From contig JBMFRB010000005.1 in NCBI GenBank assembly GCA_049968255.1, positions 165,822-229,821 of the forward strand: a stretch of DNA of 64,000 nucleotides. Reading direction: 5' to 3'. Shown piece after piece: positions 1 to 64,000 of the stretch (position 1 is the stretch's first letter; the number at the start of each line of letters is the position of its first letter). Position numbers and translations under genes: made by a program. The notes beneath the pieces were generated by a model. It was given only the letters and a program-made list of their open reading frames with translations. It searched no databases and was not told the origin of the DNA. The DNA comes from Candidatus Sumerlaeaceae bacterium (GTDB lineage: Bacteria; Sumerlaeota; Sumerlaeia; Sumerlaeales; Sumerlaeaceae).

Positions 1-1300
1 CATCGGCGTCCCCGCCTTCATGCCAGCCTCGCAAATTGATCTCCGTCCTGTTGAAAACCTGAACTCCCTGCTCGGACAGGAAATTGATGCGTACGTCCTT
101 TCTGTGGACAAGGTTCGTGGACGCATCACGATCTCACGGCGCAAGCTTCTGGAAGAAGAGGCTGCAAAGAAGCGAGCGGAAATTCTCGCCTCGCTCGAAG
201 AAGGCGCCACGATTACTGGCAAAGTCAAAAGCCACACCGAATTCGGCGTGTTTGTGGATCTTGGAGGGCTGGACGCGCTTGTCCCGCGCGAGGAACTGGC
301 GTGGGAAAAGCGTGTGGACCCTGCTGAAACTTTGCGGCTTGGTTACAATTACAAGTTCAAGGTGATCAAGGTTGATCGCGAGCGCGAGCGGGTGACGCTT
401 AGCCGCCGTCAGCTTAAGCCGGATCCATGGTTAAAAATTGAAGATGATTATCCGCTTGAGCTGGTGGTGCGCGGCAAGGTGACCGCCATAACTCCGCAAA
501 CCGCGTTCGTGGTGCTCGACTCTGGGATTGAAGGCCGTATCCGCCGCGAGCATCTGAGCTGGGCGCTCACGGTGCGGCGGCCATCGGACCTTCTCAAGGT
601 GGGCGACGAGGTCAAAGCGGTGGTCATCGGCTACGATAAAGAGCGCCGGCTGCTGGATCTGAGCCTCAAGCAAGTGAGTGAAGATCCTTGGAAAGATATT
701 GAGAAGAAATATCCCGTTGGCAGCCGCGTAAAGGTGAAAGTCACGGACGTTGTGGCCTACGGTGCATTTGTCCAGCTCGACGAGACAACAAAAGGGCTCA
801 TTCACGTTTCGGACATGAGCTACGATAAGAATTTCCGTGACCCGAAAAAACTCGTAAAGCCTGGCGAGGAAATCGAAGCCGTTGTGCTGGCCATTGAGCA
901 CGAGCGACGCCGAATTAATCTTGGGATCAAGCAGCTTGAAGACGACCCGTTCGCAGTGTTCGTGAACAATCACCCCGTAGGCAGTGTGGTGACGGGCCCC
1001 GTGAAATCCATTACGTCCTTCGGTGCCTTCATCGAGCTAGCCCCCAAGATCCAGGGGCTGCTCCACGTTTCCGAGTGGGGCAAGGAGCGGGTGGAGAACT
1101 TGGAGACTGTGCTCAACAAAGGCGACGAAGTCACAGCAAAAATCATAAAGATCGATCCCGACGAACGAAAGATTTCCTTGAGCCGTAAGAGGTACCTTCA
1201 GGATCTCGAGCGCAAGGAAATCGAGGAGTACCGCGAGCAAGGTCCGGTGGATGCCACAACCAAGCTGGGCGATCTTCTAAAGCAACTGGGGTTGAAGTAA
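1..1300 (+). CDS. rpsA: 30S ribosomal protein S1 (5'-truncated by window edge)
   Basis: Tandem S1 OB-fold repeats (FGVFVDLGGLDALVP, YGAFVQL..GLIHVSDM, FGAFIEL..GLLHVSE). The frame is open back to the window start (IGVPAFMPASQID), so the true start is upstream. Confidence 0.95.
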   Translation, partial: IGVPAFMPASQIDLRPVENLNSLLGQEIDAYVLSVDKVRGRITISRRKLLEEEAAKKRAEILASLEEGATITGKVKSHTEFGVFVDLGGLDALVPREELAWEKRVDPAETLRLGYNYKFKVIKVDRERERVTLSRRQLKPDPWLKIEDDYPLELVVRGKVTAITPQTAFVVLDSGIEGRIRREHLSWALTVRRPSDLLKVGDEVKAVVIGYDKERRLLDLSLKQVSEDPWKDIEKKYPVGSRVKVKVTDVVAYGAFVQLDETTKGLIHVSDMSYDKNFRDPKKLVKPGEEIEAVVLAIEHERRRINLGIKQLEDDPFAVFVNNHPVGSVVTGPVKSITSFGAFIELAPKIQGLLHVSEWGKERVENLETVLNKGDEVTAKIIKIDPDERKISLSRKRYLQDLERKEIEEYREQGPVDATTKLGDLLKQLGLK

Positions 1301-1408
1301 ATTCGGCGCCGAAGACGGTGCCTGTCGTGCGGGGCGGGGGGCGAACACCCCACATGCGGGTGTGGCACTTAGTTAGTGCATATCTGCGGTGGGAAAGGAA
1401 CGCTGCGC

Positions 1409-3094
1409 ATGAGTACGACGATCGAATACCGCGGGGGAGATTATTTCACGTTGCGCTTCCCTTATCATCGTCATTTCTTGCGTTTTGTGCGCAATCTCGC
1501 TCGCCGCGAGTGGGACCCCGAGGACAAGTGCTGGCACATCCACATCGCTCATTTACGCGATGTGATGGACCTTTTCCAGTTCCGCAAGGAAGAGCTGCCC
1601 GCAAAGCTGTGGCGTGCTTACATGATCTATCGCATTCGCACGACGCGTCTGCGCGTGAGCGTTGGGCCCACGGTGGCACGGCTCGAAGGAACAAACATCC
1701 CCATTGAGGAGATCGTGCAAAAGACCTCCTATCTAGTTCCTGGACATCAATACAATCCGCTGTTCATTGGTGGGCGCTGGGATGGAAAAAAAAGCCTGTT
1801 TGATCGGCGGCAGTTGACGTTCCCTGCGGGCCTAAAGGATCGCGTGTGCGAAGTCCTGCGTGCTCACAAAATTCCATTCGATGTTTGTGAGGAGGTCACT
1901 CCTCCGTCTCCTTCGATCAGGTACCGAAAACTGCGATTCGAGCTCCGAGACTACCAAGAAAAATGCGTGGCCGCAGCGCTTGATTCCAAACGGGGGGTAC
2001 TCGAGCTTGCGACGGGAGCAGGAAAGACGGTGATCGCCGCGCAAATTATCAGCGAGCTGGGGTTGCCCACCATTTTCTTTGTGCACACGCGGGACCTGCT
2101 TCATCAAACGCACGAGTTTTTTCAGGCCCACTTGCACAGCAAAGTAGGCCTGGTCGGTGACGGGCACGTGCATCTGGCGCCCCTTACGGTGGCCACTCTT
2201 CAGACCGTCGGCAAAGCATTCGATATCTCTATTCCGGCTCCCACTGACGAGGAGGGTCAAAGCGAAGAGGATGCAACAGACGTTTCGCGCGTGAAAAAAC
2301 GCCTCATCAGCTTTGTGCAAGAATGCCCAGTGGTGTTTTTTGATGAATGCCACCACATTCCAGCCGAAAGTTTCTACTCCTTAGCGATGCGCACAGGCGG
2401 TGCGGTGTTTCGCTACGGGTTGAGTGCCACGCCCTACCGCGCTGACAAGCTCGATCTGCTGCTCGAAGCGGCTATCGGCCCGAAGGTATTTCGCGCAAAT
2501 GCCAGTAGTTTGATCGAGAACGGCTATCTTGTGCCTCCCGAGATCACGTTTCTTGCCCCCTCTGCCTATCGCTTTGCGTCATCGCGCCATTTGGACTACG
2601 CCACTGTATTTTACGAGTATGTAGTGGCAAACCCCGAACGAAACGAATTGATCGTGAAAACAGCACGCAAACTCGCCGCCCAGAATAAAAGCGTGCTGAT
2701 TCTCGTCTCGCAGGTGGTCCATGGCGAACGACTCGCTGCGCTTATGCCTGAGGCCGCGTTCGTGCAAGGAAATGATTCGGCGACGAAACGGCGGCGAGTC
2801 TTCCGCAAGCTTGAAACCAAGGAACAGCCTCTAGTTATCGCGACCTCACTGGCAGATGAGGGGCTCGATGTGCCTACGCTTGATGCGGTCATCCTTGCGA
2901 GTGGTGGCAAAAGCGAGACACGAACGCTCCAGCGTATCGGTCGTGTGCTGCGTCCGGCACCGGGCAAGGAAAAGGCTCACATTATTGACTTCTTCGACAA
3001 TGCGCCATTTCTCAAAGATCATTCGTTGCGCCGTTACGAGCTCTATTCGACTGAACCGCTTTTCACGGTGAGAACTGAAGGCTTCACCATTTAG
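1409..3094 (+). CDS. SF2 DEAD/DEAH helicase, UvsW/XPB-like, with N-terminal HARP-like domain
   Basis: Motifs LRDYQ, ATGAGKT, DECHH, SAT and QRIGRVLR. ATG at 1409 follows AAAGGA. Segment YNPLFIGGRWDGKKSLFD..FPAGL resembles the T4 UvsW N-domain. Confidence 0.85.
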   Translation: MSTTIEYRGGDYFTLRFPYHRHFLRFVRNLARREWDPEDKCWHIHIAHLRDVMDLFQFRKEELPAKLWRAYMIYRIRTTRLRVSVGPTVARLEGTNIPIEEIVQKTSYLVPGHQYNPLFIGGRWDGKKSLFDRRQLTFPAGLKDRVCEVLRAHKIPFDVCEEVTPPSPSIRYRKLRFELRDYQEKCVAAALDSKRGVLELATGAGKTVIAAQIISELGLPTIFFVHTRDLLHQTHEFFQAHLHSKVGLVGDGHVHLAPLTVATLQTVGKAFDISIPAPTDEEGQSEEDATDVSRVKKRLISFVQECPVVFFDECHHIPAESFYSLAMRTGGAVFRYGLSATPYRADKLDLLLEAAIGPKVFRANASSLIENGYLVPPEITFLAPSAYRFASSRHLDYATVFYEYVVANPERNELIVKTARKLAAQNKSVLILVSQVVHGERLAALMPEAAFVQGNDSATKRRRVFRKLETKEQPLVIATSLADEGLDVPTLDAVILASGGKSETRTLQRIGRVLRPAPGKEKAHIIDFFDNAPFLKDHSLRRYELYSTEPLFTVRTEGFTI

Positions 3095-4932
3095 GCACTG
3101 CCCACCCCGTTGCCGATGACAACGGCTGACATCCATCCGCGCACAGAATTGATGAGCCAGAGTCGATCTGCGCGTCTTAGCTCCATTCGGCTGAGGCGAC
3201 GCTCGCGGATTTTCCCTGAGGCAATTAGGACGCTCCTGAACACGCCTGGCAGCAAGCCGCACTCGATGGGTGGCGTAAAGAGTTGGCCATCGAGCTCCAC
3301 AACAACATTGGCGATCGTGGCTTCCGTGAGGTAGCCAGCTCTGTTGAACAGCAGAACATCATCCACCTCTGGAAAAGCGTGGCGAGCGCATTCAATCGCT
3401 TGCTGATAGATCTGACGCTGTGTTGTCTTATGATAGAGAAGAACTTGTGTTTCATCCACAGGTTCGTTGGCCAGCGCCAGGCGCAAGGGATAAGTTAGCT
3501 CGTGGAGCTCTTTGGCTTCGAGCCGCACTTGGCCAGTGGGCCCATAAAGGAGGCGCACGCGAAGAGGCTTAGTCGCTCCGCGATTTTCTTGGGCGAATTT
3601 GTTCAACGCGCGTTCAACTGCCCCAGGATTCCAGACGAAGTCGAAATAGCGCGCGGATGCTTCAAGCCGAGCCATGTGTTCGGCAAGAAAATCGAAGTTG
3701 TCGTTTGCGTAGCGCAGAGTTTCTAGGAGCTCGAAAGGGGGAAGTGGCGGGGTAAAAAGCACTTGCGCTTTGGCAAGACATTCGTCGTGTTCGCCTTCAC
3801 AGTCGGAATCGGCTGTGACTCCGCTTCCCACGTGGTAACGTGCTGTCGCGCTCTTTTTGTCGAGCACAAGGGTGCGAATTGGAACAGAGAATCGCGCTTT
3901 GCGTCCTGGCGCAATCCATCCAATCGCCCCGCAATAGATCCAGCGCGGCCAGGGTTCCAGGTCGCGAATAATCTGCATGGTTCGGATTTTCGGCGCGCCG
4001 GTCACTGACCCGCAGGGAAACAGCGCCCGAAAGATCTCCGAGAGAGGCGCTCGCGTGCGAGAGGTGATGGTGGAAGTCATCTGCCAAACGGTAGGATATC
4101 GCTCGACGTCGAACAAACGCAGAACTTCCACGCTTCCCACATCGCTCACGCGCCCCATGTCGTTTCGGAGAAGATCCACGATCATGAGATTCTCCGCCTG
4201 CTGTTTAGCCGAAGAGCGAAGGAGGCACATGGCGGCCTCGTCGGCTTTGGGCCAGAGAGCGCGGGGCACAGTGCCTTTCATCGGCCGTGTAGAGAGGCGG
4301 TCACCGTCAAGTTCGAAGAAGAGTTCGGGCGAGGCGCTGGCGATCACAAGCGATCCTAGATCAAAATAAGCTGCCGTATCACATGGCTGGTTGCGCTGTA
4401 GCGCTCTGAAGATCCGAAGGGGGACTTCTTCGAAAGAGCCCTCGAGCGGAAATGCGTAATTCACCTGATACGTGTGACCACGCTCGATATAAGCCTTTAA
4501 GATAGCAAGAACCCTGCTGTAGTCGACACGAGAGAGAAGCGGACGCCAGCGCGCAGGGCGAGGAATAGCAACTTCCGCGTATTCGCAAATTGTCGAGTAT
4601 TCCGGAGGCGTGTGAAAAATTCCCCAAACAGCGTAAGGCCATCCTAGGGGCAACGGATGCACTGCATGGGCCGAATCAAAAGCACACGCTGCTTCGTAGG
4701 CAAGAAAGCCAACCGCGATTGCTCCGGCTTCGACGCGCGATTCGACAGCTTCGAGGATGGGAATCACCTCAGAGGCTGACCAGGCAATATACACATCCGT
4801 CGCAGAACGGAACAGAAACTCCCCTTGCGCATGGAAAGCGCCCCCACATGCTTGCGCGAGAAGTTTGCTTGCAGGCAGACGTGCTTCAATAAGAGTGAGC
4901 TCATGAGCAGCTGTGTGCGGCCTTTGAGTCAT
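3091..4932 (-). CDS. pabB: Aminodeoxychorismate synthase component I fused to a class IV aminotransferase/ADC-lyase-like domain (PabB-PabC fusion)
   Basis: Chorismate-binding motifs SASPELFF, PMKGT, AENLMIVDLLRND and GSVTGAPK. C-terminal HKTT, E.TIAN, GLLPG and NSVRG are typical of aminotransferase class IV. Confidence 0.88.
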   Translation of the reverse strand: MTQRPHTAAHELTLIEARLPASKLLAQACGGAFHAQGEFLFRSATDVYIAWSASEVIPILEAVESRVEAGAIAVGFLAYEAACAFDSAHAVHPLPLGWPYAVWGIFHTPPEYSTICEYAEVAIPRPARWRPLLSRVDYSRVLAILKAYIERGHTYQVNYAFPLEGSFEEVPLRIFRALQRNQPCDTAAYFDLGSLVIASASPELFFELDGDRLSTRPMKGTVPRALWPKADEAAMCLLRSSAKQQAENLMIVDLLRNDMGRVSDVGSVEVLRLFDVERYPTVWQMTSTITSRTRAPLSEIFRALFPCGSVTGAPKIRTMQIIRDLEPWPRWIYCGAIGWIAPGRKARFSVPIRTLVLDKKSATARYHVGSGVTADSDCEGEHDECLAKAQVLFTPPLPPFELLETLRYANDNFDFLAEHMARLEASARYFDFVWNPGAVERALNKFAQENRGATKPLRVRLLYGPTGQVRLEAKELHELTYPLRLALANEPVDETQVLLYHKTTQRQIYQQAIECARHAFPEVDDVLLFNRAGYLTEATIANVVVELDGQLFTPPIECGLLPGVFRSVLIASGKIRERRLSRMELRRADRLWLINSVRGWMSAVVIGNGVGSA

Positions 4933-4993
4933 CGACGCCAGTGTACCGGATTATCGTATTTGAATTTCGACGAAGCACCGGAGTTTTCCTAAA

Positions 4994-6517
4994 ATGTACG
5001 CAACGATGAAAAGCGTGGTGGCTGTGGAAAGGCAAAAGCAACCGAGGCACATTGGACTTGTTCCCGCGGTGCGGAGGCAATGGCTTTTGTTGGTTGCGGC
5101 CTACTTGCTCTCCGCGCTCAGTGCGTGGACTCAAGCCCCGGCGCCTGAAAATACGGGGGAGAGCGGTGCACCCGAAACAGCGCAGCCGACATCCGCGAGC
5201 GAATTTGTTGCAGTTCCTGATCTTGCAGCACAGCTCAAGAAGATAGATCCAAACGCTGTGGTGGAATGGGACGGTCGCCGCTTACGCATCGCGGCAAAGA
5301 ACCAAAAATTCACGCTTTTCCTGAGCAGCTCAGACGTCGTCATCAACGGTACGCCGCAGAAAGTGTCCTCCCCCCTGCGAGTTTATCGTGGCGAACTCTA
5401 TGTGCCTCAAGACGCCGTGGACCTTCTCGCCACGGAATTGGCTAAAAGTGCCCCAGAGGCGGCGCCGACCGGAACCCCTACGCCGCCAACACCGTCGCCC
5501 ACACCCACTCCAGCGTCGGTACTCACACCGAGCCCGAGCGCGTCACCTACTCCAACGCCAACGGCATCACCCACGCCTCAATCAACGGCGCAACCCACGC
5601 CAACGAAAACACCGACGATGGCGGAAACCCTTCCTCAGCCGACGCCTTCCCCGACGCCACGGCCTACCTCACACGTCGCCATCGAGATTAAGCCGAGCGC
5701 GGCGAAGGCCACACCGCCTCTCGCAAAAGTTTCCCAGGCACCCTCGGGCGACGCCTTTGCGCGACTCCTTCATGAGCGCGACCAAATTGCGCACGCCGCG
5801 ATCACTCCGCTGTCTCGGGCTGAGTTGGAACAACGCGCCCGCAGTTCACACGTCGAAAAAATTATTCTGGATCCTGACGAAGGAATCACCGCTGATGCTT
5901 CATCAGAGATCCGTCGACAGAGTCATCTGACGCTGCAGCTCGCGATGAAAATCAAAATGCGCCTTACTGGCGCCGGCTACAGAGTCGAACTCACACGCGA
6001 GGATCCGCAATACGTGTCGCTTGCTCAAAAACTCCAACGAATCCGCGGCTCTCAGGGAGATCTGTTGGTGTCTCTAAGAAGCGGAACTCATGCGTCGGCG
6101 AGTGTGAGCGGTGCACGGATATTTTATCCAAGTCCGACCACTGACTACGCGGTGGGCAAACCAGAGCTGGCGTCGGGCAGCGACACGGTACCGGTTGAGC
6201 AAACTTATCTCCCCTTCGCCGAGAAAAGCAAGCAGGTTGCCTCGGTGTGTCTGGCGGCACTGAAAACTGTGGGTGGCACAGGAGATGCGGCGACGATGTT
6301 GCCGGCCCCGCTTTTTCTCGGACGGCGAGCCCCCATGCCTTCCGTCCATCTTGTGGTGGGATACCTTTCGAATCCGTCGGATCGGGCACGGCTGCTCGAT
6401 GAGGTTGAGCAGGATCGGCTAGCGAACGCCCTGGCGCAGGCCATCATTGAGTTTGCCTCCGGCGCAAAGGCTACGAGCCAGGAATCAGCAAAAGTTCAGA
6501 GAAGAGGGCTCCCATGA
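4994..6517 (+). CDS. Exported Amidase_3-fold protein, apparently catalytically degenerate, with stalk/copper-amine-oxidase-N-like domain and Pro/Thr linker
   Basis: Hydrophobic signal segment, LYVP stalk-like motif, PT-rich linker, then IILDP, VELTRE.., VSL and PMPSV..VGYLSN as in Amidase_3. Start codon uncertain. Confidence 0.75.
5460..5670 (+). repeat. Low-complexity Pro/Thr/Ser coding linker (PTPTPSP-type repeats)
   Basis: Translation [17 protein letters not shown]...[10 protein letters not shown]; boundaries approximate. Confidence 0.8.
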
Positions 6518-7116
6518 GCGAGCGGCGGGACGATGATTTTGGGCGGTTCCTTTACGTGGTCACGGTGACAGGGCTAGTGGTGACCTTGCTTGGACTGGGG
6601 GCGATTTGGTATTATTTTAATTACGGGACACTCCCCATCCCCAACGTGCCGAATCCGCAGAAAATGCTGGCGAGCCGCACCGTGTTGGGGCCCAACCAGG
6701 TCATGCTTTACTATACCCGCGACGGCAAAACGCTGTCGGGAGTAGTTGCGGAGCTAGATGCGGGCGTGGTTACACCGACCGATCGCGCGCGCACCATCGT
6801 GAACATGCTCCTCGAGGGGCGTGCCTCACTTGGGCTCCGCTCGGCCATTCCTGAGGGGACAACATTGCACTCGGTGTTCGTGACAAACGGCCTGCTTGTC
6901 GTCAATCTTTCGAAGGAATTCGTGAACAACCTCGCCGCCGATAGTAACCTTGAGCTGCTGGCTGTTTACTCGCTGGTCAACAGTTTGTTATTCAATATCG
7001 AGGCGGTGGATGGTGTGCAGCTTCTCATCGAGGGCGAGAAGGTCCCCACGCTGCGGGGCACCGTGGATACGGACCATCCGCTTGTAGCGAATCAGGCTTT
7101 TACGCGGGCTTTGTAG
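6514..7116 (+). CDS. Membrane-anchored GerMN-domain protein
   Basis: N-terminal TM helix; [31 protein letters not shown] and [12 protein letters not shown] overlap with the upstream gene. Confidence 0.88.
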
Positions 7117-7984
7117 CAGCGAGTCGCTCTTTGACGAGCGGGCCGACCTGATCAGGGCGCTCCGCCACAGGCACGCCAGCGGCAGTGAGTGCAGCGATTT
7201 TCTCTTTGGCTGTCCCTTTGCCACCGGAAATGATCGCACCAGCGTGTCCCATGCGCTTGCCTGGCGGTGCGGTAAGCCCCGCAATGAATCCCACGACAGG
7301 CTTGCTCATACGCGTTTTGATGAACTCCGCTGCCTGTTCTTCGTCCGTGCCGCCAATCTCACCGATCATGACAACGGCATCGGTTTCAGGGTCGTTTTCG
7401 AAAAGTTCGAGCGCATCGACGAAGGTGGTGCCGATGATGGGGTCACCACCAATCCCGATGCACGTGGATTGACCCAATCCGTGCAGAGTGAGTTCTTTGA
7501 CAATTTCATAGGTGAGCGTGCCACTGCGCGACACGACGCCGATCCGGCCTTCCTTGTGAATGTGGCCTGGCATGATGCCGACTTTTGCCTTGCCCGGCGA
7601 AATTACACCCGGGCAATTGGGGCCGACCACGCGCACGCCTTGCTGCTTGGCATACCAGTAAACTGGAATCATGTCGCGAACCGGAATGCCTTCGGTGATA
7701 ATCACGACCAACTTCACACCGCTAGCGATCGCCTCAAGAGCGGCGTCCGCGGCAAAAGCTGCGGGCACGTAAATGACGCTGGCATTGGCGTCGGTGGCTG
7801 CGACGGCTTCCTTCATCGTGTTATACACGGGCACCTCCAGGACATTTTCGCCGCCGCGCCCGGGAACCACACCGGCCACCACGCGAGTGCCATAGGCGAT
7901 CATTTGCTGACCATGAAACCGGCCCTCGTTGCCGGTGATTCCCTGAATAATCAAGCGGGTGTCGCGATCAACCAGAACGCTCAT
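7100..7984 (-). CDS. sucD: Succinyl-CoA synthetase alpha subunit
   Basis: [26 protein letters not shown] and phospho-His motif MGHAGA. Confidence 0.97.
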
Positions 7985-8249
7985 GGGATAAATATTCCTC
8001 TCACAATCTCGATGACGATCCAGAAGTCATGAATGTGCAGCAGTGTTTTGGCACAGAGCTTTCTTGTCAATCCCAGATTCGATTGGAAACCGTGGCCAGC
8101 ATTAGGGGGGGGCATGGTGAGAAGTGTTGCACGCAGGCGCATTAGGACAAGATTTTTGAGTCGATTTTTCTTGAAATAGCAAGGCAGGTATTTGGTAAAG
8201 TGTTGAGTTAGAAGGTTAGAAAAATATCGCTGTACGGGGTTATGGTAAA

Positions 8250-8396
8250 ATGAATAGAAATGTGGTAGGGATTATTCTCATTATTGTCGCTGCGGCGCTG
8301 GTGGGACTTTATGCTTGGCCGAAGCTGAAACCGTACTTTTCAACACCGGCCGCACCGGCTGGACCAGGTGGTGATATGACCACCATGGCGCTGTAA
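8250..8396 (+). CDS. Putative 48-aa single-pass membrane microprotein (not in ORF track)
   Basis: Manual translation MNRNVVGIILIIVAAALVGLYAWPKLKPYFSTPAAPAGPGGDMTTMAL. GGGG about 10 nt upstream, AT-rich upstream DNA, and a terminator follows. Confidence 0.65.
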   Translation: MNRNVVGIILIIVAAALVGLYAWPKLKPYFSTPAAPAGPGGDMTTMAL

Positions 8397-8433
8397 CCGA
8401 GCCAGCTAGAAAAAGTCGAGCGAAGGTTTTATA

Positions 8434-8466
8434 GCAGATGCACGCGAGTGCGTGGTCTGCTTTTTT
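8434..8466 (+). terminator. Intrinsic terminator after the 48-aa ORF
   Basis: GCAGATGCACGC-GAGT-GCGTGGTCTGC hairpin (one bulge, one G-U pair) followed by TTTTTT. Confidence 0.75.
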
Positions 8467-8725
8467 ATTGGCAAATAGCAAAGAGAAAGAAGTCTAGCAT
8501 CTCCACTATGTTCTTCCTGCGTGTAAGCATGGGGACAAATTCTCGAGAGGGCAAAGAAATGCCAAAGTCAGCGCGGATGTAAGCATACCCTCGCATGCTT
8601 CAAACGTCCCTAAGCGAGGCTCTCTCACGAAGACTCCTCGTTTGCTCAGCGACAAATCCAGCTCTGCGCTCTCACTCTAAGCCGCGAGGCTCTTTGGCCG
8701 TGGGCCTTCTGCCAAACGTAGGCCC

Positions 8726-11020
8726 TTAGAATTTGTACTCGAGCTTTGCATTGTCGAGCTCGCGTTGCTTCAAGGCTTTGAGTCTACGGTCCAATTCCAC
8801 TTCGCGCCAAGCACGGTAGGCATAGGCTTCAATTTCGCCAAAGGAGGGCTTTCGTGCCCGCTGTTCATCTTCCACCACATAAGTGACAGCACGCCCGTTT
8901 TCAATTTTGGGCGGGAGGTAGCTTCCTTTCGGCACTTTCTCTAATTCTGCCGGCAGCTCGGGATGGTCGGACATGTAGACGAAACCCAGATCGCGGTACG
9001 CAAGTTGCCAGTCGGCACTGCGATAATTTTTGACAACCTCGCGCAAATGCGAGGGTGTGATGGTGCGATTGTGAACTGGTGGCTTCGGCATCCCCGCAAG
9101 TTGTCTCGTCGTAGGGGGGGCGGCACCAGAGGGTGCGATGGCTTCGGGTGTGGAGAAGCCAAGCGGTCCTACCCATGTTCCTGAATTTTTGCCCGAGTCA
9201 GCCGGAATCGGAACATGTCCCGCTGGCGATTTTGTTGTGTCGGCCGGACGAATCCCACCTTTGGCAGGCGACTCTGCACCAGCGCCACCCGCCGATGTGG
9301 TCGTGGCATCGACCCGCCCGAGCGCCTCGGTCGTTGTCTTGTCCGTGGCAACTGTGGCCGATGTTTCTGCGGTCGCATCGGAAGAGATTCCCCCAACAGC
9401 CGCTGATGATGTGGATAGGCCTTCCTCGGCCGAGAGCGTCGTTGGGAGATCGCCTAATTCAGGAATTACCGCCTCGGGTTCGCTGGGAACAAGAGGAGAT
9501 CGTGATTCTCCACCGCCCTCTTCGAGCGCGCGTTCAAGTTCGGCGATTGTCTGCTCAGGCCGGGCCGAAGTATTGAGAGGGGTGAGGGTTACTTCGACAA
9601 TGCGCTTCATTGGCATGGGCGTAAAAAGTTCTGGGTGTGCTCTCCAGAATCGCCTGACGACTTCGCGTGACGGCTTAAGCTGGCAGGAAAGGGTTTCTTT
9701 CAATTTTTCAAGCCGCGCCAGGTTGCGAGCCATTTCCAACATTGGGGGAAGGAAAACGCTATGCTGAGCTCCCCCTTCTGCGACTTCCTGGGCAATCGCC
9801 TCACCTTCAAGAATGCGCCGTAGGGTGTACTCGACGGCATCCTCGCGTGACGCGAGGTCTTCGCTCACCAGCGACGGAAAGATGTTCAGGAGTTGCCCCT
9901 TTGTGATACGGAAACCGTGGACTGAGCCCACTACGTGATCCGATGGCTTTTCATCCCAAGGCTTCATATCGAGCACTGGACGCCGTTTTTCTTCGAGCAA
10001 GACCTTGATGTCCCACAAGTACTGCGCACGGAGAACCTGGCGCGTCAGTCCTTCTTCCACTTTGGCCGCTTGTTGGGGATTGTCGAGGGAGAGCTCTTCG
10101 GGCGGCAGGTTTTCGATGAGCTGCACAAGGTAAAAGCCATGGGGCCCGCGAATCACTTCGCTCACTTCGCCCGGCTGCATATGCGACACAGCATCTTCAA
10201 GGTAGAAAAACACTTCACCGCGTTTGAAGGGCGGCACCTGGCCTCCGTTTTGCGCGCTGGGCGCCTGGGAAAAACGGCGAGCAGCCTCAGGGAAATCGAT
10301 TTTTCCACGCAGAATGTCCTGACGCAAATCCTCGAGCCGTTTCTGAACAGCGTCCTGTGTATCGAGGGGATCTGTTTCCTCTGAGCGCATGAAAATGTAG
10401 CGAACACGCCAACGCTCGGGGGCTGCCAGTTCACTGCGGTGCTCCTGAAGGTATTTTACGCGGTCCGCATCGGTGATGCGAATTTTCGATCGCACGACGT
10501 TGGCAACGTAAACAAAACGGTAGGCCTCAAGTGCCGAAACTTGAGCCCGCGCTTCATCAATGTCGTTCCATTCGGCATCTCTAACAAATCGCGGCACGAT
10601 CTGATTGACGAACACGTAATTCTCAATGGCTTTACGGATTTGCTTCGCGAGCTTCTCTTTTTCTTCAGGGAACCTTTCTTTGTCGTACTTCTCCAAAATG
10701 TAGGCAGGCTGTGGTCCCCGCGTCATGATGAGGAAGAGATAGAGGTCGCGTGCCGTCACTTTACCCCACTTCGTGGTAGCCACAACGCGCTCAGGCTCCC
10801 CAATGTAAAGCGATTCGAACAAAGGATGGTCGGAAATACCAGTGCCCGTGGGCTGAAGCACTCCACGCAGAGGCGTAGCAGTGCCGCCAATGGCCCCCAT
10901 TCCAAACGCAGCGGCACGCTGCTGAAATTTAGAAGAGGATGGGATGGCAAAAGCGACCTCGCTCAAGAGGCCGAAAGCCAGTATGATCAAGGCAACACTA
11001 AACCACCGCGCCCACCGCAT
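8726..11020 (-). CDS. Exported parvulin/PpiC-type peptidyl-prolyl isomerase (SurA/PrsA/PpiD-like chaperone)
   Basis: Signal peptide; VRYIF..DFPEAARRFSQAPSAQNGG..PGEVSEVIRGPHGFYLVQL rotamase signature. ATG 11020 follows GAAAGG. Confidence 0.8.
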   Translation of the reverse strand: MRWARWFSVALIILAFGLLSEVAFAIPSSSKFQQRAAAFGMGAIGGTATPLRGVLQPTGTGISDHPLFESLYIGEPERVVATTKWGKVTARDLYLFLIMTRGPQPAYILEKYDKERFPEEKEKLAKQIRKAIENYVFVNQIVPRFVRDAEWNDIDEARAQVSALEAYRFVYVANVVRSKIRITDADRVKYLQEHRSELAAPERWRVRYIFMRSEETDPLDTQDAVQKRLEDLRQDILRGKIDFPEAARRFSQAPSAQNGGQVPPFKRGEVFFYLEDAVSHMQPGEVSEVIRGPHGFYLVQLIENLPPEELSLDNPQQAAKVEEGLTRQVLRAQYLWDIKVLLEEKRRPVLDMKPWDEKPSDHVVGSVHGFRITKGQLLNIFPSLVSEDLASREDAVEYTLRRILEGEAIAQEVAEGGAQHSVFLPPMLEMARNLARLEKLKETLSCQLKPSREVVRRFWRAHPELFTPMPMKRIVEVTLTPLNTSARPEQTIAELERALEEGGGESRSPLVPSEPEAVIPELGDLPTTLSAEEGLSTSSAAVGGISSDATAETSATVATDKTTTEALGRVDATTTSAGGAGAESPAKGGIRPADTTKSPAGHVPIPADSGKNSGTWVGPLGFSTPEAIAPSGAAPPTTRQLAGMPKPPVHNRTITPSHLREVVKNYRSADWQLAYRDLGFVYMSDHPELPAELEKVPKGSYLPPKIENGRAVTYVVEDEQRARKPSFGEIEAYAYRAWREVELDRRLKALKQRELDNAKLEYKF

Positions 11021-11207
11021 GTTGAGCAACCTTTCTCGACTCGCAACTTGGAAGCATTGCGACGCTTACCGCTGGCCGGAGTTTATGAGCAAGCCAAAAC
11101 ACCCACGCAGCGAAAAGGATTCTTGAAATCTGCCGTCATCGGTTATAGCTGGCTTATTAGATTAGCCTAGCACGGGAAATGTATTTCCACCACACGAGAG
11201 GTGCCCG

Positions 11208-11714
11208 ATGAGCACGGCAAAACTTGAATCCGAAAAGTTAGAACTCACGTTCACTCTCAACGGCAAGCCCTGCGTTGCGCTTGTGGATCCCGAAAAACCG
11301 CTTCTTGAAATCTTGCGCATGGAAATTGGGCTCATGGGTACGAAGGGAGCCTGTCTGGAAGGCGAATGCGGCAGCTGTACGGTGCTGCTCGACGGTAAGG
11401 CTGTGAACTCGTGCCTCGTCATGGCTGGCCAGGTCCAAGGACGTGAGGTCACGACAATTGAGGGCCTGGCGAAAAACGGCACATTGGACGTTGTGCAGGA
11501 GAAGTTCATCGAGACGGGGGCAGCTCAATGCGGCTACTGCACGCCCGGCCTGATCCTTGCAGCAAAGTATTTCATTGATTCCATGCCCGACGCCAGCGAG
11601 GACGATGTGATTTCTGCGCTGGAAGGCAACATCTGTCGGTGCACGGGCTACAACAAGATCGTTGAGGCGGTCAGGCTAGCCTATCGCGAAGTCCATGGTG
11701 TGACGAGAGGTTGA
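11208..11714 (+). CDS. Two-[2Fe-2S] small subunit of xanthine-oxidase/CO-dehydrogenase family (CoxS/CutS-like)
   Basis: GTK.AC.EGECGSCTV, NSC, QCGYCTPG and GNICRCTGY; GAGG RBS. Confidence 0.92.
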   Translation: MSTAKLESEKLELTFTLNGKPCVALVDPEKPLLEILRMEIGLMGTKGACLEGECGSCTVLLDGKAVNSCLVMAGQVQGREVTTIEGLAKNGTLDVVQEKFIETGAAQCGYCTPGLILAAKYFIDSMPDASEDDVISALEGNICRCTGYNKIVEAVRLAYREVHGVTRG

Positions 11715-11726
11715 AAGACTTCGGAC

Positions 11727-12599
11727 ATGCCTAGGATAAGCGCGGGCGCGATGAGAGGATTCGTTCTCGTTGCAAGTCTTTTCGTGCTGAGCGGCAGCCA
11801 AGTCAGTGGCCAACCCACGTTCCTCGAGCGTTCCCATAGAGCCTTTAACGATTTTCTGCGCACGTATGTAGTCACTGAGCTCACGTACAAGGAAGGGAAG
11901 GAATTCGAGAGTTCGCGCGTGCGCTATGGCGCGCTGAAACGCGATGATCGCTGGACATCGTTTGTAGAGTCGCTTGCCAAAGTCGACAGTGCGTATCTGC
12001 GCACGGCCGATCGAGAGGACCGAATAGCATTCTGGATCAATACTTATAATGCCCTCATCATTGACACGGTGATCCAGCACTATCCCATCAGAGCAACCGT
12101 GGCTTATCCCAATCCTAGCATTCGTTCTATCAAAGGCGCTTGGGATGTTCCGCATGAGGTCGCGGGACAAAAATACTCCCTGAGTGACGTCGAAGACATA
12201 CTTGGCAAACTTGGTGACGGCCGCGTGTGGTTCCTCACGTGTCCGGCTGCCATGGGTGGGCCGAACCTTCGCCCCTATGCGCTTACTCCGACAAATATCG
12301 AACAGGAGCTTGAGTCGGCCTGTGGAGGGTGGGTAAACGATCCGCGCCACGTGCGAATCAACTCGGCAGCCAACGAGCTCGAGGTGAGTGATTACCTTGA
12401 GGACAAGTTGGCAAGTCTCAATGAGCCGGTTCGCAGTTTTTTTCCTGGCGCCGAAAAATACCCTTTGTCGCAACGCGCCCTCATAGATACCTTGCTGCGG
12501 CGCTTGCCACCCGAGAAGAAGGATTACATCCGCGCCAAGTGTCCTACGGTGGTGTTTATTCCTCTCGACTGGACGCTCAACGACGCTGCGTCATTCTAA
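11727..12599 (+). CDS. Exported DUF547-domain protein
   Basis: AFWINTYNAL, L.CPAAMGGP.LR and C-terminal DWTLN; signal peptide. Confidence 0.82.
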   Translation: MPRISAGAMRGFVLVASLFVLSGSQVSGQPTFLERSHRAFNDFLRTYVVTELTYKEGKEFESSRVRYGALKRDDRWTSFVESLAKVDSAYLRTADREDRIAFWINTYNALIIDTVIQHYPIRATVAYPNPSIRSIKGAWDVPHEVAGQKYSLSDVEDILGKLGDGRVWFLTCPAAMGGPNLRPYALTPTNIEQELESACGGWVNDPRHVRINSAANELEVSDYLEDKLASLNEPVRSFFPGAEKYPLSQRALIDTLLRRLPPEKKDYIRAKCPTVVFIPLDWTLNDAASF

Positions 12600-12635
12600 T
12601 CGCAGCGTTGCGGAGCGCGATCCTTTTTGCCAGGG

Positions 12636-15600
12636 TCATTGCCTGCGGGATCGAGCAAATTCCCACGCAGCCGCGGCAGGCATCGGCGGACCAAAGAGGA
12701 ATCCTTGAACAAAAGGTACGCCAAGTTCCCGCAGATGCGCTGCCTGCATTTCATTCTCGACCCCTTCGGCGACCAGTTGGACACCGAGTGTTCGCCCAAG
12801 ATTGACAATGGTCTGGAGAATCTCCGGGCGCTCGCGTGGCGTGCCAAGCGATGACACAAACATATGGTCAATTTTGATAAGATCCACCGGAAGTCGTTGC
12901 AAATAGCCAAAGGAGGAGTAGCCACTGCCAAAGTCGTCCACCGCTAACCTCAGACCGCGCTCGCGCAACGAATTCAAGGCCGAGGAAACCTGTTCATGCT
13001 CGTCAAGGAAAATGCTTTCCGTGACCTCGATGACCAGCAAACGCGGTGGCACTCCCGTCTCGCGCAGAACGTTTTCGAGCTGCTCGAAAACAATTGGTTC
13101 TTGGAGCTGGCGAGCAGACATGTTGATCGTGAGCGCAAGATTACTTGCTGGATCAGCTTTTAGCCAGTCGGCAAGCTGCGCGCATCCCCGTCGCAGGACG
13201 TAATCCCCGACGTCGAGGATCAGCCCAGTCTCCTCTGCAACCGCCAGGAATTCGAGTGGCAAAAGCATACCACGTAGCGGATGACGCCAGCGAACAATGG
13301 ACTCGAATCCCCACACGGTTGAGTCCATAAGGCATACAATTGGCTGAAACAGCAGGTCGAATTGTTGCTCCTGTACGGCACGACGCAGATCTGTCTCGAG
13401 CTGGAGGCGACTTTGAGCGCGCAACCGCATCTCCGGCGTAAAGACTTCAACACGGTGTCCGCCCAAGGCTTTTGCACGAAACATGGCGGTGTCGGCGTCG
13501 CGCAACATCTCTTCTGCGCTGGCGTAGCTGGAATCCGACATGACGAGGCCGCCACTCGCCGTGACGTAGATATCTCCCACGCTGAGACGGAACGGGCGAT
13601 CGAAGACGCTTAGGAGTTCTTCTGCTAGCTGCTCCGCTTGCTGGCGGTCGCGGATATCATCAAACAGAACAAAGAATTCGTCGCCGCTCAGGCGCCCAAG
13701 GACGTCGCCTGGGCGAAGAGCTTTTTCGAAAGCAGTCGCTACAGCACAAAGGAGCTCGTCCCCAACGCGATGCCCGTGACTGTCGTTGATAAGCTTAAAG
13801 CGGTCTATGTCGAGCAGCAGGATGGCGAAAGCGTAGCTGAATTCGCGGCGCGTAATACCGATCGAGTGCTCGACGTGCTCGAGCATGAGGGTGCGGTTGG
13901 CAAGCTTGGTCAGGCCGTCGTGGAGGGCATCGAACAGCAATTGCTCTTCGGCTTTTTTGCGTGGCGTTAGGTCGGAAAGTGAGCCGGCCATACGGACAGG
14001 GGTCCCGGTGGAGTCGCGCACGGCAAGCCCACGGCAAAGGATCCATCTCTGTTGGCCGTTGCTGCACAGGGCACGGAATTCTGCCGCCAGCTGAGGCGTG
14101 GCGCCGCTCAGGTGCGCTGCAAGAGCCTTACGAAATGCCTCGCGATCTTGTGTGTCAATGCATTTCAACCATTCCTCGATGGTCGTGTACTGTTCTTCGC
14201 CAGCAAGCCCGAGCAGCTCGTTCCAGCGTGGTGAAAGGTAAAGTTTTTCGCCGCGAATGTCCCAGTCCCAAATCGCATCGTTGGAGCCAAGAACTGCGAG
14301 GGAGAAGCGCTCCTCGCTCTCGCGAAGAGCATCAGCCATCCGCTCGCGCTCCGTCACGTCTTCAACGATTGAGGCCACGCCAATGACTGTGCCGTCTGGG
14401 CTCACCAAGGGAGTGTTGTACCAGCAACAAACCACAGGGTGTCCATCTTTCCTCAGATTGACATTCTTCGCATGTGTCCCACCCTTTTGAGTCAAAAGGT
14501 TGTCCCAAACCTGCTGGACGAAATCCCGAACCGGTGGAGGAACGATAAGATCAAAGGCGTGACGTCCCAAAGCCTCATTCCGCGAGTACCCAAAAATGCG
14601 CTCTGCGCCCGGATTCCATTCTTCGACACAAAAATCCTTCGACCAGCGGATGATGCCGAGAGGGGTTTGCTCGAAAAGAAGCTTGAGTTGTTGTTCGGAG
14701 CGCTGAATGCGCCTCAGCGCTTCCTTTTGCTGGGTGACATCCTGAAGAACGACCTGCAACGCCGGGCTGTCTTTGTAGCTGGTGGGGATCTCGCGTGCCT
14801 CAATGGTCAGAGCGCGACCATCGAAGCGACGAATTTCGAACTCGATGGAGGGCAAGGCTGCCACCTGAGAAATAGCTCGGGCCAAGCGTTCTTCTATGAG
14901 GGGTTTGAGCGAATCACTGACAAAATCGAGAAAACGGACATCCAGAAGGTCCTCGTTAGACGAGGCTCCCAGCAACTGCACCCCAGCTGGGTTCACATAT
15001 TTAATCAGCCCATTTTGCAAAACGAGGATGGCTACAGGAGCTTGCTCGACGAGCTTACGATAGCGCTCCTCACTCTCACGGACTTGGTGTTCGGCGCGAG
15101 CGCGTTGCAGGGCAGGCGCCACCACATCCGCCACGCGTTGCAGGATACCTAGATCCTCCTGCGTGTAGCGGCGAGTGTGGTAGGATTGAATCGAAATGAC
15201 ACCGATGACACCATCCGGGAGCCGAATCGGTACGTAAAGAAGTGTCTGCGAGCGATGCTCGACATCGCCAAACGGACGCAACGTCGGTTCCGCGCCGTGT
15301 TCTGCGACGTCAATGAGCACAGATTCGCCGGCGAGAGCACGGCGCATCGGTCCGCTAAGCGACTCGGGCGGGTCTATTGTGCCCGGAAAAACCTGCCGTA
15401 CCCCCTCGACGGTATCTACATATTCGATGACGCGACGCCTATTGCCGGGTTGGCGAACCACAAAGCAATAGGCATCCCAATCGAAGAGTTCCTGCGTGAT
15501 TTCCTGCACAGTTGCTGAAATCCGCTCAATAGTGTCGTCGCCAGCAAGCCGAAGGGCAAGGCGGCCGAGCAGGCGACGTTCCTGTTCCACGCGCACCTTT

Positions 15601-16793
15601 TCCGTGACGTCGCGCACGGTGGCCTGAAGACAAGGTCGCCCACGGTACGTGACAAAGGTAGGTAGGAGCTCTGCCGTGAAGCGCGAGCCGTCTTTTCGCA
15701 AGGCAATGAAGCGTAGGATGTGGGGACGGCGCGTTTCGATCATTTTGGCCACTAGGCGCCCCACGCGTTCGCGAACCTCAGGGGCAACTGCTTCCAGCGG
15801 ATGGAGAGACTTTAGTTCTTCCTCGGTGTAGCCAAACATTTTTTGAAGAGTGCGGTTTGCAACCAGAATGCGGACGGGGACAAGATCCCGCAGATAAAAC
15901 CCCTCGCGCGCTTGTTCGACCAATGCATCGTAACGCTCTTGGGTTTCGCGAAGCTCGCGTGTGGCCTCGAATTGAGTCAACCCCAGCGCCGAATAAGCGG
16001 CAAAGATAGAGATCAGCGTGCGCGAATCGTAAACGGCAGCGAGTGGGCGAGTGTCCAGCGCTGCAATGACACCACGTACGCGCCCCTCCGCATCCACCAG
16101 AGGTGCGCCGAGAAAGGTTTCGATGCGGTGCGTGCGGATGAACTCATCCCCTGGAAAGAGTTGCCAAACGTGCCGTGAGTAATAGCAAAGACTTCCGGGT
16201 TTAAGATTTTCGCAAGGCCCACCTTCAAGCCGGCATGCGAAGGGACTCCCGAGCTCGTCGCGCACCCAACACGCTTCGACATGCAAGAGTTTTGGGTCTT
16301 CCTCGTCCAGTGTCCCCAAAAATGCATATGGCACCGCCAAGACGCGTGCAAGCTGGATGACGACTTGGCGTAGAAACATCTCACGCCCTTGCTGAAGCGA
16401 TGTGCCTATCAAAGCGCGCAACATGTGTTCGGTTGTCCGCCATCGCGTGATATCGCGATAAATTGCAACCTGAAGAGGGGGCTCCGTGCGAAGAAAGAAA
16501 CTCTTCACCGTGACGATCCGTTGGCTGCCATCACGGCAATGTAGAATGAATTGGCCACCGGTGCTTGCGGTTTCGTCCGGCAACTCGATGCGCTCGCCGC
16601 CCCAAGCTTCGGAGGCTGTCAAGCCGATAAGCTCTTTGCACTTTGCTCCTACGAGAAGCCCCATCGCAGGGTTACAGAAGACGATGCGGCCGTTGCTGTC
16701 GAAAGCGGCGACGCCATCGCTCATCGCCTCATAGAGCTGCCTGAGAATATCAAAACTCGGCTGCCTCTGCTGCTGCGTATCATCTTGCGCCAT
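12636..16793 (-). CDS. Multi-PAS/GAF diguanylate cyclase/phosphodiesterase (GGDEF-EAL)
   Basis: About five PAS and two GAF domains; HDGLTKLANR, RPGD I-site, SGDEF; EAL domain with ESIVR, EVTES, DDFGSGYSS and AEGVE. Confidence 0.93.
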   Translation of the reverse strand: MAQDDTQQQRQPSFDILRQLYEAMSDGVAAFDSNGRIVFCNPAMGLLVGAKCKELIGLTASEAWGGERIELPDETASTGGQFILHCRDGSQRIVTVKSFFLRTEPPLQVAIYRDITRWRTTEHMLRALIGTSLQQGREMFLRQVVIQLARVLAVPYAFLGTLDEEDPKLLHVEACWVRDELGSPFACRLEGGPCENLKPGSLCYYSRHVWQLFPGDEFIRTHRIETFLGAPLVDAEGRVRGVIAALDTRPLAAVYDSRTLISIFAAYSALGLTQFEATRELRETQERYDALVEQAREGFYLRDLVPVRILVANRTLQKMFGYTEEELKSLHPLEAVAPEVRERVGRLVAKMIETRRPHILRFIALRKDGSRFTAELLPTFVTYRGRPCLQATVRDVTEKVRVEQERRLLGRLALRLAGDDTIERISATVQEITQELFDWDAYCFVVRQPGNRRRVIEYVDTVEGVRQVFPGTIDPPESLSGPMRRALAGESVLIDVAEHGAEPTLRPFGDVEHRSQTLLYVPIRLPDGVIGVISIQSYHTRRYTQEDLGILQRVADVVAPALQRARAEHQVRESEERYRKLVEQAPVAILVLQNGLIKYVNPAGVQLLGASSNEDLLDVRFLDFVSDSLKPLIEERLARAISQVAALPSIEFEIRRFDGRALTIEAREIPTSYKDSPALQVVLQDVTQQKEALRRIQRSEQQLKLLFEQTPLGIIRWSKDFCVEEWNPGAERIFGYSRNEALGRHAFDLIVPPPVRDFVQQVWDNLLTQKGGTHAKNVNLRKDGHPVVCCWYNTPLVSPDGTVIGVASIVEDVTERERMADALRESEERFSLAVLGSNDAIWDWDIRGEKLYLSPRWNELLGLAGEEQYTTIEEWLKCIDTQDREAFRKALAAHLSGATPQLAAEFRALCSNGQQRWILCRGLAVRDSTGTPVRMAGSLSDLTPRKKAEEQLLFDALHDGLTKLANRTLMLEHVEHSIGITRREFSYAFAILLLDIDRFKLINDSHGHRVGDELLCAVATAFEKALRPGDVLGRLSGDEFFVLFDDIRDRQQAEQLAEELLSVFDRPFRLSVGDIYVTASGGLVMSDSSYASAEEMLRDADTAMFRAKALGGHRVEVFTPEMRLRAQSRLQLETDLRRAVQEQQFDLLFQPIVCLMDSTVWGFESIVRWRHPLRGMLLPLEFLAVAEETGLILDVGDYVLRRGCAQLADWLKADPASNLALTINMSARQLQEPIVFEQLENVLRETGVPPRLLVIEVTESIFLDEHEQVSSALNSLRERGLRLAVDDFGSGYSSFGYLQRLPVDLIKIDHMFVSSLGTPRERPEILQTIVNLGRTLGVQLVAEGVENEMQAAHLRELGVPFVQGFLFGPPMPAAAAWEFARSRRQ

Positions 16794-16859
16794 CGCGCTT
16801 CGCTCCTCTGCCTTGGCTGCTCATGTTCACGCGCTGCATTAGCAGTCTGGCAAACCCGT

Positions 16860-18209
16860 TTATAATTTCCAGTAAAAGCCGCGCTTGTTGCAAAACCGGA
16901 CAATAAGCCACAGTAGCAACGTCCAGAGGCCGCCCCAGAACATTCCCTCCCATCCCACTTTTCCTAGGAAGAACGGATACAGTCCAAGTGCTTGCACAAA
17001 GATGCGGACGACAGGCTGCATAAAGTAGGCGAGGAGTGCATTTGCTCCAAAGACATTGAGCGGCACTGTCCAGCGACGCCAGCCCCACACGTCCACCGGA
17101 TAATAAAAAAGCAGGAAAAACAGCGAGGCAATTCCCGCAGTGAAGAGCGAGTAAGAAGAGGTGACAAAATCTTTGTTCATGGGATACCCGAGCGCGTGGA
17201 GTGCATAGCCTAGAGCTGTGAAGACAACTCCGACGATAAGACTGCGCCTGACGATGGTCCGCTGATCGCGGGAAACGATTGCATCACCGAGCAGTGTACC
17301 AATGATCGTGATCATCCCATAGGAGATGCTGGCCCACGGAGTGCAATGAACTGTGAGCGGGCGCAGGGGATCACCATCGAGCCGTGCGATCGTAAGGAAG
17401 GGACGAGTTTTGTCGCCGAGCTCGACCCACCACGGCACGTGGATTGTCAGCCAGCCATGCACCAGAGCGATCATACCTACCACAAGCCATCGCCCGAGTG
17501 GCGGCATGAACATGGCCGCGGCTCCCATAAAATAGGATACCCCGATAGCCTGAAGAATACCCCACCAATAAGAAAGCTTCAGGATGAGGGAAATGTAAAT
17601 CACACCCGCAAGGATGAGACCAAGTGTTCGCATGCCAACGTGGCGCCACCATTCGCCACCGCGCCGCTGACGACTGAGGGGGATGCACATTCCCACGATA
17701 AAAACAAAAAATGGTGCGACAAGATCCGTGAACGTGCAACCATTGCCCACGCCTTGAAATCTGGGAGTAATCTTCTCGCGAGGGTGAGTGACGCCCGCAG
17801 CCTTGGCGCCTGGGTAATGAGCAATGACCTTCTCGCCCACCCGCAACGGCTTGGCGTGGCGGATTGTCACGCCCGAATAAGTACGAGTGGCCTCTTGGTC
17901 ATCGCCGACCACCTCCACGCTGTAGAGCCCATCGTTCACTGCCACAACGCGTCCCTCAATGTACTCTTTCGACGGTTCTCGTCCCTCCCAGAACGCCCAC
18001 TCTTCGGGATCGCCATCCTCGCTCGCGTGTTTGAAAGTGGAAACAGGTGCACTTCCAAAATGGGGAAACGTAAGCGGCAGGTTTTTGTATCCCGCCACCT
18101 GAATGACAAAGATCATTGCGAGGATGGTGAAACCGCGAAAGGCATCAATGGACTCGACTCGTCGGGGCTTTTGCACTGTCAGCTCGCTCACGTTTGTCTC
18201 CTTCGCCAC
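16860..18209 (-). CDS. HGSNAT/DUF5009 (NagX-like) multi-pass membrane acyltransferase-family protein
   Basis: RVESIDAFRGFTILAMIFV, GCTFTDLVAPFFVFIVG, GILQAIG, PMNK..SSY and FGANALLAY. Confidence 0.82.
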   Translation of the reverse strand: MAKETNVSELTVQKPRRVESIDAFRGFTILAMIFVIQVAGYKNLPLTFPHFGSAPVSTFKHASEDGDPEEWAFWEGREPSKEYIEGRVVAVNDGLYSVEVVGDDQEATRTYSGVTIRHAKPLRVGEKVIAHYPGAKAAGVTHPREKITPRFQGVGNGCTFTDLVAPFFVFIVGMCIPLSRQRRGGEWWRHVGMRTLGLILAGVIYISLILKLSYWWGILQAIGVSYFMGAAAMFMPPLGRWLVVGMIALVHGWLTIHVPWWVELGDKTRPFLTIARLDGDPLRPLTVHCTPWASISYGMITIIGTLLGDAIVSRDQRTIVRRSLIVGVVFTALGYALHALGYPMNKDFVTSSYSLFTAGIASLFFLLFYYPVDVWGWRRWTVPLNVFGANALLAYFMQPVVRIFVQALGLYPFFLGKVGWEGMFWGGLWTLLLWLIVRFCNKRGFYWKL

Positions 18210-18396
18210 GGGATGTGCGACCGGCGCGGCACTGTGCCACGAGCCGGATAAATCAGCATCGGATTTGGGGCACGCACCGCAGCTTACTCTTTTGTGAGGA
18301 CGAAAACAGCATCACGCGGCGAAAACTCAATGCGAAACTCGATGGTTTTTTCACCAAGGTTCGCAGCCGTTACACAAGCTGGACATATAGATCGTT

Positions 18397-18999
18397 CTAC
18401 AAAAGCCCCACGCGCCGAAGAAGCCTATTCCAACGTGAATTGACCCGTGGCCACAGCTTCCTGCTAATCGCAATTTCATCTGGAGAGAGTACCGCGCGCA
18501 AGAGCGCCGCGCGCTCAAGCATTTTTGGTATGCTTCGCTTCTTTTTTCTTACAGTATGCTCTTGCTCGGCGAGAATCAAAGCGGGATGGACAATGGGAAT
18601 TTTGTCTCCATCGAGTAACACGCTAGCGTTAGTGACCCGAGGATCAGGAAACACCCATAAGATATCACGATAGGTTGCAATAACACTATTTTTTTTATAA
18701 GTTAAGAAGAATACAATATCGATCTGCACAAAGTTGTGGTTCCAGACGACATGTGATTTATCGCGGACGACGAGCCTGTCCCCTAGCGTTTCTTCCAACC
18801 GTTGGCGTTGCTCAAGGGGAACAAACAGATCTACGTCCTGATGACTCAGCGGCTTCCCGACAAGACCCTCGACGGCCCAGCCACCATGAACCCATGCTGA
18901 AATTCCCCGCTCTGAAAGAAATCGGAGCACGCCACGGACGTCGCTGCTTTGGGGGTCGCGCCGCTGCGCTTTTAGCAATTTGAGTTCAGACTCATCCAT
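18397..18999 (-). CDS. Nucleotidyltransferase, ANT(2'')/Lnu-like pol-beta fold
   Basis: WVHGGWAVEGL..H.DVDL motif plus a downstream IDI acidic residue. Confidence 0.72.
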   Translation of the reverse strand: MDESELKLLKAQRRDPQSSDVRGVLRFLSERGISAWVHGGWAVEGLVGKPLSHQDVDLFVPLEQRQRLEETLGDRLVVRDKSHVVWNHNFVQIDIVFFLTYKKNSVIATYRDILWVFPDPRVTNASVLLDGDKIPIVHPALILAEQEHTVRKKKRSIPKMLERAALLRAVLSPDEIAISRKLWPRVNSRWNRLLRRVGLL

Positions 19000-19020
19000 G
19001 GTCGAAACTCAAGTGGTCTG

Positions 19021-20865
19021 TTAGTGGCAGCGCCGGATTTCAATTCCAAAAGTTTTTTCTGAACGATGAGGTTCGTCGCCAAAAAGAATTTCTCTTTGAG
19101 AGTGTGAATGCACCCATTGCATGATTTCTTGACCGTACTCGCGCGACTGGCCAAAAAGCCAAGGACGGGTATGCTTGTGGATGACCACAATGACGTCTGG
19201 CCTCTGACGATTATAATCTGCAACGATTGCACCTTCTCCGAAGCCAGCCACTTCTGTTGGCGTGAGCTGTGGATAGCGCGTTGCCATGAGCTTTCCTAAG
19301 GAAAATGCGAAAAAAGCCCCTTCGGGAATCGCGATAAACTTGTCGGTGGAAGGCACAACATTTTGCATGTAGTGCATGGCGCTCCGCAGCACAGGAACGC
19401 GGGGATCAATTCCCGTATCGAACACAAACATATCCACTGTGGAGGTGGACCAGCGCTCCCTTTTTTGTTGCAAGTAGTTCCACGAGCGCTTCGCGTGCGC
19501 ATAGGTGAAGGAGAAAACTAGAGCGGTCACAACGAGAATCGTTAGGAAACGATCCATGTTCGCTCTAACTGCGATGCGGGGAGCGTCCCCAAGAAGCCAG
19601 GCCGCGCACACGAGCACCGCGGGCATCGCCTGTGTGAAGCCATATTGCTCGACGCGCGCATTCAAAAGCATGCGAAGAATAGTGCCAAGAGCCCATAGAC
19701 TCCAGAGCCAAATGCCAATATCGCGCGCTCGGTTGTTGGACTCCTGACGCTGTAAAACTGATAATGACTTTGCTCCCCATATCGCCAGGCACCAGAGCGG
19801 GAGAGAGCGCGCGAAAAACTGCCACCATTCAAAACGGCGAAAGCAAACGACGCATAAGACAGTGACAATACCGAGTCCTAGAATGCGGGCAGTTTTTGAG
19901 AGCCTCCACTGTCGCCAAGCTCTTGCGAGCAGCACGAAAACAATTCCGAGAGAAACAACTGCGCTGGCGCTTAGCAGAAGGCGTGCGGCGTTCGACCATG
20001 GCGACTCGAACCCCATCGTCTCCACGCTCCAGCGAACGCGAGCCGCAGGAGTAAAGGACATCCACCATGCGCCAAGCACGAGTTCGATCGCGCGCGAAGG
20101 GGGCATGACAAGACAGGCAACGAGAAAGATAGTACAGAGGGTGCCGACGACTGTGGCTGCACCCAGTAGCGCTGCTTTCACCCAGCGCTTTCTCTCGGTC
20201 CAGAAAAAAGCAGCAATCAGATAGGCCCCGCCCCACACAGCAAGCGCTCCCACAGCCATTTCTGCCTTTGTAAGAAACGCCAGAGCTGCGAGAAGGGCCA
20301 ACCCAATCGTTTCTAGCCAGGTGGGCACTCGAATCCATTGTTGCGCGAGCGCGACTGTGCAAAGTCCGAGGTAAAGGCCGTGAACCGTTTCCGAACTGTA
20401 AGGCGCGAAATAGTTGTACATCCCAACCTTTGTGCTGTGAGAGAAAGCAAAAACGAGCCAGAAGATCACCGTGATTGCTGTGGCGACAATGCACCCGTAC
20501 CACTGCGAGAAGAGGCGGAAAACGAGAAGTGAGCCGCCAATAAGAAGAAATAGATTCGCTACGAGCAAGACGGTGTTGTGGGGCCCAAACCAAGCAAATA
20601 GCCCTCCATTGAAATAGACTGAGAGAGGGCCGTACAACCATTCAAAATCGCGTGCGACGTGAAGACCTTTCGAAACTTGGAAAGGACCGTAAAGGGTAAT
20701 CCCATAATCGAGAAAAGGGTCGCCGAATTTTCTCCACGTGGCGACGAGCAAAACCAAAAAGATCCCAGCAAGGATCGTGGCGCACATCCCCTCGCTTCGC
20801 GGACCTGGCCTCGCGGGGTGAGGCCGTTTCGTGCTATAAAGTTTCGAACACACGCTGAATCTCAA
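19021..20865 (-). CDS. Multi-pass membrane protein, probable GT-C (ArnT/PMT-like) glycosyltransferase
   Basis: More than 10 hydrophobic segments; D.G..LY, RDF.WLYGP and FLTK.E patterns; soluble C-terminal domain. Start may be 20787. Confidence 0.6.
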   Translation of the reverse strand: MRFSVCSKLYSTKRPHPARPGPRSEGMCATILAGIFLVLLVATWRKFGDPFLDYGITLYGPFQVSKGLHVARDFEWLYGPLSVYFNGGLFAWFGPHNTVLLVANLFLLIGGSLLVFRLFSQWYGCIVATAITVIFWLVFAFSHSTKVGMYNYFAPYSSETVHGLYLGLCTVALAQQWIRVPTWLETIGLALLAALAFLTKAEMAVGALAVWGGAYLIAAFFWTERKRWVKAALLGAATVVGTLCTIFLVACLVMPPSRAIELVLGAWWMSFTPAARVRWSVETMGFESPWSNAARLLLSASAVVSLGIVFVLLARAWRQWRLSKTARILGLGIVTVLCVVCFRRFEWWQFFARSLPLWCLAIWGAKSLSVLQRQESNNRARDIGIWLWSLWALGTILRMLLNARVEQYGFTQAMPAVLVCAAWLLGDAPRIAVRANMDRFLTILVVTALVFSFTYAHAKRSWNYLQQKRERWSTSTVDMFVFDTGIDPRVPVLRSAMHYMQNVVPSTDKFIAIPEGAFFAFSLGKLMATRYPQLTPTEVAGFGEGAIVADYNRQRPDVIVVIHKHTRPWLFGQSREYGQEIMQWVHSHSQREILFGDEPHRSEKTFGIEIRRCH

Positions 20866-21055
20866 GGCACAGAATCAAACCTGGAAGCGCAAGACTTTCA
20901 TGAGGTCGAGGCGTATGCTCTGATCTTTGCCGCGAGGTTGGCCGCATTCTCACACACGTCTCATCATTCGTCTTGATTAGCTGGGTGCCGCAAAGAATAA
21001 AAAGACAATAAGGCCAAAATCGGTTCAAAATCAAACATGAGAAGTGTGACAAACT

Positions 21056-21988
21056 GTGACCAAAACAAAATCTGTACTGATGCTAACGAGTGCGTTGTGG
21101 AGCATCTCGGCGCTGGGCTTTAGTTTCGCCGCAACAGGACATCAACTGGTGGCACTCATCTGCGAACACGAACTCACATCGAAAACGCGCGCAGCAATTG
21201 GAACCATCCTGCCGACGGAAAACCTGCCGGAGATCAGCCCCTGGGCCGATTTAGAACGCCAGCATGATCCTTCAACGTCAGGATGGCATTATATCGATTA
21301 CAACATCAAGACGGGCAAGGTCGAGGCCCAACACGCGAACGATCCGACAATTCTCGATGCCATTTCGTCGAACTCCGTGGCGCTTCGGTCGGCAGAATCC
21401 ACAGAAACGCGCCAGCGCGCTCTGAAGTTTCTGGTCCATTTTATGGCGGATCTTCATCAGCCTTTGCATTGTGCGGACAACAATGACGCTGGGGGCAATA
21501 AGACATTCGTCTCTCTTCGCGGCGAAGAGATACGACTGCATCGCGTGTGGGATGGCCCGGTCGTGGAGCGGATGATAGCAGAACGTTATCCGGGAAAATC
21601 CTTGCCGGAAGTGGCTGCCATTCTGCACTCGAACTATGCAGCCAAGAAAGCTGACTTTACTTCGGGAACCATTGAGGACTGGGCACGCGAGTCCTTTGAA
21701 ATCGCGAGGGATCACGTCTACCGTCTCCCACCTCCTGCTGCAGAAGGAAAGCCGCCAGAGATTGATGGAGACTACATGAGGGCAAGCGAGGCGATTATTG
21801 AGAAGCGCCTTGCGCTGGCTGGCTTGCGTTTGGCTCACGTCCTCAACAGCCTACTCGATCCCGATTATCGCCCGACCACCGACGCATTGGGCCTTGGTAG
21901 CAAAAGGGCGCATGCCGCGCCGGTTGAAAAAGTCTCCGCAAAAAAAGTTGGTTCGCAGGGAGCTCTTGTGCCAGCTGGCGTTCACTGA
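21056..21988 (+). CDS. Secreted S1/P1 nuclease
   Basis: GH..VA.I, WAD, WHYID, HFMADLHQPLH, LHRVWD and AG.RLA..LN. Confidence 0.9.
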   Translation: MTKTKSVLMLTSALWSISALGFSFAATGHQLVALICEHELTSKTRAAIGTILPTENLPEISPWADLERQHDPSTSGWHYIDYNIKTGKVEAQHANDPTILDAISSNSVALRSAESTETRQRALKFLVHFMADLHQPLHCADNNDAGGNKTFVSLRGEEIRLHRVWDGPVVERMIAERYPGKSLPEVAAILHSNYAAKKADFTSGTIEDWARESFEIARDHVYRLPPPAAEGKPPEIDGDYMRASEAIIEKRLALAGLRLAHVLNSLLDPDYRPTTDALGLGSKRAHAAPVEKVSAKKVGSQGALVPAGVH

Positions 21989-23463
21989 GCCTTGCTCGCG
22001 CGCATCTCGACGCGCAAATGTTTGACTCCCGGAGTTGCGAGAAGATCAAGTCCCCGCCACTCTTGGCCTGCAACGCGCAGCTCGTAACGTCCTGTTGGCA
22101 TGGCTGTAAAGACAGCGTAGCCGTTTCCATCCGCCCGAAGCGAACGCGTGATGGGTCCGCGTAATTCGAGAACCGCGCCATCTGCAGGTTCCTTGTTTTC
22201 TGTGCGTTGGCATTGCACCACCAGCGTTGCGCAGTCCTTACGCCACTGCGGACGCGGTGGTTGGGCTAGGTCGGGATAAACCTCGTTTGCAATTCGCTCC
22301 CACAAAGAGCTTGCGGCACCATAGCGTTTCGTCGTGTCAGAAGTTTTGTCCGGGCGCCAATAACTAAATATGCTGGTTCCAAGCCCGCGGCGCTTTGCCT
22401 CGCGGTACTGAACAATGACATGGTCCGGCTCGTTGAAGTACCCTCCGATGCCAATAGTGATAAGATTGCCCGGGCATTGCTCCGCCAATCGCAGGGAGAA
22501 GTCCGCCCAGTCGCGAAACTGTTTCGCATGCGCGGGGACGTGTTCACGCTTGTAGCCCATGCGCGTGACGATGTCTACCGCCCCTTCGCGAGCCCAGCCG
22601 GCCCAATCTTGATGAACTTGTCGATAGGGACTGGATTTCGTGAAATCGTTTTCGGAAGGAACCGCGCCGAATCCTACAGCACAGACACTGAGCATGGCCT
22701 CGGGGCGCAACTCCCATACTTCGGCGGCACAGCGGCGCACGAACGCGCAAACCTGTTCGCGACGGAACTCGTTCCACTGAGGATCGTTGGGTGTAGGACG
22801 ATCCGTGCGGCCATAGAGATTTTGAAAACGTCGAATCGCAACGGGGTGGTAACCGGCTTCCTCTTCAGGATAGCGAATGAAATCAAGGTTCACCCCATCT
22901 ACCGGATACTTCTTCACGCACTCACGGATAAGTGAAAGCAAGTATTCCTGAACCTCCGGGATTGCGGGGTCTAGGAAAGTTGTTTTTGTCCCCGAGGTCG
23001 TGTAGCTCATCCATTCCTTTATTTTCCTCTGCTGTTCGAGCGACAGGGAGGTTGTTTCGACCTTGCCGAAATTGAAAACATTGAACCATGCGTAGACGTC
23101 GAGCCGCTGGGTGCCACTCGTCGTGTCGTGGGCCTGGAAGAGCAAAGTTTGTAGCGGATCGAAACTGGGCGTCCTTGCCCATGTGGGCGCCGGCGGCTCA
23201 GTGGATGATTGATAAAAGGTCATGCCGCGGTGCCGCACCTGGACAATCACACAGTTGAGATGGGCACGCCGCGCCGCGCCGACCAGATCGGCGATTTCCT
23301 CCGGCGAATTCATGCAGGGTGAGAGCGTGGAGGCCCACACCGCACGAAGTTCTGTTCGGTCCAAGGGCCCACTCATTGCACTCGGTGCAGCAGAAAGTCC
23401 CCAATTTAGGCAACACCCCACAAAAGCGACCAGAAAAACCTTTGAAAAGCAGCTATTGCGCAT
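21982..23463 (-). CDS. Exported GHL10 (DUF187/YddW-like) glycoside hydrolase with C-terminal beta-sandwich
   Basis: ELRAVW, QVR, FDPL..AH, AWFN, LDP.IPEV, YPVDGVNLDFIRYP and QDW.GW; signal peptide from ATG 23463. Confidence 0.85.
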   Translation of the reverse strand: MRNSCFSKVFLVAFVGCCLNWGLSAAPSAMSGPLDRTELRAVWASTLSPCMNSPEEIADLVGAARRAHLNCVIVQVRHRGMTFYQSSTEPPAPTWARTPSFDPLQTLLFQAHDTTSGTQRLDVYAWFNVFNFGKVETTSLSLEQQRKIKEWMSYTTSGTKTTFLDPAIPEVQEYLLSLIRECVKKYPVDGVNLDFIRYPEEEAGYHPVAIRRFQNLYGRTDRPTPNDPQWNEFRREQVCAFVRRCAAEVWELRPEAMLSVCAVGFGAVPSENDFTKSSPYRQVHQDWAGWAREGAVDIVTRMGYKREHVPAHAKQFRDWADFSLRLAEQCPGNLITIGIGGYFNEPDHVIVQYREAKRRGLGTSIFSYWRPDKTSDTTKRYGAASSLWERIANEVYPDLAQPPRPQWRKDCATLVVQCQRTENKEPADGAVLELRGPITRSLRADGNGYAVFTAMPTGRYELRVAGQEWRGLDLLATPGVKHLRVEMRASKAQ

Positions 23464-23672
23464 GGTTTCACCTACCTTCCCTTTTTGGCTGTTGTCGAAC
23501 ACTTGCACTCAGGGAAATCAAACAATTATACGCAATAGACTTCCAGCCACCGCACCTCGAATGTGGAGCAAATCACGCTTGCGTCGTGACAACAAGTGCA
23601 AGATTTGCAATTGAACTGACGATGCGGGAAAGGGTATGAAGCAAAAGTGCGATGGTGAAGGCAGGACGCAAA

Positions 23673-24716
23673 ATGAAAAAACTCCTCGTTATTTCTCAGG
23701 GAGGAGTTCGGGAGGTAGAGCTGGGGCAAGAAATGACCATCGGGCGCGCCTACACGAATCTTCTTCGGTTGGAAGGGGAGGAAGTTTCGCGTGTGCACGC
23801 GATCCTTTATAAGAGGGACGAGGAGTACCTGATCAGAGACCTGGACAGCAAAAATGGGGTCTACCTGAACGGCCAGCGGGTGACATCGAGTTTGGTCGTT
23901 CCGGGTGATGAAATCCAGATCGGCAACTACATTCTTTTGTTCGATCCTCCTGCGGATTTTGATCTCTCTGCCTTTCTCAGCCAGCGCTCGCTCAAAGGCG
24001 ATTCCGCTGAAAAAGCTGTCGAGAAGAAGTTGGAAAAGGCCGAAAAAAAGGAGGCGAAGAAGTCGTCGGCGGCTGCTATCGCTGTGGTGGCGCGGGAAGA
24101 TGAAACAGACGAACGGTTTGAGACGTCCATTCATTTTGTCCCTCAGCCTCTCACGCAGGTGTTTTACGAGCTGGCTGAAATTGAAGAGCTAAGCCAAACT
24201 GACGCGCTCTCTCCGTCAGGCACGTTCACCGCGGAACTCATTCGTGCCCTGAGAACACTTACTGCACGGCGCGAGAATGGCGCCGAGGAGGGCGAGCCTT
24301 ACCAACGCGTGCTCGAAGCGGCCATAGCAGCTACTCACGCAGACCGAGGAGTTCTCGTCTTGCGCGAGGGGCAAGGTGATGCTTTGCGTTTGGGTGCAAT
24401 TTTTCCGCGCGACCGCGACGTGAGTGTGACGCGTGTGGTGCTGCGGGCTGTGCTGCGCGAAAAGCGCGTCGTCTTGTGCAACGATGCAAAGAACGATCCG
24501 CGGTTTCAGCAAACGGACACGGTCCAACGCGAAAACATCACGAGCCTTATCGGATTCCCGCTGGTCATGAACGGTCATACCGTAGGGCTGCTGTATGTGG
24601 ACACGCAGGGACGCCCCAACGCGTTTCGCCGCGAGCATCTTGTTATTGTGCACTTTCTGTCACGCATCTGCACGCTCACGATGAAGGCGGCTGAATCTTC
24701 TCGACAGCTGCAGTAA
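23673..24716 (+). CDS. FHA + GAF domain protein
   Basis: FHA motifs IGR, SRVHA and DLDSKNGVYLNG; GAF-like DA.NDPRF..SLIGFPL..GLLYVD..F..EHL. Confidence 0.85.
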   Translation: MKKLLVISQGGVREVELGQEMTIGRAYTNLLRLEGEEVSRVHAILYKRDEEYLIRDLDSKNGVYLNGQRVTSSLVVPGDEIQIGNYILLFDPPADFDLSAFLSQRSLKGDSAEKAVEKKLEKAEKKEAKKSSAAAIAVVAREDETDERFETSIHFVPQPLTQVFYELAEIEELSQTDALSPSGTFTAELIRALRTLTARRENGAEEGEPYQRVLEAAIAATHADRGVLVLREGQGDALRLGAIFPRDRDVSVTRVVLRAVLREKRVVLCNDAKNDPRFQQTDTVQRENITSLIGFPLVMNGHTVGLLYVDTQGRPNAFRREHLVIVHFLSRICTLTMKAAESSRQLQ

Positions 24717-24742
24717 ACACTCGCCTTTGGGTCACTCGGAGA

Positions 24743-26029
24743 ATGGGACTAACAACGGCTGCGATTATCTCCACTGGAACTGAAATCTTGCAGGGGCTTT
24801 ATGCCGACACGAATGCCCGGTGGCTGGCCGAGCAACTGAGTGCGGAGGGGCTGGAGGTCAGGCTCATTGCGGCGGCTCCTGACGATAAGATGGAAATCGA
24901 GGCGTTGGTTCGCTATGCAGCCGAGCACGCGGATCTCGTGGTCTGCTCTGGTGGACTTGGTCCTACTGCCGATGATGTCAATCGGGAAGTGTTTGCACGG
25001 CTGTTTGGCATGCAGCTTGTGCGCGACGAACGCGCAGTCGAAATGATGCGAGAGCGCTTCGCGCGCCGCAATCGGGTGATGCCTGAAAGCAACTTGGTTC
25101 AGGCCCTTATCCCAGAAGGAGCCATTGTGCTCTACAATGAATGGGGAACTGCACCCGGTTTTTTCATCCCCCCTGTGGAGGAGCGGAGTAGCACAACAGC
25201 GGAGGCGCCGCGCTGTGCATTGCTCGCTCTGCCGGGTCCTCCCCGCGAACTTTATTCCATGTTTCGCGAGCTTGCCCTTCCACTGATTCGTCATCGCTTG
25301 ACGGGGCGCCGCTATGTGCTCGTGCGTGTGCTTCATACGTTCGGTGCGCCCGAGTCAGAGGTCGGACAATACGTTCATGATCTTTTTGCTACCTCATCCG
25401 ATTATGCTTACACGATGCTGGCCAAACCTCATGGGATTGACATACGCATGGTCGTGCGGGCGAGCACTCGTCGCGAGGCCGAAGAGCGGCTCGACACGCT
25501 CGAGCAGGAAACCCGACGCCGCATTCCCGGTGAACTTATTTACGGTAGCGACGACGAAACACTGCCCCAAGTTGTTGCTAAAATGCTAATAAGGAGAAGA
25601 GCACGCTTGGCGGTCGCGGAATCATGTACCGGCGGTTTGCTTTCAAAATTGCTGACGGATATTGCCGGAAGCTCGGCCTTCTTTATCGAGGGCCTCATCA
25701 CTTATGCCAATGAAGCAAAAATTCACACGTTAGGAGTGAGGGCGGAGACTTTAGAGCGCCATGGTGCAGTGAGTGAAGCGACTGCTCGCGAAATGGCCGA
25801 AGGCGCCCGCCAGCAAGCCGATGCGGATTACGCCCTGGCCCTCACAGGCATCGCGGGCCCCACGGGCGGCAGCGAAGAAAAGCCTGTGGGACTAACATTC
25901 ATTGCTTTAGCCAGTCGCAATGAAACTGCAGTCCAGCGACACGTGTTCGGCGGCGATCGCGAATTCAATCGGACGTTTGCTGCCCTGACGGCTCTGAATT
26001 GGCTTCGGCTGGAATTGCTTTGTCAGTAG
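24743..26029 (+). CDS. cinA: Competence/damage-inducible protein CinA (MoCF-like + PncC NMN deamidase)
   Basis: GTEIL.G..DTN, GGLGPT.DD, GTAPG, LPGPP.E, AESCTGG, GAVSE and TGIAGPTGG. Confidence 0.95.
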   Translation: MGLTTAAIISTGTEILQGLYADTNARWLAEQLSAEGLEVRLIAAAPDDKMEIEALVRYAAEHADLVVCSGGLGPTADDVNREVFARLFGMQLVRDERAVEMMRERFARRNRVMPESNLVQALIPEGAIVLYNEWGTAPGFFIPPVEERSSTTAEAPRCALLALPGPPRELYSMFRELALPLIRHRLTGRRYVLVRVLHTFGAPESEVGQYVHDLFATSSDYAYTMLAKPHGIDIRMVVRASTRREAEERLDTLEQETRRRIPGELIYGSDDETLPQVVAKMLIRRRARLAVAESCTGGLLSKLLTDIAGSSAFFIEGLITYANEAKIHTLGVRAETLERHGAVSEATAREMAEGARQQADADYALALTGIAGPTGGSEEKPVGLTFIALASRNETAVQRHVFGGDREFNRTFAALTALNWLRLELLCQ

Positions 26030-28022
26030 CCGAGTTGGGCTCCAGCGCTCCGAAGGCGTTCTCGGCATTCACTGATGCTGCGGTTTGTTTAGCACCCATG
26101 GGGTGCGGAGTTTCAAGTTGCCTAAAGAACGCCCAAACAGCCTCGGCCAAAGGACGAGTCATGGAGGGTGCTGCGGCCAACTCTTGTACGTTGGCGGCCT
26201 TGACTTTCGCTAGCGACCCGAAGTGGCGGAGAAGAAGTTTCGCCCGTTTGCTCCCGATGCCGGGGACTTCTTCAAGAATGGAACGACGGTTTGCCGCCGC
26301 GCGAAGCTTCTGATGATAGGTGATGGCGAAGCGGTGCGCTTCGTCGCGTATTCGTTGAACGAGCAGAAGGGCCGCCGAGCCCTCGGGCAACACAATCGGA
26401 TTCCGACGATTTGGCACAAAGAGGCGCTCGGGTTTGGCTTTAGCAGCTGTTTCACCTGCCGTTTGGGTTGCGTCTCGGCACCCTGCACTTTGCCGCAGAC
26501 GAATTTCGCCGCGTGTTCGCTCCTTGGCAAGTGCCGCGAGCATGAGAGAAGCGCATCCGAGCTCCGCAGCAACTTTGCGTGCCACGCCAAGTTGGGCCTT
26601 GCCCCCATCCACAATGAGCAAATCCGGCCATGGCATGGCGCGTGTGCTGTCTGAACGAAAACGGCGTATGAGCACTTCGCGCATCATGGCAAAATCGTTC
26701 GCCCCTTGCACTGTGCGGATACGGTAGCGGCGATAACCTTCTTTCGCAGGACGTCCATTTTCAAACCGCACGATAGAGCCAACAGCAAGTGTGCCCATGA
26801 GGTTGGAGATATCCACACATTCAATCACGCGCGGAATTCTTTCGAGCCCTAGAGCTGACGCGAGATCGGCAAGTGCCTCCTCGACGCTTTTCTCGCCACG
26901 CGCACGCATTTCGAGACGCAAACGAGCATTCTGTTGCGCCATTTCCACAAGCGCGGCTGCTGCGCCGCGCTTAGGCGTCCGGATTTCGATACTTCCGCCA
27001 CGTAGCTCGCGGAGGCACGCCTCGATTAGCTCATGGTCGGCTACCTCGATATTGGTGACAATTTCGGGAGGAATTGTTGTGGCAGCCTCGTAATGACGCG
27101 AGAGGAACTGGCTGAGAACTTCCTCGTCGGATTGCTCGTAATTTCGAACAAAAAAATCTCGCGTGAAGGCAATAGCGCCTTCACGCATTTCCATGAGAAG
27201 GATGAGCGAGTGTCCACCTTGGGACACGATGGCGATAATGTCGCGGTCCGCAACGGCGTGCGACACGACAGTCTGACGCTCGAGCGTTTCGTCCATGGCG
27301 CGGAGATAGTCGCGCACGAGTGCGGCGCGTTCGAATTCCATTCTGTCCGAAAGCGCGTGCATCTGACGCTCGAGCAGCTCGCGTACCTCGTCGCGCCGGC
27401 CACGGAGAAAGCGCGCGACGTTGTCCACGAGTTCTCGATACGACTCTTGGCTCACCGGTACAACGCAAGGTCCGCAGCACTTGCCCACGTCATAGAGCAA
27501 GCAGGGGCGCGTTCGGTTAGCAAAGACACTGTCGCGGCATGTGCGAATGGGAAACACTTTCAAGAGAAAGCGAAGCGTAGCTCGCACCGCAGAGGTCGAC
27601 ACGTAGGGGCCAAAGTACAGGTCGCCACGTTCGAGGCGCTCGCCCGCATAGCGGCGCACGCGCACAATCTCAAGCCGGGGATAAGGATGATTCATCCTCA
27701 TGCGAATCGAAACGTAGGTTTTGTCGTCGCGCAGGCGAATGTTGAAGCGGGGGCGATGGCGCTTAATGAACTCGTTCTCAAGAAGAAAAGCCTCTTTCTC
27801 GTTGGCTGTGATGACAAATTCGATGCTGTGAGCGAGCCGGCGTAAGAACTGAACCGAGAAACGATTGTCAGCCGAGCGCGTGAAGTAACTGCGAACACGG
27901 TTACGAAGATTCACCGCCTTGCCAACGTAAAGGGCGCGTCCTTCGGCATCCTTGAAAATATAGACACCCGGTTGCGCCGGCAACTGGCTAAGATGCTCGG
28001 GCTGTGCAAGAATTTCTACCAT
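25965..28022 (-). CDS. uvrC: Excinuclease ABC subunit C
   Basis: GIY-YIG (PGVY..YVGKA.NLR.RV.SYF), UVR domain, DISN, DGGKAQ, RDEAHRFAI and C-terminal HhH. Confidence 0.97.
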   Translation of the reverse strand: MVEILAQPEHLSQLPAQPGVYIFKDAEGRALYVGKAVNLRNRVRSYFTRSADNRFSVQFLRRLAHSIEFVITANEKEAFLLENEFIKRHRPRFNIRLRDDKTYVSIRMRMNHPYPRLEIVRVRRYAGERLERGDLYFGPYVSTSAVRATLRFLLKVFPIRTCRDSVFANRTRPCLLYDVGKCCGPCVVPVSQESYRELVDNVARFLRGRRDEVRELLERQMHALSDRMEFERAALVRDYLRAMDETLERQTVVSHAVADRDIIAIVSQGGHSLILLMEMREGAIAFTRDFFVRNYEQSDEEVLSQFLSRHYEAATTIPPEIVTNIEVADHELIEACLRELRGGSIEIRTPKRGAAAALVEMAQQNARLRLEMRARGEKSVEEALADLASALGLERIPRVIECVDISNLMGTLAVGSIVRFENGRPAKEGYRRYRIRTVQGANDFAMMREVLIRRFRSDSTRAMPWPDLLIVDGGKAQLGVARKVAAELGCASLMLAALAKERTRGEIRLRQSAGCRDATQTAGETAAKAKPERLFVPNRRNPIVLPEGSAALLLVQRIRDEAHRFAITYHQKLRAAANRRSILEEVPGIGSKRAKLLLRHFGSLAKVKAANVQELAAAPSMTRPLAEAVWAFFRQLETPHPMGAKQTAASVNAENAFGALEPNSATDKAIPAEANSEPSGQQTSD

Positions 28023-28050
28023 AGGCCGGACTGCGCGCTGATCTCTACTT

Positions 28051-28091
28051 CTGTTTTAGACTACAGGTAGACTACAGGTTTAGATTACAGG
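28051..28091. promoter_or_regulatory. Three 11-bp direct repeats TAGA(C/T)TACAGG overlapping a CTGT-N8-ACAG palindrome upstream of uvrC
   Basis: Units at 28057, 28068 and 28081; CTGTTTTAGACTACAG at 28051-28066, about 30 bp upstream of the uvrC ATG. The repeats are certain; the regulatory role is inferred. Confidence 0.5.
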
Positions 28092-28213
28092 CGCGGGGCC
28101 TCACTTGTTGGGCTTAGTGGGCCTTCCCCGCACAGGGCGAAGTGAGACACCAGCGCGACTGCAGCGCGTGAGGCAATGGCACGCGGAACCGAGCAAATCC
28201 CGCGATAGCCAAA

Positions 28214-29905
28214 TTATTTCCTGCGCGGAGGTGGGGGTGCCTTTGTTGTACTCAAAAGTTTGCGCAGTTGGGCCACAGTGCGCTCGGTCCCTTTCTCACG
28301 GGCAAGCAGATCAAGGTAGCGCTGGGCAAGCGCGTCGTTGCCGGTTTTCTTTGCTGCAGCCACAGCACACGCGAGCAGGTCAGCGCGCGCTGCTGGATCG
28401 AGCGAGACGGAATTCTTCAGCGCACCTTCTGCCAGCGCCAGTGTTTGCGTTGCTTCGTCAGTAGAAATTTTCAGCGCAAGATAAGCTGGTTTACGGGCTC
28501 GCACTTTTTCGATGCTGGCACGGGCGCGCGCCTTGTCGAGGCGATCGCTCGCGGCCATGACAACGGCAACTTCTCCCGTTGTCAGCCGGTCGTCGAACAT
28601 GAGTTCATAAACCAAACCTTCAGCTTCGTCGAGATTGCCAGCATCGATGAGTTTCTCGAGTTTCTTTAGCTGATCGAGCCGCTCGTTATCCGCAAGAACG
28701 CGCTCGGCTAGCTCAACCGGTCCTTTGACATCGACGATGTCCTTAAACTCGTTAGCTCGGCCGCGGATCTGATTCAGCAGCTCACGTGCCGCGGCGAAAT
28801 CTCGCCGATCCAGCAAGGACTGGAAATAATCGAACATCCAGCTGAGGATTTCGTCCACGAGTTGTGCGCGAAGCTTTTTCATCGCGTCGGTGCCAGGGTA
28901 AGTAGCGGCGATTTTTTGCATTGCTTCGATGGCAGCCGTCGTGTCGCGATCTTTTCGGAACTTGTTTCGCACGGCTTCCATTTGCTGTGTCACTTCATAC
29001 TCGCGTGCGTCTTCGAGAAATTTTCGCAGCTCTTCTTTCTCTGGAATATCGGGATAGAGTTTGAGGAACTCGCCTACTTTTTCAGTAAGCTCAGGATAGG
29101 AGACCTCGCCCGTGAGAAATTGGTTGTAGAGCGAGAGGATGCGCTCGCGATAGTAGTGGTTGATGTCCTGCTTTAGCATGGCCAGCGAAGCGCTCGTTTC
29201 TGGGTCAGGCCCTGCCACTTCGATTTCGCCGATGAGGGCAAGTGCCCTTGGATAGTCCTCGCGATGCTTTAGCTCCTGCGCCATTTGAAGCTTTTGTTTG
29301 AAGTTCAACTGAACCGCGTCGCGAAGAGCCCGTGCCGCAAAGCCAGTGGCGGAGTCAGGCCCGCTGCGCTTGAGCACTTCGTTGAGCTTGTTCAAAGCTT
29401 CCCCATAGCGCCCTTGCTGATAAGCGACCTCGGCACGCTTGATAAGTTCGCCGGCAGCGTCGGGGCGCATCGTCCACACGAGAGCAACAAGGAGCACAGC
29501 CACCATGCCCACTAGGCCCATCGTCACGAGGCGCAGAGAACGAAGGAGAGGCAACGATTCTTGGACCTGACCGAGCCGACAGAGGTAGCGATGTGCCTTG
29601 CTCAGTTCCGGCTGCAGGCTAAGGGCCATTTCCCAGGCTTCGCGTGCTCGTTCAAATTCGCCTTTTTTGGCGTAAATCGTGCCGAGCACCACATGCGCCG
29701 GCACGAAGGAACGATCCAGATCGATGGCGTTGTGAAGTTCGTCAATAGCCTCGTCGTAACGGCCTCGTTCGGCGTGTTCGAGCGCCGCATTATAATGGTA
29801 GCGCGCCTTATTCACGATGAGGCGCAGCATCGAGAGGTCGTGATCACAGTGATAACACCTCTCGCGATCGTCGCGATTCTCCGTTTGGCAGTATGGGCAT
29901 TGCAT
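28214..29905 (-). CDS. Zinc-ribbon + TPR membrane protein with large helical domain after the TM
   Basis: CPYC..CYHC, TPR motifs (AHVVLGTIYAKKGEFERAREAWEMAL), one TM, then a helical region. ATG 29905 preferred. Confidence 0.8.
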   Translation of the reverse strand: MQCPYCQTENRDDRERCYHCDHDLSMLRLIVNKARYHYNAALEHAERGRYDEAIDELHNAIDLDRSFVPAHVVLGTIYAKKGEFERAREAWEMALSLQPELSKAHRYLCRLGQVQESLPLLRSLRLVTMGLVGMVAVLLVALVWTMRPDAAGELIKRAEVAYQQGRYGEALNKLNEVLKRSGPDSATGFAARALRDAVQLNFKQKLQMAQELKHREDYPRALALIGEIEVAGPDPETSASLAMLKQDINHYYRERILSLYNQFLTGEVSYPELTEKVGEFLKLYPDIPEKEELRKFLEDAREYEVTQQMEAVRNKFRKDRDTTAAIEAMQKIAATYPGTDAMKKLRAQLVDEILSWMFDYFQSLLDRRDFAAARELLNQIRGRANEFKDIVDVKGPVELAERVLADNERLDQLKKLEKLIDAGNLDEAEGLVYELMFDDRLTTGEVAVVMAASDRLDKARARASIEKVRARKPAYLALKISTDEATQTLALAEGALKNSVSLDPAARADLLACAVAAAKKTGNDALAQRYLDLLAREKGTERTVAQLRKLLSTTKAPPPPRRK

Positions 29906-30121
29906 AGGGTTAGTGAATCTTTCGAAGCTTGCCAACGCCGGAGCAAGCAAAAGGTTGCTTCAAGTGAAAAATCTCGAACTTCCGTAACATCCCTCTTACG
30001 CACAAGAAAACCGTTTTCTCCATGATGGAAAAAGGGGCATTTGCGGTGAATTTCATTAGTAGCAAGGTTTTAGATTTGTGCAGGCGCACGCCGCACCCAG
30101 CATAAGGGAGGCTTTGGCCTT

Positions 30122-30511
30122 ATGTGCGAAAGATATCGTGAAGCGCTGATGGGGTTGCTAGATAACGAGCTCCCCAAAGCAGAACGCAAAGATGTCGAGC
30201 TTCACCTTCAAGAGTGTCCCGACTGTCAAGCCGAGTACCGAGAGTTCCAGCGTTTAGCAAGCCTCCTCTCCACTGTGAAATTCCCCGAGCCAAGCCAAGA
30301 AGTGTGGGATCATTATTACGAAGGCGTCTGTCGACGTATGCGTGGGGTGGGTCCGTGGTACCTTTGGGGAGCCATTTCCATCGCCTTGCTGCTGCTGGCG
30401 CAAGTGCTGTTTTTCCTTGTGACACCCTCAGTGTTTTCGACGGCTGCCGGAGTACTTGCTTTAGTGGTGGGAGCGGCCTTGCTCTGGACCACATTTGCGT
30501 GCAATTGCTAA
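30122..30511 (+). CDS. zf-HC2 (ZAS) anti-sigma-factor-like protein with two TM helices
   Basis: MC..L..LLDNEL..HLQECPDC (HxxxCxxC); strong RBS GGAGG. Confidence 0.85.
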   Translation: MCERYREALMGLLDNELPKAERKDVELHLQECPDCQAEYREFQRLASLLSTVKFPEPSQEVWDHYYEGVCRRMRGVGPWYLWGAISIALLLLAQVLFFLVTPSVFSTAAGVLALVVGAALLWTTFACNC

Positions 30512-30644
30512 GCAGAGAAAGCGGCCGCGTTGCTGCTGCGAGTTTTTGGGGCCGGGTAGCGTAGCGACTTCCGCCATGCCGCTTACTCTTTTAGGCCGCA
30601 AGGCTGCTGTGCTGCCATCACGGTGAGCTAACACGGCAGGGCAA

Positions 30645-33497
30645 TCAGAACTTATCCCAACTCTCGACACGTGTCGGCAGTGGAGCGACGTACACGAATT
30701 TGACCGCATCGACGCAAAAGCGATTCTGTGGATTGGCCCCCGTGCCGTCGCCATCAAGATTTGTCAGAGTGATTCCGCCGACCGTTCCTGCACTTCCCGC
30801 TCTAAAGGGCACGTGGGATGCAAGCTTGAGCCATTTATTGCGCAAGCCAGGCGTGTAGGGATGAAGATAGACGGTGCCGGTCACGTCAGGCCCATCGTTT
30901 TGAACCACAAAACTTGCGTGTGCGTCATTATTCGGGCCCGTGTAGCGATCATCGAGCGTCACATACACATCGTAATAGCCGTCCAGCGGAATCGGGGGGT
31001 TGAACGATGCTTTTGCCCCGACTTGTGTCGAAAAGCGGGCTCCGCTTCCAACGGTTCCTGGTGCGGATGATTTGCTTGTCGTGTTCGAGAAAGTTCCTGT
31101 CTCCTGATAAACAGGGGCTGATGTTTTAGCTCCGGAACTCGTCCGACTCTCGACGATCATCTCAGGGAGAAGCGGATCCGGGATCACGTCGGCGAGAAGC
31201 GTGGTCGAAAGCGAGTTTGCGTTGGCATCAGTCACAGTGACCGTAGCGTTATAAATACCGGACGTCGTCGGCGTTCCAGAAACTAGGCCGGAAGAGGAGA
31301 GGGTGAGGCCGGGGGGCAAGCCACTGCCACTCCACGTATAGGGAGATGCTCCGTAACCTGCCTGAAGCCGATATTGAAAAGGTTGTCCTACGGCGAGTCG
31401 CCCCAGGCTGCATGTGTTGATGCTCAGAGCCATCGTCTTGAGCACCCAATTATCCGGATCGAGATCCACTTCTAATGGGACCGATGTCCCCAAATTCACC
31501 GAGTCGGTGGCGTTGAGCGCGGAATTCCAAACTCGCACGAGTGTGGTCGTGTTGTCCTGGCAAACGATTTCATAATCGAGCGGCATGGCGTAGGGTGTGC
31601 CGCTGATGGCTTGGGTCGTGAAAAAAGTAGCATGCCAATCCATTCCGCTGCGCGCGGTGGTGGTACGGAAACGGTAAGTCGGTTGCGCAGGGGGATTCAC
31701 AGTGTCCGAGCGCCACAGCCATTGCGCAAAAAAGGCCGAAAGATCCATGCCCGCGACGCTCTCCGCGACGCTCTCGAAATCATCGGAGATAGCATTGGCG
31801 TAACTGACCGCTGGATGCTGGGCCCACATGCGCATAGTCTCCCAAAACTTCCCGTCGCCAACAACGTGGCGCAGCATGTGAAGCACCCAGGCGCCCTTAC
31901 GATAAACGGCCGCTAGGGAAAAGTTGTCAGAGTCGGGACCCGCAACAGTCTGCGAGGTCGAGACAGTCCAACCGTTGACACGCGCCCAAAACGCATAGGG
32001 GCCAAATTTGTACTCGTCCCACAGAGCTTCGCAATAAGTGGCAAAACCCTCATTGAGCCAAAGGTGCTCGAAAGTCAGAGGTGTGATCTTGTCACCAAAC
32101 CACTGGTGTGCGAGTTCATGGACGTTGCGCCGCTGCATGCCATCCTGAACATCTCCCCCCGGCATACTCGTGCACGTCTGATGCTCCATGCCGGAGCCCG
32201 AATTGTGTGAAGCGGTGAAGTATTTCTCGTCGAGAAAAGGATATTCCCCAAAGCGATCGGCAAAGAAATTCATAACCTGCAGCGTTCCCGCCGCGCCGTT
32301 GCCTTCGATGGAAAAGTTTTCTGGATAGATGGCATGAGCAATACTCATCGTGGTCGAGGCATCACGGCTTGTGTAGACGCTTGTGCTATATACGTAGTTT
32401 GATACACAGAAAGAAACAAGATAGGTAGAAATTGGATAGTGATTTACCCACACCCATGTCTCCGTGGCACCGTGATCCACAATTTGTTCAAGTCTGCCGT
32501 TGGACACAACCTGCCAGCCTTGGCCTTTGGGCACAACAATTCGCTGAACGGACGACGTAGCCTTGTCGTCTGGCAAGTCTTTGCATGGCCACCATTGGCG
32601 AGCGCCGTACGGTTCGCTGAACGTGTAAACAACAGCGACAGCTGGCGTGCCGTGAGTCGAACGCACATAGGGGGGACCAAAAGGGCCAGTGGGACGGGGC
32701 GTCCCTGCGTAATTTATCCGCACCTTAAATTCCTCGCCCAATCCAACGGGGGAGGGCAGCGTGATGCGCAACTTGTTGTTCGTCGTGTCGATCGTGTAAG
32801 CCAAAGACGGGGTCCCTGGCCCCTGATCCACGGTCGCGATCGCTAGCGCCCCACCATTTGAATCAAAATCCAGAACGCACTGAGTCAGATTCGCCTGCAG
32901 ACTCCGCGCTGTGACAGTGACAGAAGCCGAAGTGAGTGACGAGGCTGTCATGCTTGGAACCCAGGCGCAATCGTAGTGGAGAACATCTATTTTCGATTGG
33001 AGAGGATCGGCGGGCGGTGGCGCTTTTGGGACATTTTCGGCAAAAGCTTGCGCAAAATGAATCTCTTCAAAGGAACCGTCGAGCGAGAACAGCATTGTGC
33101 CATCCCACGTGGCGCCCTTAGGAACAACTGACTTGGGCTCGATTTCGAGGACGTTCTCTCCCTCTCGCCAATAAAACTCAGGGATCCGATAAAGATCGCC
33201 ATCAGGTCGGTGAAGTGGTTCAACATCCAACGGCCGTCCGTTAATTCTGACGAGGGCGGCCACGTGGGAAGGGACGCGCAGGCCATAGCATTGTTCTTTT
33301 TCTTCTCGATTCATAGGGACAGAAAAGGTGGCGGACCGCGCGACACCGCTAGAAGGAAGCGTCACTTTTGCGCTAGCTGTTGTTAGCGCATCTCCGACCA
33401 CCAAAAGGACCTTGCGTCCTGCTACATCCAGCGGTGCTGACATCGCAACCGCAGCCGTGAAACAAAGCCCTGCTATCAATGCTCCTGTTTTAGGCAT
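30645..33497 (-). CDS. Secreted M1-family zinc aminopeptidase with Ig-like (He_PIG) and golvesin-like C-terminal domains
   Basis: GMEH (GAMEN-like), HELAHQWFG..WLNEGFA, YRKGA; GLPPGLTLSSSG.VSGTPT; YDVYV..VDAVKFV. Confidence 0.88.
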   Translation of the reverse strand: MPKTGALIAGLCFTAAVAMSAPLDVAGRKVLLVVGDALTTASAKVTLPSSGVARSATFSVPMNREEKEQCYGLRVPSHVAALVRINGRPLDVEPLHRPDGDLYRIPEFYWREGENVLEIEPKSVVPKGATWDGTMLFSLDGSFEEIHFAQAFAENVPKAPPPADPLQSKIDVLHYDCAWVPSMTASSLTSASVTVTARSLQANLTQCVLDFDSNGGALAIATVDQGPGTPSLAYTIDTTNNKLRITLPSPVGLGEEFKVRINYAGTPRPTGPFGPPYVRSTHGTPAVAVVYTFSEPYGARQWWPCKDLPDDKATSSVQRIVVPKGQGWQVVSNGRLEQIVDHGATETWVWVNHYPISTYLVSFCVSNYVYSTSVYTSRDASTTMSIAHAIYPENFSIEGNGAAGTLQVMNFFADRFGEYPFLDEKYFTASHNSGSGMEHQTCTSMPGGDVQDGMQRRNVHELAHQWFGDKITPLTFEHLWLNEGFATYCEALWDEYKFGPYAFWARVNGWTVSTSQTVAGPDSDNFSLAAVYRKGAWVLHMLRHVVGDGKFWETMRMWAQHPAVSYANAISDDFESVAESVAGMDLSAFFAQWLWRSDTVNPPAQPTYRFRTTTARSGMDWHATFFTTQAISGTPYAMPLDYEIVCQDNTTTLVRVWNSALNATDSVNLGTSVPLEVDLDPDNWVLKTMALSINTCSLGRLAVGQPFQYRLQAGYGASPYTWSGSGLPPGLTLSSSGLVSGTPTTSGIYNATVTVTDANANSLSTTLLADVIPDPLLPEMIVESRTSSGAKTSAPVYQETGTFSNTTSKSSAPGTVGSGARFSTQVGAKASFNPPIPLDGYYDVYVTLDDRYTGPNNDAHASFVVQNDGPDVTGTVYLHPYTPGLRNKWLKLASHVPFRAGSAGTVGGITLTNLDGDGTGANPQNRFCVDAVKFVYVAPLPTRVESWDKF

Positions 33498-33773
33498 GCG
33501 CGCACCTAACCCTTAAGGGTGGGGAAAATCCATATACTAGTCTTATGAAAAGGTATCTATGGATCCGCGGCTTCGCAAGCGGAATCAAAAAAAGCTCTAC
33601 GAAAGCAATACGGTGCATGCAGGCCGAGACTGTCGCCTCTGCGTTTCGCGAGTAGGAGAGGCGCTGATGCGTGTGACGACCGATTTCACAGAAGACGCTC
33701 TAGTGTGATTCGGTATGAAAAGAATGATGCTTTTGGTTCGGCTGCGACTACACAAGTTGGGGGCGAAAGAACG

Positions 33774-34658
33774 ATGAACAGCATCAAGACGTATTTCCTC
33801 CTGCTTCTTCTTACCGGCCTGTTGACAGCGCTCGGTTGGGCCGTGGATCAGTTCACTGGCGGGGCCGGCATCTTTATGTGGAGCTTCTTCGCAGTTGGCA
33901 TCATCGCTAACTGGGTGGTCTACTTCTTTTCGGATAAAATCGTCCTTGCCATGTACGGCGCAAAACCGCTGTCGGAGGCTGAAGCGCCAGAGCTTCACGA
34001 AATGGTGGCTCGGCTAGCTCAGCGGGCCGGGATTCCCAAGCCGCCGATTTATTTGATTCCCGTAGACGTGCCAAACGCGTTTGCCACCGGCCGCAGCCCG
34101 AGTCATTCAGCGGTCGCGGTGACCCAAGGACTGCTTCGCCATCTGAACTGGGAACAAATCGAAGGGGTGTTGGCCCACGAACTCGCTCACATCAAACACC
34201 GCGATACGCTACTTGCGACGGTGGCAGCTACGATCACAGCCCTTATCAGCGCCGCCGGTTATGGCCTGCGCTTTGGGGCGATGTTTGGTGGGGGACGCCG
34301 TGACGATGGAGAATCGTCGCATCCCGGGGCACTCATCATGGCCATTGTGCTCTCGCTCATCGCGCCACTCATCGCCATGCTTGTCCAGCTTGCTATTTCG
34401 CGCACGCGGGAATACGCGGCCGACGAGTATGCAGCACAGCTGACGCGTAACCCAGAAGGACTCGCCAGCGCATTGCTGACGCTGGAAGCGGTGGCCATGC
34501 GCCAGCCTATGCCGCAGCTTGCCGCGACAGAAAACATGTGGATCGTAAGCCCACTGCGCGGCGAGGACGTTGCTGCTCTCTTCTCAACCCACCCGCCAAC
34601 GGCTAAACGGGTGGAACGGCTGCGTCAGCTGGCTCGACAGGGGATTCGGCCGCTGTAA
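33774..34658 (+). CDS. htpX: Membrane zinc metalloprotease HtpX (M48)
   Basis: PNAFATGR, HELAH, SRTREYAAD and FSTHPP..RV.RL. Confidence 0.95.
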   Translation: MNSIKTYFLLLLLTGLLTALGWAVDQFTGGAGIFMWSFFAVGIIANWVVYFFSDKIVLAMYGAKPLSEAEAPELHEMVARLAQRAGIPKPPIYLIPVDVPNAFATGRSPSHSAVAVTQGLLRHLNWEQIEGVLAHELAHIKHRDTLLATVAATITALISAAGYGLRFGAMFGGGRRDDGESSHPGALIMAIVLSLIAPLIAMLVQLAISRTREYAADEYAAQLTRNPEGLASALLTLEAVAMRQPMPQLAATENMWIVSPLRGEDVAALFSTHPPTAKRVERLRQLARQGIRPL

Positions 34659-34868
34659 TCCCTCGCGAACTCGTAAAGAGACTAGCAATACTTCCCGCGC
34701 AGGAAGACAAGCACTGCGGGGAAATCTCTTTTGAACAAACTTAGCAAAAAAAGAGAACGCTCGTAAGTAAGTGTGCCTGTGATCACGGAGACCGCACTTA
34801 AGACGGCAAGCGCGACGACAAAAAGGAAATTGCAGCAACGCTCACCGTTATCATCGCGGGCACAATTC

Positions 34869-35705
34869 TCACGCGGGGTGAGACAACTTCCAGTACCAGA
34901 CGCCCACCACAATCGCGGACAAGACCCACCGATAGTAAGCAAACAGATCGTAGCGCCGGTTCTCCACATAGCGCAGCAGGAACCGTATCGCAATCAATCC
35001 GACAACCGCTGCGCTGACCACACCGGCGAAGAGTGGCAGGCCAAGATCCGACGCTTGAAGGTCTTTCACTTTCAGAAGGACCGCGCCGAAAATAATAGGT
35101 GTGGCTAATAGAAAAGAGAACCGTGCCGCCGCAGGACGACGAAGTCCCAGCAATAGTCCTACCAAAATCGTAATGCCACTGCGCGAGACACCTGGAATGA
35201 CAGCCAACGCTTGGGCTGAGCCAATCATGAGTGCGTCGAGGTAAGTGATTTGCTCTTCCCCACGTGCCTGCTTTCCTACTCGTTCAGCAATGAGGAGCAA
35301 AAGGCCAAACAGCGAAAGTGTGAGCGCCAGCATCCACATGTTGTCGGTGTGGGTATAGAAGAAATTTTCAATGGGATCCTCGAGAAGCTTCCCCACCAGA
35401 GCGCCGGGAATTGTCCCGAGCACAATTTTTGGCAGGAGCGATCCACGGCTGCTGCCGAGCCAACGCCTCTGGCGCAAATCGCCGACGTAGCTGCCCACGA
35501 TAAAAAGCCAGTCGAAGCAGAAATAAAGTAGCACAGCGAGGAGAGTTCCAAAGTGGAGCGCCACATCAAAGGCTAATTGATTGTGCATCGGCTCCCAACC
35601 CAAAAGCCAGGGGGTGATGATAAGGTGAGCAGAACTGCTAATCGGAAGAAACTCTGTAGCTCCCTGCAAGGCGCCGAGCACAATTGCCTGGGTCGTTGTA
35701 AGCAC
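34869..35705 (-). CDS. uppP: Undecaprenyl-diphosphate phosphatase (BacA)
   Basis: QG.TEFLPISSSAH, HFGT, PGVSRSG.T and FSFLL; GGAGG RBS. Confidence 0.95.
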   Translation of the reverse strand: MLTTTQAIVLGALQGATEFLPISSSAHLIITPWLLGWEPMHNQLAFDVALHFGTLLAVLLYFCFDWLFIVGSYVGDLRQRRWLGSSRGSLLPKIVLGTIPGALVGKLLEDPIENFFYTHTDNMWMLALTLSLFGLLLLIAERVGKQARGEEQITYLDALMIGSAQALAVIPGVSRSGITILVGLLLGLRRPAAARFSFLLATPIIFGAVLLKVKDLQASDLGLPLFAGVVSAAVVGLIAIRFLLRYVENRRYDLFAYYRWVLSAIVVGVWYWKLSHPA

Positions 35706-36224
35706 AAAACGCTACCTCCACAACGTCTGCGGTCATGTGGTTCTTCGCGTGTTACATGAGAAAAAGAAATTTGTTTGCGAATGAGACAGAGGGTTGAAAA
35801 CCGCATGGCCAGCAGAGGTGCATCCAAACCGGCGCAACGAGGAGAGCGACTCACGTCAAGCTAAATGGAGAACGAGAAAAGGGGCTCGACGGACGTGAGC
35901 AAAAAATCTGCAGGCAACCAGTATTGTGCTCAGTGAGGAGAGTCGGGACACCGATTTTTCACAAAGCGGGAAAAGCCACTTGCCACGGCTCTGCACCACA
36001 CGCACCAGTTGCCAACAAACTTCTGGTTCCCTCTTCGCCCCATAGGAAATAGCCACAGTTGAGTCGGGGGAAAACGCTAGCCCCATGTGTTGCGGTGTCG
36101 CAGGCACAATGCCCATAAAAGTCAGGCGCGGTGGACTCGCGCCTTCCGAACGGCTTTTGTTTTGTGGACAAGCGGGACAACCTTTTACGACTTCGCGGAG
36201 AATAGGCTCTGGCGCCGGTGCAAC

Positions 36225-37280
36225 TTACATCCACGGGTTGCGGCCGTGACAGCGACGTCCTGTTCGCTCGATGTAGTTCTGATGATAATCTTCAGCGGGA
36301 TAGAAGGTCTTGGCCTTCTCCAACTGGGTCACAATTGGGCGTCCGTTGTACTTCGGGTCGATACGCTTTTCGGCAAGAAACAGCTCAGCCTCGCGCCGCT
36401 GTTCGTCGTCAACATACCAGATCCCCGAGCGATACTGTTCGCCGATGTCGGGCCCCTGGCCGCCCACCTGCGTGGGGTCGTGTATCTCGAAGAAAGCTTC
36501 GAGCAGCCGCCGGTATGAGATGCGCCGCGGATCGTACACCACTTTGACTGTCTCGGCATGACCAGTCGTGCCGGTGCACACCTGCTCATACGTGGGATTT
36601 GGAACATGGCCTTGCATGTAGCCGCTGACTGCATCAAGCACCCCAGGCCCCAGCTGGAACCAGTGCTCAATGCCCCAAAAGCACCCCCCTGCAAAATATG
36701 CAACTTTTGGTTCCACGGGGCGGCTTTCCGGTGGAAGTTCACCTCTAGCCGGCAGAAAACGCAGGGCTGCAGAGTTCAAGCAATAGCGTGACCCTGTGGG
36801 GCGCGGACCATCGTCAAAGACGTGTCCTAAATGGGCCCCGCAGCGTGCGCATCGGATTTCTGTTCGAATCATGCCGTGAGAGTTATCGGGGACCTTCGAC
36901 ACATGGTCCGGATCGAAGACATCAAAGAAACTTGGCCAACCCGTGCCGGATTCAAATTTGTGTTCGCTGCGGAAAAGCGGAAGACCACAGACCACACAGG
37001 CATAAATGCCATCCCCCTTTTCTTTGAGCAGTCCGCCGCAAAAGGGGGGTTCTGTGCCCGCTCGCTGAGTCACGCGGTAAGCCTCGGGCGTGAGCTTAGA
37101 AGCCAGACGCTCAACTTCTTCTTTTGGCAGCGGAGTGATGTCGTAGAAAGATTTCGAGTAACGAGGTCTCATCGTGTTTGTCTCCGTGGTAGAGGTCCCA
37201 GCCAAGAGTGGGGTGGGCAAAAGTAGAGCATAACCCAAAAGCCACCCACTTAGCACTGAGGCCAGCATCAAGAAAGCCAT
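36225..37280 (-). CDS. msrAB: Exported bifunctional methionine sulfoxide reductase, MsrB-MsrA order
   Basis: MsrB (GTE, KFESGTGWPSF, HLGHVF.DGP, RYCLNS) followed by MsrA (GGCFWG, GHAE, AEDYHQ); hydrophobic N-terminus. Start approximate. Confidence 0.92.
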   Translation of the reverse strand: MAFLMLASVLSGWLLGYALLLPTPLLAGTSTTETNTMRPRYSKSFYDITPLPKEEVERLASKLTPEAYRVTQRAGTEPPFCGGLLKEKGDGIYACVVCGLPLFRSEHKFESGTGWPSFFDVFDPDHVSKVPDNSHGMIRTEIRCARCGAHLGHVFDDGPRPTGSRYCLNSAALRFLPARGELPPESRPVEPKVAYFAGGCFWGIEHWFQLGPGVLDAVSGYMQGHVPNPTYEQVCTGTTGHAETVKVVYDPRRISYRRLLEAFFEIHDPTQVGGQGPDIGEQYRSGIWYVDDEQRREAELFLAEKRIDPKYNGRPIVTQLEKAKTFYPAEDYHQNYIERTGRRCHGRNPWM

Positions 37281-37406
37281 TGCGCAGCGATTTTTCACTG
37301 CTCTAAAAATAGGACTCAAAGAGTACTATTATTCGAAACGTCTCGTGTGAGAAGAGCGGCAAGGTGTTGCGCAAGCTCTTCGGATTGCAGGAGGGCAAAA
37401 AGAATT

Positions 37407-37493
37407 TGGTGCCGGAGACAGGATTTGAACCTGCACACGGTTGCCCGTACTAGACCCTGAATCTAGCGCGTCTGCCAATTCCGCCACTCCGGC
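37407..37493 (-). tRNA. tRNA-Leu (anticodon CAG)
   Basis: GCCGGAGTGGCGGAATTGGCAGACGCGCTAGATTCAGGGTCTAGT...GGTTCAAATCC...CTCCGGCACCA: 87 nt, long variable arm, encoded CCA. Confidence 0.97.
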
Positions 37494-37630
37494 ACGCCAT
37501 GCCACAATTTCTGTGGCGCAGTAAAAATACTCTCGCGAGCAATTTTTCATTCGCGAATAGCGAGTGCCCCTTCTGGGTGAGCAGTCTTTAGGAGTTCACC
37601 TGCGCCTCGTTCCCGAGAGAACCGAAGCAT

Positions 37631-39040
37631 TTATTTAGTCACTTGCTCCAGTTTTGTCAGAACATCGGCGGTATTGAAGCGCCCAAGCCACATGTCAACA
37701 CGTTCTCCATCGGGCTTGTAGATCGCAATGAACGGCACGCGGAAAATTCCCAGCTGCTGAGCAAGCTTCGGATCTGAGCTTACGTCAAAATAGAAGGGGA
37801 CTGTCTTGTTCGCAAGCTGCACAAATTCTGAGCTTTTGAGGAATCCCGATTCGAGTTCCTGGCAACGCTTCGCCGCTGAATTGCGGGCATAGAGCAGCAC
37901 CGGCTTGTTGATGCGTTTTGCTTCGTCGAATGCGGCTGTAAAGGAGGTTTTCCAAGCCAGCTCCGTCCCCATAGCTGAAGACGCACCTGTCGCGTCACCT
38001 GCACTGGCCTTGAGTAGCCCGGCATCGGCGAGCGAGGGAAGGGTGACCTCACCACTGCCAGCTGTTTTTGTGACCGCCGACACTCGCTTCATGACATGAA
38101 TGAGACATTCACCCGAGGGACCGGTTTTCATGTCAGGGATGAAAAGCGTTTCCCCGTCCGCGAGCAGTACGGCATCGCTGGGCGACTGCACAAGGCCGTC
38201 GGCGCCAGCGATTTCTGATTTCGTCGCATTGCCCCTCGCATCTACGGCGAAGAGTGTTGCGAGGTCACTCACGGGCATGAGCAGCCGATCCCCGAAAGCA
38301 TCGAAGTACACGCCCTCACCGGCTTTCGGATTTTTCAACATCTCTTGGGTGAGCCGTTCAAGCTTGTAGCCCGAGAGATTGTTGAACTTGCCGCCGCGCC
38401 ACACCCATGCTGCGCCGTTTGCAACACCGTAGATAACTTCGCGCGTGGCATCCACGGCAACGTCGCGTATGGGCGGTTTTTCTCCCGGTGGCGGCAAGAT
38501 CTGTCCGAGGACTCGGCCTGTGCGCGCATCTAGGCAAACCAGTTCAGCAAAACCGTAGGTGGTGAAAAGCTTGTTGCCGGCGAGATCCAATCCTAGCACA
38601 CGCCGATTCGGCCTCACTTCGCCGTTAATGCCAAAAGAGATATCAGGCTTGCCGTCGGGTTTGAATTTGCGAATCCAGGAGTCGTCGCCGCCGGTGTCGC
38701 CAGCCACGTAATAATTCCCGGCTGAATCGACAGCCACTCCGGAATAGCCGCGCAGCGAGGGAAAGGCATTCGTGCACACCACGTAGAATCCGGGCGACTC
38801 GCTAAGCGGCTTGTGGATGTAGATCACAGGCAGATTCACAGGCTTCTCGGAGCGCGTGTTGTTGAATGTGGCGACAACGCAATCGCCCGTGGGGGTGATA
38901 GCCGCAAAAATTGGCGTGTAGGGGCGTGGGATCTGTATGGACTTTACATATTTCCAGTCTTCTGCCTGGACAGAACAAGCTATAAGCGTGAAAGCAATAA
39001 GCAACGTTCTTTTTATCAAGTTATCAGTTTTGTTGGTCAT
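37631..39040 (-). CDS. Exported NHL/SMP-30-like beta-propeller with C-terminal thioredoxin-like domain
   Basis: Signal peptide; GVAVDSAGNYYVAG and DVAVD blades; C-terminal W..SF..A..EAK..NKPVLLY..AKRC..GIFRVP. Confidence 0.7.
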   Translation of the reverse strand: MTNKTDNLIKRTLLIAFTLIACSVQAEDWKYVKSIQIPRPYTPIFAAITPTGDCVVATFNNTRSEKPVNLPVIYIHKPLSESPGFYVVCTNAFPSLRGYSGVAVDSAGNYYVAGDTGGDDSWIRKFKPDGKPDISFGINGEVRPNRRVLGLDLAGNKLFTTYGFAELVCLDARTGRVLGQILPPPGEKPPIRDVAVDATREVIYGVANGAAWVWRGGKFNNLSGYKLERLTQEMLKNPKAGEGVYFDAFGDRLLMPVSDLATLFAVDARGNATKSEIAGADGLVQSPSDAVLLADGETLFIPDMKTGPSGECLIHVMKRVSAVTKTAGSGEVTLPSLADAGLLKASAGDATGASSAMGTELAWKTSFTAAFDEAKRINKPVLLYARNSAAKRCQELESGFLKSSEFVQLANKTVPFYFDVSSDPKLAQQLGIFRVPFIAIYKPDGERVDMWLGRFNTADVLTKLEQVTK

Positions 39041-39165
39041 GGTTTCTTTCCGTTCGCGTGTAGCAAGCCTTTTTAGTACAATACCAAATAAATCGCATAA
39101 GGTTTCTTTATCGAGAAAAGCTTTACGCAAGAAGAAAGATGTTTCTGGCAATTTTTAAGAATTTG

Positions 39166-40959
39166 CTACCCTAAATCGCACCGCCATCTCCGCAAAGCAT
39201 GAGCCAACCAATTTTCGCGTTCTCCTAGCCGATGGCTCGCCATGAAGTTTTCTGGGTTTTTCTCCGGCAATCCATACGGCAAAGTGCAGAAGTAGCAGGC
39301 ACTGTGCGGAAAACCGAACAGGTTACGCAAACGAAATTCCCGCCATTCGGCGCTGTTCCAAATGTCACGGAAATCGGTTTTCCTTAGGTCCCCCAATTTG
39401 GGTTGCATGAGCCCACAGCAGATCGCGAGCTGGCCATCAATGTGGAAGTACGCACGTTCGGCTATCACCTCGCAGAAGCCCTGTACGCGGCGGAACTCGC
39501 CAAAACCATCGATGCGCGAGATCGCCACCTGCTGGCGTAGCCACTGAGCTAGGTTTCGCGAACTGCCCCAGGGATGTTCGCAATAGCATTCAATGGCTCG
39601 AAGGATAGACTGGCAAAGAGTTTTGCCCCAGCTATGGGAACGTAAGGAATGATAGATTCGGCGGGCAGCGCGTCGCCAAGCCGGCTGGGGCATGCAACAA
39701 TTCTGACGCTCGATTTTTGCGATAGCTTCCTCAGTGTAGTTTGGCGGTATTGAAACTAGTCGGAACGGGTAGCGGGCAGCCACTGCTCGCGCTTTGTCGT
39801 AGAACTCGTTCGCGAGTCGGGGATAAAAGCGCAAGGCCTGAGCATAGTAAAAATCGTGGTTCACTTCCCAATCGCCCATTTCGATCACTATAACGAGATC
39901 CACTCCCCACTCGGCAAGCTTGGGAATGAGATGGGGCAGCTCGGCGATATTGTCTTTCACGGCAACAAAATCCACGCCGAGGGAAAAAAGGGGGCCAGGC
40001 TGAAGCTCGCGGCGCAAGCGGGCGATCATTTCCATAGTGGCAACGAGCCGCTCCCATTTGGCGCGGTCGCGGATGAACTCGAACGTCTCTTTTGTTGCCC
40101 CATCTATGGAGACGACAAGAATGGTTGGATGATCCGCTTGCATCATGTCGCGGACCTCTTCCTCGGTGAGCAACATGCCATTTGTAACAATTTCCATGCG
40201 CCGATAGGGGCGCTCGCGAATCCGTTGCCGCAGGTGAGGCCAGGTGCGCGCAAATAACGGCTCGCCGACACCAGTCACATTCACCACTTCGAGAGAGTCG
40301 CCTACTGCGCTAAAAATCTGGTCTATGAGCTCATCGGTGATGTCTTGGCCAGGGGGACTATTTCTTACCGAACACGTGCGACAGCGAAGATTGCAGCGAA
40401 AAGTTGCTGGCACCCACGCATATTTGGGAAGCGGCAGCGCCGTGCTCGCGAAGGTAAAAAGGTGAGCAATGTGCTGCCACGGCAGACGGGCGCGATACTC
40501 GTCAGCCGCGAGCGGTGGACGTCGATTCTGAGCGTGAATAAAAAGGGCTCCTGCTTCTTCTCCCACCGCCACATGTTCAAAATCTGCCTCGAATGCTGCA
40601 GGCAGCTCCGAACGGAAACAATCGTCATCGCGATAGACAAAGTAGCTGTCCTTCGTGCCAGCCCAGCGTGCAAGAATCAGGTCGCCGCCTACCACGACCT
40701 GATCGCGAAGCTTCACCATCTCCTGGCCAAAACGTAGGTAATCGAAATAGTCGAAACTCGCCTCCGCTAAAACACCCGCGACGGGAGCTGCGTGCTCTTG
40801 GATTTCCTCGAGATTGTTGCAAAACCGTGAACAAGAGGAGGCGAAGCGCTCCAAGATGGGACGAGGTGGCGTGCCGACGACAAGATGAATGGCAAGCTGT
40901 CGCTGCATCGCAAGGCCTACGCTAACGTACGGTGGGTGCCTGCTGTCAAGCATAGGCAC
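39166..40959 (-). CDS. Radical SAM protein with SPASM/Twitch domain and N-terminal extension
   Basis: CNLRCRTC, GVGEP, TNG, SIDG; C-terminal C..IDG.LAICC..IWNS..CYFC. Start uncertain (40959, 40953 or 40908). Confidence 0.85.
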   Translation of the reverse strand: MPMLDSRHPPYVSVGLAMQRQLAIHLVVGTPPRPILERFASSCSRFCNNLEEIQEHAAPVAGVLAEASFDYFDYLRFGQEMVKLRDQVVVGGDLILARWAGTKDSYFVYRDDDCFRSELPAAFEADFEHVAVGEEAGALFIHAQNRRPPLAADEYRARLPWQHIAHLFTFASTALPLPKYAWVPATFRCNLRCRTCSVRNSPPGQDITDELIDQIFSAVGDSLEVVNVTGVGEPLFARTWPHLRQRIRERPYRRMEIVTNGMLLTEEEVRDMMQADHPTILVVSIDGATKETFEFIRDRAKWERLVATMEMIARLRRELQPGPLFSLGVDFVAVKDNIAELPHLIPKLAEWGVDLVIVIEMGDWEVNHDFYYAQALRFYPRLANEFYDKARAVAARYPFRLVSIPPNYTEEAIAKIERQNCCMPQPAWRRAARRIYHSLRSHSWGKTLCQSILRAIECYCEHPWGSSRNLAQWLRQQVAISRIDGFGEFRRVQGFCEVIAERAYFHIDGQLAICCGLMQPKLGDLRKTDFRDIWNSAEWREFRLRNLFGFPHSACYFCTLPYGLPEKNPENFMASHRLGERENWLAHALRRWRCDLG

Positions 40960-40985
40960 GCACGCACTATTGCCCTGCGTGTCAC

Positions 40986-41852
40986 TCAGCCGAAGCGGCC
41001 GAGGACGTATTCACGCGTCAGTTCATGCTCAGCGTGTTCGAAAAGTTTTTTCGTTAGGGCAACCTCGACGAGACGGCCGAGATACATAAAAGCGGTGACG
41101 TCAGCCACGCGCTGCGCCTGAGCCATGTTGTGAGTGACGATAATAATGGTAAGGCGGCCGCGCAACTCGTCAATGAGTTCTTCGATGCGCGCCGTGGCGA
41201 TGGGATCTAACGCGGAAGTCGGCTCATCGAGCAGGAGGATTTCCGGCATGGTGGCGAGAGCTCGGGCAAGGCACAGGCGCTGCTGCTGCCCACCGGAAAG
41301 CGACAGAGCATTTTCGTTCAAGCGGTTTCTTGTCTCTTCCCAGAGTGCGGCGCTCTTGAGTGCCCACTCAACTCGATCGCGCAGCTCACTGCCGCGGATG
41401 CCACGCAATCGCAAGCCAAACGCCACGTTTTCAAAAATGGACTTCGGATAAGGGTTGGGTTTTTGAAAAACCATCCCAATGCGCATCCGCATTTCGATGG
41501 GATCAGTGGAAGGCCCCACAATATTCACGCCGTCTGGGTAGAGCGTAATTTCTCCCGCGTAACGATTGCCCGGATAAAGATCGTGCATGCGGTTGAAGCA
41601 TCGCAACAAAGTGGTTTTGCCGCAGCCGGAAGGGCCGATGAGGGCTGTCACACAGTGCTCTTTGATTTCGATGCTGACATCGTGAAGGATCTGATTTGCC
41701 CCATACCAGAAGTTCAAGTGGCGCACTTCGGCTTTGCTTGGGCAGGCTAGTGGATTTGTCAGCGATGGATCTACCACCGTGGGCCCACTCTCATTGTTTT
41801 TGCATTTTGCTCGTCCGAGAATTTCCTGAGGAGCGAGAAGCATGGTGTTCAT
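40986..41852 (-). CDS. pstB: Phosphate ABC transporter ATP-binding protein
   Basis: [34 protein letters not shown] and THNMAQA. Confidence 0.96.
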
Positions 41853-41867
41853 TTGGGGCCATCTCCT

Positions 41868-42776
41868 TTACCAAGAGATTCGGGCACGAGCCCGTTTGCG
41901 CAGAATCATGGCTGTGCTATTGAGCAAGAGGGTAAAGACAATGAGTGCGATGGATGCAGCGGCAGCTACCACGTGAAACGCAGGCTGCGGCCGTGAGACC
42001 CAGTTGAAGACCTGAATCGGCAAAACCGTAAACGGCGAATTGAGCCATTCAAAAGTGATGAAGGGTGGCTTGCTTATGATAGGGGCAGGCGGAAGGAACG
42101 CAATAAAGCTCAGCGCGCCGATTGTGATTAGGGGCGCTGTTTCGCCAACAGCGCGTGAGAGCGCAATAATGACGCCTGTGGCAATGCCCCCCAGAGAATA
42201 CGGCAAAAGATGATGGCGGACAACCTGCCAGCGTGTGCAGCCCTGCGCCACTGCCGCCTCGCGGATCTCACGCGGAATTGAGCGCAGTACTTCGCGGGTG
42301 GCCGTGATGATGATGGGAAGAATCAATAAGGCCAGCGTTATGCCTGCTGCAGCAATGCTGCGGCCAACTCCCAAACCGTGGACAATCACACCTAATGCCA
42401 TCAGGCCATAGATAATTGACGGCACTCCTGCGAGATTTGTGATGTTGAGTTCGATAAGGCTGCTGAACCAGTTTCGCGGCGAAAACTCGTCGAGAAAAAC
42501 GGCTGCGGCGACGCCAATGGGTATCGCCAGAGCGGCAGTGACCAGCATAACAAGACCGGAGCCCACGAGGGCAGACAAGATCCCCGCTTTGTGAGGAAAA
42601 CGCGACGGAAAGGATGTAAAGAACTCCCACGAAATTCTTTGCCAACCTTTCGCGAGAAGGAACACGAGCAGAAGAGCGATGGTCACAAGGCCAAGGCTTG
42701 TGCACGCCGCACCCAGCAGGTGAAACATCCTATCGACTCTGCGGCGCCGAGCGATGGCTCTGCGCATCTCGTTCAT
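41868..42776 (-). CDS. pstA: Phosphate ABC transporter permease
   Basis: NLAGVPSIIYG and SRAVGETAP; operon position. Confidence 0.95.
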   Translation of the reverse strand: MNEMRRAIARRRRVDRMFHLLGAACTSLGLVTIALLLVFLLAKGWQRISWEFFTSFPSRFPHKAGILSALVGSGLVMLVTAALAIPIGVAAAVFLDEFSPRNWFSSLIELNITNLAGVPSIIYGLMALGVIVHGLGVGRSIAAAGITLALLILPIIITATREVLRSIPREIREAAVAQGCTRWQVVRHHLLPYSLGGIATGVIIALSRAVGETAPLITIGALSFIAFLPPAPIISKPPFITFEWLNSPFTVLPIQVFNWVSRPQPAFHVVAAAASIALIVFTLLLNSTAMILRKRARARISW

Positions 42777-43753
42777 TAGTACTCCTCCCGAAAACGCCGA
42801 CGGAGATAATGTGCAATCATGTTAAAACAAAGGTTTAGAACGAAAAGCGTGGCACCCGCGGCGAAAATTGAGCGATACGCCACGCTTCCGTGCGGAGTAT
42901 CGCCCAGGCAGACTTGCACAATGTAGGCTGTGAGAGTAGCAGCACCCTCGGCAGGATTCGCTGTGAAACGCGGCTGCATTCCTGCAGCGACGGCCACGAT
43001 CATGGTCTCGCCAATGGCACGCGAAACAGCCAGCACGTAGGCGGCACCGATCCCTGATAAGGCTGCAGGGATCACCACGCGCACGGCGGTGGTCAACTTG
43101 TTTGCTCCTAGCGCGTAAGCGCCCTCGCGCAGAAGCATCGGCACACTGTGCATCGCGTCCTCGGAGAGCGAGCTCACGTAGGGGATAATCATAATTCCCA
43201 TCACGATGCCAGCACTGAGCATATTGAATTCGCTGAGCCCGGGATAGAGACGTTGAAGCAAGGGTGTGACAAACAGCAGCGCAAAGTAACCAAAGACAAC
43301 CGTGGGCACGGCACTGAGCAGTTCGAGCGTGGGCTTTAATAACTCCCGGACACGGACCGAGGCATATTCGCTGAGGTAGATGGCGATGATGGTGCCAAGT
43401 GGGATTGCGAGAAACAGAGCAATTCCCGTGGTCACTGCGGTCGCCAGAACAAGAGGCGCAATTCCGAACCGCGCGTTAGCGAAGAGCGGCGTCCACTCCT
43501 TGGCGGTCAGGAACTCGCGCACACTGACGTGCTGAAAAAAGCGGAATGTTTCTGTGGCAAGGATCCCCACGATCGCCGTTGTAACGCACACACTGAGCAG
43601 AGCTGCAGCGCCAAGCAGCAGCGCGACCACTCTGTCGGCGCGACGTGCCGCCTTCACCCGCCGAAGCTCTTGCTGCAACCCGTTGGAGTCGGGGACAAAT
43701 CTTAGCGGATCTTGTGCGGCATGGAACTCCATGACTGTATCGCCCATGTTCAT
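42776..43753 (-). CDS. pstC: Phosphate ABC transporter permease
   Basis: WTPLF, PTVVFG, LREGAYALGA and SRAIGETM. Start approximate. Confidence 0.95.
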   Translation of the reverse strand: MNMGDTVMEFHAAQDPLRFVPDSNGLQQELRRVKAARRADRVVALLLGAAALLSVCVTTAIVGILATETFRFFQHVSVREFLTAKEWTPLFANARFGIAPLVLATAVTTGIALFLAIPLGTIIAIYLSEYASVRVRELLKPTLELLSAVPTVVFGYFALLFVTPLLQRLYPGLSEFNMLSAGIVMGIMIIPYVSSLSEDAMHSVPMLLREGAYALGANKLTTAVRVVIPAALSGIGAAYVLAVSRAIGETMIVAVAAGMQPRFTANPAEGAATLTAYIVQVCLGDTPHGSVAYRSIFAAGATLFVLNLCFNMIAHYLRRRFREEY

Positions 43754-43775
43754 CGTCTCGCGGCTCTTGACGACA

Positions 43776-44783
43776 TTAGTTGTGAAGCTGGCCATCAAAG
43801 AGTTGCTCGAACGTCACTCCTGCCTGCGAGTGCATGTGGAAGATTGTTCCCGTCTCTCGTTTTTTCAGGCGCTGCTTAGCTTTTTCGTAAGCATCCTTTG
43901 GAAGCGGGACGTATCCAACCTCCTTGGCGAGGTCGCCGATATGATCCAGGTAAAACTGGACGAACTCCTCCACTTCCGGACGTTTGAGGCTTTCGGCGTT
44001 TACGTAGAGGAAAAGCGGGCGCGATAACGGGAAGTATTTGCCGTTGTGCACCGTTTCGTCCGACGGCTCAACGGGCCCCTTGCCCGCATCAATGGGCACA
44101 ACCTTTAGCCGATTTCGATTTTCCACGTAATACGCGTAGCCAAAGTAGCCGAGGGCTCCTTTTTGCTTGGAGACTCCCTGCACCAGGACATTGTCGTCCT
44201 CGCTGGCCATGTAGTCGCCGCGGCTGGCCTTGGATTTGCCCACGATCACTTCGGTGAAGTAGTCGAAGGTGCCGCTATCAGTTCCGGGGCCGAACAGCGA
44301 AAGAGGTGTGTCAGGGAAGGAGGCGCGGATCTGTTTCCAGTTGGTGATTTTGCCTTGAGCCTCGGGCGCCCAGATGCGCCGCAATTCGTCCGTTGTGAGA
44401 TGATCCACCCACGAGTTATCGGGATGGACCACAACAGAAAGAGCATCGAAGGCAATGGCAAGCTCGAGGAATTTGATTCCATCACGACGTGCTTGCTCAA
44501 ATTCCTGCTGAAGTATGGGACGCGAGGCATTGCTGATGTCGGTTTCTTTGCGTAGGAATTTCTTGAAGCCGCCCCCCGTGCCGCTGATCCCAACGGTGAC
44601 GTTCACGGCCCCTTGCTTGGCTTTTTGGAACTCTTCGGCTACTGCCTCGGTAAGCGGATAAACAGTGCTGGAACCGTCAATGCTGATGGTTGGTTTTTGC
44701 GCAAACGCCAAGGCGGGTAGGCCCAGGGCCAAGCAGGCCGCGGTTATCCTTTTATGCCAACAATTTATCATGTTATTCTCCAT
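43776..44783 (-). CDS. pstS: Phosphate ABC transporter substrate-binding protein
   Basis: DGSSTV.P, SGTGGGF, SGTFDYF and PLSRPLF; signal peptide. Confidence 0.96.
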
Positions 44784-44855
44784 TGTCGGTTGATGATTGC
44801 GATAGGATCATAAACGGTGCAGTTACTTTTTAGAAAATGGTGCAGCCAAGCGCAC

Positions 44856-44895
44856 GTGACAGTTGTGCGACAAGATTGTGACACGAATATGACAA
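44856..44895 (-). promoter_or_regulatory. Pho box: four PhoB/PhoP-type half-sites
   Basis: Minus strand reads TTGTCAT-ATTC-GTGTCAC-AATC-TTGTCGC-ACAA-CTGTCAC with an exact 11-bp period, about 70 bp upstream of pstS; matches the CTGTCA(T/C)-N4 consensus. Confidence 0.88.
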
Positions 44896-44961
44896 GAGGG
44901 GCTTGCCCGACGTGGCTCTGAAAGATTGTAACGAGAGTGACGGACGTTTTTTCCGGATGCC

Positions 44962-46104
44962 TCAGGGCCGCAAACGAAGATAATTTGCAAGAGCATGCGT
45001 GATCAGCTCCGCGGCGGAGCGACAGGATTCCTGGAAAGTGACACCGACAGCGAATTCTACGATTGCGACGCCTTCACGATAAGCTCGCTCTCGCGCGTAT
45101 TTGTCAGCTGTGGCGCAAATGATTGCGGCTGCCTTGCCGTGGGAGCGAGCCAGTTGCGCCACGCGCCATGGCGCTTTGCCGCCGAAACTTGTCGCGTCGA
45201 AGCGTCCCTCAGCCGTCACAATAAGATCGGCAGTTTCGAAAACTCTCCGGAAGATGGGCATTCGTAAAAACAGCAGCGCACCTGCTGAGAGTTCTGCTCC
45301 GAGCGAGAGAAAGGCCAAACCCAAGCCGCCAGCCGCACCGGCGCCTGCGCAGTCACGAAGATCTCTGCCTAAAGCCGCCGCGAGGCGGTCGGCCCACCCA
45401 GACAAATGTTTTTCGAGCCATTCGACATCAACCGGGGTTGCCCCTTTTTGGGGCGCAAAATGCTTGGCTGCGCCGGTGGGTCCTAGCAGAGGACTTTCCA
45501 CGTCCGAGGCTAGGCGAAAGTTCACTCCGGCCTTGCGCAATGCCCCGGTTAAAGCAGACCAAGCAAAATCAGGCGGATCAGCAAGATCGCGAGCCACTAA
45601 CCAACGGACATCCGAGAGAGGCCGGTCCGCGACAAACACGTCGTGCAGGACACCCAGCATGCCGAGCCCGCCGTCGCATGTGGCACTTCCGCCAAGGCCG
45701 ACAAGGATTTCTCGTGCACCGGCTTGCCACGCTTGGACAAGGAGTTCACCCAGTCCGCCTGTGCCAAGTTCGAGAATCTGACGTGCCGCTGGTGGCACTC
45801 GGCGCATGCCGACGGCCTCCGCGGATTCAATTACGGCCTGGTGCTCGGCTGGGTCAATAGCGTAGCTTGCTGTGATGGTCACACCATGGGGTGCACGGAC
45901 AATCGCTTTTCGCATTTGGAGGCTAGAGCGCGCGCTGACGGCTGCTTCGAGAAAACCGTCGCCCCCGTCGCTGATGCATAGTTCGGCCAGTGGTTGGAAC
46001 CCCGCCACGCGTACTCCTGCGACGAGGGCATGCAAACACTGCCGCGCCGTGAGCGATTCTTTCAGTGCGTGGCCGATGCATGCAACACGTAGCGATTCGG
46101 GCAC
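44962..46104 (-). CDS. Glycerate kinase (GlxK/GarK family)
   Basis: KESL.A, SDGGDG, GLGGSATCDGG.G, FAPQKGA, GAGAAGG and EGRFD..S..GK. Confidence 0.9.
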   Translation of the reverse strand: MPESLRVACIGHALKESLTARQCLHALVAGVRVAGFQPLAELCISDGGDGFLEAAVSARSSLQMRKAIVRAPHGVTITASYAIDPAEHQAVIESAEAVGMRRVPPAARQILELGTGGLGELLVQAWQAGAREILVGLGGSATCDGGLGMLGVLHDVFVADRPLSDVRWLVARDLADPPDFAWSALTGALRKAGVNFRLASDVESPLLGPTGAAKHFAPQKGATPVDVEWLEKHLSGWADRLAAALGRDLRDCAGAGAAGGLGLAFLSLGAELSAGALLFLRMPIFRRVFETADLIVTAEGRFDATSFGGKAPWRVAQLARSHGKAAAIICATADKYARERAYREGVAIVEFAVGVTFQESCRSAAELITHALANYLRLRP

Positions 46105-46216
46105 TGCTCTTTATCACCTCACACGTATGAATTCTTTGGCGCCAGGCCTCCCCTTCGTCCGCCGCAGCTGGTCTTTCCGAGTATCGCGACACGCTGCGAT
46201 GCAAAGACACGAGGTT

Positions 46217-46615
46217 TTATTCTTCTTGCTTCGCGGGGGAGCTAGACTCAACCCTTGGCGCGCCTTGTCCTTCGATTTGCCGGAAAAGCTCGAGCAGGCG
46301 AGACACCTCTTTGACGGAGGGGTCGAAATCGAAGTGCAGGTCAGGCAGGTATTTGAGCACAACACGTTCGCCAAGCATCCGTTTGATATAACCGCGCGAA
46401 TGGTTGAGGCCGGCCACCGTCTCCCTACACTCTGCATCGCTGCCAAGGACGCTGACCCACACCCGCGCATAGTGCAAATCTTTTGAGACCACGACGCGGT
46501 TCACGGAGATGATACGTTCTGCGACGCGCGGGTCCTTAACTTCGGTCATGACAATTTCGGCAATCGCTGCGCGAATCTCCTCGTTGACGCGTTGCATTCG
46601 TGAGTGCAATGCCAT
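46217..46615 (-). CDS. rbfA: 30S ribosome-binding factor A
   Basis: R..RV.E.I, VKDPR, V.VSKDL..ARV and P.L.F..D; GGAG RBS. Confidence 0.93.
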   Translation of the reverse strand: MALHSRMQRVNEEIRAAIAEIVMTEVKDPRVAERIISVNRVVVSKDLHYARVWVSVLGSDAECRETVAGLNHSRGYIKRMLGERVVLKYLPDLHFDFDPSVKEVSRLLELFRQIEGQGAPRVESSSPAKQEE

Positions 46616-46660
46616 CGTCGCTCTCCTTCCTCTTGATGCACCTAGCCATGACATGTGCTA

Positions 46661-46699
46661 CAAAACAAACGCGGAGGACTTCGGGGAGCGTCCTCCGCG
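46661..46699 (-). terminator. Intrinsic terminator after the paralog pair
   Basis: Perfect 10-bp stem CGCGGAGGAC/GTCCTCCGCG followed on the minus strand by TTTGTTTTG. Confidence 0.8.
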
Positions 46700-46731
46700 C
46701 TATGGGGAACTCGAAAATTTTGCTCTTCAGC

Positions 46732-47157
46732 TCAGCGGGTGATTTTCGGATCGCCTTCTTGGTCAAAGTAGGGCAGTTGCTCGCCCCACACGCTGGGCAG
46801 CGGTGTCTCGGGCTCCATCAGCGGTTCATAGTTGGCCGGCACGGGGATGGGGAAGGTTACGGTTTCGTAGGCACCCACGACCATACGCGTCGCAGCCCAG
46901 CCCACGCCTTTAACACCACCGACAATCACGCCGGTCACGGGATCACTTTTCCGCCATTCGCGCGAGATGTTTTTCGGAACTTCAATGACACCGGTGAAAA
47001 TGTTGGCCAGCCCACGCCCCAGTTTGTGCTGCATTTTGTTGAAGGCGCTGCCCTCACGGTACTCCTCGCCATAACGCTGGGCCACTGCTGGGAGAGTCGC
47101 ACCCACTAAGCCCAAAACGGCCAGCGAGACCAGCACTTTCGTGAACATCGCTTTCAT
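46732..47157 (-). CDS. TIGR04073-like (exosortase-associated) small exported protein, paralog 2
   Basis: Signal peptide; KLGRGLAN..TG..EVPK..G..KG..R...GAYE.VTFPIP; GGAGG-like RBS. Confidence 0.75.
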   Translation of the reverse strand: MKAMFTKVLVSLAVLGLVGATLPAVAQRYGEEYREGSAFNKMQHKLGRGLANIFTGVIEVPKNISREWRKSDPVTGVIVGGVKGVGWAATRMVVGAYETVTFPIPVPANYEPLMEPETPLPSVWGEQLPYFDQEGDPKITR

Positions 47158-47221
47158 TTCCGAAATCCTCCGAAACTTTTTTGTTTTTCGTGACGCGTAT
47201 GCTTGCGCTTTACGGTTGCTC

Positions 47222-47632
47222 TTAATGAGTCAGTTTGTTCGAGTAGCGGGAACGATAATAGTCTTCAGCCCCCCAATCCACAGCGTCTTCCATGGGTGTC
47301 TCGGGGTAGACCACAGGCTGGTATTTCGCAGGCACGTCAATGGGGAATGTCACCATCTCAAAAAGGCCGGCACCTAGACGCTGCACTCCCTTGAATACCC
47401 CGCGGCCGGTGCCAGTGACAACGCCACTCAGCGGATCCACGTTTTGCCAGTCGCGATTAATTTCTTTGGGCACTTCCACCCAACAAAACACCGTGTTGGT
47501 CAAACCGCGTAGGAATTTTCGCCCTGAGCGGGCCGGCACGGACTCGTCATAAAACGGCCCACGCCCAAAGGCACTTGCCATACTCAACACGAAGGCGATC
47601 ACCGTCGCCCCTGTGATTAGTCGTTTCATCAT
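47222..47632 (-). CDS. TIGR04073-like (exosortase-associated) small exported protein, paralog 1
   Basis: Signal peptide; KFLRGLTN...WVEVPK..R...GLFEMVTFPI..PETP; clearly similar to the downstream gene. Confidence 0.75.
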   Translation of the reverse strand: MMKRLITGATVIAFVLSMASAFGRGPFYDESVPARSGRKFLRGLTNTVFCWVEVPKEINRDWQNVDPLSGVVTGTGRGVFKGVQRLGAGLFEMVTFPIDVPAKYQPVVYPETPMEDAVDWGAEDYYRSRYSNKLTH

Positions 47633-47727
47633 GCTTAGGCCTTTTTTCACATTTCCAGTAATTTACATCCGTGAGTTGTAATTGGGGCAAGATAGCCAAG
47701 CAAGAAAAAAATCGGGAGCAGCAGACA

Positions 47728-48711
47728 TTGAATACCCGGTACCGAATTCGGATGGTTCTCTGCTTTATTCTAACCCTTGTGGTGCCTTTGCCGTGGGCAC
47801 TGGCTCTCACAACATCGAGCCTGTCGAAAGTGACTATTGTTGCGACGATAGCTCCGATTGCTGATTGGGTTCGCAACGTTGGAGGCGATGAGGTTGAGGT
47901 CTTCACTCTCGTGCCGCCGGGGACGAGTCCCCACACGTTCGAGCCAAGCCCATCAGATTTGCGCACGATTGCGCGCAGTCAGCTTATTGTCGCAGCTGGC
48001 CTTGGCCTGGATGACTGGGCCATACGCCTTGCTGGCTCCAACGCGAAAATCCGGCAAATCCGCCTTGGCGACCGACTCAAAGAAAAGGGGCTGCTCCCGG
48101 CAGATTTGCCCACCCCTGAGAGCTTTGCGGTGGGCGAAAAACCGAGCGCTGGCACCTCCACGGCGGAGGGACATAAGCACGACGAACACGCACATCATCA
48201 CGATGGGGCTGATCCGCATTTCTGGCTCGACCCCGTGCTCGGGCAGCATGCGGTGACAGAGATTGAAATCGCGCTGAAGGAGATTGCCCCGGAACAGGGG
48301 CAAAAGTGGCAGGCCAATGCCGAAGGTTATCGGCAAAAACTCGCTGAACTCGATCGCGAAATTCAGCAGTTGCTCGCTAACTGCAAAGACAAGCGACTCG
48401 TATCTTTTCACAACGCTTTTTCTTACTTTGCTCGGCGTTATGGTCTTGTGGTGGCAGGCGTGATCCAGGCGTACCCCGGCAAGCCGCCCTCCGAGCGGGA
48501 AATCAAAAAGCTTGTCGAGGAGCTCCGGGCTGCGGGCATCAAAACCATTTTTTCCGAGCCACAAATGGACACTCGCCTGGCGCGGATCATTGCAGCCGAG
48601 GTTGGTGGTACGGTCGGTATGCTCGATCCGGAGGGCACTGCCGAGCGCAGCACCTATATTGAGTTGATGCGCTACAATGCGCAGCAAGTGAAAAACGCTC
48701 TGTGCCGCTAG
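47728..48711 (+). CDS. Zn/Mn ABC transporter substrate-binding protein (ZnuA/TroA family)
   Basis: PPG.SPHTFEP.P.D, His-rich loop HKHDEHAHHHD, DPHFWLDP and HNAFSYF. TTG start after GGAG is inferred. Confidence 0.92.
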   Translation: MNTRYRIRMVLCFILTLVVPLPWALALTTSSLSKVTIVATIAPIADWVRNVGGDEVEVFTLVPPGTSPHTFEPSPSDLRTIARSQLIVAAGLGLDDWAIRLAGSNAKIRQIRLGDRLKEKGLLPADLPTPESFAVGEKPSAGTSTAEGHKHDEHAHHHDGADPHFWLDPVLGQHAVTEIEIALKEIAPEQGQKWQANAEGYRQKLAELDREIQQLLANCKDKRLVSFHNAFSYFARRYGLVVAGVIQAYPGKPPSEREIKKLVEELRAAGIKTIFSEPQMDTRLARIIAAEVGGTVGMLDPEGTAERSTYIELMRYNAQQVKNALCR

Positions 48712-48741
48712 GTCCGCCTTTCCGCTGCGGCTAAGTCTTTT

Positions 48742-49218
48742 TTACAGACCGATTAACTCTCCGAGACGATCCTTGGAGAGGTTGCCTTCCTCCTTCGCCA
48801 CGACGCGGCCGGAAGGATCGAGCACGACAATTGCCGGCGCCTTTTCCACCCCAAGGCGCGCCGCAATTCCCTTCTTCTTTTGGATGTCGAGCGCAACCTT
48901 CTGAAGATTTGTTGCGCGGCGCGCTACACTCTCGGCAGCCTGCTTGGCCTTCGCTGAACTTGTCCCCGAGCCGTAGAACAGCACCACCGTTCGCTGACCA
49001 TTGACCCGCGCAAAGGCTGTGGCGCCGTCAAAATCTGAGGTCCACCCACTCATGTCGAGCACATCCGCCACCGGCGAAGCCACGGCTTTTTCCCGCGAAG
49101 CCGCCCGACGCATTGATCGAAAATCATATTGGCGCACATGCTCGCGCACACCGGAACAACCGACAAGGACTGTCACTGCCGCAGCTAAACAACCAATCCG
49201 CTTCACCATCTCGCTCAT
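48742..49218 (-). CDS. Lipoprotein with Cys-less thioredoxin-like fold
   Basis: Lipobox LVGC; WTSDFDGA..A..NGQ.TVVLFY and A.RLGVEKAP.IVVLD..G; no CxxC. Confidence 0.65.
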   Translation of the reverse strand: MSEMVKRIGCLAAAVTVLVGCSGVREHVRQYDFRSMRRAASREKAVASPVADVLDMSGWTSDFDGATAFARVNGQRTVVLFYGSGTSSAKAKQAAESVARRATNLQKVALDIQKKKGIAARLGVEKAPAIVVLDPSGRVVAKEEGNLSKDRLGELIGL

Positions 49219-49379
49219 CGGGTCATTTCCTCCTGTTCTCGCGTCTATGTAGCACTACTTGAGAAGTGTAAGAGCAACCTTTTTGTGAAGAGCCCAGAGG
49301 GAAAACACATTGACCCGCCGGAACTTTGCGGATAACCAAGAGAGCAAATTTTCGAGGAAACGGTCAGAGGACTTTACAC

Positions 49380-49955
49380 ATGCGCATTGCAGTGGCAAGC
49401 GACCATGCAGGCTTCGATCTCAAGACAGAAATTTTGGCCTTGCTGCGGGCCCGAGGGCACGAAGTGGTAGATTACGGCACCACATCACGCGAGTCGGTGG
49501 ATTTTGTGGACTTTGTGTATCCGGCAGCACTGGCCGTCAGCCGTGGCGAATGCGAGCGAGCCATTCTTGTGGATGGGGCGGGTTATCCTTCCGGAATCGT
49601 TGCAAACATGCTTCCGAACGTCTATGCGGCCGTAGCAAATGACGTCTTCTCGGCGCGCTTGAGCCGCGAGCACTCGAACACGAACATCTTGTGTCTCGGG
49701 GGAAAGGTCATCGGGGCAGGGGTAGCAGCAGATATCGTCACGACATGGCTCGATGCAAAATTTCTCGGAGGAAAATACGCCGCGCGGGTGGCCAAGGTCG
49801 AAGCCCTGGCCAAACGTCACAAACGCGCGCATGAAGAACAGCCACGCAAGGTGGTGACCATGCAGGACGTCAAAGATGCGCTGCGACGCAAAGAGAGCCT
49901 CCTCATGGATTCGGCGACAATCATTACCCCGTCAGTGCTGGATCTGATTCGTTAG
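49380..49955 (+). CDS. RpiB/LacAB-family sugar-phosphate isomerase, DGAG variant with C-terminal extension
   Basis: IAVASDHAGF.LK, REH.NTNILCLG and FLGG; ATG 49380 follows AGAGGA. Confidence 0.88.
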   Translation: MRIAVASDHAGFDLKTEILALLRARGHEVVDYGTTSRESVDFVDFVYPAALAVSRGECERAILVDGAGYPSGIVANMLPNVYAAVANDVFSARLSREHSNTNILCLGGKVIGAGVAADIVTTWLDAKFLGGKYAARVAKVEALAKRHKRAHEEQPRKVVTMQDVKDALRRKESLLMDSATIITPSVLDLIR

Positions 49956-50007
49956 CCGATGCATTATGCCATGGGCCGGCATAGGCTGGTCGAGGAAAGG
50001 GAAGAGG

Positions 50008-50742
50008 ATGTACAGCTTTTCGGACAAAGTGGTGATCATCACGGGAGCAAGCCGGGGGATTGGCGCTGCATTAGCAAAAGCTATTGCAGCCGAAGGAGCG
50101 AACCTGTGTCTGGTTGCACGAGATGCTGAGGCGCTGCGCAACATTGGATTGGAGCTGCGCCGCCATTACGCTACGGATGTGATGCCTCGGGCGTGCGACG
50201 TCCGCGACGCTCGGCGCGTGGAACAATTGGTGGCTGACTGTGTGCAGCGTTTTGGACGACTCGATATGGTGATCAACAATGCAGCCGTGCTGGGACTCAT
50301 GGCGCCGATTCATGAATATCTACCCGAGCCATGGAATTCGACTATCGCGACAAACCTTCACGGGGCTTTTTACGTGTCGCATTATGCACTTTGTCAAATG
50401 AAGCGCCAGCAGCCTGGCGGAAGGATTGTCTTTGTGAGCTCCTCGGTCGGCCGCACAATCCGGGCTGGCTGGGGCGCCTATGCCGTGAGTAAATATGCCG
50501 CCGAAGCCCTCATGCAACTCATTGCCCTGGAAAGCGAGCAGACGGGGGTGGTGGCTTGTTCGATCAATCCGGGCGGGGTATCGACGGCGATGCGTCGGCT
50601 CGCTTATCCCCAGGAAGATCCCACCACCTTGCCTACTCCAGAACAAGTAGCCCAGGCCTTTTTGAACATCCTGCGGCTACCGGACAAAGCCCTGAACGGG
50701 CGAAGCTTCAACGCGCGGGAACATTTGGGAGGCTCCCCTTGA
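50008..50742 (+). CDS. Short-chain dehydrogenase/reductase (YciK-like)
   Basis: TGASRGIG, NNA, SSSVGR..RAGWGAYAVSK and INPGG..TAMR. Confidence 0.9.
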   Translation: MYSFSDKVVIITGASRGIGAALAKAIAAEGANLCLVARDAEALRNIGLELRRHYATDVMPRACDVRDARRVEQLVADCVQRFGRLDMVINNAAVLGLMAPIHEYLPEPWNSTIATNLHGAFYVSHYALCQMKRQQPGGRIVFVSSSVGRTIRAGWGAYAVSKYAAEALMQLIALESEQTGVVACSINPGGVSTAMRRLAYPQEDPTTLPTPEQVAQAFLNILRLPDKALNGRSFNAREHLGGSP

Positions 50743-51317
50743 GCTTCGCACGCCGGCGGATCAGGCGAATGGCTTTGCTAGTTGGGGGAGGCGCTGTGGC
50801 TGGGTTTATTCTGTTTGACCTGCTCGTGCGATTGCTCCCTTCCCCGTATCCGCCAGCGCCCGTTGCGGAACATGATCCTTTTCGGCGAATCCATGAAATC
50901 CTAAAACGAAGCGATCGCGCCTATGCCCTACGCCTTGAGAGTTTGCGACGACTGCGAGATAGTCGGTTGGCCGCAGGATCTTCCGCAACATTGGAGGAGG
51001 AAGTGCTCACCGCAGCGGCAAAACTTCTAGCTGAGCACGGCGCCACTCAAGCTCCGTCGGCGGCCTTGGAACGATTGACGCGCTTGGCCCCCCGCGTAAC
51101 GAAAGCTTGCGGGAAAGCGGGCATCTCGCTGGGACCCAATATCCAGCCAGAACTGATCGAAATTCGAGTCGCAGATCTCGCCAACCAACGCGCCATTGGG
51201 GCTGTTATCGCCGAGTACCAATTTGCTGAGCTCGTGCGTTGCCTTGTGGCGAACTACGCAGGCAGTAGAAAACCCACCACACTTTCCCGAGCTGAAGCAG
51301 CCCCTCACGAACAGTGA
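50739..51317 (+). CDS. Hypothetical membrane-anchored protein
   Basis: TTG start after GGAGG overlaps the SDR stop; Arg-rich N-terminus then a TM helix; no family recognised. Confidence 0.6.
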   Translation: MSFARRRIRRMALLVGGGAVAGFILFDLLVRLLPSPYPPAPVAEHDPFRRIHEILKRSDRAYALRLESLRRLRDSRLAAGSSATLEEEVLTAAAKLLAEHGATQAPSAALERLTRLAPRVTKACGKAGISLGPNIQPELIEIRVADLANQRAIGAVIAEYQFAELVRCLVANYAGSRKPTTLSRAEAAPHEQ

Positions 51318-51336
51318 GCGCTGTGGGCGCTACACA

Positions 51337-52797
51337 CTAACTACCAAGTAGTCGCTTGAGATCATCCATGGAGCGTAGGCGAAGCTCCGTGCGGACAAGC
51401 TGCCCATGACGATCCAAGACGGCTCCCGACGGAACTTTGAAGATTCCGTACTGGGCCGGGACGGTGCTTGGCTCTTTCGTCGTGTCGTAGACAGCGACGA
51501 TATAGTCGCGCGTAAGCGAGGCGAACATGGGCGACTGGACGATTTCATCCCAGAAGCGTTTGCAGGCTGGAACCTCGGGCGAGTAGAAGAGCACGAGGAC
51601 TTTTTTGCCGGATTGCTTGGCCGCGGAAAGTGCTGTGGTGTAGCTCACCAACGCACCCTGCACCGAGGCGGCAGCGGCTGTCGAAGCAGGGGGCGGCGGC
51701 AAATCAAGCCGTTGCTGGCATGGCTGCGAAATCTGGAAGGCCTGCACGGTCGCGAGCATGCGTCTAAATCCCTGCGTGTTGACGTCTTTATATTGTCCGC
51801 CGACAATGTAAACGTAGCCGTGAACCTTATCTAAACCGAGAGCATGGTAAACCCGCGCCTCGAGATCCGTGTTGAGAACCTGCCAAGGTCCGACCTTGTT
51901 CTCTTGGACGCGTGCAAACCAAATCGCGTTGGTAAACACAGCGCCTTTGTAGCGACCCGCGACACCGACAAGGTAATCATTAAAGCCGCAGAACGCAGAC
52001 GAATAGGTCGCGGCAGGCATCGGAGTTTCTTCGAGCCAGGGCCCGATGGTTCCGTCGTCATGCACTGCGGCTGAGAAAACCTTCGAATTGATCGCATCTT
52101 TGGATTTCTCCACCAGCCCGCCCCAAATGTAGAGCCGATCATCTAAAATTGCGGCTCCGTGGAACCACAAAGGGGTGGGCAAGGGCAAAGCGGCGCGCCA
52201 GTTGGCGGGTGCACCCGTTGCGTCGAGATCACACACAAACGTTTGATCGGTAATGCCGCTTTCTGTCGAACCTCCCAGAACAAAGAGATGCTTGTCGTTC
52301 GATGAGGTAGCGATGCACGAGGTAGGAACCTGGGTAAACGGCTGAGAACGTTTCCAGTCTTGAAGCGTGCCGTCGGCATTCACGCGCGTCCAGAGCACAT
52401 CATTTGCGCGCTGCAGATCATTTTCCTGAGTACTCGTGGTAGGAGCTACACCGCCGCCAATAACGTAAATGCGGTCATTGACCACCTCGACGGATTGTGA
52501 GATATAGTTGCGCATTTCGGGCATGGGGCGTTCTTGGCGCCAGGTGCCGAGGGCGCCCCCTTGCATGATGGGAGCGGAGAGAACCGAATTGGTCCACCCG
52601 CCAATATTCGCAATTCCTCCCATCACGTAAAGGCGCGCCCCCACGACAGCAGCTCCATGCATTTGCCGGGGAGAGGGTAGACTGCTACAGCGCAGCAATG
52701 AGAACGGTCGTGGGGTTGTCTGCGGCAAATTCTGGCCGACGACAGACACCGAGCATGCCAGCAGCGGCACTACGAAAGCCAAAGGTTTAGACATCAT
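51337..52797 (-). CDS. Exported Kelch-repeat beta-propeller with C-terminal thioredoxin-like domain
   Basis: Kelch repeats (HGAAVVGARLYVMGG, RIYVIGG, HLFVLGG, RLYIWGG); C-terminal AK.SGKKVLVLFYS..VPAC..GIFKVP. Confidence 0.8.
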   Translation of the reverse strand: MMSKPLAFVVPLLACSVSVVGQNLPQTTPRPFSLLRCSSLPSPRQMHGAAVVGARLYVMGGIANIGGWTNSVLSAPIMQGGALGTWRQERPMPEMRNYISQSVEVVNDRIYVIGGGVAPTTSTQENDLQRANDVLWTRVNADGTLQDWKRSQPFTQVPTSCIATSSNDKHLFVLGGSTESGITDQTFVCDLDATGAPANWRAALPLPTPLWFHGAAILDDRLYIWGGLVEKSKDAINSKVFSAAVHDDGTIGPWLEETPMPAATYSSAFCGFNDYLVGVAGRYKGAVFTNAIWFARVQENKVGPWQVLNTDLEARVYHALGLDKVHGYVYIVGGQYKDVNTQGFRRMLATVQAFQISQPCQQRLDLPPPPASTAAAASVQGALVSYTTALSAAKQSGKKVLVLFYSPEVPACKRFWDEIVQSPMFASLTRDYIVAVYDTTKEPSTVPAQYGIFKVPSGAVLDRHGQLVRTELRLRSMDDLKRLLGS

Positions 52798-52897
52798 GTT
52801 CGAAGCTCTCCCTGAAGATAACTGTAGGAAACCACGCAAGCGCCCCCGCGGTGCACAGGAGAAGAGCCAGGCTGTCGAAGCTGTCAGAAGAGGGCGC

Positions 52898-54181
52898 TTA
52901 CTGATTCGCCAGAAGTTTTCGCCATTCTTTTGCAGCAAATTCAAGAGCTTCTTTTGGGGATTTTGCACCCCTCAAGGCGTCCTGATATGCCTGGGTAAGC
53001 GGGGGGAAGAGGCCGGCGCCAGCAGGGATCAGTGGCCGAGCGCGGGCCACATCGAGTTGTTTGCGGAACGCCTGCACAAGCTCGTTGTTTTTCACCTCCG
53101 GCATATCGTAAGCTGCCTTATGGGTGGGCAGTAGGTTGTTGCGCACGGTGAAACGGACTTGATTTTTTGCGCTATTGATCCAGTCCAAGAAATAGAACGC
53201 AATTTCGGGATTTTTTGAACTGGCTGAAACGACATAGCAGTGGCCGCCAATGGGAGAGCCCGAGCCAGCCGGTCCGCTAGGCAACATGGCGACACCAAGG
53301 TTCGTGGGGTTATCCTTGAATTCGCTGCCAGTGAGTATGTTGGCCGTGGCCCAAGGACCCATGAAGAGCATGGCAATGCGTCCGCCCTTGAAATCCTCGA
53401 GCTGATTGTTGTAGTCGTTGGCGATGTCAAATGTCGGCGGAACGATGTTGTGCTTTGCGCGCAGGTCCAGCATAAACTGGAGTCCCTTCACAGCCCCCTC
53501 ATTCGCGATGAGAATCTCATTCGTTTTTTCGTCAATCAATCCGCCGCCGAACGCCCAGATAAATGGTAGCATGAAGTAACTATCGTTGGCGGGATAGGCA
53601 AAGGAGTAGAGTTTTTTTTCAGGTTTTGTGATTTTCTTGCCAACTTCTACGAGTTCATCCATGGTTCTTGGTGGCTCGACACCGGCTTGCTTTAGGATGC
53701 GCTTGTTATAGAGAAGCGCGAGGCAGTCCGTGACTTGGGGAAGCCCCCACGTTTCCTCCTTGTACTGTGCCACACGCATGGGCATCTCAAGGTAGGCAGC
53801 TTTATCTTCGGGCCTAAGGTAATCGTCGAGGGGGGTGAGGTAACCGAGCTCTGCCATTTCTGCGGTCCAAGCAACTTCACAACGGAAGCAGTCGGGTGCC
53901 TGTCCAGCTTTCGAGGCCGTTTTGAACTTAGTTTGCGCCTCTGCAAAGGCGACAGTATCCATTTTGATTTTCACCTTTGGGTGCGCCTTTTCAAAATCGG
54001 CGACGATATCTTTGAGCGTCGCTGTCTCCTCAGCGTTGTGGGTCTGCCAAAACGTCAAGATCACAGGTTCGGAAAGCTTTGCGATTTTGCCAGCAATCTC
54101 GGCTCGCGTATCGGCCATGCCTAGCGCAGCTAGAACGAGAAAAAGAGAGACGAATCCAAGTCTACTCAAATGACGATTCAT
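52898..54181 (-). CDS. Sugar (malto-/oligosaccharide) ABC transporter substrate-binding protein
   Basis: Signal peptide; FEKAHP..K, APD, WGLP, LLYNK, PP.TMDEL, AM..MGPW. Confidence 0.88.
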   Translation of the reverse strand: MNRHLSRLGFVSLFLVLAALGMADTRAEIAGKIAKLSEPVILTFWQTHNAEETATLKDIVADFEKAHPKVKIKMDTVAFAEAQTKFKTASKAGQAPDCFRCEVAWTAEMAELGYLTPLDDYLRPEDKAAYLEMPMRVAQYKEETWGLPQVTDCLALLYNKRILKQAGVEPPRTMDELVEVGKKITKPEKKLYSFAYPANDSYFMLPFIWAFGGGLIDEKTNEILIANEGAVKGLQFMLDLRAKHNIVPPTFDIANDYNNQLEDFKGGRIAMLFMGPWATANILTGSEFKDNPTNLGVAMLPSGPAGSGSPIGGHCYVVSASSKNPEIAFYFLDWINSAKNQVRFTVRNNLLPTHKAAYDMPEVKNNELVQAFRKQLDVARARPLIPAGAGLFPPLTQAYQDALRGAKSPKEALEFAAKEWRKLLANQ

Positions 54182-54340
54182 GCGACGACTCCTTGCATTG
54201 AGCCCATGAGGCTAGGGCTTTTGCGTGCTACCTCATCTCTGTGGAAGCAGAGTGCTGGTGGATCGGTTCGAATGCAATCGGAAATTTGCGCACAGCGACT
54301 TCGTTCCCTGACCAGGGAAATCCCCAATGGGAAATCCCGG

Positions 54341-54379
54341 AAAAAGAAGTCCCCCCCACCTTGCGGTGGGAGGGACTTC
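54341..54379 (-). terminator. Intrinsic terminator downstream of sod
   Basis: GAAGTCCC..CCACC/GGTGG..GGGACTTC stem followed by TTTTT on the minus strand. Confidence 0.8.
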
Positions 54380-54451
54380 CTCGTGTAGGGGTGCGGGGAG
54401 GTGAGTGACGGATGGAGGGGAGGGCATCCGTCACCCAGGAGGAGAATCAGT

Positions 54452-55066
54452 TCATTTTTTTATCGCCTGATAGCGCTCTAGCGCTTTTTCCCAATTGAGA
54501 ACATTCCACCAAGCCTCGAGGTATTCCCCGCGGCGGTTCTGGTACTTTAGGTAGTAGGCATGTTCCCACACGTCGTTGCCCAGAATAACGTGGTGGCCTT
54601 CGCTAAGAGGACTGTCCTGATTCGGGGTGGAAACGATTTCCAGCTTACCTGTGTTTGTGAGAATGAGCCAGGCCCATCCCGAGCCGAACCTCTTGAGTCC
54701 AGCGTCGTTGAACGCTTTCTTAAAGGCATCCACACTCCCGAAAGTGGATTTGATGGCCTCGGCCAACTCCCCCACCGGTTCCTTGGGGCCACCAGGGATC
54801 ATGAGCTCCCAGAAAATCGTGTGGTTGAGATGCCCGCCGCCATGATTGCGAACAGCGGTGCGAATTGCTTCGGGAACAGCAGCAAGATTGCGGATAAGAT
54901 CCTCGATGCTCTTCTGCTGAAGTTCAGGATAACCCTCGAGCGCCGCATTAAGGTTCTGGACGTAAGCGGCATGGTGCTTATCGTGGTGAAGGATCATTGT
55001 TTGGGTATCAATGTACGGCTCGAGTGCGTCGTACGCGTAAGGTAGAGGTGGAACTACGTGTGCCAT
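54452..55066 (-). CDS. sodA: Superoxide dismutase, Mn-type signature
   Basis: [19 protein letters not shown] and DVWEHAYY; GAGGAG RBS. Confidence 0.95.
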
Positions 55067-55277
55067 GTTCTTCTCCTCATCAGCACAATTTTTTCAGCGT
55101 GCTGGTCGGCCCGTAATGCACGAGCCAAGGTCATGTTGCAAAATGTACTAGTTTTGTTCTGATTTTTCATTCATCTTTTTTTGCATTACAGTCGTTTTTT
55201 TGCCCTAGCGAGTGGTGAAGCTCAGCGCATGATTTTGCAGTGGTCATTGTAGGCTAAGGTGCGAAGGAGTGGGCCGC

Positions 55278-55670
55278 ATGTTCCGCACAATGATGAAATC
55301 GAAAATTCATCGCGCCACGGTTACACAGGCAAACCTCAATTATGTGGGTTCGATCACGATTGACCGTGATTTGATGGACGCGGCAGATCTTCTTCCCAAC
55401 GAGCGCGTGCAAGTGGTGAATAACAACAACGGCGCACGGCTGGAAACCTACGTGATCGAAGGGCCGCGTGGCTCTGGCACGATTTGCATGAATGGAGCGG
55501 CGGCACGGTTGGCCCAACCTGGTGATGTGCTGATCATCATTTCTTACGCCCTGATGAGCGATGAGATAGCGCGCCAATACGCGCCGCGGGTCGTGCTGGT
55601 GGACGAACACAATCGCATTGTGCGTGTGGTGGAGGGCGAGGTGGCGGGAGCCACGGCGACACTTTCCTAA
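55278..55670 (+). CDS. panD: Aspartate 1-decarboxylase
   Basis: [18 protein letters not shown] (Gly-Ser cleavage site), R.ETY and NGAAAR; AAGGAG RBS. Confidence 0.97.
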
Positions 55671-55885
55671 CTCCTCCCTTGGCCCATGCGTTTCGCATTT
55701 TGCGAGCAAAGAGGAAAACCCTTTCCCACCTGAGCAATCAACTCCCAATCTCCGAATGCTCTTCTTTTTCATCGTGTTCTAGCGGGTGGAGGTCCGCACG
55801 GCGGGTGACATTTTCTGCTGGAAAGCTCTCCGCGAGTTGCGTAGTTGCCAAAGCGTTCTTATCCCGCACAAAAAGGTGATTCCCG

Positions 55886-56389
55886 ATGCCAAAAAAGCGT
55901 CCCGATATAACCGAATCGCTGTTTTACGACAAGTACTACGTGATCAAGAAATCGCGCGCTCAGATGCTGGCCCAGGAAGCCATCCGCCAGCTCACCGAGG
56001 AGATGGGACCGTCCGACGGACCTATTGAAATCGTGGACATTCTTGAGCGGATGTGCGCGATTCAAGGTAAACAGTACTTTTGCCTCAATCTGGACGAAGA
56101 GGCGAGCCTGAAAGCGATGAAAACGTACTACACCGCCAAATATGACCGCGAGACCGCCGAGGCGTGCCTTGAGTATATCATGAAGAAGGAAGTTGGGCGC
56201 GAAGTTGTGTTCAAAGGCAAGTGCCTTGTGCGCGGCCGCGTGATTGATGTGTGGCATCATCCCGATGGCGGCAAAGTTTTTGAAGTGAAAGACAAAGAGG
56301 GACAACAATACACGGTGCCCGAGAGCTGGGTGGTGAAGTGGCTGGAGACAGAACCCAACCAGCAGTCCGACACTCAGCAGTCGCAGTAG
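55886..56389 (+). CDS. Hypothetical cytoplasmic protein (helical N-part, possible small beta-barrel C-part)
   Basis: AAGGTG RBS and protein-like composition; no family recognised. Confidence 0.7.
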   Translation: MPKKRPDITESLFYDKYYVIKKSRAQMLAQEAIRQLTEEMGPSDGPIEIVDILERMCAIQGKQYFCLNLDEEASLKAMKTYYTAKYDRETAEACLEYIMKKEVGREVVFKGKCLVRGRVIDVWHHPDGGKVFEVKDKEGQQYTVPESWVVKWLETEPNQQSDTQQSQ

Positions 56390-56526
56390 GAAATTGCGCA
56401 GTGACTCTCATGTCAAAAGTACGGGACTTCGTTTGCGGTCTTGCTCGCATGCCTTCGCGCCCAAGATCGAGGAAGAAGTTCACGGGGACATCCTCTTCGC
56501 ATGAGAGGCTCCAGGAGATGAAGATC

Positions 56527-58017
56527 ATGATGAAAACATTGCCCAAATGTTGTTCTAATTTTGCATCGCGCTTACACCGACTTTTGCGAATGTCCTTGCT
56601 AGCCGTCCTTGCACTCGTGGCGTTGCGGGCAAGCGCCGCCGAGTATCGGATGCTGTGGGTGGACGTCTTTCATCCTGGCCTGCGCACGCCGCAAGAGATT
56701 GACACGATGCTCGCGATGGCGCGCCAGGCGAATTTCAATGCGGTCCTTGTGCAGATGCGCAAAGCGTGCGACGCATTTTACGACTCGCAAATTGAGCCCA
56801 AGAACGAAGCCCTTCGCGCAGATTTTGACCCGCTGGCCTATCTTTTGAATCAAGCCCACGACACCTCGGGCGGCAAAAAACCGATCGAGGTGCACGCTTG
56901 GATTGTGGCCTATCGCTGCCGCATCCCTGGCGACAACACGTGGAAAAATCCGCACCACGTGTTTCAGCGCCATCCCGAATGGCTAAGCCAGACCTACGAT
57001 GGTGCAAAGGAAGACCGCGGAGAAAATCCGGGACGCTATTATCTCGACCCTGGGGTGCCCGCGGTAATCGACTATAATATCGCTGTTATTCGCGACCTCG
57101 TCTCGCGCTATCCTGTGGACGGCATCCATTTTGATTATATCCGCTACCCAGAAAGCGAAGGAAGCGGAAACGTTTGGGGGTATAACCCTCTGGCCGTGGC
57201 GCGGTTTAATCGGCTCTATGGCCGATCGGGAAAGCCGGCACCGAATGATCCTGCGTGGGGCGACTTCCGCCGACGCCAGGTTTTTCACATGGTGCGGCGC
57301 GCCTACGTGGAGGCACACGCCATCCGGCCGGCCATCAAAGTCTCGGCAGCCACCATTGCCTGGGGAAGCATCGGCAGCGATTTTTCACGTACCGATGCCT
57401 ATGCGCGGATTTTCCAGGATTGGCCAGCCATGCTTGAAACAGGCATGCTCGATATCGCCATTCCGATGAATTATAAACGTGAGAGTGTAGCGGCTCAGGC
57501 AGCCGCTCACCGTGCGTGGGCCACCTTTCTCGCCCGGACAGCAAGCGCCGCAGGCCGCTTTGGCGTAAATGGCGTAGATGGGGAAACTCTCAACACGCTC
57601 AACGATGTGCTGGCACAAATGAAGGCGACACGCTCGATGAGAGGTCTGGCGGGGCTGGCCAACTACTGTTATGCTGAAACGCGCAAGGGCTCGCCGCCCC
57701 CGCCGGATGTTGAGTTTTTTTCTGCCATCCGTTCACAACTCTATAGCAAATGGACACTTCCCCCTCAAGCGACTTGGCTTGTCAATCCGCGCAGCGGCAT
57801 CGTGTCCGGGACTGTGACCAAAGCTGGCCGTCCGGCTGACGGCGTGGTCGTTCGCCTCTCGACGGGGGAGGAAACTTACACCGACGGTTCTGGATTTTTT
57901 GCTTTCTGTGGGGTGCGGCCGGGCACAGTCGAGGTGAAAGCTGACGGAGCAGAAAAAGCGCAAAGTGTAAGTGTGAGAGCGGGCGCAGTGGCACAGCTAC
58001 CACTGAGTTTGCACTAA
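56527..58017 (+). CDS. Exported GHL10 (DUF187/YddW-like) glycoside hydrolase with carboxypeptidase-regulatory-like domain
   Basis: R.LWV, FDPL, EVHAW, HPEW, LDPG.P.V, YPVDGIHFDYIRYP and QDWP. Start approximate (GGAG RBS). Confidence 0.88.
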   Translation: MMKTLPKCCSNFASRLHRLLRMSLLAVLALVALRASAAEYRMLWVDVFHPGLRTPQEIDTMLAMARQANFNAVLVQMRKACDAFYDSQIEPKNEALRADFDPLAYLLNQAHDTSGGKKPIEVHAWIVAYRCRIPGDNTWKNPHHVFQRHPEWLSQTYDGAKEDRGENPGRYYLDPGVPAVIDYNIAVIRDLVSRYPVDGIHFDYIRYPESEGSGNVWGYNPLAVARFNRLYGRSGKPAPNDPAWGDFRRRQVFHMVRRAYVEAHAIRPAIKVSAATIAWGSIGSDFSRTDAYARIFQDWPAMLETGMLDIAIPMNYKRESVAAQAAAHRAWATFLARTASAAGRFGVNGVDGETLNTLNDVLAQMKATRSMRGLAGLANYCYAETRKGSPPPPDVEFFSAIRSQLYSKWTLPPQATWLVNPRSGIVSGTVTKAGRPADGVVVRLSTGEETYTDGSGFFAFCGVRPGTVEVKADGAEKAQSVSVRAGAVAQLPLSLH

Positions 58018-58109
58018 GAAGCAGAAGAACGCAAAGATAGCTGTCGTTTACCAGGGAGGACTCCACTTTCGCTTGCCGGACCAAACATCGGCGTTGAAGG
58101 AATGAGGGC

Positions 58110-59678
58110 GTGACGTCGTCAGCCTCACTATCACTTTCGGATGCTGCTTTCGTAGAGAAGCTAAAATCGGCGCTATGGGATTTGAGTGCCGAGGTTCGCG
58201 AGACCTTGCCCGTGTTAGCAGCCCGCGGAGCAGCTTGGCCAGAAATCGGCATTGATCTGATTCGGGAAGAACTTGTGGCGGTGGTGTGTGATCAATGGCC
58301 AGCCCTGATTCCGACAAGGCGGCGTCGAGCGGCGCAGATCGTCGCTCAGTGGATGCGGGAGCATCACGTGGCTAAGCTACGCGCTCAGGAGGAGGAAAAC
58401 ACATACGCGGATTTGGCGGCTAAACCAAGTGGCAGCCCAACAACCTCGCTGCGTCGCGATTGTCTGGCTGATTCGAAAGGTTCGTCCCCTAGGCAAAAAC
58501 GACTTGCTCAGCTGCGTGAATTCTGCCTGTCGGCTGACGAGGTCTCAAGATTTCGGGATTCATTGGCAACGGCAAAAACTATGGACGACGCGCTGGCTAC
58601 TGTGCACAAAACGTTTGTCTGGCTTACGCCACACCGCGCTGCGCTCTTTTTGCGCGCGGTGGGATACCCCCTGGCCCACGCATGGAGTAAATCAGTTACA
58701 TTTCTAACAAGATTAGGACGGTGGGGGGATCTTGCGCGTTGCGAGAACGTAACCCTGGCATACCGAGATTCGGTCTGCCAACTTGCTCATTGTCACGAGT
58801 ATCCGGTAGGGGCTGTAGACTTTCTCATCGCAGCCTACAGCGGAGCTTGGCGCGTCGAGGACATGAGGCCCATATGCTCGTCAACAAAGCCGCGATGCTG
58901 CGCGTGCGTCTTTCGGGGAGAGTGCCACTTTGCATCTACGGATGCTGGAAAAAAGGTGGCGCAGCGCCGACCGGTCCGCGACTGGGTGACAAGCGAGCGA
59001 CCCCGGGAGCGGCTTCTCCACGGCAAGGAGCTGAGCGATGGCGAGCTGCTAGCAATTGTGTTGCGGACGGGAAGTGGTGAGCTCTCCGCTGTTGAACTTG
59101 CAAAACGGATCCTCGAAGTAACGAACGGAAGTCTTTACCAACTCCTGCGCCTGTCGCCATACCAACTCATTGAGCGATTGCGCGCCATTGGCGTGAAAGG
59201 CGTGGGCACGGCCAAAGCAGCCGAGATAAAGGCCGCTCTGGAACTTGGAGCGCGGGCGCTGAGCAGCGAAAGGGACGAGCGCACAAAACTTGGCGAACCG
59301 CTCACACGCAGCCGAAATGTCTTCGAGCGCTATCGCGCACTTTACGCCGGGCGTGCTCAGGAAGAATTTCGCATGCTCATCCTCGACACCAAGCATCGTG
59401 TGGTACGTGATGCCGTGGTGTCGCGTGGGACGCTCGACGCGAGCATCGTCCATCCTCGTGACGTCTTTCGCCTAGCCATTGAACACACGGCCGGTGCTGT
59501 GATCTTCATTCACAATCACCCCAGCGGCGATCCGACGCCGAGCCGAGAGGACAGAACTCTCACTCAACGGTTAGTGGAAGCGGGACAACTGTTGGGGATT
59601 CGCGTGCTTGACCATGTGATTATTGGTGCGCAATCGTATTACAGTTTTGCCGACCAGGGAGAAATTGGCACAAAATGA
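58110..59678 (+). CDS. radC: RadC/JAB (UPF0758) protein with long N-terminal EndoIII-like [4Fe-4S] extension
   Basis: ERPRERLL, LSD.ELLAI.LRTG, GVG.AKA, EEF, HPRDVF, HNHPSGDPTPS.ED and LDHVIIG; about 285 extra N-terminal aa ending in C-X6-C-X2-C-X5-C. Confidence 0.9.
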   Translation: MTSSASLSLSDAAFVEKLKSALWDLSAEVRETLPVLAARGAAWPEIGIDLIREELVAVVCDQWPALIPTRRRRAAQIVAQWMREHHVAKLRAQEEENTYADLAAKPSGSPTTSLRRDCLADSKGSSPRQKRLAQLREFCLSADEVSRFRDSLATAKTMDDALATVHKTFVWLTPHRAALFLRAVGYPLAHAWSKSVTFLTRLGRWGDLARCENVTLAYRDSVCQLAHCHEYPVGAVDFLIAAYSGAWRVEDMRPICSSTKPRCCACVFRGECHFASTDAGKKVAQRRPVRDWVTSERPRERLLHGKELSDGELLAIVLRTGSGELSAVELAKRILEVTNGSLYQLLRLSPYQLIERLRAIGVKGVGTAKAAEIKAALELGARALSSERDERTKLGEPLTRSRNVFERYRALYAGRAQEEFRMLILDTKHRVVRDAVVSRGTLDASIVHPRDVFRLAIEHTAGAVIFIHNHPSGDPTPSREDRTLTQRLVEAGQLLGIRVLDHVIIGAQSYYSFADQGEIGTK

Positions 59679-60640
59679 CGGCAAGCCCGGTTCTGAAGCT
59701 GAATAATCTGACAAAGCGTTTCGGGCAGATTTTAGCCGTCAACAGGCTGTCGTTTGAAGTTTACGAGGGCGACATTTTTGGCTTTCTTGGGCCCAACGGT
59801 GCAGGGAAATCCACGACGCTTTACATGATTGCTGGGCTCGTGCATCCAACAAGCGGCACGATTGAGGTGCTAGGCCAGCCGCACACGAATTATCGGCATG
59901 TGCGGTCCCGGGTGGGGATGCTCATCGAGGTGCCTGCGTTTTATGAGCATCTGAGCGCCCGGAAGAATCTCGAAGTTTTGGGGCGGCTCCACGTCGGTCT
60001 TCCTCCAACTCGGTTTGACGAGGTCCTTGAGCGCGTCGGATTGCTTGATCGTGCCGATGATTTGGTGCGCGAATTCTCCCACGGCATGAAACAGCGCTTA
60101 GGCCTTGCCCAGACTTTGCTGCACAGACCGCGGCTCCTGCTGTTGGACGAGCCCACAAGCGGGCTCGACCCTGAAGGGAGCGTTTCGATCTGGAAGCTTC
60201 TGCGCAGCTTGGTCGCTGAGGAAAAAATCACCGTGTTTGTCTCGAGCCATCTTTTGCACGAGGTGGAAGAGAACTGCAACCGGATCGCTGTCATCAACCA
60301 GGGTGTGCTTGTGGCCTGCGACGAAGTGCGCAAGCTGCTCTTCTTTTCCAAGGAAGATTTTTTGCTCATGTTTGAAGACCCCAGCGTGCGGGCTCAGGCA
60401 GAAATTTATCTGCGTTCGCGCGAGGGCATCGAGATTTTCGCAGCACCACCGCAGGACACACAGGCGGCGTCGCTGCTGGGTGAAGATACTGTGTGGATTC
60501 GGACGAAGCACGGTCTGATGCCGACACTCTTAGCGGAGCTCGTGGAACGAAAGCTCACTCCGCGTGCGGTGATTCCGCAACGCAAAACCTTGCGCCAATT
60601 TTTCTTCGAGCTGACTCGACGCCAGCCATCAGCGCGTTAG
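59675..60640 (+). CDS. ABC-2/multidrug-type ABC transporter ATP-binding protein
   Basis: GPNGAGKST, FSHGMKQR, LDEPTSGLDP and SSHLL; ATGA overlap with radC. Confidence 0.92.
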   Translation: MTASPVLKLNNLTKRFGQILAVNRLSFEVYEGDIFGFLGPNGAGKSTTLYMIAGLVHPTSGTIEVLGQPHTNYRHVRSRVGMLIEVPAFYEHLSARKNLEVLGRLHVGLPPTRFDEVLERVGLLDRADDLVREFSHGMKQRLGLAQTLLHRPRLLLLDEPTSGLDPEGSVSIWKLLRSLVAEEKITVFVSSHLLHEVEENCNRIAVINQGVLVACDEVRKLLFFSKEDFLLMFEDPSVRAQAEIYLRSREGIEIFAAPPQDTQAASLLGEDTVWIRTKHGLMPTLLAELVERKLTPRAVIPQRKTLRQFFFELTRRQPSAR

Positions 60641-60730
60641 AAGGAGTGGTCGTGCCGAAGACATTCCAAGCTTTTCCCTTGCACGATATTCGCACTTTGC
60701 AAGAGTTGCCCAACATAGAGCGAGTGATTC

Positions 60731-61837
60731 ATGTTTTTTGATCGCGAATACAGTAGGGAGCAACTTCTTGCCCACTGCGGTTCGGCTCGGCAATTGGCCC
60801 GCATTATTTCCTGCGAGCTCAACGACGGAAAAGAACGTGGTGTGCGAGCCCTCATTTTTCAAACGGGGGGCGGACTGAACTTTACTGTCGTGCCCGACCG
60901 CGGCATGGACATCGCTTATGCCGACTTCTTGGGCAAAAGCTTGGCGTGGGTTTCGCCATCGTCGATTGTTGCTCCGCAATACTATGAGCCGGAAGGCTGG
61001 AACTGGGTCCGCGGTTTTTATGGGGGGCTCCTTGTGACTTGTGGTCTCATGAATGTGGGCAGGCCCGACGTCATTGATGGAGACGCGCACGGCGCGCATG
61101 GGCGCATTTCCTATACGCCCGCAACAAACGTGTCGTACGACATGGTTTGGGCAGGAGACGATCTCTACCTCCTTGCGCGCGGCGAAATGCGTGATTATCG
61201 GATGGACCGCTATAACCTTGTCCTCAAGCGCCGGATTCAAGTTCGAGCCGGAGACACGAGCTTGCGCATTCACGACACGCTCGTGAACGAAGGGCCAAGA
61301 AGCGTTTCTTATCAGATTATTTATCACGTCAATGCTGGATTCCCTATCCTGACGCGCCACTCGTATTTCACGACGACTTCGCGCATGATCACTCCGCTGA
61401 ATAAGGTCGCTGATGAGGTAAAAGAACACTGGCGCCTGTGCAACGATCCCACGCCCGATTTTCAGGAACTTATTTACTATCACGATGCGTTGGCCTGCAG
61501 CGATGGGAAGGTGTGGGCTGGGCTTATTAATCCCAATCTCGATGGCGGCTTTGGGTTGTACGTCAAGTACGACCCCACGCATCTTCCGATCCTCATGCAG
61601 TGGAAGATGTTTGGCCAAGGCACGTACGTCATGGGCATCGAACCGACCAATTCATTCGGTCTTTCGCTTGAACGGCAAAAGGCCCTAGGGATGGTCCATT
61701 ATATCGAACCGGAACAGGAGATTGATTTTCATCTGGAGCTCGGCGTCCTCGCTAACAGCGAGGACATTGCTTCGTTTGAACGTGAGATTTCTGTAGTTAT
61801 GCCGACACCGCCCGATTTCGGGTCCACTCTCGAGTAA
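60731..61837 (+). CDS. DUF4432 / aldose 1-epimerase-like protein
   Basis: PDRGMDI, GGLLVTCGL, HGRIS, YHVN.G.P and YVMGIEP. Confidence 0.88.
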   Translation: MFFDREYSREQLLAHCGSARQLARIISCELNDGKERGVRALIFQTGGGLNFTVVPDRGMDIAYADFLGKSLAWVSPSSIVAPQYYEPEGWNWVRGFYGGLLVTCGLMNVGRPDVIDGDAHGAHGRISYTPATNVSYDMVWAGDDLYLLARGEMRDYRMDRYNLVLKRRIQVRAGDTSLRIHDTLVNEGPRSVSYQIIYHVNAGFPILTRHSYFTTTSRMITPLNKVADEVKEHWRLCNDPTPDFQELIYYHDALACSDGKVWAGLINPNLDGGFGLYVKYDPTHLPILMQWKMFGQGTYVMGIEPTNSFGLSLERQKALGMVHYIEPEQEIDFHLELGVLANSEDIASFEREISVVMPTPPDFGSTLE

Positions 61838-61915
61838 AAAGCCTGGGCACGTTGGCGTTGCGTGGCGAATCTTGCCTTGAGTCCGACAAAATTTTCCCAT
61901 GAGTAGGTCGCTGGA

Positions 61916-62632
61916 ATGGAGATATGCAAAAACTCATTCATTGTGCTCGCAACTTACAATGAAGCGGCGAATTTGAAATCGCTCATTCCGCGACTCCGCG
62001 AGATTTTGCCCCAAGGCACGATCATCGTGGTCGATGACAACTCCCCAGATGGCACACCTGAACTTCTGCGCGAGTTTGCGCAACACGATAGCCATGTGCT
62101 ACCTGTCGTCAGGCCTGGCAAACTCGGCTATGGAAGTGCAGTGCTCACGGGATTCAAAAAAGCGCTCGAATTGGGCGCTGATTGTGTTGTGACTTTGGAT
62201 GCTGATTTCTCTCATGATCCGGCCGCGATTTCTGATCTCCTCCAGGCACTCGCTCATGCTGACATCGCGCTAGGCTCGCGCTACTATCAAGGTGTGCGCG
62301 TGTTGAACTGGCACGTTTCGCGTTTGCTTTTGAGTTTATTTGCGAACCGGTACGTGCGCACAATTTTGGGCATGCCTGTGGCCGACGCCACGAGCGGCTA
62401 CCGCGCCTATCGCCGCGCAGCCATCGAGGCAATTCTGGCAAGCCGGATTGAGTCGCAGGGCTACAGTTTTTTGGTCGAAATTCTCTATCGCGCCTTTTGC
62501 AAGGGAATGCGCATCGTGGAAGTTCCAATTGTTTACTCTGAGCGACGCGAGGGGCAGTCGAAAATGAGCAAAGGAGTCATCCTCGAAGCCATGATTCGGC
62601 CCTGGCTCCTTCGGTTCGGCCGCAACAGCTAG
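61916..62632 (+). CDS. GT2 polyprenol-phosphate mannose synthase (Dpm1/Ppm1-like)
   Basis: TYNEA.N, VVDDNSPDGT, DADFSH.P, GSRY, D.TSGYR and R..GQSKM. Confidence 0.92.
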   Translation: MEICKNSFIVLATYNEAANLKSLIPRLREILPQGTIIVVDDNSPDGTPELLREFAQHDSHVLPVVRPGKLGYGSAVLTGFKKALELGADCVVTLDADFSHDPAAISDLLQALAHADIALGSRYYQGVRVLNWHVSRLLLSLFANRYVRTILGMPVADATSGYRAYRRAAIEAILASRIESQGYSFLVEILYRAFCKGMRIVEVPIVYSERREGQSKMSKGVILEAMIRPWLLRFGRNS

Positions 62633-62657
62633 GTGGTCGGTGCGTGAGCTCGCGTTC

Positions 62658-63827
62658 CTAGTCTTGCACTTCGAGCAAGTGCTTGAGGACAGGATAGTAG
62701 CACTCAGCCATGCGCAAAAATCCGAGATCGGTGGGGTGCACTCCATCCACAGTCCCGTTTTCGGAACCGGCAAGCTGCTGACGAGCTGGCAGCAGAGAGA
62801 GCCCACGCAGACCTTTTTTTCGCGCATCAGCGAAGACCTTGGCCAAGGCTCGGTTTTGTTCGTCGCGCTCGGATTTGAGGGGATTCATCACTAGCAGAAT
62901 CGGCGTGCGAGGATGTCGGGCACGGATAATCTCCAGCCACTGCGGCAGACGGGTGAGCACAAGGTCTGTTGTCATGTTCGGAAGTGGCTCAAGCACGAAA
63001 ACCGCGGCATCGAGCGAGGCAACGAGGTGGGCCATTTCGAGCTCGCCTTTGCCCGCGCCGGAAAAACCGAGATTGATCACAGGACGATCGAGCCACCGAC
63101 CCAGGATGGCTACGTGGCCCATGCCGGCGCGTGAGGCACATCCACCTTGCGTGATACTTGTGCCGTAAAAGACGATTGGCTTGGCTTGTTGCGGTTTTCG
63201 GGCTGCCACCGGTGCTAGACGGGCGCCGGGAGGTAGGCCGATCTTGAGCTCCGTCACGGGATGATAAAGCGGTAGGTAAAGCAAGTATTCGCGCTGGGCT
63301 GCCGGGGGAATTTGGCGACCGGGCCACTCGCCGACGAGCACCTGCGTCGTTGCCTCTTCGCGGGGCCGGCCTGTGGCTGCGTACTTCCACACTTTACCGG
63401 CGCGATAGTAGAGATCAAGACCGGCGCTTCCCGTCAGAGCCATATGATTCATCCGAAGCTTGACGGCGCCGTCCCACGCCGCAGCGATTGTTGTCGCATC
63501 GGTCACGAATCGCACGCAAAGGCCAGCCGTGTGTTTGCTCAAACTCCAGACTGTCGACGGCACTTTATCCTTGGCGGAAGCTGGCAGGCGTTCCCAGAAA
63601 TGCTCGGTATCCGGAAACCCTCTCCCTTCGACGGTAAGGAGGCGAGCGTCGTACCAAACGAGGGCACTTGTGGAAAAAGCCTCAGCTTGTGTGGGAGAAA
63701 TCGGCGTCACATGAGTGGTGCCCCAGGCCGGGAGGGCTTGCCACAGAATCATCGTGATGGTCACGAGCCATGATCGCAGATTGTTCATGAGAGAGACCGC
63801 TTGTGTGCTATGATTTTCCGACACCAC
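62658..63827 (-). CDS. Exported SGNH/GDSL hydrolase with GxDLY N-terminal domain
   Basis: GLDLY, YGTSITQG, NLGFSG and DGVHPTD. Start may be 63788. Confidence 0.9.
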   Translation of the reverse strand: MVSENHSTQAVSLMNNLRSWLVTITMILWQALPAWGTTHVTPISPTQAEAFSTSALVWYDARLLTVEGRGFPDTEHFWERLPASAKDKVPSTVWSLSKHTAGLCVRFVTDATTIAAAWDGAVKLRMNHMALTGSAGLDLYYRAGKVWKYAATGRPREEATTQVLVGEWPGRQIPPAAQREYLLYLPLYHPVTELKIGLPPGARLAPVAARKPQQAKPIVFYGTSITQGGCASRAGMGHVAILGRWLDRPVINLGFSGAGKGELEMAHLVASLDAAVFVLEPLPNMTTDLVLTRLPQWLEIIRARHPRTPILLVMNPLKSERDEQNRALAKVFADARKKGLRGLSLLPARQQLAGSENGTVDGVHPTDLGFLRMAECYYPVLKHLLEVQD

Positions 63828-63929
63828 ATGGCGCCCTGTGTCAACATTTCAATAAGATTTGCTCACATGTCGCAAGAGGAGTGAAGCTGCTTTAGTCGAC
63901 GGGTGCAAGCAGAGCCAATAGGGATGGGC

Positions 63930-64000
63930 CTAGACCGTGCGTTTGCGGCAGACAATGAGGTCCTGAAATCCGTCCAGGCCGCACTCGATATAGCCAAGTA
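63930..64000 (-). CDS. Possible 3' end of a gene entering from the right edge
   Basis: Open minus frame ...LGYIECGLDGFQDLIVCRKRTV-stop; too short to identify. Confidence 0.3.
   Translation of the reverse strand, partial: LGYIECGLDGFQDLIVCRKRTV

Follow-up and report, generated by a model that had tools for sequence, protein, structure and literature searches.

The window, as we call the whole stretch of 64,000 nucleotides of a Candidatus Sumerlaeota genome that was analyzed, carries a gene for a 522-residue protein in which a long N-terminal extension is joined to RadC. Its open reading frame begins with GTG, which is the first start codon and lies 4 codons past the upstream stop (homologue P0003 has an ATG at the same start position), and its TGA stop shares 4 nucleotides with the ATG of the next gene. 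The original prediction had pointed to the unusual length of this frame, and comparison with RadC models of 212-218 positions confirms about 290 additional residues. In the source genome (95.75% complete) there is a single copy of RadC, and this copy is the fusion. A GHL10 gene lies upstream and an ABC ATPase gene downstream, followed by genes for a DUF4432 protein and a GT2 glycosyltransferase, and no repair genes were found flanking the fusion gene. When 23 loci (L001-L023) were compared, the sole recurring neighbour was the downstream ABC ATPase, which was present at 9 of them, each belonging to the GTDB family of the window (here termed f1). Antisense frames at the locus that appeared to be conserved were dismissed as shadows of the fusion gene itself. 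No RNA run was among the sequencing runs listed as carrying the sequence of the gene. Coordinates of the features are collected in Table 1.

Table 1. Features of the RadC fusion gene, with positions counted from the first nucleotide of the window.
Feature	Residues	Position	Strand	Basis
Whole gene, 522-aa fusion (N-terminal extension + RadC)		58110..59678	+	ORF call
Conserved N-terminal region, motifs ID..E..R..L and P.GRR..R	1-86	58110..58367	+	Alignment conservation
Variable linker or insertion, poorly alignable	87-140	58368..58529	+	Gappy alignment
HhH-GPD-like core, predicted FeS-cluster loop at its end	141-275	58530..58934	+	PDB profile matches, hhalign, dN/dS
Degenerate HhH + Gly/Pro loop + helix, LTPHRAALFLRAVGYPLAHAWSKSVTFLTRLG	172-203	58623..58718	+	Aligned to Nth 'LPGVGRKTANVVL...PGITVDTHVGRVAQRLG'
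W192 (TGG), aligned to catalytic Asp of EndoIII/OGG	192	58683..58685	+	PDB-profile and hhalign alignments
Predicted [4Fe-4S] loop C256-x6-C263-x2-C266-x5-C272 with K-P-R turn, CSSTKPRCCACVFRGEC	256-272	58875..58925	+	Motif
UPF0758_N, HhH-bearing N-terminal domain of ordinary RadC	289-371	58974..59222	+	Pfam E 1.5e-18
RadC-type JAB domain	399-517	59304..59660	+	Pfam E 1.7e-44
JAMM motif H468-x-H470...S478..D481		59511-59552	+	E418 upstream

To our knowledge, few bacterial proteins that lack a demonstrated biochemical activity are as widespread as RadC. Residues 289-518 of the fusion are an orthodox RadC, with scores of 67.1 bits for PF20582 (UPF0758_N; cut-off 27.1), 151.1 bits for the JAB domain PF04002 (cut-off 22.1) and 221.1 bits over residues 299-518 for the NCBIfam RadC equivalog NF000642 (cut-off 180). 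This part therefore exceeds all the curated cut-offs that describe ordinary RadC (UPF0758; NF000642/TIGR00608; PF20582 plus PF04002) and has an intact JAMM motif, whereas ordinary RadC lacks the approximately 290 N-terminal residues present in the Sumerlaeota fusion. As had been predicted, the JAB motif is intact, E418, H468, H470, S478 and D481 all being present, and relatives retain E418 in 69/69, H468 in 67/67, H470 in 66/67 and D481 in 67/67 cases. When compared to a homologue of 63% identity, the RadC part shows a dN/dS of about 0.02, a rough value as dS is saturated. Matches to PADLOC and PHROGs were confined to the JAB part.

A profile of the extension matched 70 of the 75 genomes of Candidatus Sumerlaeota; 70 loci were taken, and the 69 with the cysteine motif form the set for all residue counts given here. 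In 66 of these 69 copies, which stem from independent assemblies, the JAB motif lies in the same open frame as the cysteine motif, and among relatives UPF0758_N starts 24-37 residues past the fourth cysteine. No long-form RadC devoid of the extension was seen in the phylum; strong matches on short frames measure 147-229 residues, which is under the long-form length, and those of G010 and G020 are JAB-only. Similarly, no stand-alone extension was encountered among 8000 word-sharing candidates (64-sequence profile, lengths of 110-730 residues). Queried with the single sequence, a word-index protein search yielded P0003 besides the window's own protein and nothing else; the word-index search with the 64-sequence profile gave these two again and P0013, a match of 7% coverage that was discarded as spurious. 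An exhaustive single-sequence protein search yielded nine matches, all of 399-554 residues, of which the 399-residue protein sits on a contig of 1958 nucleotides and has a cluster mate of 488 residues. For the stored homologue P0006, the ESM Atlas gave no usable match. The public records consulted call relatives just 'DNA repair protein RadC' or 'hypothetical protein'.

Within the extension, about the first 100 residues are, as far as profile searches reach, an orphan region without detectable relative. With the N-terminal 92 residues alone, matches to PDB and Pfam stayed at chance level (the best in PDB was interleukin-21 with E 0.01; those in Pfam were scattered), and an hhalign comparison of residues 1-140 with the N-terminal half of Nth gave E 0.38. 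Residues 1-86 are conserved, E16 being found in 59/69 and R72 in 64/69 rows (gaps counted), dN/dS for residues 2-86 is about 0.04 against L002, the 63%-identical homologue (again a rough value with saturated dS), and within the genus residues 9-86 of the orphan region are the best-conserved stretch of the extension. The linker that follows has 28% identity and a pN of 0.54 against the same homologue.

Profile comparisons show that residues ~120-275 are homologous to the HhH-GPD superfamily, and detectable relatedness is limited to this range. In a PDB search with the extension profile, 39 of 43 rows were HhH-GPD glycosylases, as were 37 of 46 rows at E<=1, including the top 18, when the 64-sequence profile was used. 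The best PDB matches for the HhH-GPD segment were archaeal-type 8-oxoguanine glycosylases/AP lyases (OGG; 9o00/9o02, also 3n0u, 3knt and 3fhf/3fhg). For 9o00 the match had an E of 3e-5 and aligned profile positions 106-217 with residues 88-191 of the 203-residue chain; as it stops 12 residues before the chain end, the cysteine loop cannot contribute to it. EndoIII 8a5c was matched with E 3.5e-5 in the 64-sequence PDB profile search. With hhalign, the genome's own Nth was matched at 85.8% (E 5e-6) and an alignment of 28 Sumerlaeota Nth sequences at 95.4% (E 1.7e-8), while reversed decoys gave E 0.04-0.55. After removal of the cysteine loop the Nth match fell to 8.8%, with E 0.004 and 29 confident columns (decoys 0.2-0.55), so the bulk of the Nth signal comes from the FeS loop and one motif. 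Over 85 confident columns, the HhH-like helix, the Gly/Pro loop, the Asp position, the subsequent helices and the cysteine loop are collinear with Nth, and the segment that the original prediction had aligned by eye is the same one that the programs align. The likeness of the N-terminal region to HhH-GPD proteins is thereby upheld for this range at the level of sequence.

This relatedness escapes Pfam. Residues 1-292 of the window's protein gave zero families at E<=1, and PF00730 (HhH-GPD) did not reach its gathering threshold and was absent from the 25 families listed for 64 relatives; judged by the profile alignments, the core represents a diverged subfamily of HhH-GPD proteins which Pfam misses. 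The HhH pattern of the family reads L-x-G-h-[RK]-A-x-x-F-L and that of the window L-T-P-H-R, and the G-h-G hairpin is half kept, with G174 in 41/69 rows and the second Gly lost. Within the segment formed by residues 172-203, L172 is found in 64/69, L181 in 65/69, R201 in 66/69 and G203 in 66/69 copies, and dN/dS over the core (residues 141-290 against the 63%-identical homologue) is about 0.10, a rough value in view of saturated dS. Canonical Nth and MutY are encoded by separate genes in the source genome, and Nth is present in 71 of the 75 Sumerlaeota genomes; the HhH-GPD-like module is thus an addition and not a replacement.

In Nth and MutY a four-cysteine loop holds a [4Fe-4S] cluster. The spacing C-x6-C-x2-C-x5-C, described in the original prediction as exact, is correct for the window but is not the rule for the family, since 65 of 69 relatives read C-x5-C-x2-C-x5-C and the canonical x6 first spacing occurs in four copies only (L001, L002, L003 and L073). 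The cysteines themselves are conserved in 69/69, 68/69, 69/69 and 69/69 copies, and the motif is not due to chance. P261 is kept in 68/69 copies, and 62/69 loops have at least one K or R between the first and the second cysteine. The loop aligns to those of EndoIII, MutY and ROS1, and the Pfam family EndIII_4Fe-2S matches 35 of 64 relatives (E<=1).

The catalytic Asp was said to be lacking, and this holds for the window, where the Gly/Pro loop reads GYPLAHAW and W192 aligns with the Asp of the 'VDTH' stretch in Nth. It does not hold across the phylum, as the consensus of the wider family, GYP.AVPD, contains the Asp and the loss is confined to f1. Among the 69 copies, the column contains D in 41, E in 14, S in 6 and W in 2, with T, H, A, R and L once each and one gap. 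An acidic residue is present in 1 of 11 copies from f1 versus 54 of 57 elsewhere, and nine other non-acidic f1 copies contain W, T, H, S, A, R, S, S and L, so that no single substitute has taken its place. The MutY-like gene of the same genome has a Glu at the catalytic Asp position, indicating that acidic variants are tolerated in the phylum. The Schiff-base Lys is absent as well: the residue aligned to the Nth Lys (position 175) is a His in the window and a hydrophobic one across the family, whereas the genome's own Nth has the catalytic Lys in its HhH (GVGRKTA). At matched RadC divergence, core identity in f1 is 0.31 against 0.37 in other families, and in a second comparison 0.37 against 0.44 (the pairs not being independent), which suggests that constraint on the core may be relaxed in f1.

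Could the long frame be an artefact, either a misassembly of two genes or an ordinary RadC translated from an internal GTG behind an open non-coding stretch? In-frame GTG codons do exist at residues 283 and 293, directly ahead of the RadC part, but the long frame recurs across independent assemblies (66 of 69 copies), and protein-level conservation and low dN/dS extend upstream of both codons. On these grounds internal starts and misassembly were both rejected and an artefact of either kind is extremely improbable, and the original view of one frame without an assembly join stands. Sequences from DNA run X1 agree with this. In its contigs a fraction of 0.60 of the words was present, pieces covered 58000-59392 with gaps and zero differences, and a 423-nucleotide contig bridged 58682-59104 unchanged, though X1 may derive from the very sample that gave the window and its match is therefore not independent support. 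Run X2 contributed no matching piece. The gene is one real gene, the housekeeping RadC of this Candidatus Sumerlaeota bacterium.

Two further explanations concern the nature of the extension. It might be a Cys4 metal domain, with FeS or Zn, that regulates RadC, be it structurally, by sensing redox state or iron, or by binding protein, its EndoIII likeness reflecting a small remnant or convergence in the cluster loop and one helix. The marginal Nth similarity once the loop is removed, the degenerate hairpin, the lack of any relative for residues 1-140 and the high conservation of the orphan residues 9-86 within the genus would fit such a domain. However, the OGG chains match over ~105 residues with the cysteine loop outside the match, the elements are collinear with Nth in order and spacing, and the very position of the catalytic residue is acidic in 54 of 57 copies outside f1, for which a remnant serving metal binding alone would have no need; we consider this explanation unlikely. 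Conversely, the extension might be an active DNA glycosylase in the window too, employing a different acidic residue or an arrangement that activates water, so that glycosylase and RadC hydrolase would make up a two-enzyme repair protein. The same acidic residues outside f1, the Glu of the MutY-like gene and purifying selection on the window's core speak in favour of activity, but 10 of 11 f1 copies are non-acidic at that position without a consistent substitute, W192 occupies it in the window, the Nth Lys is missing and core divergence in f1 is somewhat greater (again from non-independent pairs), which makes catalysis by the window's protein quite improbable. Given the non-acidic Asp position in f1 and the lack of a Schiff-base Lys, the module in f1 most likely binds without cleaving the base. 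The reading that we favour, and that we hold to be probable overall, is that the extension is a FeS, HhH-GPD-derived DNA-binding module that would be non-catalytic in the window's lineage and would target RadC.

Compared to known systems, the extension resembles Nth and MutY in its four-cysteine loop with a basic x-P-[RK] turn and in two elements of the glycosylase active-site region, the Gly/Pro loop and the helix behind it, which ends in R..RLG. In contrast to these enzymes, it has no PF00730 match, no Schiff-base Lys and a degenerate HhH hairpin, it has Trp for Asp in the window and the x5 first spacing in most relatives, its N-terminal half is unalignable, and it is fused to RadC. With archaeal OGG, the Asp of the chain meets the family consensus 'd' in the alignment. 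Yet those enzymes contain an HhH Lys where the RadC-extension family has a hydrophobic residue, and they stand alone whereas the Sumerlaeota module is joined to RadC. Published RadC fusions involve HhH, ArdC, a DnaG-like primase and a DinG/RAD3 helicase (Iyer et al., 2011, PMC3239186), and several of them occur in mobile elements, whereas the Sumerlaeota fusion is a chromosomal, phylum-wide RadC. From such other fusions a nucleic-acid-processing role of RadC has been predicted, and the name of the protein stems from a disputed genetic result (PMC3239186, PMC5512222). The text on RadC in PMC3239186 makes no mention of a fusion to HhH-GPD or FeS domains, and its supplementary lists may bear on this point. 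A description of a RadC-HhH-GPD/EndoIII/FeS fusion was not found in the literature searches, and the architecture lists of PMC3239186 and PMC5512222 might contain one.

The fusion is a new architecture of known domains, whose function we infer. In the ancestor of the phylum, RadC would have gained at its N-terminus a member of the HhH-GPD/endonuclease III superfamily that is strongly diverged. The protein would be held on duplex DNA, perhaps where bases are damaged or unpaired, by the degenerate HhH and by the cluster loop, whose K-P-R turn is basic, and this grip would place the HhH-JAB metallohydrolase of RadC on its nucleic-acid substrate. An inactive scanner delivering a JAB hydrolase, as originally proposed, is likewise a mechanism that we infer; in it, the extension would bind an iron-sulfur cluster and DNA, would not be catalytic and would guide RadC to its target. 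As most Sumerlaeota outside f1 retain Asp or Glu, the ancestral module may have acted as a monofunctional glycosylase, and may do so even now.

A bolder and more tentative reading, which has in our opinion a low but appreciable chance of being correct, takes the fusion as a Rosetta stone that would place RadC in base-excision repair. Most Sumerlaeota N-modules would then be working monofunctional FeS glycosylases of a new subfamily, the JAB metallohydrolase would process their product (an abasic site, a blocked DNA end or a protein-DNA adduct) on the same polypeptide, and the window's family would have kept the damage-recognition handle only. If this were true, stand-alone RadC elsewhere in bacteria would act after separate glycosylases. 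The joining of a phylum's chromosomal RadC to a relative of base-damage glycosylases with a conserved iron-sulfur motif provides a concrete substrate hypothesis for RadC, namely duplex DNA at lesions or abasic sites, and the Asp/Glu-bearing orthologues and the Trp-bearing protein of the window form a natural pair for comparison. A glycosylase-like partner of RadC hints that RadC may work on DNA damage.

Analysis of the RadC gene in the window confirmed an ORF of 522 aa which, as the original prediction had claimed, contains an exact C-x6-C-x2-C-x5-C string ahead of an intact JAB motif, all JAMM residues being present. Its GTG lies four codons past the upstream stop, with no earlier start codon in the open frame. 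The NCBIfam RadC equivalog spans aa 299-518 with 221 bits (cut-off 180), and the gene is the sole RadC in this 95.75 %-complete genome. About 290 residues precede the RadC part (the extension), and aa 1-288 gave no match in a Pfam/NCBIfam domain scan.

Coordinates of the RadC fusion, its domains and weak PF04002 matches in other Sumerlaeota genomes
Feature	Position	Strand	Remarks
RadC-fusion ORF	58110-59678	+	522 aa, GTG start
UPF0758_N	aa 289-371	+	Pfam
RadC JAB domain	aa 399-517	+	Pfam
C-x6-C-x2-C-x5-C, exact	aa 256-272, nt 58875-58925	+	window sequence
Weak PF04002 match (example)	G006:C1:1640343-1640432		
Weak PF04002 match (example)	G008:C47:106707-106934		

An assembly error joining two separate ORFs would have left relatives with separate genes. 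The closest public homologue (Candidatus Sumerlaeota; 521 aa, 63 % identity across the extension) is collinear throughout, with an ATG start at the identical position. With the single sequence as query, 23 of 41 related genomes matched, each within an open frame of 493-581 aa except for one of 1118 aa. The architecture search proposed in the original prediction reached further with a 23-sequence profile, which matched 70 of 75 Sumerlaeota genomes, including 41 of 43 of high quality. Two of these matches are not full copies, being the cluster loop of an Nth gene (G010) and a 74-aa fragment (G023). From the remaining 68 genomes 70 loci were fetched, two genomes contributing two copies each, in both cases full fusions on different contigs (L039 and L053 of G069; L060 and L068 of G063). 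The Cys motif was found in 69 of the 70 loci, and in 66 of these 69 the JAB motif H.HP.G shares its open frame; the exceptions are L043, where the JAB part is absent from the frame, L049 at a contig end, and L036 (G067), whose degenerate motif HNQPSG has Gln replacing the second His. In the phylum's other class, the G041 copy is likewise this fusion, with a run of N breaking the sequence. The five genomes lacking an extension match showed weak RadC matches or none and no complete RadC, that of G014 being cut by the contig start. Also, a 423-nt contig from a public run, which may be the window's own source, bridges 58682-59104 with no differences. Clearly, the fusion in the window is one real gene.

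Comparison with the 63 % homologue put dN/dS at about 0.04 in aa 2-86, at 0.10 in aa 141-290 and at 0.02 in the RadC part, ratios that are rough because dS is saturated, and the linker (aa 87-140) was nearly unconstrained. The fused gene is not intact in two genomes: a TAA stop is accompanied by several short frames in G033 (L072, contig C84), and the frame breaks within the extension in G051 (L058, contig C304). Either sequencing error or pseudogene formation could lie behind this.

The phylum's other strong RadC matches come from reading frames that are either 147-229 aa long or truncated at a contig end. Such short extra copies without UPF0758_N occur in G010, G020, G003, G018, G042 and G043, and the two inspected (G010, L105:1381-1881; G020, L106:763-1407) are JAB-only. 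The ORF adjoining that of G010 looks like a putative ArdC-type antirestriction gene, which would suggest a mobile element. Most Sumerlaeota genomes, though not G000 (the window's genome), have open frames of about 870-1150 aa that match PF04002 weakly (about 21-31 bits), for the most part at model positions of about 66-95.

Alignments of 30 full-length and of 69 sequences both divided the extension into a conserved N-terminal region (E16 in 59/69 rows, R72 in 64/69), a variable linker and a core with the consensus L.G.RA..FL...GYP.AVPD....RFL.RLG ... LLGLFSGA ... C..(K/R)P(R/K)C..CP....C.Y. The four cysteines are kept in 69, 68, 69 and 69 of 69 copies, respectively, and P261 in 68; L019 (G036) has Tyr at the second cluster Cys. 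The cysteines are thus conserved, but the spacing originally noted is a minority form, with x6 as the first interval in 4 copies as against x5 in 65.

A single-sequence PDB search with the extension returned only the ROS1 cluster loop (E 0.16). With the 23-sequence profile, 39 of 43 rows at E<=10 were HhH-GPD glycosylases (best, EndoIII, E 5.5e-4), and of the 46 rows that a 64-sequence profile gave at E<=1, glycosylases made up 37, among them the top 18. The best of the latter was the archaeal-type 8-oxoguanine glycosylase 9o00 (E 3e-5), where profile positions 106-217 align with the HhH-GPD segment (residues 88-191 of 203); the match stops too near the chain end to include the Cys loop. The second, EndoIII 8a5c (E 3.5e-5), covered the Cys loop plus a weaker HhH-GPD stretch. 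Of 64 relatives, 35 matched Pfam EndIII_4Fe-2S at E<=1 (lowest E, 4e-4), the window's own extension giving no match at this threshold. In hhalign, the family aligned with the genome's own Nth (85.8 %, E 5e-6, 81 columns) and with 28 aligned Sumerlaeota Nth sequences (95.4 %, E 1.7e-8), reversed decoys giving E 0.04-0.55; the 85 confident columns start at the Gly/Pro loop and extend through the Cys loop. Removal of the Cys loop from both sides left 8.8 %, E 0.004 and 29 confident columns, aa 1-140 gave E 0.38 against Nth, and the N-terminal 92 aa alone had no credible match in PDB or Pfam. At the sequence level, good support for the predicted HhH-GPD relationship is thus limited to roughly aa 120-275.

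The D of the family motif GYP.AVPD aligns with the catalytic Asp of EndoIII/OGG in every program alignment. In 69 copies this column holds D 41 times, E 14, S 6, W twice, T, H, A, R and L once each, and one gap. The window protein has W192, so the catalytic Asp is missing as originally stated, but the loss is lineage-specific: by GTDB family assignment, the position is acidic in 1 of 11 copies of the window's family (f1) and in 54 of 57 from all others. At matched RadC divergence the core shows slightly lower identity in f1 than in other families (0.31 vs 0.37, and 0.37 vs 0.44), a descriptive comparison only since pairs are not independent. The residue aligned to the Nth/OGG Lys is hydrophobic in the family, so that none of its members resembles a bifunctional lyase. 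A MutY-like gene of G000 (L026:1327-2466, contig C2, outside the window) reads TVETN in BLASTP where the genome's Nth has TVDTH, with Glu at the catalytic-Asp position as in 14 extension copies.

The Cys loop of Nth and MutY coordinates a [4Fe-4S] cluster, offering basic residues to the DNA backbone. By analogy, the extension's loop would bind such a cluster with its basic residues facing DNA, and the extension may be a DNA-binding, possibly lesion-sensing module positioning the RadC HhH-JAB hydrolase. In the window's lineage it would be non-catalytic; in other Sumerlaeota it may act as a monofunctional glycosylase. What the sequences show directly is the architecture, its conservation, the core homology and the residue states; the mechanism is a proposal. 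Canonical Nth and MutY genes are also present in the window's genome, and since 71 of 75 genomes have canonical Nth alongside the module, the latter supplies an additional function and does not replace one.

Flanking genes, in the window and the loci compared, gave no functional clue. The ATG of an ABC-transporter ATPase gene (59675-60640) overlaps the fusion's stop by 4 nt (ATGA), and this neighbor recurs in 9 of 23 loci compared, all of f1. A 167-aa ORF without a Pfam family (55886-56389) has a counterpart of equal length at the matching relative place in a related MAG (L027).

Published work describes RadC fusions to HhH, ArdC, DnaG-like primase and DinG/RAD3 helicase (PMC3239186, PMC5512222); a RadC-HhH-GPD/FeS fusion was not found in the portions of literature searched. 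Extension-bearing proteins, where named by their source, are called 'DNA repair protein RadC' or 'hypothetical protein'. Both halves come from known superfamilies and the combination is new. So far seen in one poorly studied phylum only, the fusion may offer, judging from its sequence, a clean, phylum-wide Rosetta-stone clue to RadC function.
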